64,000 nucleotides of DNA. It comes from Mobula birostris. Taxonomy: Eukaryota. Location of the stretch: assembly GCF_030028105.1 (NCBI RefSeq), contig NC_092399.1, positions 24,200,881 to 24,264,880 of the forward strand. The letters are read 5' to 3'. The notes beneath the pieces are model-generated. The model searched no databases, had not been told where the DNA came from, and saw only the letters and a program-made list of their open reading frames with translations. Both the position numbers and the translations under genes were made by a program. Numbering within the stretch: position 1 is the first letter of the stretch; the number at the start of each line of letters is the position of its first letter. Positions 1 to 64,000 of this stretch are shown here, in pieces.

Positions 1-1099
1 TTTTTTGGTTGCCTATTCCAGTGATACAAACTATTGCTAAAAACTCTGTCAGTCTGAGCCAGACACATTGCCAAATGTAGAGATGGGAAATAAGGAGGGC
101 TTATTGCAGCTCCAACAATCTCTGTTCAATCTTGATCTTGGATGCTGTGTAATGTTGACACTTCTTTCCCTCCTTGTGTTCAGGTTTCATCTTGTATTCC
201 AAAGACCTACCTGCTGGTCGGTAGGTCAGTTAACCACTGCAAATTGTTCCCGAAGTGAATTGCATTCAGTTTGAGAGAAGTACTATTCAAGGTTTCAACA
301 TTGTCAGTGAGTTTGGTGTGTTGAAGAGTATTGGATGTGTGTTGGGGATGAGAGCATCATGAGAGTCTGCCAAAACATGGAGCAGGGAGCTACCAGCAAT
401 GCTTCCAGTATTGACCAACACTCACCATGCTAGCCAAAATACAGCTCTGGTGCAACTCTCTTCAATGCTCCCTGAGCAACTGCCTTTGTTAAAAGTAGGG
501 GGAACATGTACCATTTGATCGCCATAATCAAGAGCGTTGTAACAGATAAATTGCTCTGCAGGGCAGCACTGTATGTATTATTTGACGTGATGTTTTTCAG
601 ATGAGGCACTGTTGTCCCTACCAGCCAAGACAAAGATCCTGTGCTACTGTAGAAAATTGTAAACAAGTTATCACTAATTTGAAGAATACTTACATCTTCA
701 TGAACATTACTAAACTAGAATATATCATGGTTACCTTGCAGAATGACTGTTGCAATTGCTAGATTAAAGAACCTTTATTGTCTGTAAAATGCTTTGGCCT
801 AATCTGAAGTAGCGAAATTTATAACACAAGATTGTTTTTGTTTTCACTGGGACGGTATTTAACAACTTCTTTTGTAAACTAGATAGCAAAGATCTGTTTG
901 CTTTTGTAATTGTTTTTCTTTTTGTGATGTGGAGTTATTGACCCATAAAAGGCTTTCAGCACTGTGATAAAATACAAAAACTTAGATCCTGATCTGAAGT
1001 TTTGCACCCTGTCCAAAGTCTCTTCTCTAAGGATCTTTGTGCCTCTGTAATGAATAGCATTCTTCTGTCTCAATTCTGTGTATTGTTTACAAAGACCTA

Positions 1100-1430
1100 T
1101 ACTGGGATTAAACAATTTGACATCTTCAAAAGACGGTGCCTGAAGAAGACAGGAGCCAACGTTATAGACCCTCAGTATCCAGGACATGCCCTCTTCTCAT
1201 TACTACCATCAGGGAGGAGGTACAGGAACCTCAGAAAGCAGCTTCTACCTCCCTGCCAACAGATTTCTGAAATCTCTATGAACCATGAACATGTCCTAAC
1301 AATTTTGCTCCTTTTCACTTCTTAAAATATATTTCTCATTGTAACTTATACTACTTTTATGTATTCTACTGTACTGTTGCAAAACTACAAATTTCATAAC
1401 GCACGTCAGCAATGGTAAACTTGATTTTAA
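1100..1430 (+). mobile_element. Degenerate 3' end of a Rex1/Babar- or L2-like LINE
   Basis: Encodes the LINE C-terminal motif ...DPQYPGHALFSLLPSGRRYR..., followed by an AT-rich 3' UTR. Confidence 0.6.
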
Positions 1431-1702
1431 TCTGAGCAGTATAACGCTACAGTAATCATTGCTGTTGCTGCCTTTCAGCTCCAGGGACATGGTTATGATC
1501 CTGACGAGATGCTGCTTCTGTAGAGTTTAGAGGTTCTCTGTGATTGCTTGGGGTTGTGATTTCAAAAGTTTGCTGATCAATAGGTTCATTGGCAAATTGC
1601 TCCAGTGTAGGCAGGTGGAACAAAACTTGGGTGGGGAGGGGGAGGTTGATGTAAGTTTGAGAGAAAAAGTGGAATTAAGCATGGGATTAGTACCAATGAT
1701 TG

Positions 1703-2075
1703 TTTCATAGAATATAGAACGGTAAACCACTGGAAAAGTTCCATTAGTCCATTATATTGTGCCAAACTAATAATTAAACACCCAACTGAACTAATTCCTT
1801 CTACCTGCACGATGTACATATCTCTACATTTTCTATATATTCATGTGCATATCTATGAGCCTCTATTGTGGTTGCCTCCACTCCCACCGCTGGCACTGCA
1901 TTCCCACCATCCATCATTGTCTGTGTAATCATGCCTATCTCCTTTGAACGTCGCCTCGCTACTTAAATGTATGTCTTCTAGTATTGGACATCTCGACCCT
2001 GGAGAAAAGATACCAGCTGCCTGCCCCCTATCTATGCCTCTCATAATCTTTAAAAATTCTGTCAGATCTCCCCGA
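1703..2075 (-). mobile_element. CR1 LINE 3' fragment, degenerate
   Basis: catagaatatagaac tail and similarity to the 3' ends of other CR1 copies in the window. Confidence 0.6.
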
Positions 2076-2854
2076 TATTAGGTGTTAAAGCAGTGGGCTG
2101 ACAAGCCCATTCCCATGCCGTGGCACTGAAGGGCTCATTGCAAGGACATGTGTCAGGAAAAAACAATATCATATTGTTAAGTTATTGTTTGCTGATCATT
2201 TTTGATATATTAAATCATACTGCTTTATTATTGTCGAATGAGCTACAGTGGACAACTGTTACAACTGCGCATTGAGGTAGTACAACAGAAAGCAATGACA
2301 GCATACCAAAAAACTGTTGCAGTTAAAGAGAAAGTGCAGAGCAGGCAAACATACAAGAACATAATGTGATATATTTTACTTATACTTTACATTTTATTGT
2401 CGCCAAACAATTGATACTAGAATGTACAATCATCACAGCGATATTTGATTCTGCGCTTCCCGCTCCCTGGATTACAAATGTTAAATATTAAAAATGGTAA
2501 AAATTAGTAAATATTAAAAATTTAAATTATAAACAATAAATAGAAAATGGAAAGTAAGGTAGTGCAAAAAAAAAGAGGTTTTTCAGGTCACGGGTCCATC
2601 TTATCATACTGGGAGCAAATAGTAGGATAGAACTGTTCTTAAACCTGGTGGTAGTGTCGAAGTAAATCATATACAAGTAGATATTTATCTCTGCCTGACA
2701 ATGGAGGTATTTAAATATACATTATATTTGTAAATATTAAGAATAAATTGCATTTTTGAGGGGGAATGCTGCCTTAATCCAATCTGTTGAAATCACAGGG
2801 TACAAGGAGGGTGGGGTGCTCAATGCCCAGAACAACCGTAAACAAAAGTGCAAA

Positions 2855-3130
2855 TGCTGGAAATTTAAGCACCACATACAAGATGCTGGAGGAACTCAGC
2901 AGGCCAGCATCGATGGAAGCAAAGGACTATTCTTTCTCCTCCCACAGATGCTGCCTGGCCTGCTGAGTTCCTCCAGCATTTTGTGCTTGTTGCTTGAATG
3001 CTCAGAACAAGGCTGTATGAGTGCAGCAGCACACAGGAAATGCTGGAGGAACTCAGCAAGTGAAGCAGCATCTATGGAAGAACAAACAGCCAACGTTCCG
3101 GCCGAGAGCTTTCTTCAGGAGTGATAGGGG
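2855..3130. mobile_element. Cluster of Penelope-like terminal-repeat (pLTR) fragments in both orientations
   Basis: Matches the gatgctgcctggcctgctg...ccagca segment of the Penelope copy at 38263-38925; includes a perfect 24-bp inverted repeat at 2883-2906/2956-2979. Confidence 0.7.
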
Positions 3131-3229
3131 TGGGGGGTGGTAGAGGTGTGAATTAAATGGTTTGGGGAGGGGAAAGAGGCTGGCTGGAAGGTGAGTGCAG
3201 CTGGATGTGAATGGACCCTGTCTCCAGTC

Positions 3230-3700
3230 CTGACCTCTGCCCCGGAAGCGCTGTCCTCCCTCCTCCCCCGCTTCTGCCGGCGGGCGTTTCACCGGGCATC
3301 AAGCGTCGGCCGGAGCCGCTCCGATGGAGGCGCGGGGCCGCCGCAGGGCCTCGCACAGTCCCGGCCGCGACAGGGTGCGCATCAAGAGCGAGGCTGTGGC
3401 CTACAAACGGCGCCGCTCGAGTTCCGGCTCGTCCGGCGGCAGCCTGTCTCCGCCCGGACACTGGAGAGGCCGCTCCCCGGCCCGGAGGGAGCCGAAGCCC
3501 GGCCCCGGCACACAGAGACACCCGCGGCCTGAGGGGAAGTACAGGCGGGTGAGTACGGTCGGGCAGCATGATTCCTGAGCGCCGAACCGGGTGGGAAGCA
3601 GGGACTTCCGGCATCGAGCTGAAGGAGCGACCGGTGACGGGAAAGGAAGGGGAAATGGAAGGAAGGAGGTGGGGTGAGAGCCGGCGAGGGTGGAGGGAGG
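3230..3700 (+). promoter_or_regulatory. CpG island / promoter of SNIP1
   Basis: Sharply GC- and CpG-rich tract over exon 1 in a CpG-depleted background. Confidence 0.8.
3324..3548 (+). CDS. SNIP1: SNIP1 coding exon 1 (Smad nuclear-interacting protein 1)
   Basis: ATG in good context (ccgATGG); R/S/P-rich MEARGRRR...RIKSE...GGSLSPP; donor CGG|GTGAGT, phase 0, matching the next exon. Confidence 0.8.
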
Positions 3701-4390
3701 GGGGCCTTTCGGAGAGAGGGGGGGAGGAAGGGAGGTCATCTGGTAAGAGGGAGGGAGTTGGTCACCTGCGAGGTGGAGGGAGGTAGGGGGGTCACCTGCG
3801 AGGTGGAGGGTGGTAGGGGGTCATCCGGCGAGAGTGGGGGGGGGGGTCATCTGGTAAGAGTTGGAGTAAGAGAGAGGGGCGGTCATCTGACTAGGTGGGT
3901 AAGGAGGAGCAGATGGGGATCAGCTGTTGTGGGTGAAGGGAAGGAGAGGGCTTATCTGCTGGAGGGGAAGGAGGGAAGTGGAGGAAGAGGAAGGAAAGAT
4001 TGTGTTATTGGGAGGGAGGCAGTGGGGTGGGGAAGCAGGGACTGAAAATGAGGGGGGTTGAATTGTTGTTGGGAAGTTGAGGGTCTGCATTCATAGCCAT
4101 CACTCTCCCAATTCAATTCAGGGAAAATGTAACAAGAATGTAGTTCTCTGGCTAGGGTTAGAGAGTGGGAAGGAAATTGGTTTTAGTTCAAGAATGGGTG
4201 CATTATGAATTATCACTCAAATTGCACCAATGTAAAAAAAAAACTTGGAGGTAGAACAAAGATAGTGATGTGGTACATTGCAGGAATCCAGAATATAAGA
4301 GTGGTGAAAATGAAATTGGCAGTGATGTCAGAGTAACTGCTTGAAAATGGAGGGCAATGGTGAAATGTGCTTTTAAAAAAAAAAGTAGGG

Positions 4391-5227
4391 AAAGTCATAG
4401 TAGTCATCGTCATACTTTATTGATCCTGGGGGAAATTGGTTTTTGTTACAGTTGCACCATAAATAATAGTAATAGAACCATAAATAGTTAAATAGTGATA
4501 TGTAAATTATGCCAGTAAATTATGAAATAAATCCAGGACCAGCCTATTGGCTCAGGGTGTCTGACCCTCCAGGGGAGGAGTTGTAAAGTTTGATGGCCAC
4601 AGGCAGGAATGACTTCCTATGATGCTCTGTGCTGCATCTCGGTGGAATGAGTCTCTGGCTGAATGTACTCCTGTGCCCACCCAGTACATTATGTAGTGGA
4701 TGGGAGACATTGACCAAGATGGCATGCAACTTAGATAGCATCCTCTCTTCAGACACCACCGTCAGAGAGTCCAGTTCCATCCCCACAACATCACTGGCCT
4801 TACGAATGAGTTTGTTGATTCTGTTGGTGTCTGCCACCCTCAGCCTGCTGCCCCAGCACACAACAGCAAACATGATTGCACTGGCCACCACAGACTCATA
4901 GAACATCCTCAGCATTGTCCAGCAGATGTTAAAGGACCTCAGTCTCCCCAGGAAATAGAGACGACTTTGACCCTTCTTGTACACAGCCTCAGTGTTCTTT
5001 GACCAGTCCAGTTTATTGTCAATTCGTATCCCCAGGTATTTGTAATCCTCCACCATATCCACACTGAGCCCCTGGATGGAAATAGGGGTCACCGGTGCCT
5101 TAGCTCTCCCCAGGTCTAACACCAGCTCCTTAGTCTTTTACACATTAAGCTGCAGATAATTCTGTTCACACCATGTGACAAAGTTTCCTACCGTAGCCCT
5201 GTACTCAGCCTCATCTCCCTTGCTGGA
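4391..5227 (-). mobile_element. 5'-truncated Rex1/Babar-like LINE (RT C-terminus and DUF1891-like region)
   Basis: ORF 4544-5122 YKYLG...DNKLDWSKNTEAVYKKGQSRLYFL...SFLPVAIKLYNS; AATAAA and short-repeat tail. Confidence 0.8.
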
Positions 5228-5528
5228 GGGAAATGAGGCAAATTGGGTAGATCTTTTTAAAACTAAAACAAATGCTATGGACTGAACTCTTCCAGTGTGA
5301 GGTAAAATTATACATTTATTGCTCAAAATCCAAATTTCAGCATGGAGGCAACTCTTAATTTGTTCTGGTGATAAGATGCTTATGCAAGTCAAATTTAAAA
5401 TTATGTATGCAGTATTGTTTTCTGTTTGGGTCATTTGTTTCATGAAGTAGATTGTCAAAGAAAACTGGAATTCTTTTAAATCCTAGCTGTGCTTACTTGG
5501 TTAAGTTGGATCTTCTGATTGTATCTAG

Positions 5529-6136
5529 GAAAGACATGACCATCCGCGACAGGAGCGCCATGAAAGATGTCACAGAGACCACTCCGAAGGGAAAGAGCAC
5601 CGACATAAGAAGGCCGATGACAGAGAGCGACGCAGAGAGTGGTCGGATCGTGGGCGGGGCCACAGCAAAAAGAATGGTGGGCCTCGCACAGAGCACAGCG
5701 TTAGTGGCCGAGACAGGGAAGTTCAACAGCTCCACGAGCAGCAGGCCGAGCGCGAATTGCACAATGAAAGGCGGCGCCAGAACCGTGATCGTTTCAAAAC
5801 TCTCACAGCCGAGAATCCCCAGTCTGAACCGAACAGTAGCCAGGCTGGTCGGGGCAATACTACGCAGGTTAAAGAGGAGCCGAATTTTGAGTTATCTGGT
5901 GCTCTTGTGGAAGATACAAACACCTTTCGTGGCGTGGTGATAAAATACAACGAACCGCCAGAGTCCCGAGTCCCAAGGAAACGATGGCGTCTTTATCCAT
6001 TCAAGAACGACGAGCCTCTCCCAGTCATGTACATTCATCGCCAGAGTGCCTATCTTTTGGGTCGGCAGCGAAGAATAGTGGACATCCCGCTTGATCATCC
6101 CTCCTGCTCCAAGCAACATGCAGTGCTACAGTACAG
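5529..6136 (+). CDS. SNIP1: SNIP1 coding exon 2
   Basis: Acceptor tctag|GAA; encodes ERHDHPR...EPNFELSGALVEDTNTFRGVVIKYNEPPE...RWRLYPFK...HPSCSKQHAVLQY; donor AG|GTTTGT, phase 2. Confidence 0.97.
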
Positions 6137-6309
6137 GTTTGTGTTGTTCTCTGATTGGGAAGAAGGAGATTTAGATGTCTCCTTTTACATGCACTCAAAG
6201 GAATTAAAGCAGCTCAATTTGATTAATCTGCTGTCCTTAAATCACTTCTCGATAACAGACTTGGTGGTAAATTGATAATATAGGCAAAATTTTTGACAAT
6301 GTTGCTATA

Positions 6310-6735
6310 GCCTTGGGGACTGAGATATAGAGAGAGGTTGAGCAAGCTAGGGCTTTATTATGGAAAGTAGGACCATGAGCGGTGATCCTATAGAGGTATA
6401 TAAAATCATGAGGCTGGATCGGTGCATACTGTCTTTTCTCCTCGGACTGTGGGGTTCAAGAATTAAAAAGGGCATAGGTTTAAGGTGAAAAGGAAGAGAC
6501 TTAAAAGGAATCTGAGGGACATTTTCACCCAGTGGGTGGCAGATATGTGGAATGAGCTAGAGGAAGTGATTGAATTATAGCAGTTAAAAACAGGTGGGCA
6601 GGTATGTGTGTGTGTGTGTGTATGTATATATATATATACCTATCCTATATTTACACACAAAGGGTTTTGAGGGATATAGGGATGGGATTTTGATTAGCAT
6701 GGACTGGTTGGGTAGTTTCCATGCTCTATGACTTC
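6310..6735 (+). mobile_element. CR1 3' fragment with internal (TG)n(TA)n microsatellite
   Basis: Degenerate similarity to CR1 ORF2 end; microsatellite at ~6604-6638. Confidence 0.65.
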
Positions 6736-7849
6736 CAGAACCTTAAAGGTTAGGATATGAATTGTAACCTGGCCTCAAATATTTTGGAGCTAGAAAAATT
6801 AAAGATTGTATAATAGATGGCCAACATCCACTCAGCTTTTTACTGGTGTCATTCAGCCTGATTCCAAGTCTGGGATTTCCTTTCCCTCTTCAAATGTAAC
6901 ATAAAATGGTCAGTGATTTCTCAATTGCGGTTACTGATAAAGGAGCAATGAAAAGTGCATCCACTAGTTTAAATGACTGTATGCAAGCTTCACAGAAAAT
7001 TACACTGGAACTAATGGCATCCTAAAGCATTCACTTAATTTATTGCTTTGTCATATAGCCATATTATTGGAAGGATATACCATGGGGGAAGAAAAGAGAC
7101 TTGTTTTTGTATCATATTCTGTTCAGCATACCTGTTTTGAGAATGGAAACTTCTTTCTTGGTCTGTCAGGCCATATTTTTGCCTTGGGGCTTCTGTTTAT
7201 TTTTCACATTTTTCTTTTCCACTTATTCTTAATGGGATATTTTGAAATTAATAAATAGTTATTATCATTGGCTTGACAGTACTTTGTGTGGTAAAGACTA
7301 CTCAAAAAAAAAAGAATGAGGATGCCTGTTGTATAAGTACTTAGCAAGCATTCTGAAAAACATAATGTCCCTGTTTTCCTTTAGTGAGGGTGGAAGCACC
7401 AGAGAGATTCTGGTGGTGAAGGAGAAAGAGCATGAGTTTGTATATCATTCTACATTTTCTACATACAATTCAAGACACTTTACATCCAGTGGTATACTTT
7501 TAAAATGTGTCCACTATTTTAGAAAATTTTTTTTAAGTAGTTGGAAACGATAATTAGGAAGTGCCTTTGGGAGTCATAGAACATTAAACTGCTAAGAAGC
7601 ATTTAAGATAGATCAATTTTACATTGGTTATAAGAAGTTGGTTTTGCTCATTCCAAGTTCACATCTTGCCAATTTTTATTTCTCAAATACCCTCTTAACA
7701 TTGCTGCAAATTGTTGCTGTTAATGTATGGATGTGGTTGATTAGCATAATCCGTCAGTTTTGATTTTAATCTGCACAAACCCATCCCAGGTTCAATCTTT
7801 GAAATGTGCAAAAATAATGAACAACTTTATTTCTTGAAACCGCTTATTT

Positions 7850-10800
7850 CTTCAGCGGTTTGGTCGGGGCACGACTGCGCAAACGTGTGGATGTCAGCCA
7901 GTGAGAACAGGGAGAAGAGTTTAAAAGTTAGAGACAGATTTATAGAGCGGGAGACAGAGTAGGAAGGCCTTGTCTCAACAGGGTTTCGGTGATAATGGGT
8001 TGAGGCGAGGTAGGTTAACTGTGTAGAATACAGACAGGAAGAATGTGTGTGAGGCCGGTGTACTGTGCTTGTTTGTCAGATGTGGGAAGTCCGGGGTGTG
8101 TTGAGCTGCAGCTCCTTTGGGTCCGTGTTAGGGAACTGGAGATGCAGCTCGATAACCTTCATCTGGTCGGGGAAAGTAAGGAGGTGAGTAGAGAGGAGCT
8201 ATATGCATAGTCACACCGGGGCCTGGGGAGACAGATAAGTGGGTAACAGTCAGGAGAGGGTTGGGCAAGAATCAGAGGCTAGAGAGCACCCCTGTGGCTG
8301 TACCCCTTGACAATAAGTACTCCTGCTTGAGTACCGTTGGGGGGTGGGGAACGGCTACCTGGGAGGGAAGCAACAGTGGCTCAGAAGGGTAGGGAAAGGA
8401 AGAGGATGGCAGCAATGATAGGGGACTCTATAGTTAGGGGTCAGACAGGCGATTCTGTGGACGCGGGAAAGAAGAACGGATGGTAGTTTGCCTCCCAGGT
8501 GCCAGGGTCTGGGATGTTTATGATCACGTCCGTGATATCCTGAAGTGGGAAGGAGGACAGCCAGAGGTCGTGGTACATGTTGGTACCAATGACATAGGCA
8601 GGAAAAGGGAGGAGCTCCTGAAAGCAGAGTACAGGGAGTTAGGAAGTAAGTTGAGAAGCAGGACTACGAAGATGGTCATCTTGGGATTACTGCCTGTGCC
8701 ACGTGACAGTGAGTATAGGAATAGAGTGAGATGGAGGATAAATGCGTGGCTGAGGGATTGGAGCGGGGGCAGGGATTCAGATTTCTGGATCATTGGGACC
8801 TATTTTGGGACAGAAGTGACTTGTACAAAAAAAACAGGTTGCACTTGAATCCCGGGGGACCAATATCCTGGCAGGGAGGTTTGCTAAAGCTATTGGGGAG
8901 AGTTTAAACTAGGATTGTTGTGGGGTGGGAACCAGACTGAAGAGACAGAGGAAGAGGCAATTGGCTCACAAATAGAGAAAGCTTGGAGACAGTGCTGGAG
9001 GGAGGATAGGCAGGTAATAGAGAAGGGACGCGCTCAGACCGATGGTTTGACATATGTCTATTTTAATGCAAGGAGTATTATGAACAAAGAGGACGAGCTT
9101 AGAGTGTGGATCAGTACTTGGAGTTATGATGTTGTGGCCATTACAGAGACTTGGGTGGCTCAGGGGCAGGAATGGTTACTTCAAGTGCCAGGCTTTAGAT
9201 GTCTCAGAAGGGACAGCGAGGGAGGCAAAAGAGGTGGGGGCGTGGCTCTGTTGATCAGAGATAGTCTCACAGCTGCAGAAAAGGAGGAAGACATGGAGGG
9301 ATTGTCTACAGAGTCTCTGTGGGTAGAAGTTAGGAACAGGAAGGGGTCAATAACTCTACTGGGTGTTTTTTATAGACAACCCAATAGTAAGAGGGACATC
9401 GAGGAGCAGATAGGGAGACAGATTCTAGAAAGATGTAAGAATAACTGGGTTGTCGTGGTGGGAGATTTTAGTTTCCCAGATATTGATTGGCATGTCCCTT
9501 GAGCGAGGAGTTTAGATGGGGTGGAGTTTGTTTGGTGTGTTCAAGAATGTATCTTGACACAATATGTAGATAAGCCTACAAGAGGAGAGGCTGTACTTGA
9601 TCTGGTATTGGGAAATGAACCTGGTCAGGTGTCAGCTCTCTCAGTGGGAGAGCATTTTGGAGATAGTGATCACAATTCTATCTCCTTTACCATAGCATTG
9701 GAGGGGGATAGGAACAGACAAGTTAGGAAAGTGTTTAATTGGAGTAGGGAATTATGAGGCTATCAGGCAGGAGCTTGGAAGCATAAATTGGGAACAGATG
9801 TTCTCAGGGAAACGTATGGAAGAAATGTGGCAAATGTTCAGGGATATTTGCGTGGGGTTCTGCGTAGATATGTTCCAATGAGACAGGGAAAGGATGATAG
9901 GGTACAGGAACCATGGTGTACAAAGGCTGTTGTAAATCTAGTCAAGAAAAGAGCTTACAAAAGGTTCAAAAAGCAGAGTAATGATAGAGATCTGGAAGAT
10001 TATAGGCTAGCAGGAAGGAGTTTAAGAAAGAAATTAGAGCCAGAAGGGGCCATGAGAAGGCCTTGATGGACAGGATTAAGGAAAACCCCAAGACATTCTA
10101 CAGTTATGTGAAGAGCAAGAAGATAAGACGTGAGAGAATAAGACCAATCAAGTGTGACAGTGGAAAAGTGTGTATGGAACGGGAGAAGTGGCAGAGGTAC
10201 TTAATGAGTTCTGTACTTCAGTATTCACTACGGAAAAGGATCTTGGTGATTGTAGGGACGACTTCAAGCAGATGGAAAGCTTGAGCATGTAGGTATCAAG
10301 AAAAGAGGATGTGCAGGAGCTTTTGGAAAGGATCAAGTTGGATAAATCACCGGGACAGGACGAGATGTAGCCCAGGCTACTGTGGGAGCTGAGGGAGGAG
10401 ATTGCTGAGCCTCTGGCGATTATCTTTGCATCATCAATGGGGACGGGAGAGGTTCTGGAGGATTGGAGAGTTGCGGATGTTGTTCCATTGTTCAAGAAAG
10501 GGAGTAGAGATAGCCCAGGAAATTATGGACCAGTGAGTCTTTCTTCAGTGGTTGTTAAGTTGATTGAGAAGATCCTGACAGGCAGGATTTATGAACATTT
10601 GGAGAGGCATGATATGATTAGGACTAGTCAGCATGGGTTTGTCAAAGGCAGGTCGTGCCTTGCGAGCCTGATTAAATTTTTGGAGGATGTGACTAAACAC
10701 ATTGATGAAGGTAGAGCAGTAGATGTAGTGTATATGGATTTCAGCAAGGCATTTGACAAGGTACCTTATGCAAGGCTTATTGAGAAAGTAAGGAGGCATG

Positions 10801-11897
10801 GGATCCAAGGGGACATTGCTTTGTGGATCCAGAACTGGCTTGCCCACAGAAGGCAAAGAGAGGTTGTAGATGGGTCATATTGTGCATGGAGGTTGGTCAC
10901 CAGTGGTGTGCCTCAGGGATCTGTTCTGGGACCCCTACTCTTTGTGATTTTTATTAATGACCTGGATGAAGAAGTGGAGGGATAGGTTAGCAAATTTGCT
11001 GATGACACAAAGGTTGGAGGTGATGTGGATAGTGTGGAGGGCTGTCAGAGGTTACAGTGGGACATTGATAGGATGCAAAACTTGGCTGAGAAGTGGCAGA
11101 TGGAGTTCAACCCAGATATGTGTGAGGTGGTTCATTTTGGTCGGTGAAATATGGTGAGAGAATATAGTATTAATGGTAAGACTCTTGACAGTGTGGAGGA
11201 TCAGAGGGATCTTGGGGTCCGAGTCCATAGGACACTCAAAGCTGCTGCACAGGTTGACACTGTGGGTAAAAAAGCATACAGTGCATTGGCCTTCGTCAAT
11301 CGTAGGATTGAGTTTAGGAGCCAAGAGGTAATGTTGCAGCTATATAGGACCCTGGTCAGACCCCACTTGGATTACTGTACTCTGTTCCAGTCGCCTCACT
11401 ATAAGAAGGATATGGAAACCATAGAAAGGTTTACTATGGAGATTTACAAAGATGTTGCCTGGGTTAGGGAGCATGCCTTATGAGAATAGGTTGAGTGAAC
11501 TTGGCCTTTTCTCCTTGGAGTGACAGAAGATGAGAGGTGACCTGACAGAAGTGTATAAGGTGATGAGAGGCATTGATCGTGTAGATAGAGGTTTTTTCCC
11601 AGGGCTGAAATGGCTAGCACGAGAGGACATAGTTTTAAGGTGCTTGGAAGTAGGTATAGAGGAGATGTCAGGGGTAATTTTTTTTACGCAGAGAGTGATG
11701 AATGCGTGGAATGGACTGCCGGTGACAGTGGTGAGGTGGATACGGTAGGGTCTTTCAGATACTCCTGGACAGTTATATGGATCTCACAAATAGAGGGCTA
11801 TGGGTAACCCTACGTAATTTCTCAGGTAAGGATATGTTTGGCTTAGCTTTGTGGGCTGAAGGACCTGTATTGTGCTGTAGATTTTCTGTGTTTCTAT
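7850..11897 (+). mobile_element. Near full-length CR1 LINE (ORF1 SGNH esterase; ORF2 APE endonuclease and RT), disrupted
   Basis: ORF1 motifs IGDS, CLPGARV, VVVHVGTNDIG; ORF2 [47 protein letters not shown]; several stops and frameshifts; ttctgtgtttcta tail. Confidence 0.95.
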
Positions 11898-12172
11898 TTC
11901 ATTGTGATTCCAAACTGTTTTGTGCTGTGAGGAAGCTGGAGTAACAATTACACAATTCTAAACCTTTTGTTTTGTTAGGCATCTCCCTTAAGAAAATTGC
12001 TTATTTTTTTCACTCATTATAAATGCTTTTATATTGTCAATAAAACAAGCTGCTGGAAATAGAACTTAAAACAGTATAACATTGGACGGGCTATTCAGCT
12101 TGCAGTATTATGCCGATCTTGATGCCAATTTGTGTTAGATATCCTCTGCATATCATCTATAACACTGCACCT

Positions 12173-12603
12173 GTGAGTGAATGAGTGAGGTCTCTGTCAG
12201 TCAGAGTCGACCATTGATACTGCGTCCTAGCAAACTAGATACGCAAGCTTGGGCAGTAAGATATGGAGATCATACTGTTCCCGTTGTAGCAAGCTCTCCC
12301 TCTCCGTGCATCTGATGAACCTCAAGGAACAGCAGAGACGGCTGTAGTTTGGTAGCAGCAGCATCGCAGGAGTTTCCAGTCCGCGTTGAACTCAGCATAG
12401 GACTGCCTATACATGGCTGACGAGCCCCATCTGCCCGAAGCAAGCTATCAGTAGAAAAGGTTCCACTGGGCTTAATAAGTAAACCACATGTGAAGGTCAA
12501 GAGCTGGACTTCATTGTCAAAGGCTATTTGAGACACACGCCATTGGGAGCATTTAATAGGTAGTGGGAGCTTGTCTCCATTACCACCTCCAGCTATGCAA
12601 CTG
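12173..12603 (-). mobile_element. Non-autonomous retroelement, RTE-like family 1, copy B
   Basis: Reverse complement aligns with 20399-20927; short tandem (TCAC)-like tail. Confidence 0.6.
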
Positions 12604-13229
12604 TAAGGAGGCACCATCTCTGAAATACAAAGAGAACTCTGTGAAACACTCAGCATCAGGTAGCATTTGTAAAGAGAGGAATAGTTGATGGTTCAGTTTA
12701 GTGAAAATTTATTCGCTTGAAATGTTAATTACACTGCAACAGTGCCTCTAGTGAATTTACTAGGCATCTTTTCTACTTCACTCCTAAGGGTCTAAGATAA
12801 AACACATGATATTTAGTAACTCGTTATTTATGTTAGGGGGTCATCGTCGGCATATAAAAGGGCTTGAGCCCATTCTCTGAACATCATCCACCCATCTGCA
12901 CTAATCCCATTCCCCTTAACACCTACTACACCTCTCCCATCTCCCCTTCTGCCAGTCACTCACACAGTAGGGCCAATTAAGTTACCAACCCTCACGTATT
13001 TGGGTTGTGGGTGAGAATATCTACTTGAAGAGCTTGCAAATTCCAGAGAGATAGCTCTGGAGGTCAAGAATAAATCTGGGGTGCTGGAGCTGAGGCAGCA
13101 GCTTTACCATCCTGCCCAGTATGCACATTTTTGCTTCCCTTTTTGGGAAACATACAAATCCCTTAATAAAGCTGAAATGGAATTTAAGTACAATCAGTGA
13201 ATAACATGCTGTCTGTTTTCTCTTCGTAG

Positions 13230-13485
13230 ACTTGTGGAGTTCACGCGTAGCGATGGTACTCCTGGAAGGAGGGTGAGGCCGTACATCATCGATCTGAGCT
13301 CTGCCAATGGCACCTATCTTAACAATCAGCGCATTGAAGTCCAGCGATACTATGAACTCCGAGAAAAGGATGTGCTGAAGTTTGGTTTCAGTAGCAGGGA
13401 ATATGTCATTTTGCACGAGTTCTCAGATACTGCTGAGGTGGATGCAAAACAAGAACAGGATGATGATGAAGAAGTTGAAAGTTAA
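13230..13485 (+). CDS. SNIP1: SNIP1 final coding exon (FHA domain C-terminal half)
   Basis: Acceptor ttttctcttcgtag|A; encodes LVEFTRSDGTPGRRVRPYIIDLSSANGTYLNNQRIEVQRYYELREKDVLKFGFSSREYVILHE...; TAA at 13483-13485; joined CDS 225+608+256 = 1089 nt. Confidence 0.97.
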
Positions 13486-15847
13486 TGTTTAAAAGAAAAC
13501 CTCTGTCTGCATATCCACTTCCCCTTGTAGTTGAATGGTTATGCTATAATTGGAAGGACCAATGGACATTTGACCACTTTTGTTTTTTCTGTTGAAGTGA
13601 AGCCAACAGCGAGTGCATATTGACTCTCATACTGGGGCTCCAGATCAACTTGTGTTTGAATTGCAGCCTGACTAACAGGATTGAACATGAAATCCCTTCA
13701 GACCAAACATTTAAGGTTCTATTTTGCAGTTGACTTTTCATATGTTGCAATCTGGTTCTTTGACTTCAGTATGGCATTCAGGAAGCTTGTAGCAAAGCCC
13801 ATGGAATTGCTGCATAGATTTTACCAAGCAGCTGCAAAAGGGCTCTAATTAACTATGTAGGAAGACACGATTGTTTTTATTGGTGTTTATTAGTTTCAAG
13901 TTATTTAGTGGAGAGCAATGAACTCCATGAGCAAGTTTACCAGTGGGCTCTGGTCTGAGGATGTCAGACAACAAGTTGTCATATGGCTGTTTCATCTTTT
14001 ATACATCTGTCGGCTTTTGCGAGCTTTGACATGTTTGGTTGCAAGTCTCAAGCCTTTAATTTTTCTAACTGAAAATTGTGCGCAGTGTCCTTTATAATTT
14101 AAAGCTCTTTACATCAAATTTCAGATGCCTCCTGCATTTGAATTAATGGTAAAAATGAGCAGAACTTTTTTTTGTCTGAAAATTATCTTTAACCTTGTGT
14201 TAAAATGTAAGGTGCTTTATTTTCTCACAGGGTTTATCTTTCTAATTTTGATTTTATGTTACTGTTTTGGTTAACGGGTGGGAAAGCGGGGATTCTATTG
14301 CTAGTAATATATGATGTTCAGTTATATAAATGCTCCAACAAGGCAAGAGATTTTTGGTTAAAGGTTTTTTTTTTAATCTGCCAGCAATGAATTGTTGTTT
14401 TGAATGACATTGAGGAGCAGGAAGTAATAGGAACCTCACAAACTCCTACATAGTAAACCTTGCAATCTAACCCTCTGCGTCTTGGTATTGATCCATCACA
14501 TTTTGATTTGGATACAGTCACAAATGCAGCTGTACCTGTGCACAGTGAAAATGACATGCCAAGGGCATTGACCAACTGGAGCATTAAACATTAATTTCAA
14601 ATTATACTGTGTCTAATACTTTCATTAAATGTGTACTTTCTACTGAAACTTTCTTTATATAATCAACTGAATTCCTGGATGTACAGTAATTCAATCAATT
14701 TTAATTGAGGCATAGATCAAATTAATTTAAATCTATGTACAGTTTGTCAGTAGTTGAAAATCATCAATTTTACCCACCACCTGAGCTTGGAGTCTTTCAG
14801 CTGGCAGTATAATCTAATTTTGGTCTGTAAAATTCTTGAATTAGAGGAAGAGTTAGTATGAATTGTGTGGTTCAAAAACGCAGCTATATTCTATTCCTAC
14901 AAGTGTTTCTGACATCTTGCAGTAAGAGACATATTCCACCAACATTCATTTTGATCTTTAGTAGCTCTTGTTAAAGCCCATGGACCCAGAATGTTAACCC
15001 TGTGCCTCTCTCCACAGACTCTGTCTGACTTAATGAGTGTTTACCGGCAAATTCTGTTTTTAAGTAACTTACATTATGTTGATGGACTGTCCAGTTAAGA
15101 TGCCTGGATGTCTAGGACGTATAACTGCATCTACCCATCTACCACCTCCATCATAACTGCTTGGAATGAAGATAGTCATTTATAAATGACAGTGGTTGGG
15201 GCAGGAATGCAATCGAATTCAGTTGGCTTTATTGATTTGCATTTCTAATTCACCTATTGCATTGGTTTTCTTTTGAAGAGGTTTTTAACTCCCACGACAA
15301 AAAGAGTTTGATGTTGAGAGACAGGGATGCTACATGTGGCATCTAAATAGTGCATTCTTCACAAAATATTAGGAAGGCAGGTAATGAAAAATTAATGCTT
15401 TTATATCTGTGTAATTACACTGACATGTGTAGGCCTTGGAAACAACCATTAAGGAAAAGTCTTTTTCTTTACTTAAATTTGTTGCTAATAAATGTGTCTG
15501 CAAAATTGTTCATAGATTTTCATACCAAAGGGCTCAACTTTACCCCATCTGTAGTGCAGTTGTATAGTCAAGTCAAGTTGTTGCTAAGCAACAGGAGGTG
15601 ATAATGAGCAGTGACACAAGCCTACCTTTTGCCACAATTTACTATTAAATGGAAAGCTGTTTTAAAATACTGCTCAAAGTTATATTTTGTTGTATAAAAA
15701 ATACTGGTGTTCTGTAGATTGTAATACTGACTTTGTTACAATCACTCCTATGTTTTTTGGCAGTCTGTTTAATTTTTAGTAAAGTAGATTTCCAACAATA
15801 TTTTGCATGTGTTGAGTGCCTTTATTATGACGTTGCTTTTGGTTTAA

Positions 15848-15853
15848 AATAAA
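15848..15853 (+). terminator. Candidate SNIP1 polyadenylation signal AATAAA
   Basis: Ends an AU-rich, largely repeat-free 3' UTR-like tract and is followed by GT-rich sequence; an alternative AATAAA lies at 15487. Confidence 0.5.
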
Positions 15854-16634
15854 ATGCTCACTTGATTTTAAAAAACAAATTATGAGCTGTGGCTTTGGTG
15901 GCAGTGTGTGGTCAGATATAGTATGTGGTTATGCTGCTTCAGCTGTTAAAGTGAGCTAAGATTAACCAAATCTGTTCTATTTGAGTACTCCCAACGGGCT
16001 GTAAGTAGTCACTATTTAGGTAATTATTGAAGGTCAGTAGCTTTTTATATATCCTTCATGAAAAATATTTGTTTGCCTATTTGCTTTTAAGAATTAGAAC
16101 ACACTGACTCATTGCAGGTGGAGAGTTCTATGATGTCCAAGTGCCATTTGTAAGACCAGGTTGCCAGTACTGGCCCATTTATTGCTACATTTAACCCAAC
16201 ATGATTCTCCAGCTCAGAAAATTGGATCATTTGTGGAGGTGGACTGACTTATCTCTTTCCAGGCTAAAGCTTCGCTTCTAGTCTCTTAACATTTAGGTTT
16301 TTGCTTTTTAACTCACAAGTTGGTAGAACTACATTTTAGGATGTGAATTTTTAAAACACATACAAAACATTAAAGCGTGTGCAGAGTATCTTCGTTCTCT
16401 CATTGAATGTGAGTACAATGGGCAAGACCAGTAATTAATTTCCACCCCCTAATGACACTCAAGATGAGCTGTTGTGTAAAGATTGGTCCAAATTATTAGT
16501 TTGCAGAGTCATATTAGCAGACAATGATAAATTAAACACGGTTTTCTCTTTCTGGGGTCACATACAGCTCAGACTTGGTGACAAAATCATTTTGCAGAAT
16601 GCACCTTCACTGAAGCTCTCACGCAAGTACGAAG

Positions 16635-17610
16635 CATAGATGGCTGATAGGCAGGTGGTGAAGGGCGGAAATAGCTGCCGGTGACTGGTGTTCAGCAGGG
16701 GTCGGTGTTGGGACTGCTTCTTTTCACATTACGTGTCGTTGATTCGGGTGACAGAATTGTTGACTTTGTGGCTAAGTTTGCAGACGATACACATATTGAT
16801 GAAGGGGCAGGTGGTGTTGAGGAAGCAGGGAGTCTGCAGAAGGAGTTGGATGAAGAGAATGGAAAGATATGGCAAGTGGAGTATAGTGTAAGGAAGGGTA
16901 TGGTTAATACACTTTGTAGAAAGAATAAAAGCACAGATATTCTAAATGGGGTGAAAATTCAGAAATCAGAGCTGCAAAGGATCTGCGGAGTAATCAAGCA
17001 GGGTTAACTTGCAGGTTGAGTCAGTGGTAAGGTAGGCAAATGCAATCTTAGCATTTATTTTGACAAGATTAGAAAATGAAAATGAGGAAGTAATGCTGAG
17101 GCTTTGGAGCATTGTAATCTGTTTTGAGCCCTTTACCTGAGAAAAGATGTGCTAGCATTGGAGAGGGTCCAAAAGCAGGTGCACTACAATGATTCTGGCT
17201 GTGAAAGGGTTATCATATGAGGAGAGTTTGATAGCTCTGGGCCTGTACTAACTGGAGTTCGAAAGAATGAGGTGAGATCTCATTAAAACCTATTGAGTAT
17301 TGAAAGACCTAGATATAGTGGATGTGGAGAGGTTGTTTCCTATCACAGCCTCCAAATAGAGGGTTGTTCCTTTAGAACAGAAATGAGGCATTTCTTTAGC
17401 TAGAGGATAGTGAATCTGTAGAATTCATTGCCAGAGATGGCTGTAGAGGCCAAATCATTGGTTATATGATTTAAGGGAAGTAGATAGATTCTTCGTTTGT
17501 CATGGTGTCAAAGGTGGCTGGGAGAATGGGTTTGAGAGGGATAGTAAATCAGTCGTGATGGAATGACAGAGCAGACTGGATGGGCTGAATGGCCTAATTC
17601 TGCTAAGTCT
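16635..17610 (+). mobile_element. Degenerate CR1 ORF2 3' fragment
   Basis: TGVQQGSVLGLLLF, AKFADDT motifs; CR1-like 3' end. Confidence 0.85.
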
Positions 17611-18449
17611 GATGGGATATCTGCAACTGAATGCTGCTGATGTGGGGTATATTGTCAGGGACTTGTTGAATTTTGGTGCAGCCACTGCAACAGCTCTGGG
17701 GGGAAAGACCACGGACTATGGTCCTGGCTGAATGCAGAGGGGCTGTGTCCGTGTAATAATCTCATAGGTTATGCTGACTGAATGCTTGGAGATGAGACAT
17801 TAGTGACACTAACACATCAGATTGCTCAGTACAGTGAATAAAGTTGATAATGTACTGATCATCTGACTGCATATTTTGGGCACATGGAATAAAACAATTC
17901 ACCCTAGGCTAGATGAGAATTGCAGATCTCTCCCAAAATACACATTAGATAACCAAATAAATTCACTGGACATTTTTTCCCCATGCATCATTTCCAAGAT
18001 TAGATTTTTAAGTCCCAATACAGTATATTTAATTAACTAAATTCAAAGTTCCAGACTGTCATGCTGGGACTTAAACATCTCTGGATTCTTATAACTTAAC
18101 AGGGTTGCTTCATTAACAAAGTGGACAACTTGCTTTTGAATCACCATTGTCGTAGCCAATCATTGAACACAGGTTGACAATATATGTCAGAATTGAATGT
18201 AAGATCGTGGGAGGGAGGTGTAAGATTTAAAGTTATTTATTACAGTTCCATGAAAAGGTTTTGAGGCTTTATTTAAAGAATATACCATGCCTTCCAGGTT
18301 TTGACATGTACTAGGGGGGCTCCAATCATCCTTGTCCACAACACGTAGCACCTTGGTCACACATCGATGAATCTGGTAGTCAGCAGAGGGAAGAGTACTG
18401 CGTGCCAACATATGGGATGACCCGTACTGGGCTCATTTTACAGATTCAA

Positions 18450-18960
18450 TCATAAAGAAAGTGTGCCAGTGTCTATTTTCTTAAGAACTTCCGCTTATCA
18501 TTGGACCCAAACAAACTTCCATAAATAGATGAACTAGTTGGCTGGTATGGCAATTTGAAGGTCAGGAATGTACTGTAAAAGGCAGCAAAGAGCGGTGTGG
18601 TGGACTCTGCTTAATAAATCATGGGCACATCCCTCCCCACCACTGGTAACAGGCTGGAGGCACTGCCTCAGGAGGGTGGCATCTATTGTCAGTGATCTTC
18701 AGCAAATTATGACTGCCATCAGTGTAACCTGAAGTCCCCCACCACCAGTTCAAGAACAGCTAATTCCCTTCAGCTATTCAGTTCTTGAATTAACTGCCAA
18801 AAATGTAATGATTGCAGTTGAAGAACACTGTGATCATTTTGACCACTTTGCCCAAAATAGGCTTAATTTTTTGTTTTAATTATGTTCTCTTGTAAAATTT
18901 GTGTATAATTTATGTTTAGTTTATGATTTGTTTCTTCTGAATGCTGCTTACAAATGCTAA
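18450..18960 (+). mobile_element. Degenerate Rex/Babar- or L2-like LINE 3' fragment
   Basis: Similar to the 1100-1430 fragment. Confidence 0.45.
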
Positions 18961-19140
18961 GCAACACACACAGAATGCTGGAGGAACTCAACAAGTCAGG
19001 CAGCATCTATTGGAAATGAATAAAGAGTCGCTGTTTCCAGCCGAGACCTTCCTTTGGGACAGTTTCTGACAAAAGTGAAGGTGGTGAGAATGGGAACCAT
19101 TCGGGGAGGGGTGAATTTCAGTGGAACCAGATGGGAGGTG
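18960..19140 (-). mobile_element. Penelope pLTR fragment
   Basis: gcaacacacacagaatgctggaggaactca matches the reverse complement of the pLTR. Confidence 0.65.
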
Positions 19141-19209
19141 AGGGAGAAACGTGTATGATGTGTGTGGATGGACAAATTTGAGTTGTTTTATTTGGAGAGC
19201 CGCAGATTG

Positions 19210-19415
19210 AGGTGTAGGAGCGAGGGGATCTCAAAGGTGTTCGTAAAATTATGAGAGGCATAGATAGTGTAGGCAGCCATTATCTTTTCCCCAGTGTTAA
19301 ACCGGTATATGCAGGCAGAAGATATTAGATGTCATTAACATTACTAGTTCAGCACAACATTGTGGCCCGAAGAGTTTGTTCCTGTGCTTTAATGGTCTAT
19401 ATCCTATGTATTCTA
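19210..19415 (+). mobile_element. CR1 3' fragment
   Basis: Degenerate ORF2 end and tctat-type tail. Confidence 0.55.
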
Positions 19416-20398
19416 TATACTGTATGCTAAAATATATATTCTTTGACCATATCTTCCCAGTTGTATTTTATGAGATTTGTGACAGCATGTAGCAAGAGAA
19501 CCTTTTGTGCTTCATTGTTGTCTATCAGAGTTAGTACATCACATATAAAGTCTATGAACCGAGTGCCGATCATTAACAAATGCTCATTTCTTGTCTCCTA
19601 ATCATTCCTTGATCTTCCTAATGCCCGTTCGCGGGGAAGGTATAGTTAGCTTGCACACAGAGGTGGACGCAATGTCATCACTGCACCAGGACCCTGTACT
19701 ATTATTTCCACTGTGATGACTGGTTGTCTGTTTTAAATTAGGTTGTGCATTAGGCAGAACGGTTCTTGCAGCCCCGCATTCTAAAACCCCAAATCGTGTT
19801 CAGCTTCCAGCGGAAACTTCAGAATATCTGATCTGATGTATTTCCCCTCAGTTTCTTCTAGATTCGACTTCTGTTCTAACATTCAAGTCATTACGTGACA
19901 ATTTCCAAAAGATTTCAGCTATTATTATTATCAAGAGCAAATTTGGACATGCTTTACTTATTCATAAATTATATTTAAAATACATCAAATTCTGTTTTCC
20001 ACGAGGACAGTTGATTGACAGTTGATTGAAAGATCAGGTTTTTACCGTGAAGATTCTGTGTGCAATACACTTTCTCTGTGGTTATTGCATTCCGGTCTAT
20101 TCTGTTGTTATTTTACCTTTACTCCCTCAGAGCACCGTGTGATTATTTGACCTGTTTGAACAGTACGCAAAACAAGATTTTCAAAGTACCTCGGTGCATG
20201 TGACAATGATAAACCAATTCTACCTCCAATTTCAAAGAAATAATTTTCTTTCATGTAATTGTGTACAGCCTTCTGCTCTGCAGTATTCTGAAGTGCTTTT
20301 ATTCTTTGCGAACATTTCTGCCACTGTCTACCACAAGCAAATGGGATTTTTAGTGTATATTATTATCCTTTGAAAGGCCCTTGTAACAGGTTCCTTAA

Positions 20399-20927
20399 GG
20401 TTGTTATAGCCGGGGGTGGTAATGGGGACAAGCTCCCACTACCTATTGAATATTTCCAATGGCATGCACCTCAAATAGCCTCTGACAACCAAGTCCAGCT
20501 CCTGGCCTTCATGTGTGGCTTAGCTACTAATGTCGATGGAACCATTTCTACTGACAGGAGAAGGGGCAAAGGCAGGTTACTGGCGTCTTAATATCAGTTG
20601 CTTTAGTCAGGTGGGGCTCGTCAGCCGTGGCTGGCTTCTCAACAGGGAGAAGGAAAACTCTGATCGCAAACCTCCGCAGCCATGTGGCCATGCCCGCTTG
20701 TGGGGATGGCTTTGGGAGTAAACCCCAAGGGGAAAAAATCTGGAGCTGCAGTCCCTAAGGCAATCCTATGTTAAGATTTGGTGATTCCTGTGATGCTGCT
20801 GGTGCCAAGCGCCACTGGTCTCTGCCGTTCCTGGGGAGGGGCAGCTTGCTCTCCATAGTGCCCAGGCTTTCATATCCAGACAGCTTGGACACAACATCCA
20901 TTGTCAAGCCTGACCTTACGGAAACCC
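20399..20927 (+). mobile_element. Non-autonomous retroelement, RTE-like family 1, copy A
   Basis: Second copy at 12173-12603; imperfect flanking duplication (tgtaacaggttccttaag / tgtaacgttcttaag); no long ORF. Confidence 0.6.
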
Positions 20928-21609
20928 TGTAACGTTCTTAAGACAAAGTAAATGAAATGGCACCTCTAAGTGATTGGCAGATATTGGCTTTGAAGTACTG
21001 TAGTTTTAAGGGCTTTTTATTAGTTGAAATTGCCCTACATCTTAGGTCTGCTGCCAAACGGTGTTAATTTTTTTTCTGAATGTTGATTTACATTTAAGGT
21101 GGTCTATTGAGTTTGCCTGTTATTCTGAATTGAAGTAATATCCATGAAAATTGCCGCATTTTCTGCCTGATGATGATGCTTGAGCTGCCACTAGTATTGC
21201 CCATAATCCCACATCGTCCAGTGCCTACTGTATTTGAATGGAAAATTAGCCACTCTAGATGATATTGTAATGGGATGCTAAATTTCTAATAAAACCAAAT
21301 GAAGATTAGGCAGGGAGTCCCCGTGTCAGCTACAACTGCTTAAAATGAGCAGTTTTGCACTACGGTGTAAGGACTTCTGGTTAGAAACTGCCACCTTTCT
21401 GCCAAGACCTTGTTGCCAACTGGTGCTGAAGTCAGATCCCCAGGGTTCAACCAATGGGAGCATGGTCTTCAGAGCTAATAAATCCGTCCACAGTAACTGG
21501 GAGCTCTTGTGAATACAGGGCCAAATCTCCAGGTTCTCACACAATGCTGCCTCTGTACCAGGATACAGACCAGGCTTAGTCCTGGTCCTCTTCTAGATCT
21601 GGACCCAGA

Positions 21610-21849
21610 GGCTTTACAGTACCAGCAACCTGAGTTCAATTCCTGCCGCTGGCTGTAAGGAGTTTGTACGTTCTCCCCGTGATCATATGGGTTTACTCTG
21701 GGTGCTCCAGTTTCCTCCCACAGTCCAAAGAAGTACTGGTTTGTGGGTTAATTGATCATTGTAAGTTGTCCGATGATTAGGCTGGGGTTAAATCAGGGGT
21801 TGCTGAGTGGCCAGAAAGTCCTATTCCACGCTGTATCTCAATAAATAAA
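21610..21849 (+). mobile_element. tRNA-derived SINE (V-SINE-type core), 5'-truncated
   Basis: B box gagttcaattcc; core ggagtttgtacgttctccccgtg...ttcctcccacag; aataaa tail. Confidence 0.8.
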
Positions 21850-21917
21850 CTTGATGAGAGTGTGTAATAATAAACAGCAGAGCCTTATGGAAATGAGCCC
21901 ATACTCATTTCATATTG

Positions 21918-22189
21918 GAGTGACACAGTAGCATAGTGGTTAGCACAATGCTGTACAGCATCAGCCACCCAGGTTCAATTCCGGCACTGCCCGTAAGGAG
22001 TTTGTACGTTCTCCCCGTAACCGCGTGGGTTTCCTCCGGGTGCTCCCACAGTCCAAAGACAGAATCCGTTAGTAGGTCGATTGGTCATTGTAAATCACCC
22101 GTGATTAGGGCAGGGTTAAATCAGGGGTGGCTTGGGGCGGGCATGGTGTGGAGGGCCTGTTTCGTCCGCACTGTATCTCAGTAAATAAA
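21918..22189 (+). mobile_element. tRNA-derived SINE (V-SINE-type core)
   Basis: A box tagcatagtggtt, B box ggttcaattcc, same core and tail as the adjacent copy. Confidence 0.85.
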
Positions 22190-22497
22190 GGTCTGTCATG
22201 CATGAATATATGATGAGCAAGTTGGTGCGATGTCATTGAATGAGCCACACCGAGACCAGAGCTGTTAATGTAAAAAGTCTTCATTTCCGAACAACAACAG
22301 ACTCTGTAGAGACATGGGGGAAGAAAATACATAGTGGTATAACTCTCTTTGTCACAACCTAGCAGCAGGTGATTGAATGCATTAAGGTGTTGTAATTATA
22401 TATCTTACTCCAATATCTCTGGGAGGAGAGAAAGACTATTACATATTAACAATGGGAGCCTACCCCAATTGACAAAAACTCCTCTGAATATTCAGAT

Positions 22498-22705
22498 ATC
22501 ATTGTTTGGAAGCTGGACACACACCCAAAACAAGCCTCTTTTAAAGCATTGCTTTAATAATGGTTCTTTGCAAACAATGGCATCTATTTGACTAACACCA
22601 ATAATTTAATTGAATATCACTTTTTGGAAAACTGCTTCTTGTTTCCAATAATGAGCTTACTGATGGCGGTACATCTCCCTCACCATGGTGCCAGACTTCC
22701 TGAGC
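22498..22705 (+). repeat. Direct repeat, copy 1 (208 bp)
   Basis: About 95% identical to 23604-23809. Confidence 0.95.
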
Positions 22706-22707
22706 TT

Positions 22708-23603
22708 AGAGAGATAGATAGATAGATATACTTTATTGATCCCGAGGGAAATTGGGTTTCGTTACAGCCGCACCAACCAAGAATAGAGCATAAATATAGC
22801 AATACAAAAACCATAAACAAACAACAAAATGCAAACTATGCCAGACGGAAAATGAGTCCAGGACCAGTCTATTGGTTCAGGGTGTCTGACCCTCCACGGG
22901 AGGAGCTGCAAGTTCGATGGCCACAGGCAGGAACGACCTCCCGTGCCGCCCAGTCTTGTATCTCGGTGGAATATGGCCAAAGTCCACCAGTAAAAAGTTC
23001 AATATCCGGTCTACAAACATGTTCCTCGATCGTAATATGACTCGGATTACACCATCTGTTGTTAACCAGAACAGTAAGCACTCAACTCCTTTACACTTAC
23101 CACTCTCAGTGCACTTCCGGTCAGCCCGAACGGTCTGGAAGCCGTCCATGGAAAGGATTTGATCAGGTATGTCCTCGTGCAGCCCCGTTCCAGTGAAACA
23201 CATCACACTGCACTCCCGAAATGTTCTCTGACGCCTGGCTAGCGCCGAGAACTCGTCCATTTTATTACCCACCGAACTCCTCTTCTCCATAAGTCTCTGT
23301 TGTCTCGACCCGGTCCTCTTTCCTCGACTTTGTGATCCCCCTCTGCATCCTCTGTGTGTTTTCCTCCAGATTTCAGCAGGGGTGTCCACCGCTCTGCTCG
23401 CTAAACCAGCCGACATTAGCGCAAGCAGCTAATCCCTGGAATAAACAATGCGACCATGCTTCTGCCCCACTAATGAGATGTGTCGGAATGTAACTATTTC
23501 AGCACTAAAAACCCAAATAAAACTCTCTCTACCAGCATGTTAGAGAGCGTGCAGCTTCAACGTGTTACCATGAAAAAAAAATACAAAAAATAACATAACG
23601 TAA
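22708..23603 (-). mobile_element. Internally deleted (bipartite) Rex/Babar-like LINE
   Basis: 5' UTR and endonuclease start (FRECSVMCFT...GFQTVRADR...VNNRWC) fused near 22972 to a 3' end like that of 4391-4650; (ATCT)n tail. Confidence 0.8.
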
Positions 23604-23809
23604 ATCATTGTTTGGAAGCCGGACACACACCCAAAACAGCCTCTTTTAAAGCATTGCTTTCATAATGGCTCTTTGCAAACAATGGCATCTATTTGATTAA
23701 CACCAATAATTTAATTGAATATCACTTTTTGGAAAACTGCTTCTTGTTTCCAATAATGAGCTTACTGATGGCGGTCTTCTTCCTCACCATGGCACCAGAC
23801 TTCCTGAGC
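23604..23809 (+). repeat. Direct repeat, copy 2 (206 bp)
   Basis: Matches 22498-22705. Confidence 0.95.
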
Positions 23810-24049
23810 CTGGGGGCTGTGTGTGTTTGCATACTCCGTCTATTTCCTCCAGCTGCTCTGTTTTCTTTCCATATCCCAATGGCAACATGTTAGATGAATT
23901 GGCTACTGAAAATTGTCCCTTAATATAGCTAAATGATAAAAGAATCAACAGGGGGAGCCGGTGAGCATATGAGAGAATGAATTGCAGGGAATAATTCACT
24001 AAGAAATGGGACTGATAGGACCATTCTGCTGAGAGCCGCCCTACTGTTG

Positions 24050-26185
24050 GTCTGGATGCTGGGGATTTGGTTCGGAGGGGCCGAGGCATGCAACAAGAAC
24101 TGGCAGGAGTGGACTGCCAAGGTGAAACAGAAACCGGGACGGTGGGGAGGGTGCTCCCTGTCGATAACGGGCAAGAACTTGGTCACCAGGTGTGAGGTGC
24201 TCTCAGGGCTGCTGTACTTGGTGCAGGTGTGGCCCGTCCCCTGCCCCTACAGCTCGGAAATCACCCAAGCTGTCTTCAGATTCATCTGGGGATCCAAGAT
24301 GGAGCGGGTCAGACGGACCGTCATGCACAAGTCCCTGGACAATGCGGGCAAGAACGTCCCCAGTGTCGCCCTCACCCTGATGGCCAGCTTTGTGTGTGGC
24401 TGCATCAGGCTGTGCGTGGATCCCAGATACGTGGGCACAAAGTACCACTATGTGCCCAGGTTCTACTTGTCGCCCTGGCTACGAAGGATGGGTCTGGCCC
24501 CTTTCCTGTGCAACACCCCTGTCAGCTGGTCGTTGCCTCCATACCTGTCCTTCATAGAAAAGTTCTTCCAGGCCAACGCCTTTGACCACAAGGCAATTAG
24601 ACAGCGGTTGGCATGTAATGTCCTGCAGGAGAAGGATGAGATGGATTCAATGGGGTGGTTCCCTGAGCAGTATATCTGGCAGGAGGAGACAGAAGCAGCG
24701 CACCGTGTGTGCACAGCCCTCCGGTGAAAAATGATATCGTATCTGTAAAATAGGGGCCGTGGACAATCCTGATTTGATGGAGAATGGACGTGAAAGCACA
24801 GAGGAACATCTGGAAAAATTTCTGAAACGCTCGTTCGCTGCTGTCGTTACTGCGCGGTCAGGAATCTTTCGGAGGGAAGGTCTCAAAATCTCCGGCTTTG
24901 CCTACTGTTGGCGACCGAGATGGAGGTCGAATCGTTCGGATAGAGATGGCGCTCAGTACTCGGTGTCTGAGAGCTGATCAGAGCTTGAAGTTTTCGGACA
25001 ACTCAGAGTTGGACAGTGGTCGGGTATGGCAGGGAGAGTTTTTCCACCTTCTCCCGTCTGCGTGAGATGTGGGACATTTGAGAGACTTTGAACTCTTTAC
25101 TGTGCTCATGGACTTTTCTTCATCAAGTTATGGTATTGTTGCACTGTTGTAACTATATGTTATAATTATGTCGTTTTGTTAGTTTTTTTTCAGTCTTGGC
25201 CTGTCCTGTGTTTTGTGATATCACACCGGAGGAAATATTGTATCATTTCTTAGTGCATGCATTACTAAATGACAATAAAAGAGGACTGCGTGTCTTCATA
25301 ATCTAAATTGCCTCATCGCCAGACCTCACAAACAGGCACAAAGACCTCGCCTGGCTGGCGGTGTGAGGCGCCCTCCCAGTCAGATCCCTCCTGTACGCCC
25401 AGAACGTCATCTCCACACCCCATTGCCCGCGGGAGGACTGTAATGGGGTGGAGTGAGTGACTCACCTCTTTGTACGCTGTGGGTTCGCGAAGAAGGTGTG
25501 GAGGAGGATGGAAGGGACGGTGTTAAGATTCATGCCCAGCAGCTGCATTACTGAGGACTCCGTAATCTACGGGCTGTTCCTGGGGACACACACGGAGACA
25601 AACATCCGATGTTGCTGGCAGATCATCAATTCGGTGAAAGATGCTCTTTGGTCTGCCCGAAACTTGTTGGTCTACCAGCACATGGAGATGTCTGTGACTG
25701 AATGCTGCCGACTGGCTCATTTTTGCCTGCAGGAGTACGTGTTGACGGATGCACTCAAACTTGGTGCAGTCACCGCAAAGGCCCAGTGGGGAAGGACCAC
25801 AGTTTAAGGTTCGTTACCCGTGGGAGTGGGAGGGGTTGGGTGGGGAGGAGAACACCCCTCATCAGTGGTGTGGATAGATGAATCAACATGGTGCCCCAGG
25901 AGTGGCTGGAATTGTCACTTTGGAAAAGGAATTAGAGCCAACACTGTTTTTTTTATTGTTAATAATTTTATTGTAAATAAGTCTTAATTCTTGACTAAGG
26001 TTTGAGAGTCAACGAACGATCTATTGTAAACATCTTTCATTTGAATATGGACTGAGAGTCAACGCATAATTTTATTGTAAATAACTTTATTTATTGAAAA
26101 AGGACTGAGAGTCAACAAATGTTTTTTTATGTAAATAACTTTATTTTGTAATATTTCTGAATAAAGTATTTTTAGAGAAAGAAAA
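24050..26185 (+). mobile_element. 5'-truncated Tx1-like (L1 clade) LINE, interrupted by an insertion
   Basis: LGIWFG...SLSITGKNLV...FRFIWGSKMERV; zf-RVT-like CPREDC...THLFVRCGFAKKVW; AATAAA and A-rich tail. Confidence 0.85.
24683..25305 (+). mobile_element. Non-autonomous LINE-derived element inserted into the Tx1 ORF2
   Basis: Tx1 sequence (atctggcag / attgcctcatcg) resumes after it; ends aataaaagaggactgcgtgtcttcataatctaa. Confidence 0.65.
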
Positions 26186-26385
26186 TCAGTACAGCATGCC
26201 CACAACTTAGTAACCCACATGCCATTTGGGATGTGGGAGGACACTGGTGCACCCGGAGGAAACCTACGCAGTCACAGGGAGGACATAGAAACTCTGTACA
26301 GAAGGCAGCAAGAACTGAACCGTGATCTTCCGATCACTGGCATTATAAAGTGCAACCCTAACTGCTAAATCACCATGCTGCCCAC
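26185..26385 (-). mobile_element. tRNA-derived SINE
   Basis: Reverse complement of the SINE head and core. Confidence 0.65.
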
Positions 26386-26434
26386 TAAGTTAGTTAAGAC
26401 TAGCCATTACAAAATGAGACTCTAAAATACTTAA

Positions 26435-27310
<876 letters not shown>

Positions 27311-27352
27311 CAGTGTGCATCCAACAGAGGTAGTCACTACATCTTATTGTCT

Positions 27353-28985
27353 AGAATGACCACACAGCGGTCACTACATTTTAATGTCCACCAAATAGTC
27401 TCTGCATTTCATGCCCTCAATGGCCACTGCACCTAAGTATCCACAATGTTCACTCAACCATCACTACACCTTAATGTCCACCAAATTGTCACTGCATTTC
27501 ATGTTCACAACGTTCACCCAATGGTCACTGCATATTATGTCCACAACCTTCACTGCACCTTGATGTCCATCCAATGGTCACTGCACCTTAACGTCCATAA
27601 TGTTCACCCAGTGGCCACTGCATTTTATGTCCACAATGTTCACCCAAGCATCACTGCACCTAAATGTCCTCAACATTCACCCAAGCATCACTTCACCTTA
27701 ACGTCCACAATGTTCACCCAACAGTCACTGCATTTTATGTCCACAATGTTCACCCAAGCATCAATGCACCTAAATGTCCTCAACATTCACCCAAGCATCA
27801 CTACACCTTAATGTCCACAATGTTCACCCAACAGTCACCATACCTTAATGTCCACCAAATGGTCACTGCATTTCAAGTCTACAACGTTCACCCAATGGTC
27901 ACTGCATATTACGTCCACAACCTTCACTGCACCTTGATGTCCATCCAATGGTCACTGCACCTTAACGTCCACAATGTTCACCCAGTGGCCACTGCATTTT
28001 ATGTCCACAATGTTCACCCAAGCATCACTGCACCTAAATGTCCTCAACATTCACCCAAGCATCACTACACCTTAACGTCCACAATGTTCACCCAACAGTC
28101 ACTGCATTTTACGTCCACAATGTTCACCCAAGCATCACTGCACCTAAATGTCCTCAACATTCACCCAAGCATCACTACACCTTAATGTCCACAATGTTCA
28201 CCCAACAGTCACCATACCTTAATGTCCACCAAATGGTCACTGCATTTCAAGTCTACAACGTTCACCCAATGGTCACTGCACCTAAGTGTCCACAATGACC
28301 ACCCAACAATCACTACACCTTAATGTCCGCAACATTCACCCAACAATCACTACACCTTAATGTCCACCAAGTGGTCATTGCATTTTATGTTCACAACGTT
28401 CACCCAATGGCCACTGCATTTTATTGCCACAATGTTCACCCAATGGTCATTGCATTTTATGTCCACAATGTTCACTGCACCTTAATGTCCATCCAGTGGT
28501 CACTGCACCTTAACGTCCAGAATGTTCACCCAATAGTCACTACACCTAAATGCCCTCAACGTTCACCCAACCATCACTACACCTTAATGTCCGCAATGTT
28601 CACCCAATAGTTACCATACCTTAGTGTCCAACAAATGGTCTCCGCATTTCGTGTCCACAACGTCCACCCAATGGTCACTTCACCTTAATGCCCACATCTG
28701 CCCAATGGTCACTGCACCTTAACGTCCACAACATCCACCCAATGGTCACTGCACCTTAACGTCCACAACGTCCACCCAATGGTCACTGCACTTTAATGTC
28801 CACAACGTCCACCCAAGACTCACTGCAGCTTAATGACCACAATGTTCACCCAATGGACACTGCACCTTAACGTCCACAATGTCCACCCTATAGTCCCTGC
28901 ATGTTAATGTTCACGACGTCCACCCAGCCACACTGTACCTACAGGCTAACAGCATTCAACCAATGGCCACTGCGTCTTTGGAACA
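27353..28985. repeat. Minisatellite: ~37-bp unit with 110-bp and 374-bp higher-order periods
   Basis: Unit aaYgtccacaaYgtYcacccaatggtcactgcacctt; identical variant blocks at 27561 and 27935. Confidence 0.95.
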
Positions 28986-29709
28986 TTAATATGCATCCAA
29001 CAGGCACTGCATCTCTAGTCTAGTAACATTGGACCAATAGCCACTGGGTCTGTGGGTTAACAGCATGCAATTGCTCTTAGCCTGGTAGGGTTTGTTTTTG
29101 TAGGTTTTCTTGTACAGAATGAGATTAATTCAGACTCTATGCTTTGAATTGGATTTCAGGTGAATCAGAATGGAAAATTAATTATCAGTAATGCTTTGCA
29201 GTTCTTCACAACCATCAGCTTAAATTATTGAAACTGTGTTCTGCAGTTAACTGTATTCAGAATTTTCATTCCCATTATCGTAACTGTGAATCACCTAATT
29301 GCATATTTTCCTGCTTATTTTGTCACTCAGCCTGAATGAAAGTATTTCTCATATTTCCTTAAGACAGGAGGTTGCTTGGTTTTATCAAATCTCTGCTTGC
29401 TCTTGGATCAATTCTATTCCCCGTTTATTTCCTTGAAACCTATTCTTTCATACGTGGCTATTCACACCTTCCTGATTCTCCCACCTGTGTTTACGTTTAC
29501 GGTAGCTTAACCTAACAGCTAGCAGCACTGGGGTGTGAGGGGAAAACTGGAACACCTGATCTGAGGTGGGGAAGTTCGCAATTGGATATAGGGCAAACGT
29601 GCAGTCTCCATCCACACAATGCAGCGCTGCAGGACAGGCTGCTGGAGCTGTGGGGAAGTGTAACCAGTTGCAGTGTCGGTGTTTCAGTCAAAACTAATGA
29701 CCACTTGAA

Positions 29710-30030
29710 AGGCCTCGCTGGAGTGGATGTGAAGAGGATGCTTCCAATAGTGGGGAAAATCTAGAGCCAGAAGGCACAGCCTCAGAATAGGAGCGCATCC
29801 CATTAGAACAGAAATGAGAAGGAATTTCTCTGGCCAGATTGTTGTGAATCTGTGGAATTCATTGACGCCAAGTCATTGGGTATAATTAAATTGGAGGTTG
29901 ATGGTTTCTTGGTTTATAAGGGCATCAAAGATTATAGGAGGAAGACAGGAGAATAAAGTTGAGGGGAAATTAAATCAAGTGGCAGAGCAGACTTGATGGG
30001 CCAAATGGTTTAATTCTGTTCATATGTTTT
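29710..30030 (+). mobile_element. CR1 3' fragment
   Basis: Similar to 34220-34570. Confidence 0.7.
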
Positions 30031-30150
30031 ACGGCCATAAAGTAATCAAAAGACAAAGTTATACAATTGCAAGCAAAGGTTTGTGAACCCTTTGCAATTA
30101 CCTGGTTTTCTGCATGAATTACTCATAAAATGTGGTCTGATCTTCATCTA

Positions 30151-31754
30151 CAAACCCCATTTCCAGAAAAGTTAGGATATTTTCCAAAATGCAATAAAAA
30201 CAAAAATCAGTGATATGTTACTTCACATGAAACTTTATTTAACTGACAAAAGTACAAAGAAAAGATTTTCAATAGTTTAACTGACCAACTTAATTGTATT
30301 TTGTAAACATACACAAATTTAGAATTTGATGGCTGCAACACACTCAACAAAAGTTGGGACAGAGGCATGTTTACCATTGTGTTGCATTATCTTTCCTTTT
30401 AATAACACATTTTAATCATTTTGGAACTGAGGATACTAATTGTAGTAGATTTGCAATTGGAAATTTTGTCCATTCTTGCTTGATACAAGACTTCAGCTGC
30501 TCAACAGTCCGTGGTCTCCGTTGTCTGATTCTCCTCTTCATGATGCGCCATACATTTTCAATAGGAGATAGATCTGGACTGGCAGCAGGCCAGTCAAGCA
30601 CACACACTCTGTGTCTACAAAGCCACACTGTTGTAACCCGTGCAGAATGTGGTCTGGCATTGTCCTGGTGAAATAAGCATGGTCATCCCGGGAAGAGACG
30701 TCGCCTTGATGGCAACATATGTCTCTCTAAAATCCTAATATACGCCTCAGAGTCAATGGTACCTTCACATACATGCAACTCACCCATGCAGTGGGCACTG
30801 ATGCACCCCCATACCATCACAGATGCTGGCTTTTGCACCTTTCGCTGATAACAATCTGGATGGTCGTTTTCATCTTTGGCACGGAGAACTCAACACCCGT
30901 TTTTTCCGAAAACTACCTGAAATGTGGACTCATCTGACCACAGCACACGGTTCCACAGTCTCTCGGTCCATCTGAAATGAGCTGGGGCCCAGAGAACTCG
31001 CCGGCATTTCTGCATAGAGTTGATGTATGGCTTCGTCCTTGCATAATACAGTTCCAAGTTGCATTTCTGGATGCAGCGACGGACTGTGTTGAGTGACAAT
31101 GGTTTTCCGAAGTACTCCCGAGCCCAGGTGGCTATAATTGTCACAGTAGCATGACAGTTTCTTAGGCAGTGCCGCCTGAGGGCTCGAAGATCACGCACAT
31201 TCAACAGTGGTTTCCGACCTTGCCCTTTGCGCACTGAGATGTCTCTGAATTCTCTGAATCTTTTCATAATATTATGTACTGTAGATGTTGAAAGACCTAA
31301 ATTCTCTGCAATCTTGCGTTGAGAAATGTTCCTTTTGAACTGACTAACAATTCTCTCACGAATTTTGGCACAAAGGGGTGAGCCACAACCCATCCTTGCT
31401 TGCAAAGACTGAGCCTTTGATAGACGCTACTTTTATACCCAGTCATGATACTTCACCTGCTACCGATTAGTCTGCTTAATGTGGAGTCTTCCAAACCGGT
31501 GTTACTTGAATATTCTGTGCACTTTTCAATCTTATTTTAACTCTGTCCCAACTTTTGTTGAGTGTGTTGCAGCTATCAAATTCTAAATTTGCGTATATTT
31601 ACAAAATACAATTAAGTTGGTCAGTAAAACTATCGAAGATCTTTTCTTTGTACTTTTGTCAGTTAAATAAAGGTTCACGTGAATTAACATATCACAGATT
31701 TTTGTTTTTATTACATTTTGGAAAATATCCCAACTTTTCTGGAAATGGGGTTTG
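30151..31754 (-). mobile_element. Full-length Tc1 element B (DD34E), 214-bp TIRs, TA TSD
   Basis: TIRs 30151-30364 and 31541-31754; TA at 30149 and 31755; transposase frame 31393-30371 with 3 in-frame TGA stops. Confidence 0.95.
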
Positions 31755-32478
31755 TAAGTCACAATGATAGACCAACACTATTTGCCTAAACTAATAACAC
31801 TTCTCATCAATACTGGGTACACCATTTAAACAATCACAGACTAGGTTCAAAAATGTATGTGAACCTCTGGGGTAACGCCTTCTACAGAAACTATTTGGAG
31901 TCCAGTGTTCCAATGAATGAGATAAGATTGGGGGTATGGATTGTAACGGTGCCCTACCCTATAAAAAAGAAATACAAAGTCAAGTTACTGAGAGAGCCTA
32001 CTCTTCTCAAGAAAGATCTGGTTGTGTGCACCATGTTTCAATCAAAGCAACTTTCAGAGGACTTTAGAAGAAGAATTATAGAGATGCATGAAGCTGGAAA
32101 AGGCTACAAGAGCATTTCTAAAGACCCGAGTGTTTATCAGTCCACAGTGAGAGAAATTGTCTCCAAATGGAGGAAATTCAGTACTGTTGCTACTCGTCCT
32201 GTGAGTGGGCATCCTGCAAAGATCACACCTGGAGCTCAATGTGCAGTGCTGAAGGAGGTGAAAAAGAACCCAAGGGTAACAGCTAAAGACCTGCAGAAAT
32301 CTGTAGAACTTGCTAAAGTCTCCATTCATGTGTCCACTAGAAGAAAAACACTGAACAAGAATGGTGTTCATGGAAAGACACCACAGAGGAAACCACTGCT
32401 CTAAAAAAAAGCATTGCTGCACCTCTCAAGTTTGCAAAAGACCTCCTGGATGTTCCCTGATGCTTCTGGGACAATGTT

Positions 32479-34573
32479 TGCATGGATGAACTGCAACAAA
32501 TGTTCATCCCAGTTTGGCAAAAGAATAAATCAAGGAAGGTAGTGCACCCGTGGCTGACAAGAGAAATTAGGGATAGTATCAATTCCAAAGAAGAAGCATA
32601 CAAATTAGCCAGAGAAAGTGGCTCACCTGAGGACTGGGAGAAATTCAGAGTTCAGCAGAGGAGGACAAAGGGCTTAATTAGGAAGGGGAAAAAAGATTAT
32701 GAGAGAAAACTGGCAGGATACATAAAAACGGACTGTAAAAGCTTTTATAGATATGTAAAAAGGAAAAGACTGGTAAAGACAAATGTAGGTCCCCTGCAGA
32801 CAGAAACAGGTGAATTGATTGTGGGGAGCAAGGACATGGCAGACCAATTGAATAATTACTTTGGTTCTGTCTTCACTAAGGAGGACATAAATAATCTTCC
32901 AGAAATAGTAGGGGACAGAGGATCCAGTGAGATGGAGGAACTGAGCGAAATACATGTTAGTAGGGAAGTGGTGTTAGGTAAATTGAAGGGATTGAAGGCA
33001 GATAAATCCCCAGGGCCAGATGGTCTGCATCCCAGGGTGCTTAAGGAAGTAGCCCAAGAAATAGTGGATGCATTAGTGATAATTTTTCAAAACTCGTTAG
33101 ATTCTGGACTAGTTCCTGAGGATTGGAGGGTGGCTAATGTAACTCCACTTTTTAAAAAAGGAGGGAGAGAGAAACCGGGGAATTATAGACCGGTTAGCCT
33201 AACGTCGGTGGTGGGGAAACTGCTGGAGTCAGTTATCAAGGATGTGATAACAGCACATTTGGAAAGCGGTGAAATGATCGGACAAAGTCAGCATGGATTT
33301 GTGAAAGGAAAATCATGTTTGACGAATCTCACAGAATTTTTTGAGGATGTAACTAGTAGAGTGGATAGGGGAGAACCAGTGGATGTGGTATATTTGGATT
33401 TTCAGAAGGCTTTTGACAAGGTCCCACACAGGAGATTAGTGTGCAAACTTAAAGCACACGGTATTGGGGGTAAGATATTGGTGTGGGTGGAGAGTTGGTT
33501 AGCAGACGGGAAGCAAAGAGTGGGAATAAACAGGACCTTTTCAGAATGGCAGGCGGTGACTAGTGGGGTACCGCAAGGCTCAGTGCTGGGACCCCAGTTT
33601 ACAATATATATTAATGACTTGGATGAGGGAATTAAATGCAGCATCTCCAAGTTTGCGGATGACACGAAGCTGGGTGGCAGTGTTAGCTGTGAGGAGGATG
33701 CAGGGTGACTTGGATAGGTTGGGTGAGTGGGCAAATTCATGGCAGATGCAATTTAATGTGGATAAATGTGAAGTTATCCACTTTGGTGGCAAAAATAGGA
33801 AAACAGATTATTATCTGAATCGTGGCCGATTAGGAAAAGGGGAGGTGCAACGAGACCTGGGTGTCATTATAAACCAGTCATTGAAAGTGGGCATGCAGGT
33901 ACAGCAGGCGGTGAAAAAGGCGAATGGTATGCTGGCATTTATAGCGAGAGGATTCGAGTACAGGAGCAGGGAGGTACTACTGCAGTTGTACAAGGCCTTG
34001 GTGGGACCACACCTGGAGAATTGTGTGCAGTTTTGGTCCCCTAATCTGAGGAAAGACATCCTTGCCATAGAGGGAGTACAGAGAAGGTTCACCAGATTGA
34101 TTCCTGGGATGGTAGGACTTTCATACGAAGAAAGACTGGATGAACTGGGCTTGTACTCGTTGGAATTTAGAAGATTGAGGGGGGATCTGATTGAAACGTA
34201 TAAGATCCTAAAGGGGTTGGACAGGCTAGATGCAGGAAGATTGTTCCCGATGTTGGGGAAGTCCAGAACGAGGGGTCACAGTTTGAGGATAGAGGGGAAG
34301 CCTTTTAGGACCGAGATTAGGAAAAACTTCTTCACACAGAGAGTGGTGAATCTGTGGAATTCTCTGCCACAGGAAACAGTTGAGGCCAGTTCATTGGCTA
34401 TATTTAAGAGGGAGTTAGATATGGCCCTTGTGGCTACGGGGGTCAGGGCGTATGGAGGGAAGGCTGGGGTGGAGTTCTGAGTTGGATGATCAGCCATGAT
34501 CATAATAAATGGCGGTGCAGGCTCGAAGGGCCGAATGGCCTACACCTGCACCTATATTCTATGCTTCTATGTT
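32479..34573 (+). mobile_element. 5'-truncated young CR1 LINE (RT domain)
   Basis: ORFs 32482-33708 and 33563-34480 with [33 protein letters not shown]; one frameshift near 33700; ttctatg tail. Confidence 0.97.
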
Positions 34574-34699
34574 CTGTGGACAGGTGAGACAAAAATTGAA
34601 CTTATTGGCAGAAATGCTCACGTCTGGAGGGAAAAGGGCCCTGCACACCAACACCAAAACCTCTTCCCAACTGTGAAGCGTGGAGGAAGGAGTACCATC

Positions 34700-37046
34700 C
34701 TGCATTGAAGACTACTAGGGCCCCACTTATGACATCAGACACAGTATAAACACACACAGTACTCAGGTAAGTAACACCTGTAGCAAAGCTGAGACTGTTT
34801 GCTGCTGTGGTTCAAAATGCTTTCCAAGAAAAGAAAAGTTGACAACGAAGGTCGGATATTCAACAATAATTGGAAAGATCGTTTTTTCTTCTGTGAAGTC
34901 AACGGCAAACTTGAGTGTCTGATATGTTCGCAAACAAGTGGCTGTGGCAAAAGAGTACAATATCAAATGACACTATGAGACGTCACACGGAGAAAAATAT
35001 GACAAGTACGCAGGACGATTCAGAACGGCAATCAGTGTTCACCAAAAGTTGACAGACTCATGATGGAGCTGTCAAGTCCAGCTATATTATTGCCAACAAA
35101 ATAGCTGCTGCGTCGAAGCCATACTCAGAGGGGGAGTTCATCAAAGCATGCATGCTGACTGCGGCTGAGCTGGTGTGCCCTGAGAAGAGACAGGCTTTTG
35201 GTAATGTCAGCTTGTCAAGAAATACTGTAGCAGAGAGAGTTGGGGACCTTGCAGGAGATTTGAACGGTCAACTAAAAGATAAAGTGAAGTCATTTATTGC
35301 CTTCTCTATTGCAATTGATGAGAGCACTGACGTGATTGATGTAACTCAATTGGGAATATTTATTCGTGGTGTTGATGTATCTTTGACAGTAACCGAGGAG
35401 TTTGTGGAGATGGTGCCCATGACAAACACCACAATGGTGAATGACGTTTTCTCCAGCCTCGTTGAGGCCTAGGGTTGACTGGAGTCACGCTGTCAGCGTG
35501 GCAACAGATGGCGCACCGTCCATGGTCGGGAAAAAGGCAGGAGTTGTTGTGAAACTCAGAGAGAAAGTTCAGACAGGGAATCCAGAGCAGGAGTTTTCGT
35601 TGTATTGTACAGCAAGAGGCGTTATGTAGCAGGAGCCTGAAAATGGACAATGTCCTGGATGGAGTAATCAAAACGTTTAATTTTATTAGAGCTAAGGGAC
35701 TCAATCATTGGCAATTTGACACTCTTTTGTCTGAAAGTAATATTGGACACGGCCTACCCTACCACACTGAAGTCTGCTGGTTGAGCAGTGGGGTTGTGAT
35801 CAAACGTTTTTTTCAATTACGTGCGGAAATTGGACTTCATGAACGAGAAAGGGAAGCCAGTGGCAGAGTTGGATGACCCAGACTGGCCTCATGATCTTGC
35901 ATTTTTGGTGGATATAACAGAGCACTTAAATGTGCTTAATGTTAACATGCAAGGCCGCAATAAACTTGTTACAGAATACTACAACGGCACTCGTGCCTTT
36001 CAAATTAAATTAGGCCTGTGGGAGATGCAACTATCCCGGAGTAACCCAGCTTATTTCCCCTCTTTACAGTCTGTGCGTGTCGCTCATGGGAATGTCGCTG
36101 TAGGCTATGGTTACCTTATAAGGTAACTGGAGAATGCACCCCAACAGGTGTATGTAACAAGCAAGTGACAACATGAACAGGTACAAGGACAAAATATCAC
36201 TGCTGAAAAGTGAGTTTCAGAATCGTTTCCAAGTCTTCACTCAGCTCGAGAAGGAATTCTCACTATTTTGCTTGCCATTTGCCATCAACGCAGCATCAGA
36301 TGTGCCAGATGAACTCCAAATTGAACTAATTGAAATTCAATGTAACTCAGCTTTGAAATATAAAGTTGAGACTGTGGGTCTGGATTCATTCTATCAATAC
36401 CTGGGACAGGTGTCTGGAAGCAGCAAGTGAAAAATGAGTTGACACTATTCGATGCACTGCGACATGTAAGCAAAATGCATTATGAAATATTGAGTGTCAT
36501 AATATTGTGATTCATTCATTTTCTGACTATTCTATTATTGTAAATGTGATCACTTCAATAAAAAATTAGGGGCTAACTGTTCATTGTCTGGGTTTGATTG
36601 CTGGAAGCAGGCTAATAAAATATAGGTGCAGTTGTGTAGCCTACACTTACAATTTGTTTTGTTAGGTCTACATTTGTGTCTGCTAATGTTGGATTTCAAA
36701 TGGTTTATTAATGGAAAGGGTGTGTCTCCCAAAACAATCTTAGCCGAAATAGCATCGCTTTTTCTCTCTCTCATCACAACTTTCTTGTAGCCTATGACTG
36801 TAAGTTAATACCAATCATAAAAATAATGCTTGCTAGGCAATTTTCATAAGAAACGAAATTCGTAAAGTGGAACACTTTGTAGTTATAGCAGAGACTGAGA
36901 CACATGAGAGCAGGTTGAAAAAATGAAGGCAACAAAAGCTGTTGGAGCACGCTCACGTGTGTTCACGTGTGCACAACCGATCCGGCAGCATGAAGTCGCA
37001 TTTTGCCCAATCCGGCCGGTGACCTAAAATGAGGTTGACACCCCTA
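34700..37046 (+). mobile_element. hAT transposon (Charlie/SPIN, GTF2IRD2-like transposase), decayed; left TIR absent
   Basis: ATG at 34817 MLSKKRKVDNEGRIF...CLIC; [36 protein letters not shown]; right end gaggttgacaccccta followed by tcctagat. Confidence 0.9.
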
Positions 37047-37050
37047 TCCT

Positions 37051-37135
37051 AGATGCTACCTGGCCTGCTGACTTTCTCCAGCATTTTGTGTGTGTTGCTC
37101 AGATTTCTAGCATCTGCAGATTTTCTCTTGTTTGT
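37051..37135 (+). mobile_element. Penelope pLTR fragment
   Basis: Matches 38843-38925. Confidence 0.7.
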
Positions 37136-37399
37136 GAATGGTCAGTACTCAAGTCTGTTTTATTTGTTGCCCCCTGCTAACACTTACAGCAGCAGTTTTT
37201 CCTTATTGCAGTTTCCTCAGCATTGCCATAACAGCCTGACATAAAAGACAGAGGAACAAGGATAAGTTGTTCAGTCACTGTAGAATAAATGGCCTTTCAC
37301 TGAACTCCTGAGCAACCGGAATTCTGTTTCCTTTGATGTCCATGCTTACAAAATTTTTATAACTACTTTTGGCAGAATCAATTAAAAGCAGTCTGGTAA

Positions 37400-38030
37400 G
37401 TGATTACAGATCTCTGATATGCAGAAGGATCCAGGTGTCCTCGTACACAGTCTCAGAAGGCAAGTGTGCAGCTATTACAGATAAGCGGGAAAGGTAATGA
37501 ATATTATTGTTTACCTGTAAGGGAATTGAATACAAAAGTCAGAAAGTCATGTCTCAGTTAGGGTGTTAGTGAGACCATGTTTAGAATACTATATACAGCA
37601 TTGATTTCTGATGTAGGGAATGGCAGAAATACATTGTAAGTAGTTCAGGAGTTTACCAGGTTGATAAGTGAATCGGGCGGGTTGACTTGTGAGAAAATGT
37701 TGAATAAGGTGGTTTTGTAAAGAAAAGTCAGAGAGAACTGATTAACATAAGTTCCTGAGATGTTTTGAAAGGGTGAGGAGGATGTTTCTTCTCAAGCGAG
37801 AAGCTAAGACCAGAGGTGATATTAAAAAAAAATGAAGATAGAGATGGTGAATGTTTTTCCGATAGGGTCTTGAACCTCTAGCTTGTTTCAGGCAGAGGAT
37901 AGATTCTTTCCAAGGATGTAATAGTTTGTGCTGGACAAATGGGAATGCAGAGTGGAGCTTGCAGACAGCCATGATATTAGTGCAGAGGAAACCTAGAGAA
38001 TGTCCTGATCCTAATTCATACGTTTGCATC
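37400..38030 (+). mobile_element. Old degenerate CR1 3' fragment
   Basis: Residual similarity to CR1 ORF2 C-terminus. Confidence 0.6.
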
Positions 38031-38262
38031 TCTTGAAATTTCTTTGTTGTAGTATCCATTGCCTTTTGGCAAAGACAGTTTTGCGTTTTGGGAAACCCAT
38101 GTATACAATTGGAATTCCTGATTTCACCCTTAAATGGTTAATCTCCAGTTTGAAGCATGTTCAAGATTGCACCAGTTAAAATATTTTTTCTCTATATCCA
38201 ATTAAATTCCATGTTTTTAAGCAATTGGAACAGGTTAGCCCTGTTTATTTGGGAATATCCAT

Positions 38263-38925
38263 TTGGGAATGACCGCTTTGCTGAACACCTACGCTCTGTC
38301 CGCCAGAGAAAACAGGATCTCCCAGTGGCCACACATTTTAATTCCACATCCCATTCCCATTCTGACATGTCTATCCACGGCCTCCTCTACTGTAAAGATG
38401 AAGCCACACTCAGGTTGGAGGAACAACACCTTATATTCCGTCTGGGTAGCCTCCAACCTGCTGGCATGAACATCGACTTCTCTAACTTCCGCTAATGCCC
38501 CACCTCCCCCTCGTACCCCATCTGTTACTTATTTTTATACACACATTCTTTTTCTCACTCTCATTTTTCTCCCTCTGTCCCTCTGAATATACCCCTTGCC
38601 CATCCTTTGGGTCCCCCCCAACCCTTGTCTTTCTTCCCGGACCTCCTGTCCCGTGCTCGTCTCGTATCCCTTTTGCCAATCACCTGTCCAGCTCTTGGCT
38701 CCATCCCTCCCCCTCCTGTCTTCTCCTATCATTTTGGATCTCCCCCCTCCCCATCCAACTTTCAAACCCCTTACTCACTCTTCCTTCAGTTAGTCCTGAC
38801 GAAAGGTCTCGGCCTGAAACATCGACTGCACCTCTTCCTAGAGATGCTGCCTGGCCTGCTGCATTCACCAGCAACTTTTATGTGTGTTGCTTGAATTTCC
38901 AGCATCTGCAGAATTCCTGTTGTTT
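38263..38925 (+). mobile_element. Penelope-like element 3' part (GIY-YIG endonuclease C-terminus and pLTR)
   Basis: DRFAEHLRSVR...PVATHFNS...RLEEQHLIFRLGSLQPAGMNIDF*; pyrimidine-rich tract; pLTR. Confidence 0.9.
38791..38828 (+). ncRNA. Minimal type-I hammerhead ribozyme motif in the Penelope pLTR
   Basis: UAGUC-CUGACGA-A-AGG(UCUCGG)CCU-GAAA-C-AUC-GACUG. Confidence 0.7.
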
Positions 38926-39354
38926 CTAGTCTGTCCTTATTTCTTCTGGTACAGCAATGGTGTTTTGGTAAACCTGTGTTGATCAGCTGCATGACTAGTA
39001 TAAAATTCCTGAATTGTGTAAAGTGTTAAATTATATTCTCCATATCCAAGTGCATACTTTTGATTACTAGAATCTAGATCTTAATTAGAAGTTTTATAGC
39101 TAAGATGTATGCCTACAATGAGACTAATTTCCATTCAGAATTTTCAATAATTGATCTTTATATTCCTTTTCTGTACCTTTGTAAAGTCATGCATTAGGTA
39201 TTTGTATAAGGTTTAATCAGAAGATGTAGAGAATATGAAGCATTTAATTTTCTATCCCATTTCTGAAATTTACCCGTGCTCACTGCATTACATTGCAAAA
39301 CAAGAGAATTTTTGTTCTCCCACAGTTTTAACAGTTAATTTATTCTTTTTATAG

Positions 39355-39576
<222 letters not shown>

Positions 39577-39697
39577 TAAAAAAATTTAATCTGTTCCAGA
39601 TGTATTATAGCTACTGTGAATTTCCCAAATTAAAAAAATGTAAAGTTTATATTGTTTGGGCCTTAAAAGAATCTTGTATCATGTCCATAGACCATAT

Positions 39698-40219
39698 ACA
39701 TTCAGTGTCCACGTTATTAGATATCTCCTGTACCTAATAAAGTGGCCCCTGAATGTATGTTTGTAGTCTTCTGGGGCTGTACCCCATGTACTTTGAGATT
39801 CAACATTGTGCGATCAGAGATACTCTACTATGTACCACTGTTGTAATGCCTGGTTATTTCAGTTACTATCAGCTTGAACCAGTCTGACCATTCTCCTTTA
39901 ACTTCTCTCAGTAATAAGGCACTTTTGCACATAAATCTGGATTTTTTTTTTGTTGTTTTCGCACTGTTTCTGCAAATTCTAGAGACTGTTGTGTGGGAAA
40001 AAAAAAACCCAAGAGGTCAGCAGTTTCTGAGATATTGAAAATACCCTGTCTTGTAGCAGTGGTCAAAGTCACTTGGATTACATTTCTTCCCCATTCTGAT
40101 GTTTGGTCTGAACAACAACAACTGAACCTTTTGACCATGTCTGCATTAAGTTTCTGCCACATAATTGGCTGATTAGATATTTACATTAATGAGCAGATGT
40201 ACCTTATAAAGTGAGTGTA
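39698..40219 (-). mobile_element. Tc1-derived non-autonomous element
   Basis: Reverse complement of 51370-52510; cagtggccactttattaggtac-type termini. Confidence 0.7.
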
Positions 40220-40529
40220 TGTTCCATTTTTAAGATTTGCTTATTCTGAGTGAAGACTGTAATGAGTGTACAAAGAAACTCCAAATGAATGTCTTGAATA
40301 AGACTCTACATAGTAACAAACTGGTATGAAATAGAGCCATGAGGTATCTTGGGTTCAACCCATACAGGGTAGTACTTGGATAAGTAATCTTGATCTCAGG
40401 ACTATTGGACCACAGTTTAGGGAATTGTACAGCTGGACTTGTGTTCTCAATCACCCTGCTGTTGAATAGAACTAGGCTCTACTGCTATTCCCGTAATGAA
40501 AAGTTTACTAATATTTGAATGCTTGAGTT

Positions 40530-41020
40530 GATAGAACATGGAAGATTATGGCACAGTACCAGGCCTTCGGTGTTGTGTCAACCTTTTAACATGCTCTGAG
40601 AGAAATTTAACCCTCTGCTCCTACATAAACCTTGCATTTTTCTATTATCCATGTGCTGATTTCAGTGTTTCTTAAATGCTGTTTATGTACCTGCCTCTAC
40701 AACCACCCCTGACCACTCACTCACCACTCTGTGTAAAGAACTTACCTCTGACATCCCTCCTATGTGTTCCTCCAGTCACCTTAAAATTATGCCCCTTGTA
40801 TAAGCTATTTCTACCCTGAGAGAAAGTCCTTGGCTATCTACTCTATCTGTGCACCTTATATTGTACACCTCAATCAAATCACCTCTCATCCTCCTTCACT
40901 CCAGCTCACTCTATCTTCATAAGACATGTCCTCTAGTTCAGGCAGCATCCTGGTAAATCTCTGCACCCCCTCTAAAGCTTACACATCCTTCCTATAATGA
41001 GGCAACAAGATCAGAACACA
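40530..41020 (-). mobile_element. CR1 3' fragment
   Basis: Similar to 53000-53500. Confidence 0.75.
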
Positions 41021-41596
41021 GTTGTGGGAAGAATCACCATTGAAAGGTATAGGTGGATTCTAGGGCCTGAGGAATCATACCCAGATAAAATTCAGTGTGT
41101 TCAGCTGAGGAGTGCAGATTGATACAAGATGAAATAGATTCCTTTTGAGGCTTGAAGTTCTCAGAACTATAACTTAATCCAGTATGAAATTGTATTGAAG
41201 TTATGTAGCAAGTTATTAACTAATGGCAGCACCTTGCGGGAAAGCCAGTTTTAACCACACCTGCAGCATTCATTTGTGGATCAACAATCCCAATTGTTCA
41301 AATAAGTGTCAGGATACATCTCGTAGTTCAAAATTACAAAGGTCAAAAGTAAAAATGTCTACTAAAGGCAAATACATCTTTTTCTCCTTTATTCATCTCT
41401 GAGTTACTTCATCCTGTGCAGCATGTAAAGTGGATCGCTTATTTTGGGAGCATAATCAATAGTTGTGTAAACCAGCTATTTAGGTGAAGGAGGGTAACTT
41501 GTTTTCATTTTATTTTTCCCTTTCCCTGTATGCACTCTTTTTTAAAATCTTATAATCAGGGTACCTGCGTAAATAATGCGTAAACAATGTACTTAA

Positions 41597-41899
<303 letters not shown>

Positions 41900-42421
41900 G
41901 TAAGTCTAAAACCATGCTTAATCTATTAGCAGAAATTGACCTGTAGCAGGCAATTTTTCTCAGATGTTTTGAGTAGTTGTTGGAAATGAGGCAGGGAAGG
42001 TTGGTTCAGTAGAAGAGTGATTATATTGATGTCATCAAGCTTTGAACAAGTCTTCTAAATTCATTGCAATTCTGACACCTGCTTATTTTATTAATTTCTG
42101 CTAACCTGGAGATGTTTATGGTTTTATTTGCTTTTTAATCTATCATGGCGGGGAAACGAGGACCAATGGTGTCAACACTATGATATAACTTTTCATGGTT
42201 CACCATGTATACTGTGAACGTTTTGTCTGCAGTATTTGATTGTACCATTAGAAACTGAAGAGCTCTTGCAACAATTTCTAATACTTAAAATTTGATGACA
42301 TTTTCTAAGGTTGATCATTGTATTCTTTGTGCTGATGTGCTTTGAAGAATGTAGTTATCAAAGGTAGAACTAACATATGTTTTTTTAAAATCTCTTACAT
42401 TTTCTGTGTGAAATATGTTAG

Positions 42422-42617
42422 GTGAACCAGGCAGTGGGACAGAAAGTGACAATTCACCAGACTTCCAGAACCAGGAGAATGAACCCAACCAGGAGGACAC
42501 TGAGGAATTGGATGGGTCACACCTGCAGGGCGTGAAACCTCAGAAAGCAGCCTCCTCTACGTCATCCAGCAGTCACCATGGGAGTCACAAGAAAAGGAAA
42601 AATAAAAACCGTCACAG
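42422..42617 (+). CDS. MEAF6: MEAF6 exon 5
   Basis: ttag|GT; [21 protein letters not shown]...[10 protein letters not shown]; AG|GTAATT. Confidence 0.97.
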
Positions 42618-43147
42618 GTAATTATTTGAGGTTCATGAGATTCTCAGATGTGTGGGCTAGAGTGGATGAGTTTTGTGCAACTATTTCTGGGATTGTAGGG
42701 AACAAAATATGATGTGACATGGGATTTCCTTTGGTAATTTTTATAATAAATGAATAGCAGCTTATTGGAAATAATCAGTTTTACAAATTAAATTTAACGT
42801 ATTAGATGTAATGCTTTTGTTTTAGTGTCTGTTTGTTGCAAGGACTCTTCTCACTGACCCATCAACTCTTTTGCCTTTACATTAAATGGATTAGACAGAA
42901 TTAACGCTCTTACTGTTCTATGCAATAAGTTTTTGTTTTAAATCCTCTGATTTTTTTTCTATGGGTTTATAAATGTTGAATGGAAAACATTTTTGGATAT
43001 ATTTGTTTCTCCAGTAAATTTATCAAAATACCAGTAGTCTCTTGCCTTTTTGCTAAAAATTGTATATTTAAAAAAGGTTGAGACTCTGGTTTGGATAATT
43101 GATATGTTAACGTGTTGCTTTCTTTCCTCCTTTATGCTACCATCAAG

Positions 43148-43177
43148 CCCATCTGGCATGTTTGATTATGACTTTGA
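43148..43177 (+). CDS. MEAF6: MEAF6 alternative 30-nt cassette exon 6 (SPSGMFDYDFE)
   Basis: Pyrimidine tract, tgc, caag|C; GA|GTAAGT; frame-preserving; peptide matches the known long vertebrate isoform. Confidence 0.9.
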
Positions 43178-44685
43178 GTAAGTTTGCTTTCTGTCAGTAT
43201 ATGTGCTGTCTCTTTTCCAGTATTCCCCTTTACTGTGATGTGTAGACTGTAGACATTTATGGAAGTATCTTTGCCAGTAGTTTTAGGATTGAATACTCAC
43301 TGATATATAATTGTATATAGATTACCAAACACTAAATTCTTCTTGTGTTCAGGATATATTCTGTGCATAAGGATGATGATATAATACTGAGTGAACTTTG
43401 TATTAAATCTCCTAATAAATGGTTGTCAGTCATTGAGACTTTTGAGCAAGTGTAGGAACCTCTGCTGGTGAGCAGAATGTGTGTTTGCACTCCACAGTTG
43501 TTTCATCTCACTAGTGATGCATGTATTTTAGCATTGATCAATGTATTTTTCATAATTCTGCAGCTTTGGAAAAATACCATAAATACCCTTCAGTAAGTTA
43601 AGTAAGAATATCTTTATAGAAAAAGACAGATAAGCACCTTAATGCAAGTTACAAAGCAAGCAGGACTGTGGATATTAATAATTTCCCACAAATCCTTAAG
43701 TTAGGTCTTTTTCATCTTTATTTGAACTTGAATGATACTGATTGCAAATAAAATCCTTGGGTATAAAATGGTTTATTGAAGAATTTTGTTTCTAGTGTGT
43801 GTCATTTTGATATTTAACATTGCATAGCAAGTATATAAATATTAGAACCTGTGTCTAAATATGTGAGCATGTATAAAGTTATATTTTATCGTTTTGCATT
43901 TCAAGTTGACGTTGATCAGCATGATTTTCTGTGGCTGTTTCAGTGTATTGGTTGGATGTCTTAATACTTTGCCCTGGAAAAGAGCACCTTAATAAATAGC
44001 CATTTTGAGATGAATTAAATTTTTAGTGCCTCTACAAGTTTTGCTATTTTAGACTCTTGAGTCAGATACAGCTGCTATTAATGAGATCCAAATAACCCTT
44101 ATGCATCCGCAAAATGATTGAGTTTTATTCATTTTCTGGTGAATGTACAGTATGTCCACTACTCATAATTTGACCGTGAACCAGATTAGCCAAGTTGTAG
44201 TGTAAGATCCAAAATGAGTTCAAATAGGAAAATTTTAGTCTATGATTCCAACCTCCAGCAATGGCCAGATGACATTAAGTTCCCTTTCTTCCTCTCCTAT
44301 GTGCTACTTTTTGAACTCTTTGGCTTTAGTCCTGTCAGTTTCGGAAAATGTAAAACATAACAATAACTTTCAGCCCTAACTATACATTTGATCTATATAA
44401 TTGACAGAATTTATCATGTTCCGTTCTTTCAACATTGTGACCCAACTTTCGATTTAGAAAGGTGACAATGAAATAACTTTAAACGTTAGTTTGTGCAAGA
44501 TGCTGTTTTAGTTACGGGGCTGGTAAGAGGCCAAGAAATAAACTGAAATAGAATAACCATTTAAGGAGAAACAAGTTATAAACTGAAATAAATGGTTTGA
44601 TGTTCTGGTTGTTGCTGTTGATATCAATGGATGGTAAGTGTGATTTTTCAAGTAACAATGTCAAATATTCTGATTTTAATTATAG

Positions 44686-44719
44686 GATTGATATCAAGCT
44701 GAATAAAAAGCCAAGAAGT
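44686..44719 (+). CDS. MEAF6: MEAF6 exon 7
   Basis: tatag|G; IDIKLNKKPRS; AGT|GTAAGT. Confidence 0.95.
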
Positions 44720-44979
44720 GTAAGTACAACTTGTATTATTTATCTTGCCAAGTTTTAGAATGTTGTGGAGTATCTCTGTGATCTAAAATGAGGGAGTGAA
44801 TTGATTTCAGATGGAAGTAGCTGAAGGTGAAGTATGTTACCTAGTTTATAATCTTAACAATCGGAGATAACAATGCTTTCTCTGTACCCCAGTAGTGAAT
44901 AGTGGTGGATAATTAAGTACCTCAGAAGTGGACAGATTTCAAAGGTAGCAGAACACCCCAGCTTTGTTGCAGAAGACCA

Positions 44980-46550
44980 GGATGGAGAAGTATGTGAAAC
45001 TGCCCTTAGCAAGGAGAACTGATCAATTCACCTCTGTTGTTCCTGAATTTCCGCTGTATTTCACAGCTGGTCTTTTGCCAAATTCAGTTCAGTCCATGAT
45101 ATCGAAAAACAACTAAAAGCAGTGGATACCCCAGAACTAGTTACAGTTATAGCCACATTACAGCAGAACAATTATATTTATGATATGAAATGATGCCCAA
45201 GTATGTCCCGTCCAGAAAACCAGAAAATCAAATCCAGTTAATTATTGTCCCATTGGCAAAGGTATCATCAACATTGTTGTCTGCCACCATTTTCTCACTA
45301 ACAGATCTAACTAACACTATCTGGTGTGCCAGCATCATTTATTCCAGGCTATGATGCAAAGGAACTTAATTCCAGAGGTAAAGTAAGATGTCCGTGGTAT
45401 TTTGGCGTAATCCAATTGAGTGGCATGAAGGAGTCCAAGTAAAACTGGAGACATTTGAAACCTAGGGGAAAACTCCCTACTGTCTAGCATTGTATCTGGC
45501 ACATAGGACAATAGCTCAATAGTTCTGTTTAATATCAGAGAATTGTATACAATATGCATCCTGAAATTCTTGTTCTTCGCAGACATCCATGAAAACAGAG
45601 GAGTGCCCCAAAGAATGAATGATAGTAAAAACGTTAGAATCCCGAAACCTCTCTCTCCTCCCCAACAATTGTTGTAGCAGTTGAAATAGATCATTTCATT
45701 GTTAATGTTATTTCTATCAGAAAGAGACTATTCAGTCCATGCTGGTTTTTATAGCAATGCTGGTTGTTAACTCCTCTTCTCCACCCATTTCTCTGCAATG
45801 TACTCAACACCCTATTGGCTCACCTGCCCTGACTTACTTGCACAAGGGTCTGTTAGCTAGGTGGCCAAGCAATCAGCAGGTCTTTGTTATGCAGAAGGAA
45901 ACAGGAGCTCATGTAGGTATTTCATGTGGTAACAGAACAATGTGCAAACTCACCCAGAGTCAGAAATCAGGACCAAGAAATAATCATAACACCTTGTGCC
46001 AGAGAATGAGCAATATCAGCAAGGCAGAATCTATCAAACTCTTCAATGACTTACCATCATCAAATCTTCCATCATCAAGGGTTCTTAGGGTTGCCAATAA
46101 CCAGAAGCTTAATTGGATGAGCTTACATAAAGTCTGACCCTGCAAGGGAAGTTCAGTGACTGGGTATTTTGCAGAGTATGGCTCCCACAAAGCACAAGCC
46201 AGGAGTATGATGGCATACTCTCCAGTTTTCTAAATGAGTGCAACAGGATGAAGAAACTGCAACCATCCAGAACAAAGCAGCGCATGATAGGCTGCCATTC
46301 CACCATCCCTGACTCTACCAAAGCAAGCTTCCATTTTACATATTGGATCTTGAACAATATACCTCAAATCTATTGTCTGATTGATTCTAGAATAAAGACA
46401 TCAGCCGTAAAGGAATGTCAAAGTTTGAGTGTTATCCTCCGAACTGGGAAATATATTGCACTTTTGTCATTAGGTGTAAATACTGGAAACTCTAATCCAG
46501 TAGCACTCAAGGACCATCAATACCACATGGATAGCATTAAGAAATACTAA
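44980..46550 (+). mobile_element. Ancient degenerate LINE (RT remnant) with younger insertions
   Basis: Residual similarity to the - strand remnant at ~61560-62990; interrupted by SINE and LINE-tail pieces at ~45520-45990. Confidence 0.45.
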
Positions 46551-46586
46551 TTATGCATTTTAGGTTAATTTTGTGAACTAAAAATA

Positions 46587-48209
46587 CAGTGGCATGCAAA
46601 AGTTTGGGCACCCCTGGTCAAAATTTCTGTTACTGTGAATAGCTAAGTGAGTAAAAGATGACCTGATTTCCAAAAGGCATAAGGTTAAAGATGACACATT
46701 TCTTTAATGTTTTAAGGAATATTACTTTTTTATTTCCATCTTTTACAGTTTCAAAATAACAAAAAAGGAAAAGGGCACGAAGCTATGGCTTGTTGACAGT
46801 CATCGTTAGGAAAGGTCAGGTTATGCAAATTTCAAAACTTTATAAGTACTCTGACTCCTCAAACCTTGTCCCAACAATCAGCAGCCATGGGCTCCTCTAA
46901 GCAGCTGCCTAGCACTCTGAAAATTAGAATAATTGATGCCCACAAAGCAGGAGAAAGCTATAAGAAGATAGCAAAGCGTTTTCAGGTAGCCGTTTCCTCA
47001 GTTTGTAATGTAATTAAGAAATGGCAGTTAACAGGAATGGTGGGGGTCAGATTGAGGTCTGGAGGTCCAAGAAAACTTTCCAAGAGAGCTGCTCATAGGA
47101 TTGCTAAAAAGGCAAATCAAAACCCCCATTTGACTGCAAAAGACCTTCAGGAAAATTTAGCAGACTCTGGAGTGGTGGTGTACTGTTCTACTGTGCAGCG
47201 ACACCTGCACAAATATGACCTTCATGGAAGAGTCATCAAAAGAAAACCTTTCCTGCGTCCTCACCACAAAATTCAGCGTCAGAAGTTTGCAAAGGAACAT
47301 CTAAACAAGCCTGATGCATTTTGGAAACAAGTCCTGTGGACTGATGAAGTTAAAATAGAACATTTTGGCCGCAATGAGCAAAGGTATGTTTGGAGAAAAA
47401 AGGGAGCAGAATTTCATGAAAAGAACACCTCTCCAACTGTTAAGCACGGGGGTGGATCGATCATGCTTTGGGCTTGTGTTGCAGCCAGTGGCACGGGAAA
47501 CATTTCACTGGTAGAGGGAAGAATGAATTCAAATACCAGCATATTCTGGAAGCAAACATCACACCATCTGTAAAAAAGCTGAAGATGAAAAGAGGATGGC
47601 TTCTACAACAGGATAATAATCCTAAACACATCTCAAAATCCACAATGGACTACCTCAAGAGGCGCAAGCTGAAGGTTTTGCCATGGCCCTCACAGTCCCC
47701 CAACCTAAACATCATCGAGAATCTGTGGATAGACCTCAAAAGAGCAGTGCATGCAAGACAGCCCAAGAATCTCACAGAACTAGAAATCTTTTGCAAGGAA
47801 GAATGGGTGAAAATCCCCCAAACAAGAATTGAAAGACTCTTAGCTGGCTACAGAAAGTGTTTACAAACTGTGATACTTGCCAAAAGGGGTGTTACTAAGT
47901 ACTGACCATGCAGGGTCAGTATGGTCAGTATTTAGTCCTAACAAGCTAATTAAGGTCTGAGACCTTGGCAAAAGTTACCTGAGAGCTCAAATCTCTTGGG
48001 GTGCCCAAACATTTGCATGGTGCTCCTTTCCTTTTTTTCATTCTAAAATTGTACAAAACAAAAATAATACTCCAATCTTGCTTAAAATGTTGAAAAGAAT
48101 GTTTCATCTTTAACTATGACTTTTGGAGATCAGTTCATCTTTTACTCACTTAACTATTCACAGTAATAGAAATTTTGACCAGGGGCGCCCAAACCTTTGC
48201 ATGCCACTG
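46587..48209 (+). mobile_element. Tc1 element C (DD34E) in MEAF6 intron 7
   Basis: Termini cagtggcatgcaaaagtttggg / cccaaacctttgcatgccactg; transposase 46887-47905 (VLWTDE, QQDN, IENLW) with one frameshift near 47530. Confidence 0.95.
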
Positions 48210-48502
48210 GTATATTTTTACACTAACAATGAAACATAAATTAAGTCAGGGTGGAAAGAATTATTTTGGAACCATTTTTTAAATAATTAGATGTGCTGTT
48301 AAATTGATCTTTCACTGATTACTGCAAGTCACTATTTAACATTCAAAGTGAATCTCCAAGCTTCAGTAGTAGTTCAATGTAAAATTGTTCTGTCTTTCAC
48401 TCTTAGGTCATTTTATCTGATCTAGATAATATGCTTAGTTGTGAAAATATGTTGGGTATTTTGATTCTTGATGTAATTTTTAAAAATTTATCATTTACAT
48501 AG

Positions 48503-48511
48503 GATTACTAA
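48503..48511 (+). CDS. MEAF6: MEAF6 final coding exon (D-Y-stop)
   Basis: catag|GAT TAC TAA gives the conserved C-terminal DY; CDS 579 nt, or 609 nt with exon 6. Confidence 0.9.
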   Translation, partial: DY

Positions 48512-49341
48512 AGGACCTTTGCCAGTTGCAGATGCCAAGATCAAAGTTTAAGGAACATGGACATAAAACAAAACATTAAAATCGAGTTGCTTCAGGCATT
48601 TGCCATGATTTTAACTGATCTCTACTATATGAAGGCAGCCTTGCCTCCTCCTGGTGTTCGAGGCCACACATTGCGTCTTTATCAGCTACATCTGATTTGT
48701 GTTCATTTGGACGTCACTGTTTGATTACAGCCCATTTGTTTGTTATTTGTACAAGTAAGGCATCCATTGGGTTTTATAACCAATTTAAATTGTCATGGGG
48801 TGAGGGGAAACTGGGGAATTAATTGGTCGATTTTATGTCTGTTGTGACTCAGTTTAACTATTTGATGTTACCTGTGACATTTATGTGAGATTGTATTCTA
48901 CATAAAGTGTTGTGTTTCATTTGGTAAAATTCAAATTTTAAATCTCTTATTGGAAGTTCCTGTTTCACTTTGAGTACAAATGGTGGTTTATTTTACTTTG
49001 TCCTGAAATTAATTTGAAATAATTTCTTCTGTGCTGGATTGTGCCTTTACAGATTTTGTATGCAGGCACATTGTTCTCATTTTGGGGTCAAAGCCTTGTG
49101 TAGCTGTGAGTGTGAGAAAAGCACAGAAGGCCATAATCTCCAGATATTTCTAAATGGACTCAATGGAGTTAGATTTAATAGCAACATGTGGTTTTATTTT
49201 TTTGAACCCATTATATTTTTTGTGCTTTGGATATTGTATGTATAAATATTACCTTTTTAATTTGTACAATTATGACATTTTTTGGACACATGGCTTTATT
49301 ATTTTTTTTAAAGAAGGAAAATGGATTTGTGACCATTTTGT

Positions 49342-49347
49342 ATTAAA
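49342..49347 (+). terminator. Candidate MEAF6 polyadenylation signal ATTAAA
   Basis: Ends an AU-rich 3' UTR and is followed by a U/GU-rich element. Confidence 0.5.
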
Positions 49348-49455
49348 GAAGTTAAATATAATTTGTTGTTTATTCGGTTATTGATTGGTTTTCACCCCAA
49401 AAACTGATGGGAAATACTTGACCTAGCTGATAAGTATAAACTTATGTCAAAGGAT

Positions 49456-49664
49456 AGCCGGCCGGTGGTGGAGTGGCATCCGCATTGGAGGTCAAGGTGA
49501 GTGATCCCGGATTTGAATCTGGCTGGCTCCTTACACGCTTTCCATCTCTGTTGGGTTGAGCGTTGAGCTAGCAACTTGGCCTTGTAGAAAATAGGCAAAA
49601 ATGCAAAAGAAACGGCAAGCTTGCCACCCGATGCACCACAAGGCACGGAAAGGAACAGCAGCAG
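49456..49664 (+). mobile_element. tRNA-headed SINE with 11-bp TSD
   Basis: TSD tgtcaaaggat at 49445 and 49665; A-box-like tggtggagtgg, B-box-like ggatttgaatc; (CAG)3 tail. Confidence 0.8.
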
Positions 49665-51880
49665 TGTCAAAGGATGACACGAGCTTCAGTAGTGGGTGTG
49701 GTTTGCTTGAATAATTGGATATGTACAATAGTTCCCTGGCCACTTGAGTAAGATGACATGTCATTCTACCTCTTAAATGCCTAATCTTAGGTGATTCTTT
49801 ATTACATACTGATGAGCATTGAAGTGCAGAAAATGTATTATCTGGGGATAGATTTTGGGGTCTTCTGGGGTCTTGTTATTCAGCTCAATGTAAAAGATAA
49901 CATTGCATTGTTTAAAAAATTAAGCATGCAATTTCTCCCAAAGTAGTTAACACTATTTATTCTAGAATAGTTCAACCTCTTAGACTGAATAATTTTTCTC
50001 ATTGCTGGTTTTGAGTTTTGCCATAAGTAGGTTGTCCATCATGTTTGGCTCTGTGGTGGTAACTGCATTCAGAGATTTAAGATAGATATAAAAGAAAAAT
50101 TATATTGAAAGCATTGTTTTGGATTTGACAGTATCATCACTGTAGAATTAAGAATAGGGTTAGTGGCTTTTCTCTGTTAAAGGCTTCGTGTGAAATGAAC
50201 TTTCAAAATTGCAACTACGTTACCCTACATTACACACTTAACTGAGTTTTTTGATTGTACACTAAAATATTTAAAATAGCATGGAAGTTGGAATATCTTA
50301 AACAAAGTAACCTGCAACAGCTTCAACCTCAAATGAAACATCTTCCATGGCAGTGGAAAACATATGTGAATATTCAATTTTAGTAAACCATAGTTACAGG
50401 AGTTATGTGCTTGACGAAGTCCATTTTGAAGACCTCCACACTATCTCTGATGTGGTAGCCCTGGACGCCAGCCTGTTAGGATTAATGTTCCCATCACTCC
50501 TGATCAGTAAGAAACAGAAAAGGCCATATCCTTTTTTTTTTAAAAAAAACAAGACCCTTAGAGCCAACAATTTGCCTGAGAATTTCTAAAACTTGGGTGG
50601 TAAAGAGCAGAAGTCACAAATCCTCATTGTCCACATCTTAGAAGGGAACAATAAATCATTGCTGGAGATGGAACTTCTGACTGTTGATTAAAGAGGCCCC
50701 TTTGCTGTTAAATAGAAGGGAAGTCATTGCCAGGGTCTTCCTCAACTATCTTCCAGTAGCCAAGGAGCAGCTCCTTGAATCACAGTGCAAATTCCATCCA
50801 TGTAAAGAAATGGCAGATCTGCACTTCCCTGAGTTACAGATCCAGGAGAAGCGCAGGAAGCAGTAGTAATCATTGTTTATATCCCTTTTAAGCCTCATTA
50901 ATGTCTTTGATTCCAATTGGAAAATATGTTGGAACACTACCTTCTAATTAGATACATTACCCACAGAAATTTGTACCTTTTCATTTTGATGGTATGCAAA
51001 ATGTAATCCTAATCAACATGCCTGTGACAGCAATCAAAATGAAGACCAGCGTCAAACAAAGCAGCATTATCCACCTCCCCCCAAGTCTTACGTCAATGCT
51101 GCATCTTTCCTTTAAACATCTTGCAGGAAAAAAGCTGATCTTCAGATCTAATTGAAAAAACTCAGTTTATGGCACCACATTCCAGAGCCAAGATTACTCC
51201 AACCACAGTGTCAAGCTACAGTATTATGTGTATGTGCATTCTGTATCTGCAAATCAAAAGGTCAATCTACCAAACTGGCCCTGATCTACAATATTGCTTT
51301 CCAAACAAAAAAAAAAGTTTATGAACACGAGCAAATCTGCAGAAAAGTTCATGATCTGGATTACTTCTACACTCAGTGGCCACTTTATTCCATTCACTTG
51401 TACACCTCGTTAATGGAAATATCTAATCAGCCAATTGTGGCAGCAATTCAATTCATAAAAGCATGCAGAATATGATCTGGGATTCCCCATATGGGGTCCA
51501 CGGACCCTTTGCTTAATGGTATTGGCCCATGGCATAAAGAAGTTTAGTTGTTCAAACCTTGCATCAGAGTGGGGAAGAAATGTGATTTTGACCCATGGAA
51601 TGAACGTTGGTGCCAGATAGGGTGGTTTGAATATCTCAGAAACTGCTGATGTGGGACTTTAAGACACAGCGGTCTCTATAGAGTTTACAGAGAATGATGC
51701 GAAAAACAAACTATTCAGTGAGCAGCGGTTCTGTGGGTGAAAACACGTTGTTAATGGGAGAGGTCAGAGGGGAAAGGCCAGACCGGTTCAAGCTGACAGG
51801 AAGGTGACAACAGCTCAAATAACCATAGTAGTGTGCAGAAGAACATCTCTGAACACACCACACGTTGAAGTGGATGGGAT

Positions 51881-52445
51881 GTGTTGTGTTCGTCCATCGT
51901 CGACGTTGATAAGGACCTCAACACCATTTGATGGTGTCGAGACTAGCACGTGACTTGGATTTAAGTGAGGGAGAGTTGTGCGGCGTCAGCCTCACTCTCT
52001 GTTCCCAATTTCCACCTGGATCCAGTGGCAAGACAGAGTCGAGACGGCTGGAGATGGGACTAGGTGCAATGGATGACCAGGACATCTTCTGTGTCTTGTC
52101 CTGCTCTACACGTTCCACGACGCTTGCAGAGACCGCCTTCTTGACCGTTGGACCTTCCATTGATCTCGTCCGCTCAATCCGCCAGAGTCTGTTGTTGCAT
52201 ACTGGGATAGACAACTCCCTATCTCACCGAGGGTTTGAGACTCATCGGCTACCCTCACCTGGTTTACCCGGCTTGTCGAAGCCGTTGCCTGGGGTGTGGC
52301 CGCTGTTGCATGTATACAGCTACGGGGAGCCACAGGTGAGAGCTGAGTGCTAGGTGGGGACCAAAGGTGGACTAACCGCCCTGAAAAGGACGTGACATGT
52401 TCCCCCACCAGAGGTGCTACCCCTCCCTGACACGCCATACACCCC
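51881..52445 (-). mobile_element. 565-bp non-autonomous retroelement (RTE-like family 2) with 12-bp TSD
   Basis: TSD agtggatgggat at 51869-51880 and 52446-52457; 3' tail ...acacaacac; no RT. Confidence 0.85.
52254..52445 (-). ncRNA. HDV-like ribozyme fold at the element 5' end; this copy lacks the catalytic C
   Basis: P1 GGGGUGU/ACACCCC, P2 CUCACCUG/CAGGUGAG, P3 GGC/GCC, L3 starting UCCCCGU, (A)GGCAAC junction, P4 CGGCUU/AAGCCG. Confidence 0.7.
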
Positions 52446-52739
52446 AGTGGATGGGATACAGCTGCAGAAAGCCACAAACATACAGCCAGCGGCCACTTTA
52501 TTAGGTACAGCACAGTACTCCAGCACAGCCTTTGAGGAAAAGGATGTTTGACAATCAAGACCTAGGTCTAAGCTAGTGGTCGGCAGGCCAACAGTAATCC
52601 ATCTCCTGTATGCTTTGTATTACCTGTTACAACAATGGAAAATCCGGTTTAATGAATTTAAAGGTTAACTTTACTTATCACATGTACATCGAAAAAAATA
52701 AAATCTGTCATTTTGCTTCAACGGCCAACACAATCCAAG

Positions 52740-52955
52740 GACGGGGCTGTGCTCAGTCCAACAAAACATGCCCTCAACTTACTAACCCTAACCGTACATC
52801 TTTAGTATGTGGGAGGAAACCAGAGCACTAGGAAGAAATTGATGCGGTCAGAGGAAAACGTGCAAGCTCCTTACAGACGGCAGTGGGAATCAAACAGCTT
52901 TCAGTAATCGCCAGTGCTGTAAAGCAATTAGGCTAGCTGCTACACTACTGCGCCT
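52740..52955 (-). mobile_element. tRNA-derived SINE
   Basis: Reverse complement of the SINE head and core. Confidence 0.65.
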
Positions 52956-52998
52956 CACTTTGATGATGTGAGCTAATGTCAGTGTAATGTCTCAGGCC

Positions 52999-55900
52999 AA
53001 CATAGAACATAGAATAGTACAGCACAGTACAGGCCCTTTGGCCCATAATGTTGTGCTGACCCTCAAACCCTGCCTCCCATATAACCCCCCACCTTAAATT
53101 CCTCCATATACCTGTCTATTAGTCTCTTAAACCTCACTAGTATATCTGCCTCCAGCACTGACTCAGGCAGTGCATTCCACGTACCAAACACTCTGAGTAA
53201 AAAACCTTCCTCTAATATCCCCCCTTAAACTTCCCACCCCTTACCTTAAAGCCATGTCCTCTTATATTGAGCAGTGGTGCCCTGGGGAAGAGGCACTGGC
53301 TATCTACCCTATCTATTCTCCTTATTATCTTGTACACCTCTATCATGTCTCCTCTCATCCTCCTTCTCTCCAAAGAGTAAAGCCCTAGCTCACTTAATCT
53401 CTGATCATAATCCATACTCTCTAAACCAGGCAGCATCCTGGTAAATCTCCTCTGTACCCTTTCCAATGCTTCCACATCCTTCCTATCCAACCAGAAATGG
53501 ACACAGTACTCCAAGTGTGGCCTAACCAGAGTTTTATAGAGCTGCATCATTACATCGCGACCCTTAAACTCTGTCCCTCAACTTATGAAAGCTAACACCC
53601 CATAAGCTTTCTTAACCACCCTATCTACCTGGGAGGCAACTTTCAGGGATCTGTGGCCATGTACCCCCAGATCCCTCTGCTCCTCCACACTACCAAGTAT
53701 CCTGCCATTTACTTTGTACTCTGCCTTGGAGTTTGTCCTTCCAAAGTGTATCACCTCACACTTCTCCGGGTTGAACTCCATCTGCCACTTCTCAGCCCAC
53801 TTCTGCATCCTATCAATGTCTCTCTGCAATCTTCGACAATCCTCTACACTATCTACAACACCACCAACCTTTCTGTCGTCTGCAAACTTGCCAGCCCAGC
53901 CTTCTACACCCACACCCAGGTCGTTAATAAAAACCACGAAAAGTAGAGGTCCCAGAACAGATCCTTATGACACCACCAGTTACAATCCTCCAATCTGAAT
54001 GTACTCCCTCCACCACGACCGTCTGCCTCTGCAGGCAAGCCAATTCTGAATCCACCTGGCCAAACTTCCCTGGATCCCTTGCCTTCTGACTTTCTGAATA
54101 AGCCTACCATGTGGAACCCTGTCAAATGCCTTATTAAAATCCATATAGATCACATCCACTGCACTACCCTCATCTATATGCCTGGTCACCTCCTCAAAGA
54201 ACTCTATCAGGCTTGTTAGACACGATCTGCCCTTCACAAAGCCATGCTGACTGTCCCTGATCAGACCATGATTCTCTAAATGCCCATAGATCCTATTTCT
54301 AAGAATCTTTTCCAACAGCTTTCCCACCACAGACGTAAGGCTCACTGGTGTATAATTATCTGGACTAACCCTACTACCATTTTTGAACAAGGGGACAACA
54401 TTCGCCTCCCTCCAATCCTCCGGTACCATTCCTGTGGACAACGAGGACATAAAGATCCTAGCCAGAGGCTCAGCAATCTCTTCTCTCGCCTTGTGGAGCA
54501 GCCTGGGGAATATTCTGTCAGGCCCCGGGGACTTATCTGTCCTAATGTATTTTAACAACTCCAACACCTCCTCTCCCTTAATATCAACATGCTCCAGAAC
54601 ATCAGCCTCACACATATTGTCCTCACCATCATCAAGTTCCCTCTCATTGGTGAATACCAAAGAGAAGTATTCATTGAGGACCTCGCTCACTTCCACAGCC
54701 TCCAGGCACATCTTCTCACCTTTATCTCTAATCAGTCCTACCTTCACTCCTGTCTTCCTTTTTTTCTTCACATAATTGAAGAATGCCTTGGGGTTTTCCT
54801 TTACCCTACTCGCCAAGGCCTTCTCATGCCCCCTTCTTGTTCTCCTCAGCCCCTTCTTAAGCTCCTTTCTTGCTTCCCTATATTCCTCAATAGACCCATC
54901 TGATCCTCGCTTCCTAAACCTCATGTATGCTGCCTTCTTCCACCTGACTAGATTTTCCACCTCACTTGTCACCCATGGTTCCTTCACCCTACCATTCTTT
55001 ATTTTCCTCACCGGGACAAATTTATCCCTAACATCCTGCAAGAGATCTCTAAACATCGACCACATGTCCATAGTACATTTCCCTACAAAAACATCTTCCC
55101 AATTCACACCCACAAGTTCTAGCCTTATAGCCTCATAATTTGCCTTTCCCCAATTAAAAATTTTCCTGTCCTCTCTGATTCTATCCTTTTCCATGATAAT
55201 GCTAAAGGCCAGGGAGCAGTGGTCACTGTCCCCCAGCTGCTCACCCACTGAGAGATCTGTGACCTGACCCGGTTCATTACCTAGTACTAGATCTAGTATG
55301 GCATTCCCCCTAGTTGGCCTGTCCACATACTGTGACAGGAATCCGTCCTGGACACACTTAACAAACTCTGCCCCATCTAAACCCTTGGAACTAATCAGGT
55401 GCCAGTCAATATTAGGGAAGTTAAGGTCACCAATGATAACAACTCTGTTATTCTTGCACCTTTCCAAAATCTGTCTCCCAATCTGCTCCTCTGTATCTCT
55501 GCTGCTACCAAGAGGCCTATAGAATACCCCCAATAGAGTACCTGCTTCCTTCCTGTTCCTGACTTCCACCCATACTGACTCAGAAGAGGATCCTGCTACA
55601 TTACCCACCCTTTCTGTAGCTGTAATAGTATCCTTGAACAGTAATGCCACCCCTCCTCCCCTTTTTCCGCCCTCTCTATCCCTTTTAAGGCACTGAAATC
55701 CAGGAATATTGAGAACCCATTCCTGCCCTGGTGCCAGACAAGTCTCTATAATGGCCACTACATCATAATTCCATGTATGTATCCAAGCTCTCAGTTCATC
55801 ACCCTTGCTCCTGATGCTTCTTGCATTGTGGTACACACACTTCAGCCCTTCTACCTTACTGTCTTTACGCCATTTATTCTGCTTCAAAGCCTCTCTATAT

Positions 55901-56056
55901 GTTCGATCTAGCTTTACTCCATGCACTTCTTTCACTGCTCTATCGCTCCGGGTCCCATCCCCCTCGCAAATTAGTTTAGACCCTCCCGAACCGTGCTAGC
56001 AAACCTACCTGCAAGGATATTGCTCCCTCTCGAGTTCTGGTGCAACCCATCCAATC
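52999..56056 (-). mobile_element. CR1 LINE: end of ORF1 plus whole ORF2 region, frameshifted in the RT 3' half
   Basis: 651-aa ORF 53980-55935 (NARSI, GDLNFP, DFNKAFDRV); continues in 53578-53937 (KFADD) and 53212-53550; (ttctatg)n tail. Confidence 0.97.
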
Positions 56057-56229
56057 TGTGCAGCTGTGCAGCAGTGAGGTTTTATTGCAGTCCATCAGTT
56101 CTAACAGGCAGGCAAATTTGTTTGCATACCCAACACCAAAATATCAAAACAGGCATACTAAGTCTAGTTATGTCACAGTAAGAGATTACGAGGAATATAT
56201 AGAAAAGGCTTCAAGGGTGTACTCAAAGC

Positions 56230-56520
56230 GTCATGGAACATATAAGAGAACAGCACAGGAAAATACCCTTCAGTTTATGATGCTGTGCCAAGCTAATTAA
56301 GTGCTAAACTAATCTCTTCTGCCGACACAATGCCCCTCCATTCTCTTCATATTTGTGTATTTTAGAGCCTCTTAAATGCGTCTATCATATTTGCCCCCAC
56401 TACCATTCCAGGCAGTGTATTCACATTTCGACTCTGTGAGAAAGAAACTGGTTGTCTGTGCTTCTCATAATTTTGTAAGTTCCGTTAGGTCTCCTCCACA
56501 GCTTCTGTTGCTCCAAAGAA
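56230..56520 (-). mobile_element. CR1 3' fragment, degenerate
   Basis: Similar to 1703-2075. Confidence 0.55.
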
Positions 56521-59500
56521 AACGTTAAAGAAATGCCCCCTTAAAGAAAATATAACTTCCATGTCAACTTAAAAATCCCTGGGCATTGACCAATCAAAAT
56601 GGAGAGGAATCATCCACAAAAACATGAGAACATCAGGAGAATGTAAAAACCCTGCTCAAGTGGCTGAAGGAACAACTACCTCACAAACTGACCATTGGCA
56701 AAAAAAAATACCAGATTAACCAAGTAAGTATCCTCCACCTTTTACAAAACAAAGAAGGGAGGGTATCTTTGACCTTTGACAAGCAGAGCCTGCAGAACTC
56801 CAAAAGGCATGTTTGACTGCTGTGAATCCGCTAAAACTTCCGTGCCAAATTGAAGGAAACACCTTATCATGCCTGCAGCAGGAGCTCTTTCTTCAAAGGG
56901 GTACAGTTCCAATGATGAGGATACAATTGGCCAAGAAGATTATACCCCATTTTCCTTTCCAGTGAATCTTCCCTCACTGGAAGGAAAGATGGTTCCACCA
57001 TCTTCAAGGTGTGCAAAGTCTATTCACTGCTGCCTTTTTCATCCATTAGAATATTGGCTGCTGAATGGATATATCTATTTTAATTAGTACATATGCAATA
57101 TTATTTGTAACAAGTTAACTTATCTTTGCAATTTACAACTAACAACAAAAGTAGTAAAACAGCACACGAATTTGGACTCCAAGATGAGTTTAAGGTTGAG
57201 TGTGTTTTTCTTGTACGCACGTTTCAATTAACACGTTAATTATGGGGATGTATAGCTTTAAAAGGTGGAGCTGTTTACTGTCAAATTAAAGCTCTTAAAT
57301 GTATTTGAATTAGACAAAGCTACTGAACAATGAACAAAGTTACTTGAGACCTAGCAATATTTTAGAATCAGAATAAAAGGGAGTATTTAAATTTTAAAAG
57401 GATTAGACTGGTAAAATTGACAGAGTTCCAAGATTTATTTGGTCAACAAGGCAGTATTTTCATGAAACGGATTAAAATAACGTTTACATGTCAAGAACTG
57501 GATTACAATCTGTTTCCCCTTGCGTTTGTTTACACATCAGATCGGCTGTGCAGTTACTAAGAGAGACATGGCAACATTAGGTGGTATGTGTACACAGTTG
57601 GAAGTCTCATAGTGTTAACAGATTGAGAACTGGACTACTGCTGATCAGAATGATCATGTACTCCGGCAAAAAGTGAGTTTGCAGTAGCCTGCATGGGATT
57701 CTGATATGAAAGAATAAACAAGATTTGCTCACAAGTTTCCATTTTTGTTCAACTAAAATTGAAAGGTAGGAATTCTTACTTTGTTTTAGGAGATTGCACA
57801 TCTTCATTCTGCCTGGATGAGGATTGAAGTTACCGGTAGAAATGTGGTATTGGTGACTTTCTTGTCTTTTGTCGTAGCTTTATATTCTATTCTCATCAGC
57901 ATCTCCCTCGTAAAACACCAGCACTTTATTGTATTACAGATTGTATCAATTGATAGATGATTGATAATTGATAGATAAATGAGATAGCTCACTGCTTAGT
58001 TAAGCTCGAAAATACAATAAGTTTTTTTTGCTAGTATCCCACCTGAAAACATGAAGCAGTGGAATTAAATGCTATGATAAATAAAGTACAAATACTGTAA
58101 TATCAAATATTCTGCATGTATTGCTTTAGTCAAAGTGCTTATTTTTTTCAATATAGCAGTTAAGATCTTACCATCGACATAAGTTTAGCATTAGATTAAT
58201 TAACAAATGGAAATGATCAGATAAGATACTCCTTTCTTTGAGATGTAAACAATAAGTTTTTGCTAATACAGCATATCTGTAAGTGAACATGTTCAGGACA
58301 TCAGAAGAAGATAAATAGGAATTCAGGGCTACATGAAGCATGTTAAATTGTGTACTGGTTTGTAATTGTCGTGTGCACCAAGATTCAGTGAAGAAGGTTT
58401 ATTTGGGTGCTAAGCAAACAGATCATGCCCCACATAAGCACATCAAGATAGTGATAAAAAACTGAACGCCAAATATGATGTTGCAGCTTCAGAGAAAGTT
58501 CAATTCAGGTAAATGCATAAAGTGCAAGGGCCGTTATGAGGTAGATTGAAAAATTAAGAAATCATCTTTAGCATTTGAGAGGTTCATTCAAGAATCTGAT
58601 AACAGCTGTTCTCAAGTCTGGTGATGTCTGCTTTGATCAAATAAGCTTTATTTAGAATTTTACATTTAATTTTTCCTTGTGAAGAAGTGATATGTGTAAA
58701 TATAAATTTTATTCTTTTTAGTTAAATCATATTTGTCATATTTTTTGTTACCTTCTGATTGAAAATTTATTTTTAAGAGGAAATCTGAAAGTGTGATGAG
58801 GGGGGTAGGGGCTTGGGGAGTCTGGTAGGTGTGAAAAGAGGCAAATAAAACAGGAGCATTATGATGAAATCATTGTGTGGATGTTTAAAGTTGGACCTTT
58901 GCTAATATATATTCTTGTGCTAAACCTAACACTTTTCCACTTGCCTCCTACCCAATGTCTCAACAATTATTTAATTTGTCATAAAATATAAGGTGGCTAT
59001 AAAATACAGATAATCCTAATTGGAGAAACCCAATTAATTTTACAAATCTTTGAAAGCAATGCAAAGCATGTTAAGAGTTAAATGTAAGAGCTGCCAGCAC
59101 AGTCAAGAACAAGAGAAATTTTGTTTTCAGTTCATTGAAATATAACTAAAATGAGTTACAATAGCAGAACACCAAATTGCTGTTGATTTAACTCGTCCAA
59201 GTCAACAGAGAGTGGAAAATAACTTGTGTGCACTTGTGTTTTACTAACAACACCAACTTAGTCCAACTTGTTTCTGCACGTCCCATTTCTGCATCATATC
59301 TAAAACTCTTCCCTTTGGCAAGACCTTTCTGTAAAGGCGTCAACCTTATTGCATCAAACTTGTGGCACTCTTGTATATTATATCCATAAATGGAATTTTT
59401 ATGAAACATTTGAAATATACCATGTTGGAAAATAAGCATGAAATTACAGTCGGAAAGTTGAAAGCATACCAAAAGGCTAAATTCTCATATGAATGGGTCA

Positions 59501-59615
59501 GACACCCAGAAACATTGGCTGCACTTCAGCAGGTAAAAACAGTGGAATGAGGCCTAGTCCCATTGGAGATGGCCTGTTTTGGTTATGGAGTAGCGTACCG
59601 AGCCATGCACTGTAA

Positions 59616-59940
59616 GCGGCATGGTAGTGTAGTGGTTAGTGCAATGCTTTCCAATTCTGGCGATCACCAGTCAGGGTTCAATTCCCACCACTCTCTGTAA
59701 GGAGTTTGTAAGTTCTCTCCATGACTACGTGGGCTTGTTGTGGGTGCACTGGTTTCCCCCCACCTTCCAAAGACACACAGTTAGGGATAGTGAGTTGTAG
59801 CCTGCTATGTTGCCGCCAGAAGTGTGGTGACGCTTGTGGGCTGTCCCCAGCACAGTCTTTGGATCGTGCGGTCATTGCTGAAACACATTTCATTGTCCTT
59901 CAATGTTTTGATGTACATGGGATAAATAAAGCTAATCTTT
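59616..59940 (+). mobile_element. tRNA-derived SINE
   Basis: tagtgtagtggtt A box, gggttcaattccc B box, V-type core, aataaag tail. Confidence 0.75.
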
Positions 59941-60094
59941 TAAAAACTATCAGCAATTAATCAGCCATAAGTAGCAAAAAAAAAAGCAAAATAGAAATCC
60001 AACTTACTTATCAGGAATTATATTAGCCCTTGATTTCTCTTTACTAAAAATAAGTGTAAGGACTTACATAGGTCAACAGTTTTATGCCTTACTG

Positions 60095-61296
60095 CAGGGG
60101 ATCCCCAACCTTTTTTGCACTGTGGACCGGTTTAATATTGACAATATTCTTGCGGACGGGCCGACCCGGGGGCGGGGGTGGGTAGGGTTGCCAGCGGACA
60201 AGAGTAGCACTCAAATACGTTGTGTTTACCCAGAGAAAGACTACAATGACCATGACGTCTTGCGTGGGCACCAGTGCGTATGCGTGTACCTGCCGATTTT
60301 TTTTCTGCCATTCGTTTTGGCGATTCTGTTCGGGTTGGGGGGTGCTAATCACGACCGGAATATAGGTGATAAGTGGCTAATACACTCAATTTTATTTCTA
60401 AAAGGGTTTATCTAACGAATTTAATATTAAACACACAGCGCATATTTTCCTCGCATGAATATAGTGATAAGTTAATTATCAGGGGAGGACAGGGGAGCTT
60501 GAAGTAAGTATTGAACGAACTTCCAGTAGAAGTGGTAGAAGCAGGTTCGATATTATCATTTAAAGAAAAATTGGATAGGTATATGGACAGGAAAGGAATG
60601 GAGGGTTATGGGCTGAGTGCAGGTTGGTGGGACTAGGTGAGAGTAGCGTTCGGCACGGACTAGAAGGGCAGAGATGGCCTGTTTCCTTGCTGTAATTGTT
60701 ATATGGTTATATAAGTCAATAGCATCATAACATTTTAAGTAACGTTTGGATATTAAACACACAGCACATATTTTCCCCGTATGAACATATAAAATCATTG
60801 CAACACACCAATATCGCTGAATCAGTGGGAGCCCTGGGCTTGTTTCCCTGAATCAAGACGGTCCTATCAAAGGGCGATGGGAGACAGCGATACTCGAACG
60901 TGGTTCCTTATGTCCAGTCTATTCCGCAATTTAGTTTTCGTTGCATTCATTGCAGAGATATGTTGGAAATTAAAGCAATGTTTTGAGTGCTTTCATGGCT
61001 GTCTCAGGATATTTAGCCTTGACTTTGATCCGGAATGCCGGCAGAGGTGTTATGTCAAACATACTTTTCAGCCCGCCATCATTTGCAAGCTCAAGGAGTT
61101 GATCTTCTTACCGCACTGACATGGATGACGCGCGGGTAATGACCTTGTGTGTGTTCAAGTTCAACAGTGGGCGTGACAGGGAATGAGGAAAGGTGCAGCT
61201 GGCTCATATCGCCAAATCATATCGTTTCCTCACAGCCCGGTAGCACATGCTTTGTGGCCTGGTACCGGTCCACGGCCCGGTGGTTGGGGACCGCTG
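60095..61296 (-). mobile_element. Non-autonomous hAT (Buster/Charlie type), 8-bp TSD, with an embedded CR1 tail
   Basis: TSD ccttactg at 60087 and 61297; TIRs caggggatccccaacc / ggttggggaccgctg; - strand transposase C-terminal remnant (EDQLLELANDGGLK...ATKTKLRNRLDI). Confidence 0.92.
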
Positions 61297-61559
61297 CCTT
61301 ACTGAATACGCTTTACTGGACTTTGCAGCAGTAGAGTTTTCCTTCCCCACCAAGCCAAAATCCATTTTAGACTGTGTAGGGATATGGTGAATGGGCTTGA
61401 ATCTACACCACTGCAAGATACCTGCTAAGTCGCAACTGGTTCTTTCATTCTTTTGTTTTTTTATTATTGTGGTGTTTAGTCTTTGCTGGCTAGGGCAAGA
61501 TTTAATATCCAACCCAAGTGCCCTTAAGGCGATGAGGAATTCTGAAGAGTCAGATAGAT

Positions 61560-62990
61560 CACTCGCCATAGGTTATCTAATTTCTTATGCCAGTTATTGC
61601 CAAAATATTTATACTCCAGCTATATTGCTAATCAATAGTGACTCCCAGGATCTTAGCAATAGGGATTTGGCAAGGTTAATACCATTGACTATTTAAGAAA
61701 GTAGAGTTTCCCTTAAAGGGTATAATTATTTTCTGCCATTTGTGTGGCATCAACATTGGCCAAAACTGCTACATGCAGTCATTGACTGCCTCATTTACTG
61801 AGGAACTGCAAGTGGAATTAGCATTGTTGGATCATCAGCAAATATCAATGATAGAAGGAAACTCACCGATGAAGCAGCTCTAGATAGTTGGACCAAGGGC
61901 ACACTCTTGGAGGACACCTGCTGGAATATCCTTTGGCTGAGATGCTTGACCCTGAACAACTACATCATCGTCCTTTGAGCAAGGGATGATCCTAATCATT
62001 GGAGAGTTTTTACACATAATTCCCATTGACTCTAGTTTTACCAGTCTCCAAGATGTCACACTTACTTGAATGTTATCTTTATGTTAAGGAAGTTTCACCC
62101 AGAACCCCCTCTACTCTGGAATTCAGCAATCTATCCATGTCTTGTCTTAGGTTATGAGGAAACATGGAGTTCAGTGGTCCTAACAAAGTCCAAAGTGGTC
62201 ATCAGTAAACAGGTAATCTATGAATCATAGCACGATAGACGACACATTCCTTAATTTTTCAGATGATGGAAAACAGACTGATTGGGTTTAATAGCTGGAA
62301 TGGGCAGCGTAGTGGTGTAGTGGTTAGCACACCGCTTTATAGTACAGGTGACCCGTGTTCCATGTCCACCACTGCCTCTAAGGAGTTTGTATGTTCTCCC
62401 TGTGACTGCATAGATTACCTCCAGGTTCTCTGGTTTCCTCCCACAGTCCAAACATGTACCAGTTAGTAGGTTAATTGATCATTGTAAATTGTCCTATGAT
62501 TTAGCTATAAATAAATCGAGGGATTGCTGGGCAGCATGGCTTGAAGGGCTGGAAGAGTCTATTTTGTTCTGTACTTAATAAATAAATTAATAAATAAATC
62601 CTGCCTTTTCATGACAAAGACATACCTGGGTATGTATTGAGTTATTGCAAGTTATTATAACAGTACTGGAACAGTGTGATTGTAGACATGTCTAGTTCCA
62701 GAATGTAAATTATCAGGACTCTGATGTTGTCCAGTCACTGAGGCTTTGCTCAATCCAGCGTTCTATATCATTTCTTGCTGCCACATGGAATAAATTGCAT
62801 TGCCTGAAAATTACTTTTGTAATGGTGGAGTTCTGGAGATGAATCTGAGATGACTCATTTATGGTTCTTCTGGATAAAGTTGGTGCAAATTTCGGCCATG
62901 TATTTGGCATGTACCAGGTGAGTTACCTTGAAACCATGGAGTTTCCCGAAGTTTTCTCTTAGCTTCTAATTGTCCACTGTCATGCTGAGA
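61560..62990 (-). mobile_element. Ancient degenerate LINE remnant
   Basis: Residual similarity to 44980-46550; interrupted by a SINE. Confidence 0.45.
62302..62597 (+). mobile_element. tRNA-derived SINE (V-SINE-type core)
   Basis: Aligns with 21918-22189; (aata)n tail. Confidence 0.85.
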
Positions 62991-63827
62991 GAATGCATTG
63001 GCTGTGGGATTGCCAAGCTCTATTAGACCTTGCTTTTGTAAATGAAGGTATATACAATATTTAGTTGTGTCTCTACTAGACTGGTATGTCTCACTATTAC
63101 TTTCATTAGCTTTAGTATGCAGAGTAACTTCTCATATGGTACTTACCAAGGTCTCCTGATGTAACTTCATGTGGCTTCTTCAAAGTGACATACCACTACT
63201 TTAGTGGGGTGAGGGAAGTCTAGTCTTCAGAAGCCATTTTGATCCAGACTTTCCTTGAGCTACATCAATTTGGATACTAAAATATATTTTTTAATGTAAG
63301 TGACATTGATAATTTTACTTTTTCTAACCTTCCCTTTTTTAGCATGTTAGAGTGGAAGAGGAGGTTTTCAGCTGTCTTCCTCCTGTAAGTTCATATAGAT
63401 GTGTTGAAAGTTGCTTCCCCTAGATCATCCATATCATTAAGCGACATTCCATTCATAGTTTTGCCTCTAATCCTATTAATCATGACTGTAAGAGTTTATG
63501 GGGAGATGGAAGTGAAGTGTTCCTGTACCACTTTAGTTACTTGGTAATTGGTAACTACAACAGTGAAGTGATAGACATCCAGCAGGGTGAGCTATGCTCA
63601 AATTCAATTCTCCAGTGGCAGGCACACAATAGCTCACTTACAAACAAAATTTTTGTGTCTAATAGCCAGGATTTGGTCCAAATGTGAAAAATGTTGATTC
63701 CACAAATAAAACCAGAGACCCAAAGGGTTGGCTAAAACTAGGGAAAAACAAAGTAGAGCAAAAACTTTTGTCCTCTGTTTAAATGGAACTGAATTTCAGA
63801 ATTTCAACTTGCATGTACTACTTAGAT

Positions 63828-64000
63828 TCTCACAATATACACAACGTGCTGGAGGAGCTCAGCAGGTCAGGCAGCGTCTGTGGACGGGAATAAACAGTCA
63901 ACATGTTGGGCCGAGACCCTTCATCAGGACTGGGAAGAAAGAGGAAAGAAGTCGGAATAAGAAGGTGGGTGGAGGGGAGGAAGAAACACCAAGGCGGCAG
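63828..64000 (-). mobile_element. Penelope pLTR with a degenerate hammerhead; runs off the window
   Basis: Reverse complement of the 38760-38890 pLTR. Confidence 0.8.

Follow-up and report, generated by a model that had tools for sequence, protein, structure and literature searches.

Non-autonomous derivatives that keep both ends of a LINE are described from RTE, Ingi, Vingi and R2 elements, and a 5' ribozyme has been proposed as the reason why such derivatives retain the LINE 5' end (PMC5786205). In R2 SIDEs and R2/R1 hybrids a ribozyme is joined to a LINE 3' end (PMC3414825), the short elements of trypanosomatids bear active HDV-like ribozymes (PMC4035085), and a review places HDV-like ribozymes in RTE LINEs and some SINEs (PMC6765202). 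The R2 ribozymes described in PMC3774820 vary in J1/2 and P4, one of them having an odd L3 spacing, while L3 is given as 7-8 nt in HDV and CPEB3 (bioRxiv 2022.09.22.508989). A change of the catalytic C is reported to inactivate the ribozyme (PMC10879173).

The element described here lies in a 64,000-nt stretch of Mobula birostris DNA (the window, which is the whole stretch analysed) and belongs to a family that we call family A. It is, in the reading that we prefer and consider probable, a mutated copy of a young non-autonomous element that carries a 194-nt HDV-type ribozyme of RTE origin with a hairpin in L3; intact copies likely cut themselves at G1 from read-through transcripts of the host and are likely copied in trans by an RTE-type LINE. 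Like the bipartite RTEs RTE-N2_Lch, RTESINE1/2, WALLSI3 and Bov-A, as these are described in PMC5786205, the element is short and non-coding, has no RNA-gene head and has an RTE-type 5' end. Unlike them, it is without a parent LINE of the same 3' end in the loci searched, its ribozyme fold is backed by pair swaps, and it carries a hairpin in L3. An HDV-like ribozyme at base 1 is shared with the R2 SIDEs and R2/R1 hybrids of Drosophila, in which the SIDEs add a LINE 3' end and TPRT in trans (PMC3414825); however, SIDEs are described there as rare and confined to rDNA, whereas family A is dispersed, numbers thousands of copies and is of RTE-type origin. The NARTc, RIME and SIDER elements of trypanosomatids are likewise numerous non-autonomous copies led by an HDV-like ribozyme, some of them decayed, but they belong to the L1Tc/ingi clade and have a 77-nt ribozyme that doubles as a promoter (PMC4035085), whereas the ribozyme here is 194 nt long with a J1/2 of 96 nt. 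With the ribozymes of RTE and R2 LINEs such as drz-Agam-2-1 (PMC4908430, PMC3774820) it shares the order P1, P1.1, P2, P3, P4, a cut at the first base of P1 (here predicted), a long structured J1/2 (P1.2) and an extended P2. The ribozymes in those two accounts vary in J1/2 and P4/L4, while the one described here differs in a 19-nt hairpin in L3.

The element in the window and its family

An earlier, sequence-only reading had placed a 565-nt element on the minus strand at 51881-52445, bounded by a 12-bp TSD, and had set the helices of an HDV-type ribozyme within it. All of these coordinates were confirmed on the window (Table 1). The L3 bases U20, C21, C22, C24 and G25 were assigned by what we take to be the HDV numbering.

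Table 1. Coordinates of the element and of the parts of its ribozyme in the window
Feature	Positions	Strand	Remarks
TSD, 3' side of the element	51869..51880	.	the 12-mer is the same on the two sides
Family A non-autonomous non-LTR retroelement, full-length copy	51881..52445	-	94.3% identity to the family majority
Short A/C-rich microsatellite tail	51881..51890	-	other copies carry (ACA)n or (ACCA)n
Two short 3' inverted repeats	51892..51941	-	seen in folds
Non-coding body	51942..52251	-	holds the letters ASWNV (52123-52109), which are not conserved
P2 3' strand, end of the ribozyme	52252..52261	-	two P2 pairs swap C-G/G-C across families
J4/2	52262..52268	-	catalytic cytosine position 52267, G in the window copy
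P4 hairpin	52269..52284	-	6 bp; second pair G-C in A, C-G in B, X and Y
P1.1 3' strand and J1.1/4	52285..52290	-	G38 is A here (52290)
P3' and P1' strands, contiguous	52291..52300	-	P3' 52300-52298, P1' 52297-52291
Hairpin inserted at the 3' side of L3	52302..52320	-	majority 6 bp with 7-nt loop; 5 bp left here
L3 core with U20, C21, C22, C24 and G25	52321..52328	-	fits the fixed L3 positions of a descriptor given in PMC6326823
P3 5' strand	52329..52331	-	middle pair G-C in A, B and X, C-G in Y
P2 5' strand	52332..52342	-	10 bp with 52261-52252 and a possible top U-A pair
J1/2, 96-nt structured domain	52343..52438	-	closed by P1.2 (52435-52426 with 52354-52345)
Second copy of the P1 5' heptamer	52430..52436	-	mutated at 52434; predicted to be held in the J1/2 stem P1.2
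P1 5' strand	52439..52445	-	G1 is the first base of the element and the predicted cleavage site; pair 6 G-C here, A-U in LINE-X
TSD, 5' side of the element	52446..52457	.	its final base on the minus strand, T, stands at -1 of the predicted cut

What we take to be the exons of a MEAF6-like gene lie on the plus strand at 26882-42600, with what is presumably a SNIP1-like exon at 5529-6272 (+), and we take the intervals 32461-34477 (+), 53983-55995 (-), 46797-47902 (+) and 35053-35469 (+) to hold remnants of CR1-type LINEs, pieces of Tc1-like transposases and one hAT-like fragment, flanking repeats that would fit a cartilaginous fish. The element lies some 9 kb beyond the last MEAF6-like exon that was located, on the opposite strand, so its ribozyme would be absent from that pre-mRNA.

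Conserved coding capacity is absent, reading frames not being common to family A and its sister family B (described below), and a search with the sense frame of the body, a weak test, gave no protein match among 681 candidates. A stop-free antisense frame of 186 codons runs across the whole element in family A, a length reached by 22 of 2,000 shuffles; it is absent in B and was rejected as coding. The letters ASWNV had been read as the remnant of an endonuclease start. They are present, but family B has other residues there, and the real RTE-type endonucleases of this genome begin 530-550 nt after G1 in another context, so this claim was given up. The statement that there are no Pol III boxes held good: a search for a tRNA, 5S or 7SL head found no tRNA and no Rfam RNA, and one intact copy contained no B-box-like match on its sense strand. 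Identity between A and B drops along the body from 0.85 to about 0.6. At the 3' end, the terminal inverted repeat (51916-51892) is predicted from its fold to serve as a hairpin for recognition by the RT.

The element served as query against the whole genome (4.0 Gb), which yielded 5,299 candidates, and among the best 40, which were scored, the 39 copies other than the element itself matched it nearly end to end at 93-94% identity. A 24-nt pattern covering P4, J4/2 and P2' had 2,617 matches in the genome and none in a reversed control; the pattern is exact but tolerant of CpG decay, and this number is a lower bound on the copy number of family A. The sample studied came from 90 loci and comprised 86 distinct copies after 4 duplicates were dropped, and 59 copies were selected by their 3' sequence alone so as to leave their 5' ends unbiased. 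These 59 begin at base 1 in 26 cases and within bases 1-10 in 41, while 18 are truncated at scattered positions from 70 to 402, and sequence shared upstream of G1 was seen in none of the 59. The predicted pile-up of 5' ends at G1 was thus found, with 41 of 59 starts within 10 nt and none extending upstream. Among 68 near-full-length copies, 48 are flanked by TSDs of 7-15 bp; of the starts so defined, 18 fall exactly before base 1 and 32 at positions 0-3, where the edges are blurred by overlap with the G run. The base at -1, counted in 44 full-length copies, is T in 32, A in 7, C in 4 and G in 1.

All the marks of TPRT are therefore present (variable TSDs, 5' truncation, and a fixed 3' end with a simple-repeat tail), and the TSDs and truncations together with the clustered starts are what TPRT of an RNA whose 5' end is fixed leaves behind. 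With at least 2,617 copies, TSDs in 48/68 and 5' truncation in 18/59, the description of the element as a high-copy non-autonomous product of TPRT is borne out. Copies diverge from the family majority by 1.6% at non-CpG sites, equally in ribozyme and body, and by 11.2% at CpG sites, as expected of young copies decaying neutrally. C75, G25, P1, P1.1, P3 and J4/2 are intact in 22 of 44 full-length copies. Two family-A copies are inserted in LINE remnants (L243:3269-3576 and L115:607-1115), the former being 83% identical to the majority, with deletions, and it may mark a further subfamily. A 22-nt motif had 0 exact matches in metagenome contigs, and sequencing reads covered all 30 bins of the element in three of four runs, one of the three being RNA only by guess, while the run of raw reads gave none.

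The ribozyme fold, its relatives and the L3 hairpin

Family A has the nested double pseudoknot of P1, P1.1, P2, P3 and P4 in order. Its J4/2 opens with the catalytic C, after which comes A78, and the family majority has U20, C24 and G25 in L3 and two C-G pairs in P1.1. G1, at the element's 5' end, stands opposite a pyrimidine, as G1-C in families A and B and in the LINE families X and Y described below, and as G1-U in LINE-Z. J4/2 reads C-U-A-A and departs from the C-R-R-A of one design descriptor (PMC6326823), a point against our preferred reading. Position 52267 is C in 73 of the 76 copies that cover it and in 2,558 of the 2,617 genome-wide matches, the other 59, among them the window copy with its G, having another base; position 52290, a CpG site, is G in 64 of 76. 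Both checks had been proposed from the sequence alone, along with the view that the window copy is probably dead, and this copy does fail at C75 and at P1.1. A descriptor of the HDV topology that allows an insert in L3 matched the family-A majority and not the window copy, and in dinucleotide shuffles it matched 0 of 2,000 when tied to base 1 and, when free to fall at any position, 1 of 150, a generous control because the descriptor was written with this sequence known. Against the HDV-type models of Rfam, the window copy had no match, an intact family-A copy matched RF02682 at E 3.9, and a LINE-X copy had no match. Because LINE-X, whose L3 is plain, is also missed, the lack of a useful match is not attributable to the insert alone, with one copy of each compared.

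The 5' heptamer of P1 is doubled, at family positions 1-7 and 10-16, and both copies are able to pair with P1'. In the MFE folds of families A and B, positions 11-20 pair with 92-101, and J1/2 folds at about -45 kcal/mol in both. P1.2 is predicted to sequester the second heptamer, so that cleavage would fall at base 1 and not at base 10. P1.2 is kept in LINE-X and LINE-Y, with three pairs swapped relative to A and B. The second heptamer was rejected as an alternative start, as just 2 of the 48 starts fixed by TSDs are at 10-11 and microhomology explains these equally well. In another large HDV-like ribozyme, a stable P1.2 with an extended P2 is described as strongly accelerating (PMC4908430).

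A single young family cannot show covariation, and relatives were therefore sought. Sister family B gave 221 matches to a 23-nt motif in the same genome (reversed control 0) and 2,321 candidates in a 3'-end search. It is about 536 nt long, 81% identical to A and older, with copies about 80-90% identical to their own majority; its members (loci L141-L170 and L275-L304) have the same ribozyme and an (ACC)n tail, and it retains the start, the core and the L3 hairpin of A. Identity between the two is 0.98 over bases 1-40, 0.60 over 41-80, 0.88-0.95 over 81-200 and 0.40-0.63 over the last 160 nt. Searches with the RTE-type endonuclease domain led to three families of LINE, for which LINE-X, -Y and -Z are our labels and not clade names, and their ribozymes lie about 530-550 nt upstream of the endonuclease. 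LINE-X (21 copies with a whole 5' UTR) and LINE-Y have a homologous ribozyme, each starting at its own G1, with the same layout of P2, P3, P4 and J4/2 and a plain L3 of 7 nt. Bases 1-194 of the element are 61-63% identical to LINE-X, with a best E of 3e-7. Among the best 120 of 202 matches, the homologues of the LINE-X endonuclease are single ORFs of about 1,000-1,060 aa with EN and RT. A single ORF with endonuclease and RT is the build of RTE elements, and LINE-X appears on this ground to be of RTE type. In B, X and Y an A replaces the conserved C24 of L3.

LINE-Z (L305-L334, e.g. L212:4449-4589 (-); best 40 of 226 candidates scored) is identical to the element in its first 15 nt. It has a compact HDV-like fold with G1-U, a P1.1 of one C-G pair plus U-U as in CPEB3 and almost no P4, and here J4/2 and P2 are assigned with less confidence than in family A. 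An endonuclease follows in 22 of 30 copies, in most of them about 550 nt on. Two more RTE-type families (L267-L273; L217 and L223) have structured 5' UTRs. One of these has a doubled hexamer at its start and a short hairpin just before the complement of the hexamer, and may represent another ribozyme with an inserted hairpin.

To score pairing on the structure drawn from family A, 22 copies were aligned (7 A, 4 B, 7 X and 4 Y; 896 cells). The cells pair in 86.2% of cases, against 80.1% in shuffles and 35-49% with slid partners; these counts include inherited changes many times, and four A-U cells at the first pair of P1 are artefacts of decay or trimming at the ends. At the level of families, two-sided swaps occur in eight pairs, a single pair each in P1, P3 and P4, two pairs in P2 and three in P1.2, and there are none in P1.1 in these 22 copies of four families. 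The 13 pairs with a two-sided change are not above the shuffles (10.7 on average, with 61 of 500 reaching 13). The covariation expected of P1-P4 was thus seen as swaps between families, but not as an excess of changed pairs. On these comparisons we judge the HDV-type fold heading the element to be real and well supported.

With its hairpin, the L3 of family A is 28 nt long instead of 7-8 nt. The 21 extra alignment columns of A and B fall between the L3 core and P3', where X and Y have nothing, so the hairpin is an insertion in L3, and its absence from the homologous LINE-X and LINE-Y, with their L3 of 7 nt, agrees with the earlier description of it as an atypical variant. It is identical in A and B, and because no two-sided change occurs within these families, support for the hairpin comes from the unrelated one in LINE-Z. 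There, the L3 core ends in G-U-A and is followed by an unrelated 4-bp hairpin and one G, in the same frame as in A, and the four pairs hold in 30, 30, 28 and 30 of 30 copies. As the final L3 bases of HDV are free of constraint, the hairpin is predicted to turn away from the active site. Elements of this type are known; the L3 hairpin, occurring in two unrelated sequences, appears to be the new part, neither such an insertion nor this family having been found in the literature searched, in which coverage of RTE ribozymes is incomplete.

Mobilisation and alternative explanations

The proposed link to RTE-type LINEs stood for the ribozyme, which is of RTE-type origin, and was not borne out for a LINE sharing both ends, none being present in 154 LINE loci. 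The 5' end is homologous to the 5' UTR of an RTE-type LINE, and for the 3' end no homologous 3' UTR was found in these loci. The body had no significant match to a LINE there, the sequence just behind the ribozyme aligning to LINE-X at an E of at least 0.2, and the tails of LINE-X, -Y, -Z and other sampled RTE-type families differ from that of the element. When a profile built from the final 220 nt of both families was compared with the 154 loci, the only match was an inserted copy of the element; these loci are an incomplete sample of LINE families, with at least nine of RTE type and others of CR1 and Tx1 type. No autonomous LINE sharing both ends stood upstream of 60 loci chosen by their 3' end, 3'-end DNA searches for A and B gave no LINE sharing that end, and two endonuclease protein searches (40 extra stretches) gave no LINE with the 3' end of the element, each of the partner searches being scored for its best 40 or 150 candidates. 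DUF6451-type RTEs were rejected as the partner for having no common 3' end. The best matches to the Pfam endonuclease, which were of CR1 and Tx1 types together with one cellular-looking gene, were also rejected, as they do not share the 3' end. To judge by these comparisons, the 5' module appears to be of RTE type, and the mobilising LINE may be unsampled, lost or of another clade.

In our preferred reading, a copy would be co-transcribed from a host promoter, no Pol III head having been found. The ribozyme, the fold of which is supported by pair swaps, would then form with P1.2 hiding the second heptamer, and would cut at base 1, while the L3 hairpin would point off the core in place of the last one or two L3 bases. 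A LINE protein would bind the 3' hairpin and the microsatellite tail, and the RNA would be inserted by TPRT. Inserted copies would decay neutrally, and the window copy, in which the catalytic C and one pair of P1.1 have been lost, would be inactive.

A hybrid origin would differ from this account only in the binding and insertion by the LINE protein: the ribozyme would derive from an RTE-type LINE, and the 3' part and the enzyme from another LINE, either an unsampled or lost RTE or a member of another clade. The lack of a 3' match in the 154 LINE loci speaks for such an origin, as does the mosaic 5' end, in which the first 15 nt and the L3 hairpin are as in LINE-Z and P2, P4 and J4/2 as in LINE-X and LINE-Y, and there is a precedent in the R2/R1 hybrid SIDEs (PMC3414825). 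However, the element has in common with X, Y and Z a terminal hairpin with a microsatellite tail of 3-6 nt and TSDs of 7-15 bp, and the bipartite non-coding derivatives reported in PMC5786205 come only from RTE, Ingi, Vingi and R2, and we think a hybrid rather unlikely.

It was also considered against self-cleavage that a pile-up at base 1 is also to be expected from an internal promoter. The inherited fold might no longer cut, having been disabled by the L3 hairpin, with an internal Pol II promoter setting the 5' end and the structure retained because it binds protein or stabilises the RNA. The 5' ends of some LINEs are described as both promoter and ribozyme (Pr77), L3 belongs to the active site (PMC4908430), and self-cleavage in the preferred reading is a prediction; in addition, A24 in B, X and Y counts against cleavage, because an inactive R2 ribozyme has two differences, one of them being a change from C to A at an L3 position that is conserved (PMC3774820). 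Yet A and B, although 19% apart overall, both retain the catalytic C, G25, P1.1 and the exact register of P1 at base 1, and an autonomous LINE with a different L3 hairpin also begins exactly at G1 of P1, which makes a fold that has lost its activity distinctly improbable. The hairpin itself would disappear from L3 if P3 closed a plain 8-nt L3 through the triplet 52320-52318, leaving 20 extra nt between P3' and P1'. In family A this triplet can pair with the P3 5' strand (one G-U and two Watson-Crick pairs), but the P3 partner in LINE-X and LINE-Y is the triplet adjoining P1', which swaps together with P3 in Y, the equivalent in LINE-Z yields a G-A mismatch, and P3' and P1' are contiguous in the HDV-type ribozymes described in PMC3774820. 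We give this register hardly any credence.

Implications

It is conceivable, although we hold it as a tentative view, that the 3' side of L3 is a third expandable site of the HDV fold, and that in this genome an active, undescribed subtype heads both an RTE-type LINE that is autonomous and non-coding parasites that arose in two waves, seeding thousands of predicted self-cleaving RNAs. A natural hairpin in L3 would widen the known tolerance of the fold, and the descriptors used to search for it, because L3 is part of the active site of HDV and is 7-8 nt long in the ribozymes described. The genome itself offers matched natural pairs with and without the insert, in A and B versus X and Y, and in Z. 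Sense-oriented intact copies in host genes are predicted to cut the transcripts of those genes. The element lends support to the idea that the 5' end is retained in non-autonomous RTE derivatives because the ribozyme makes it, and a 5' end made in this way would let a SINE-like family of a vertebrate spread without Pol III.
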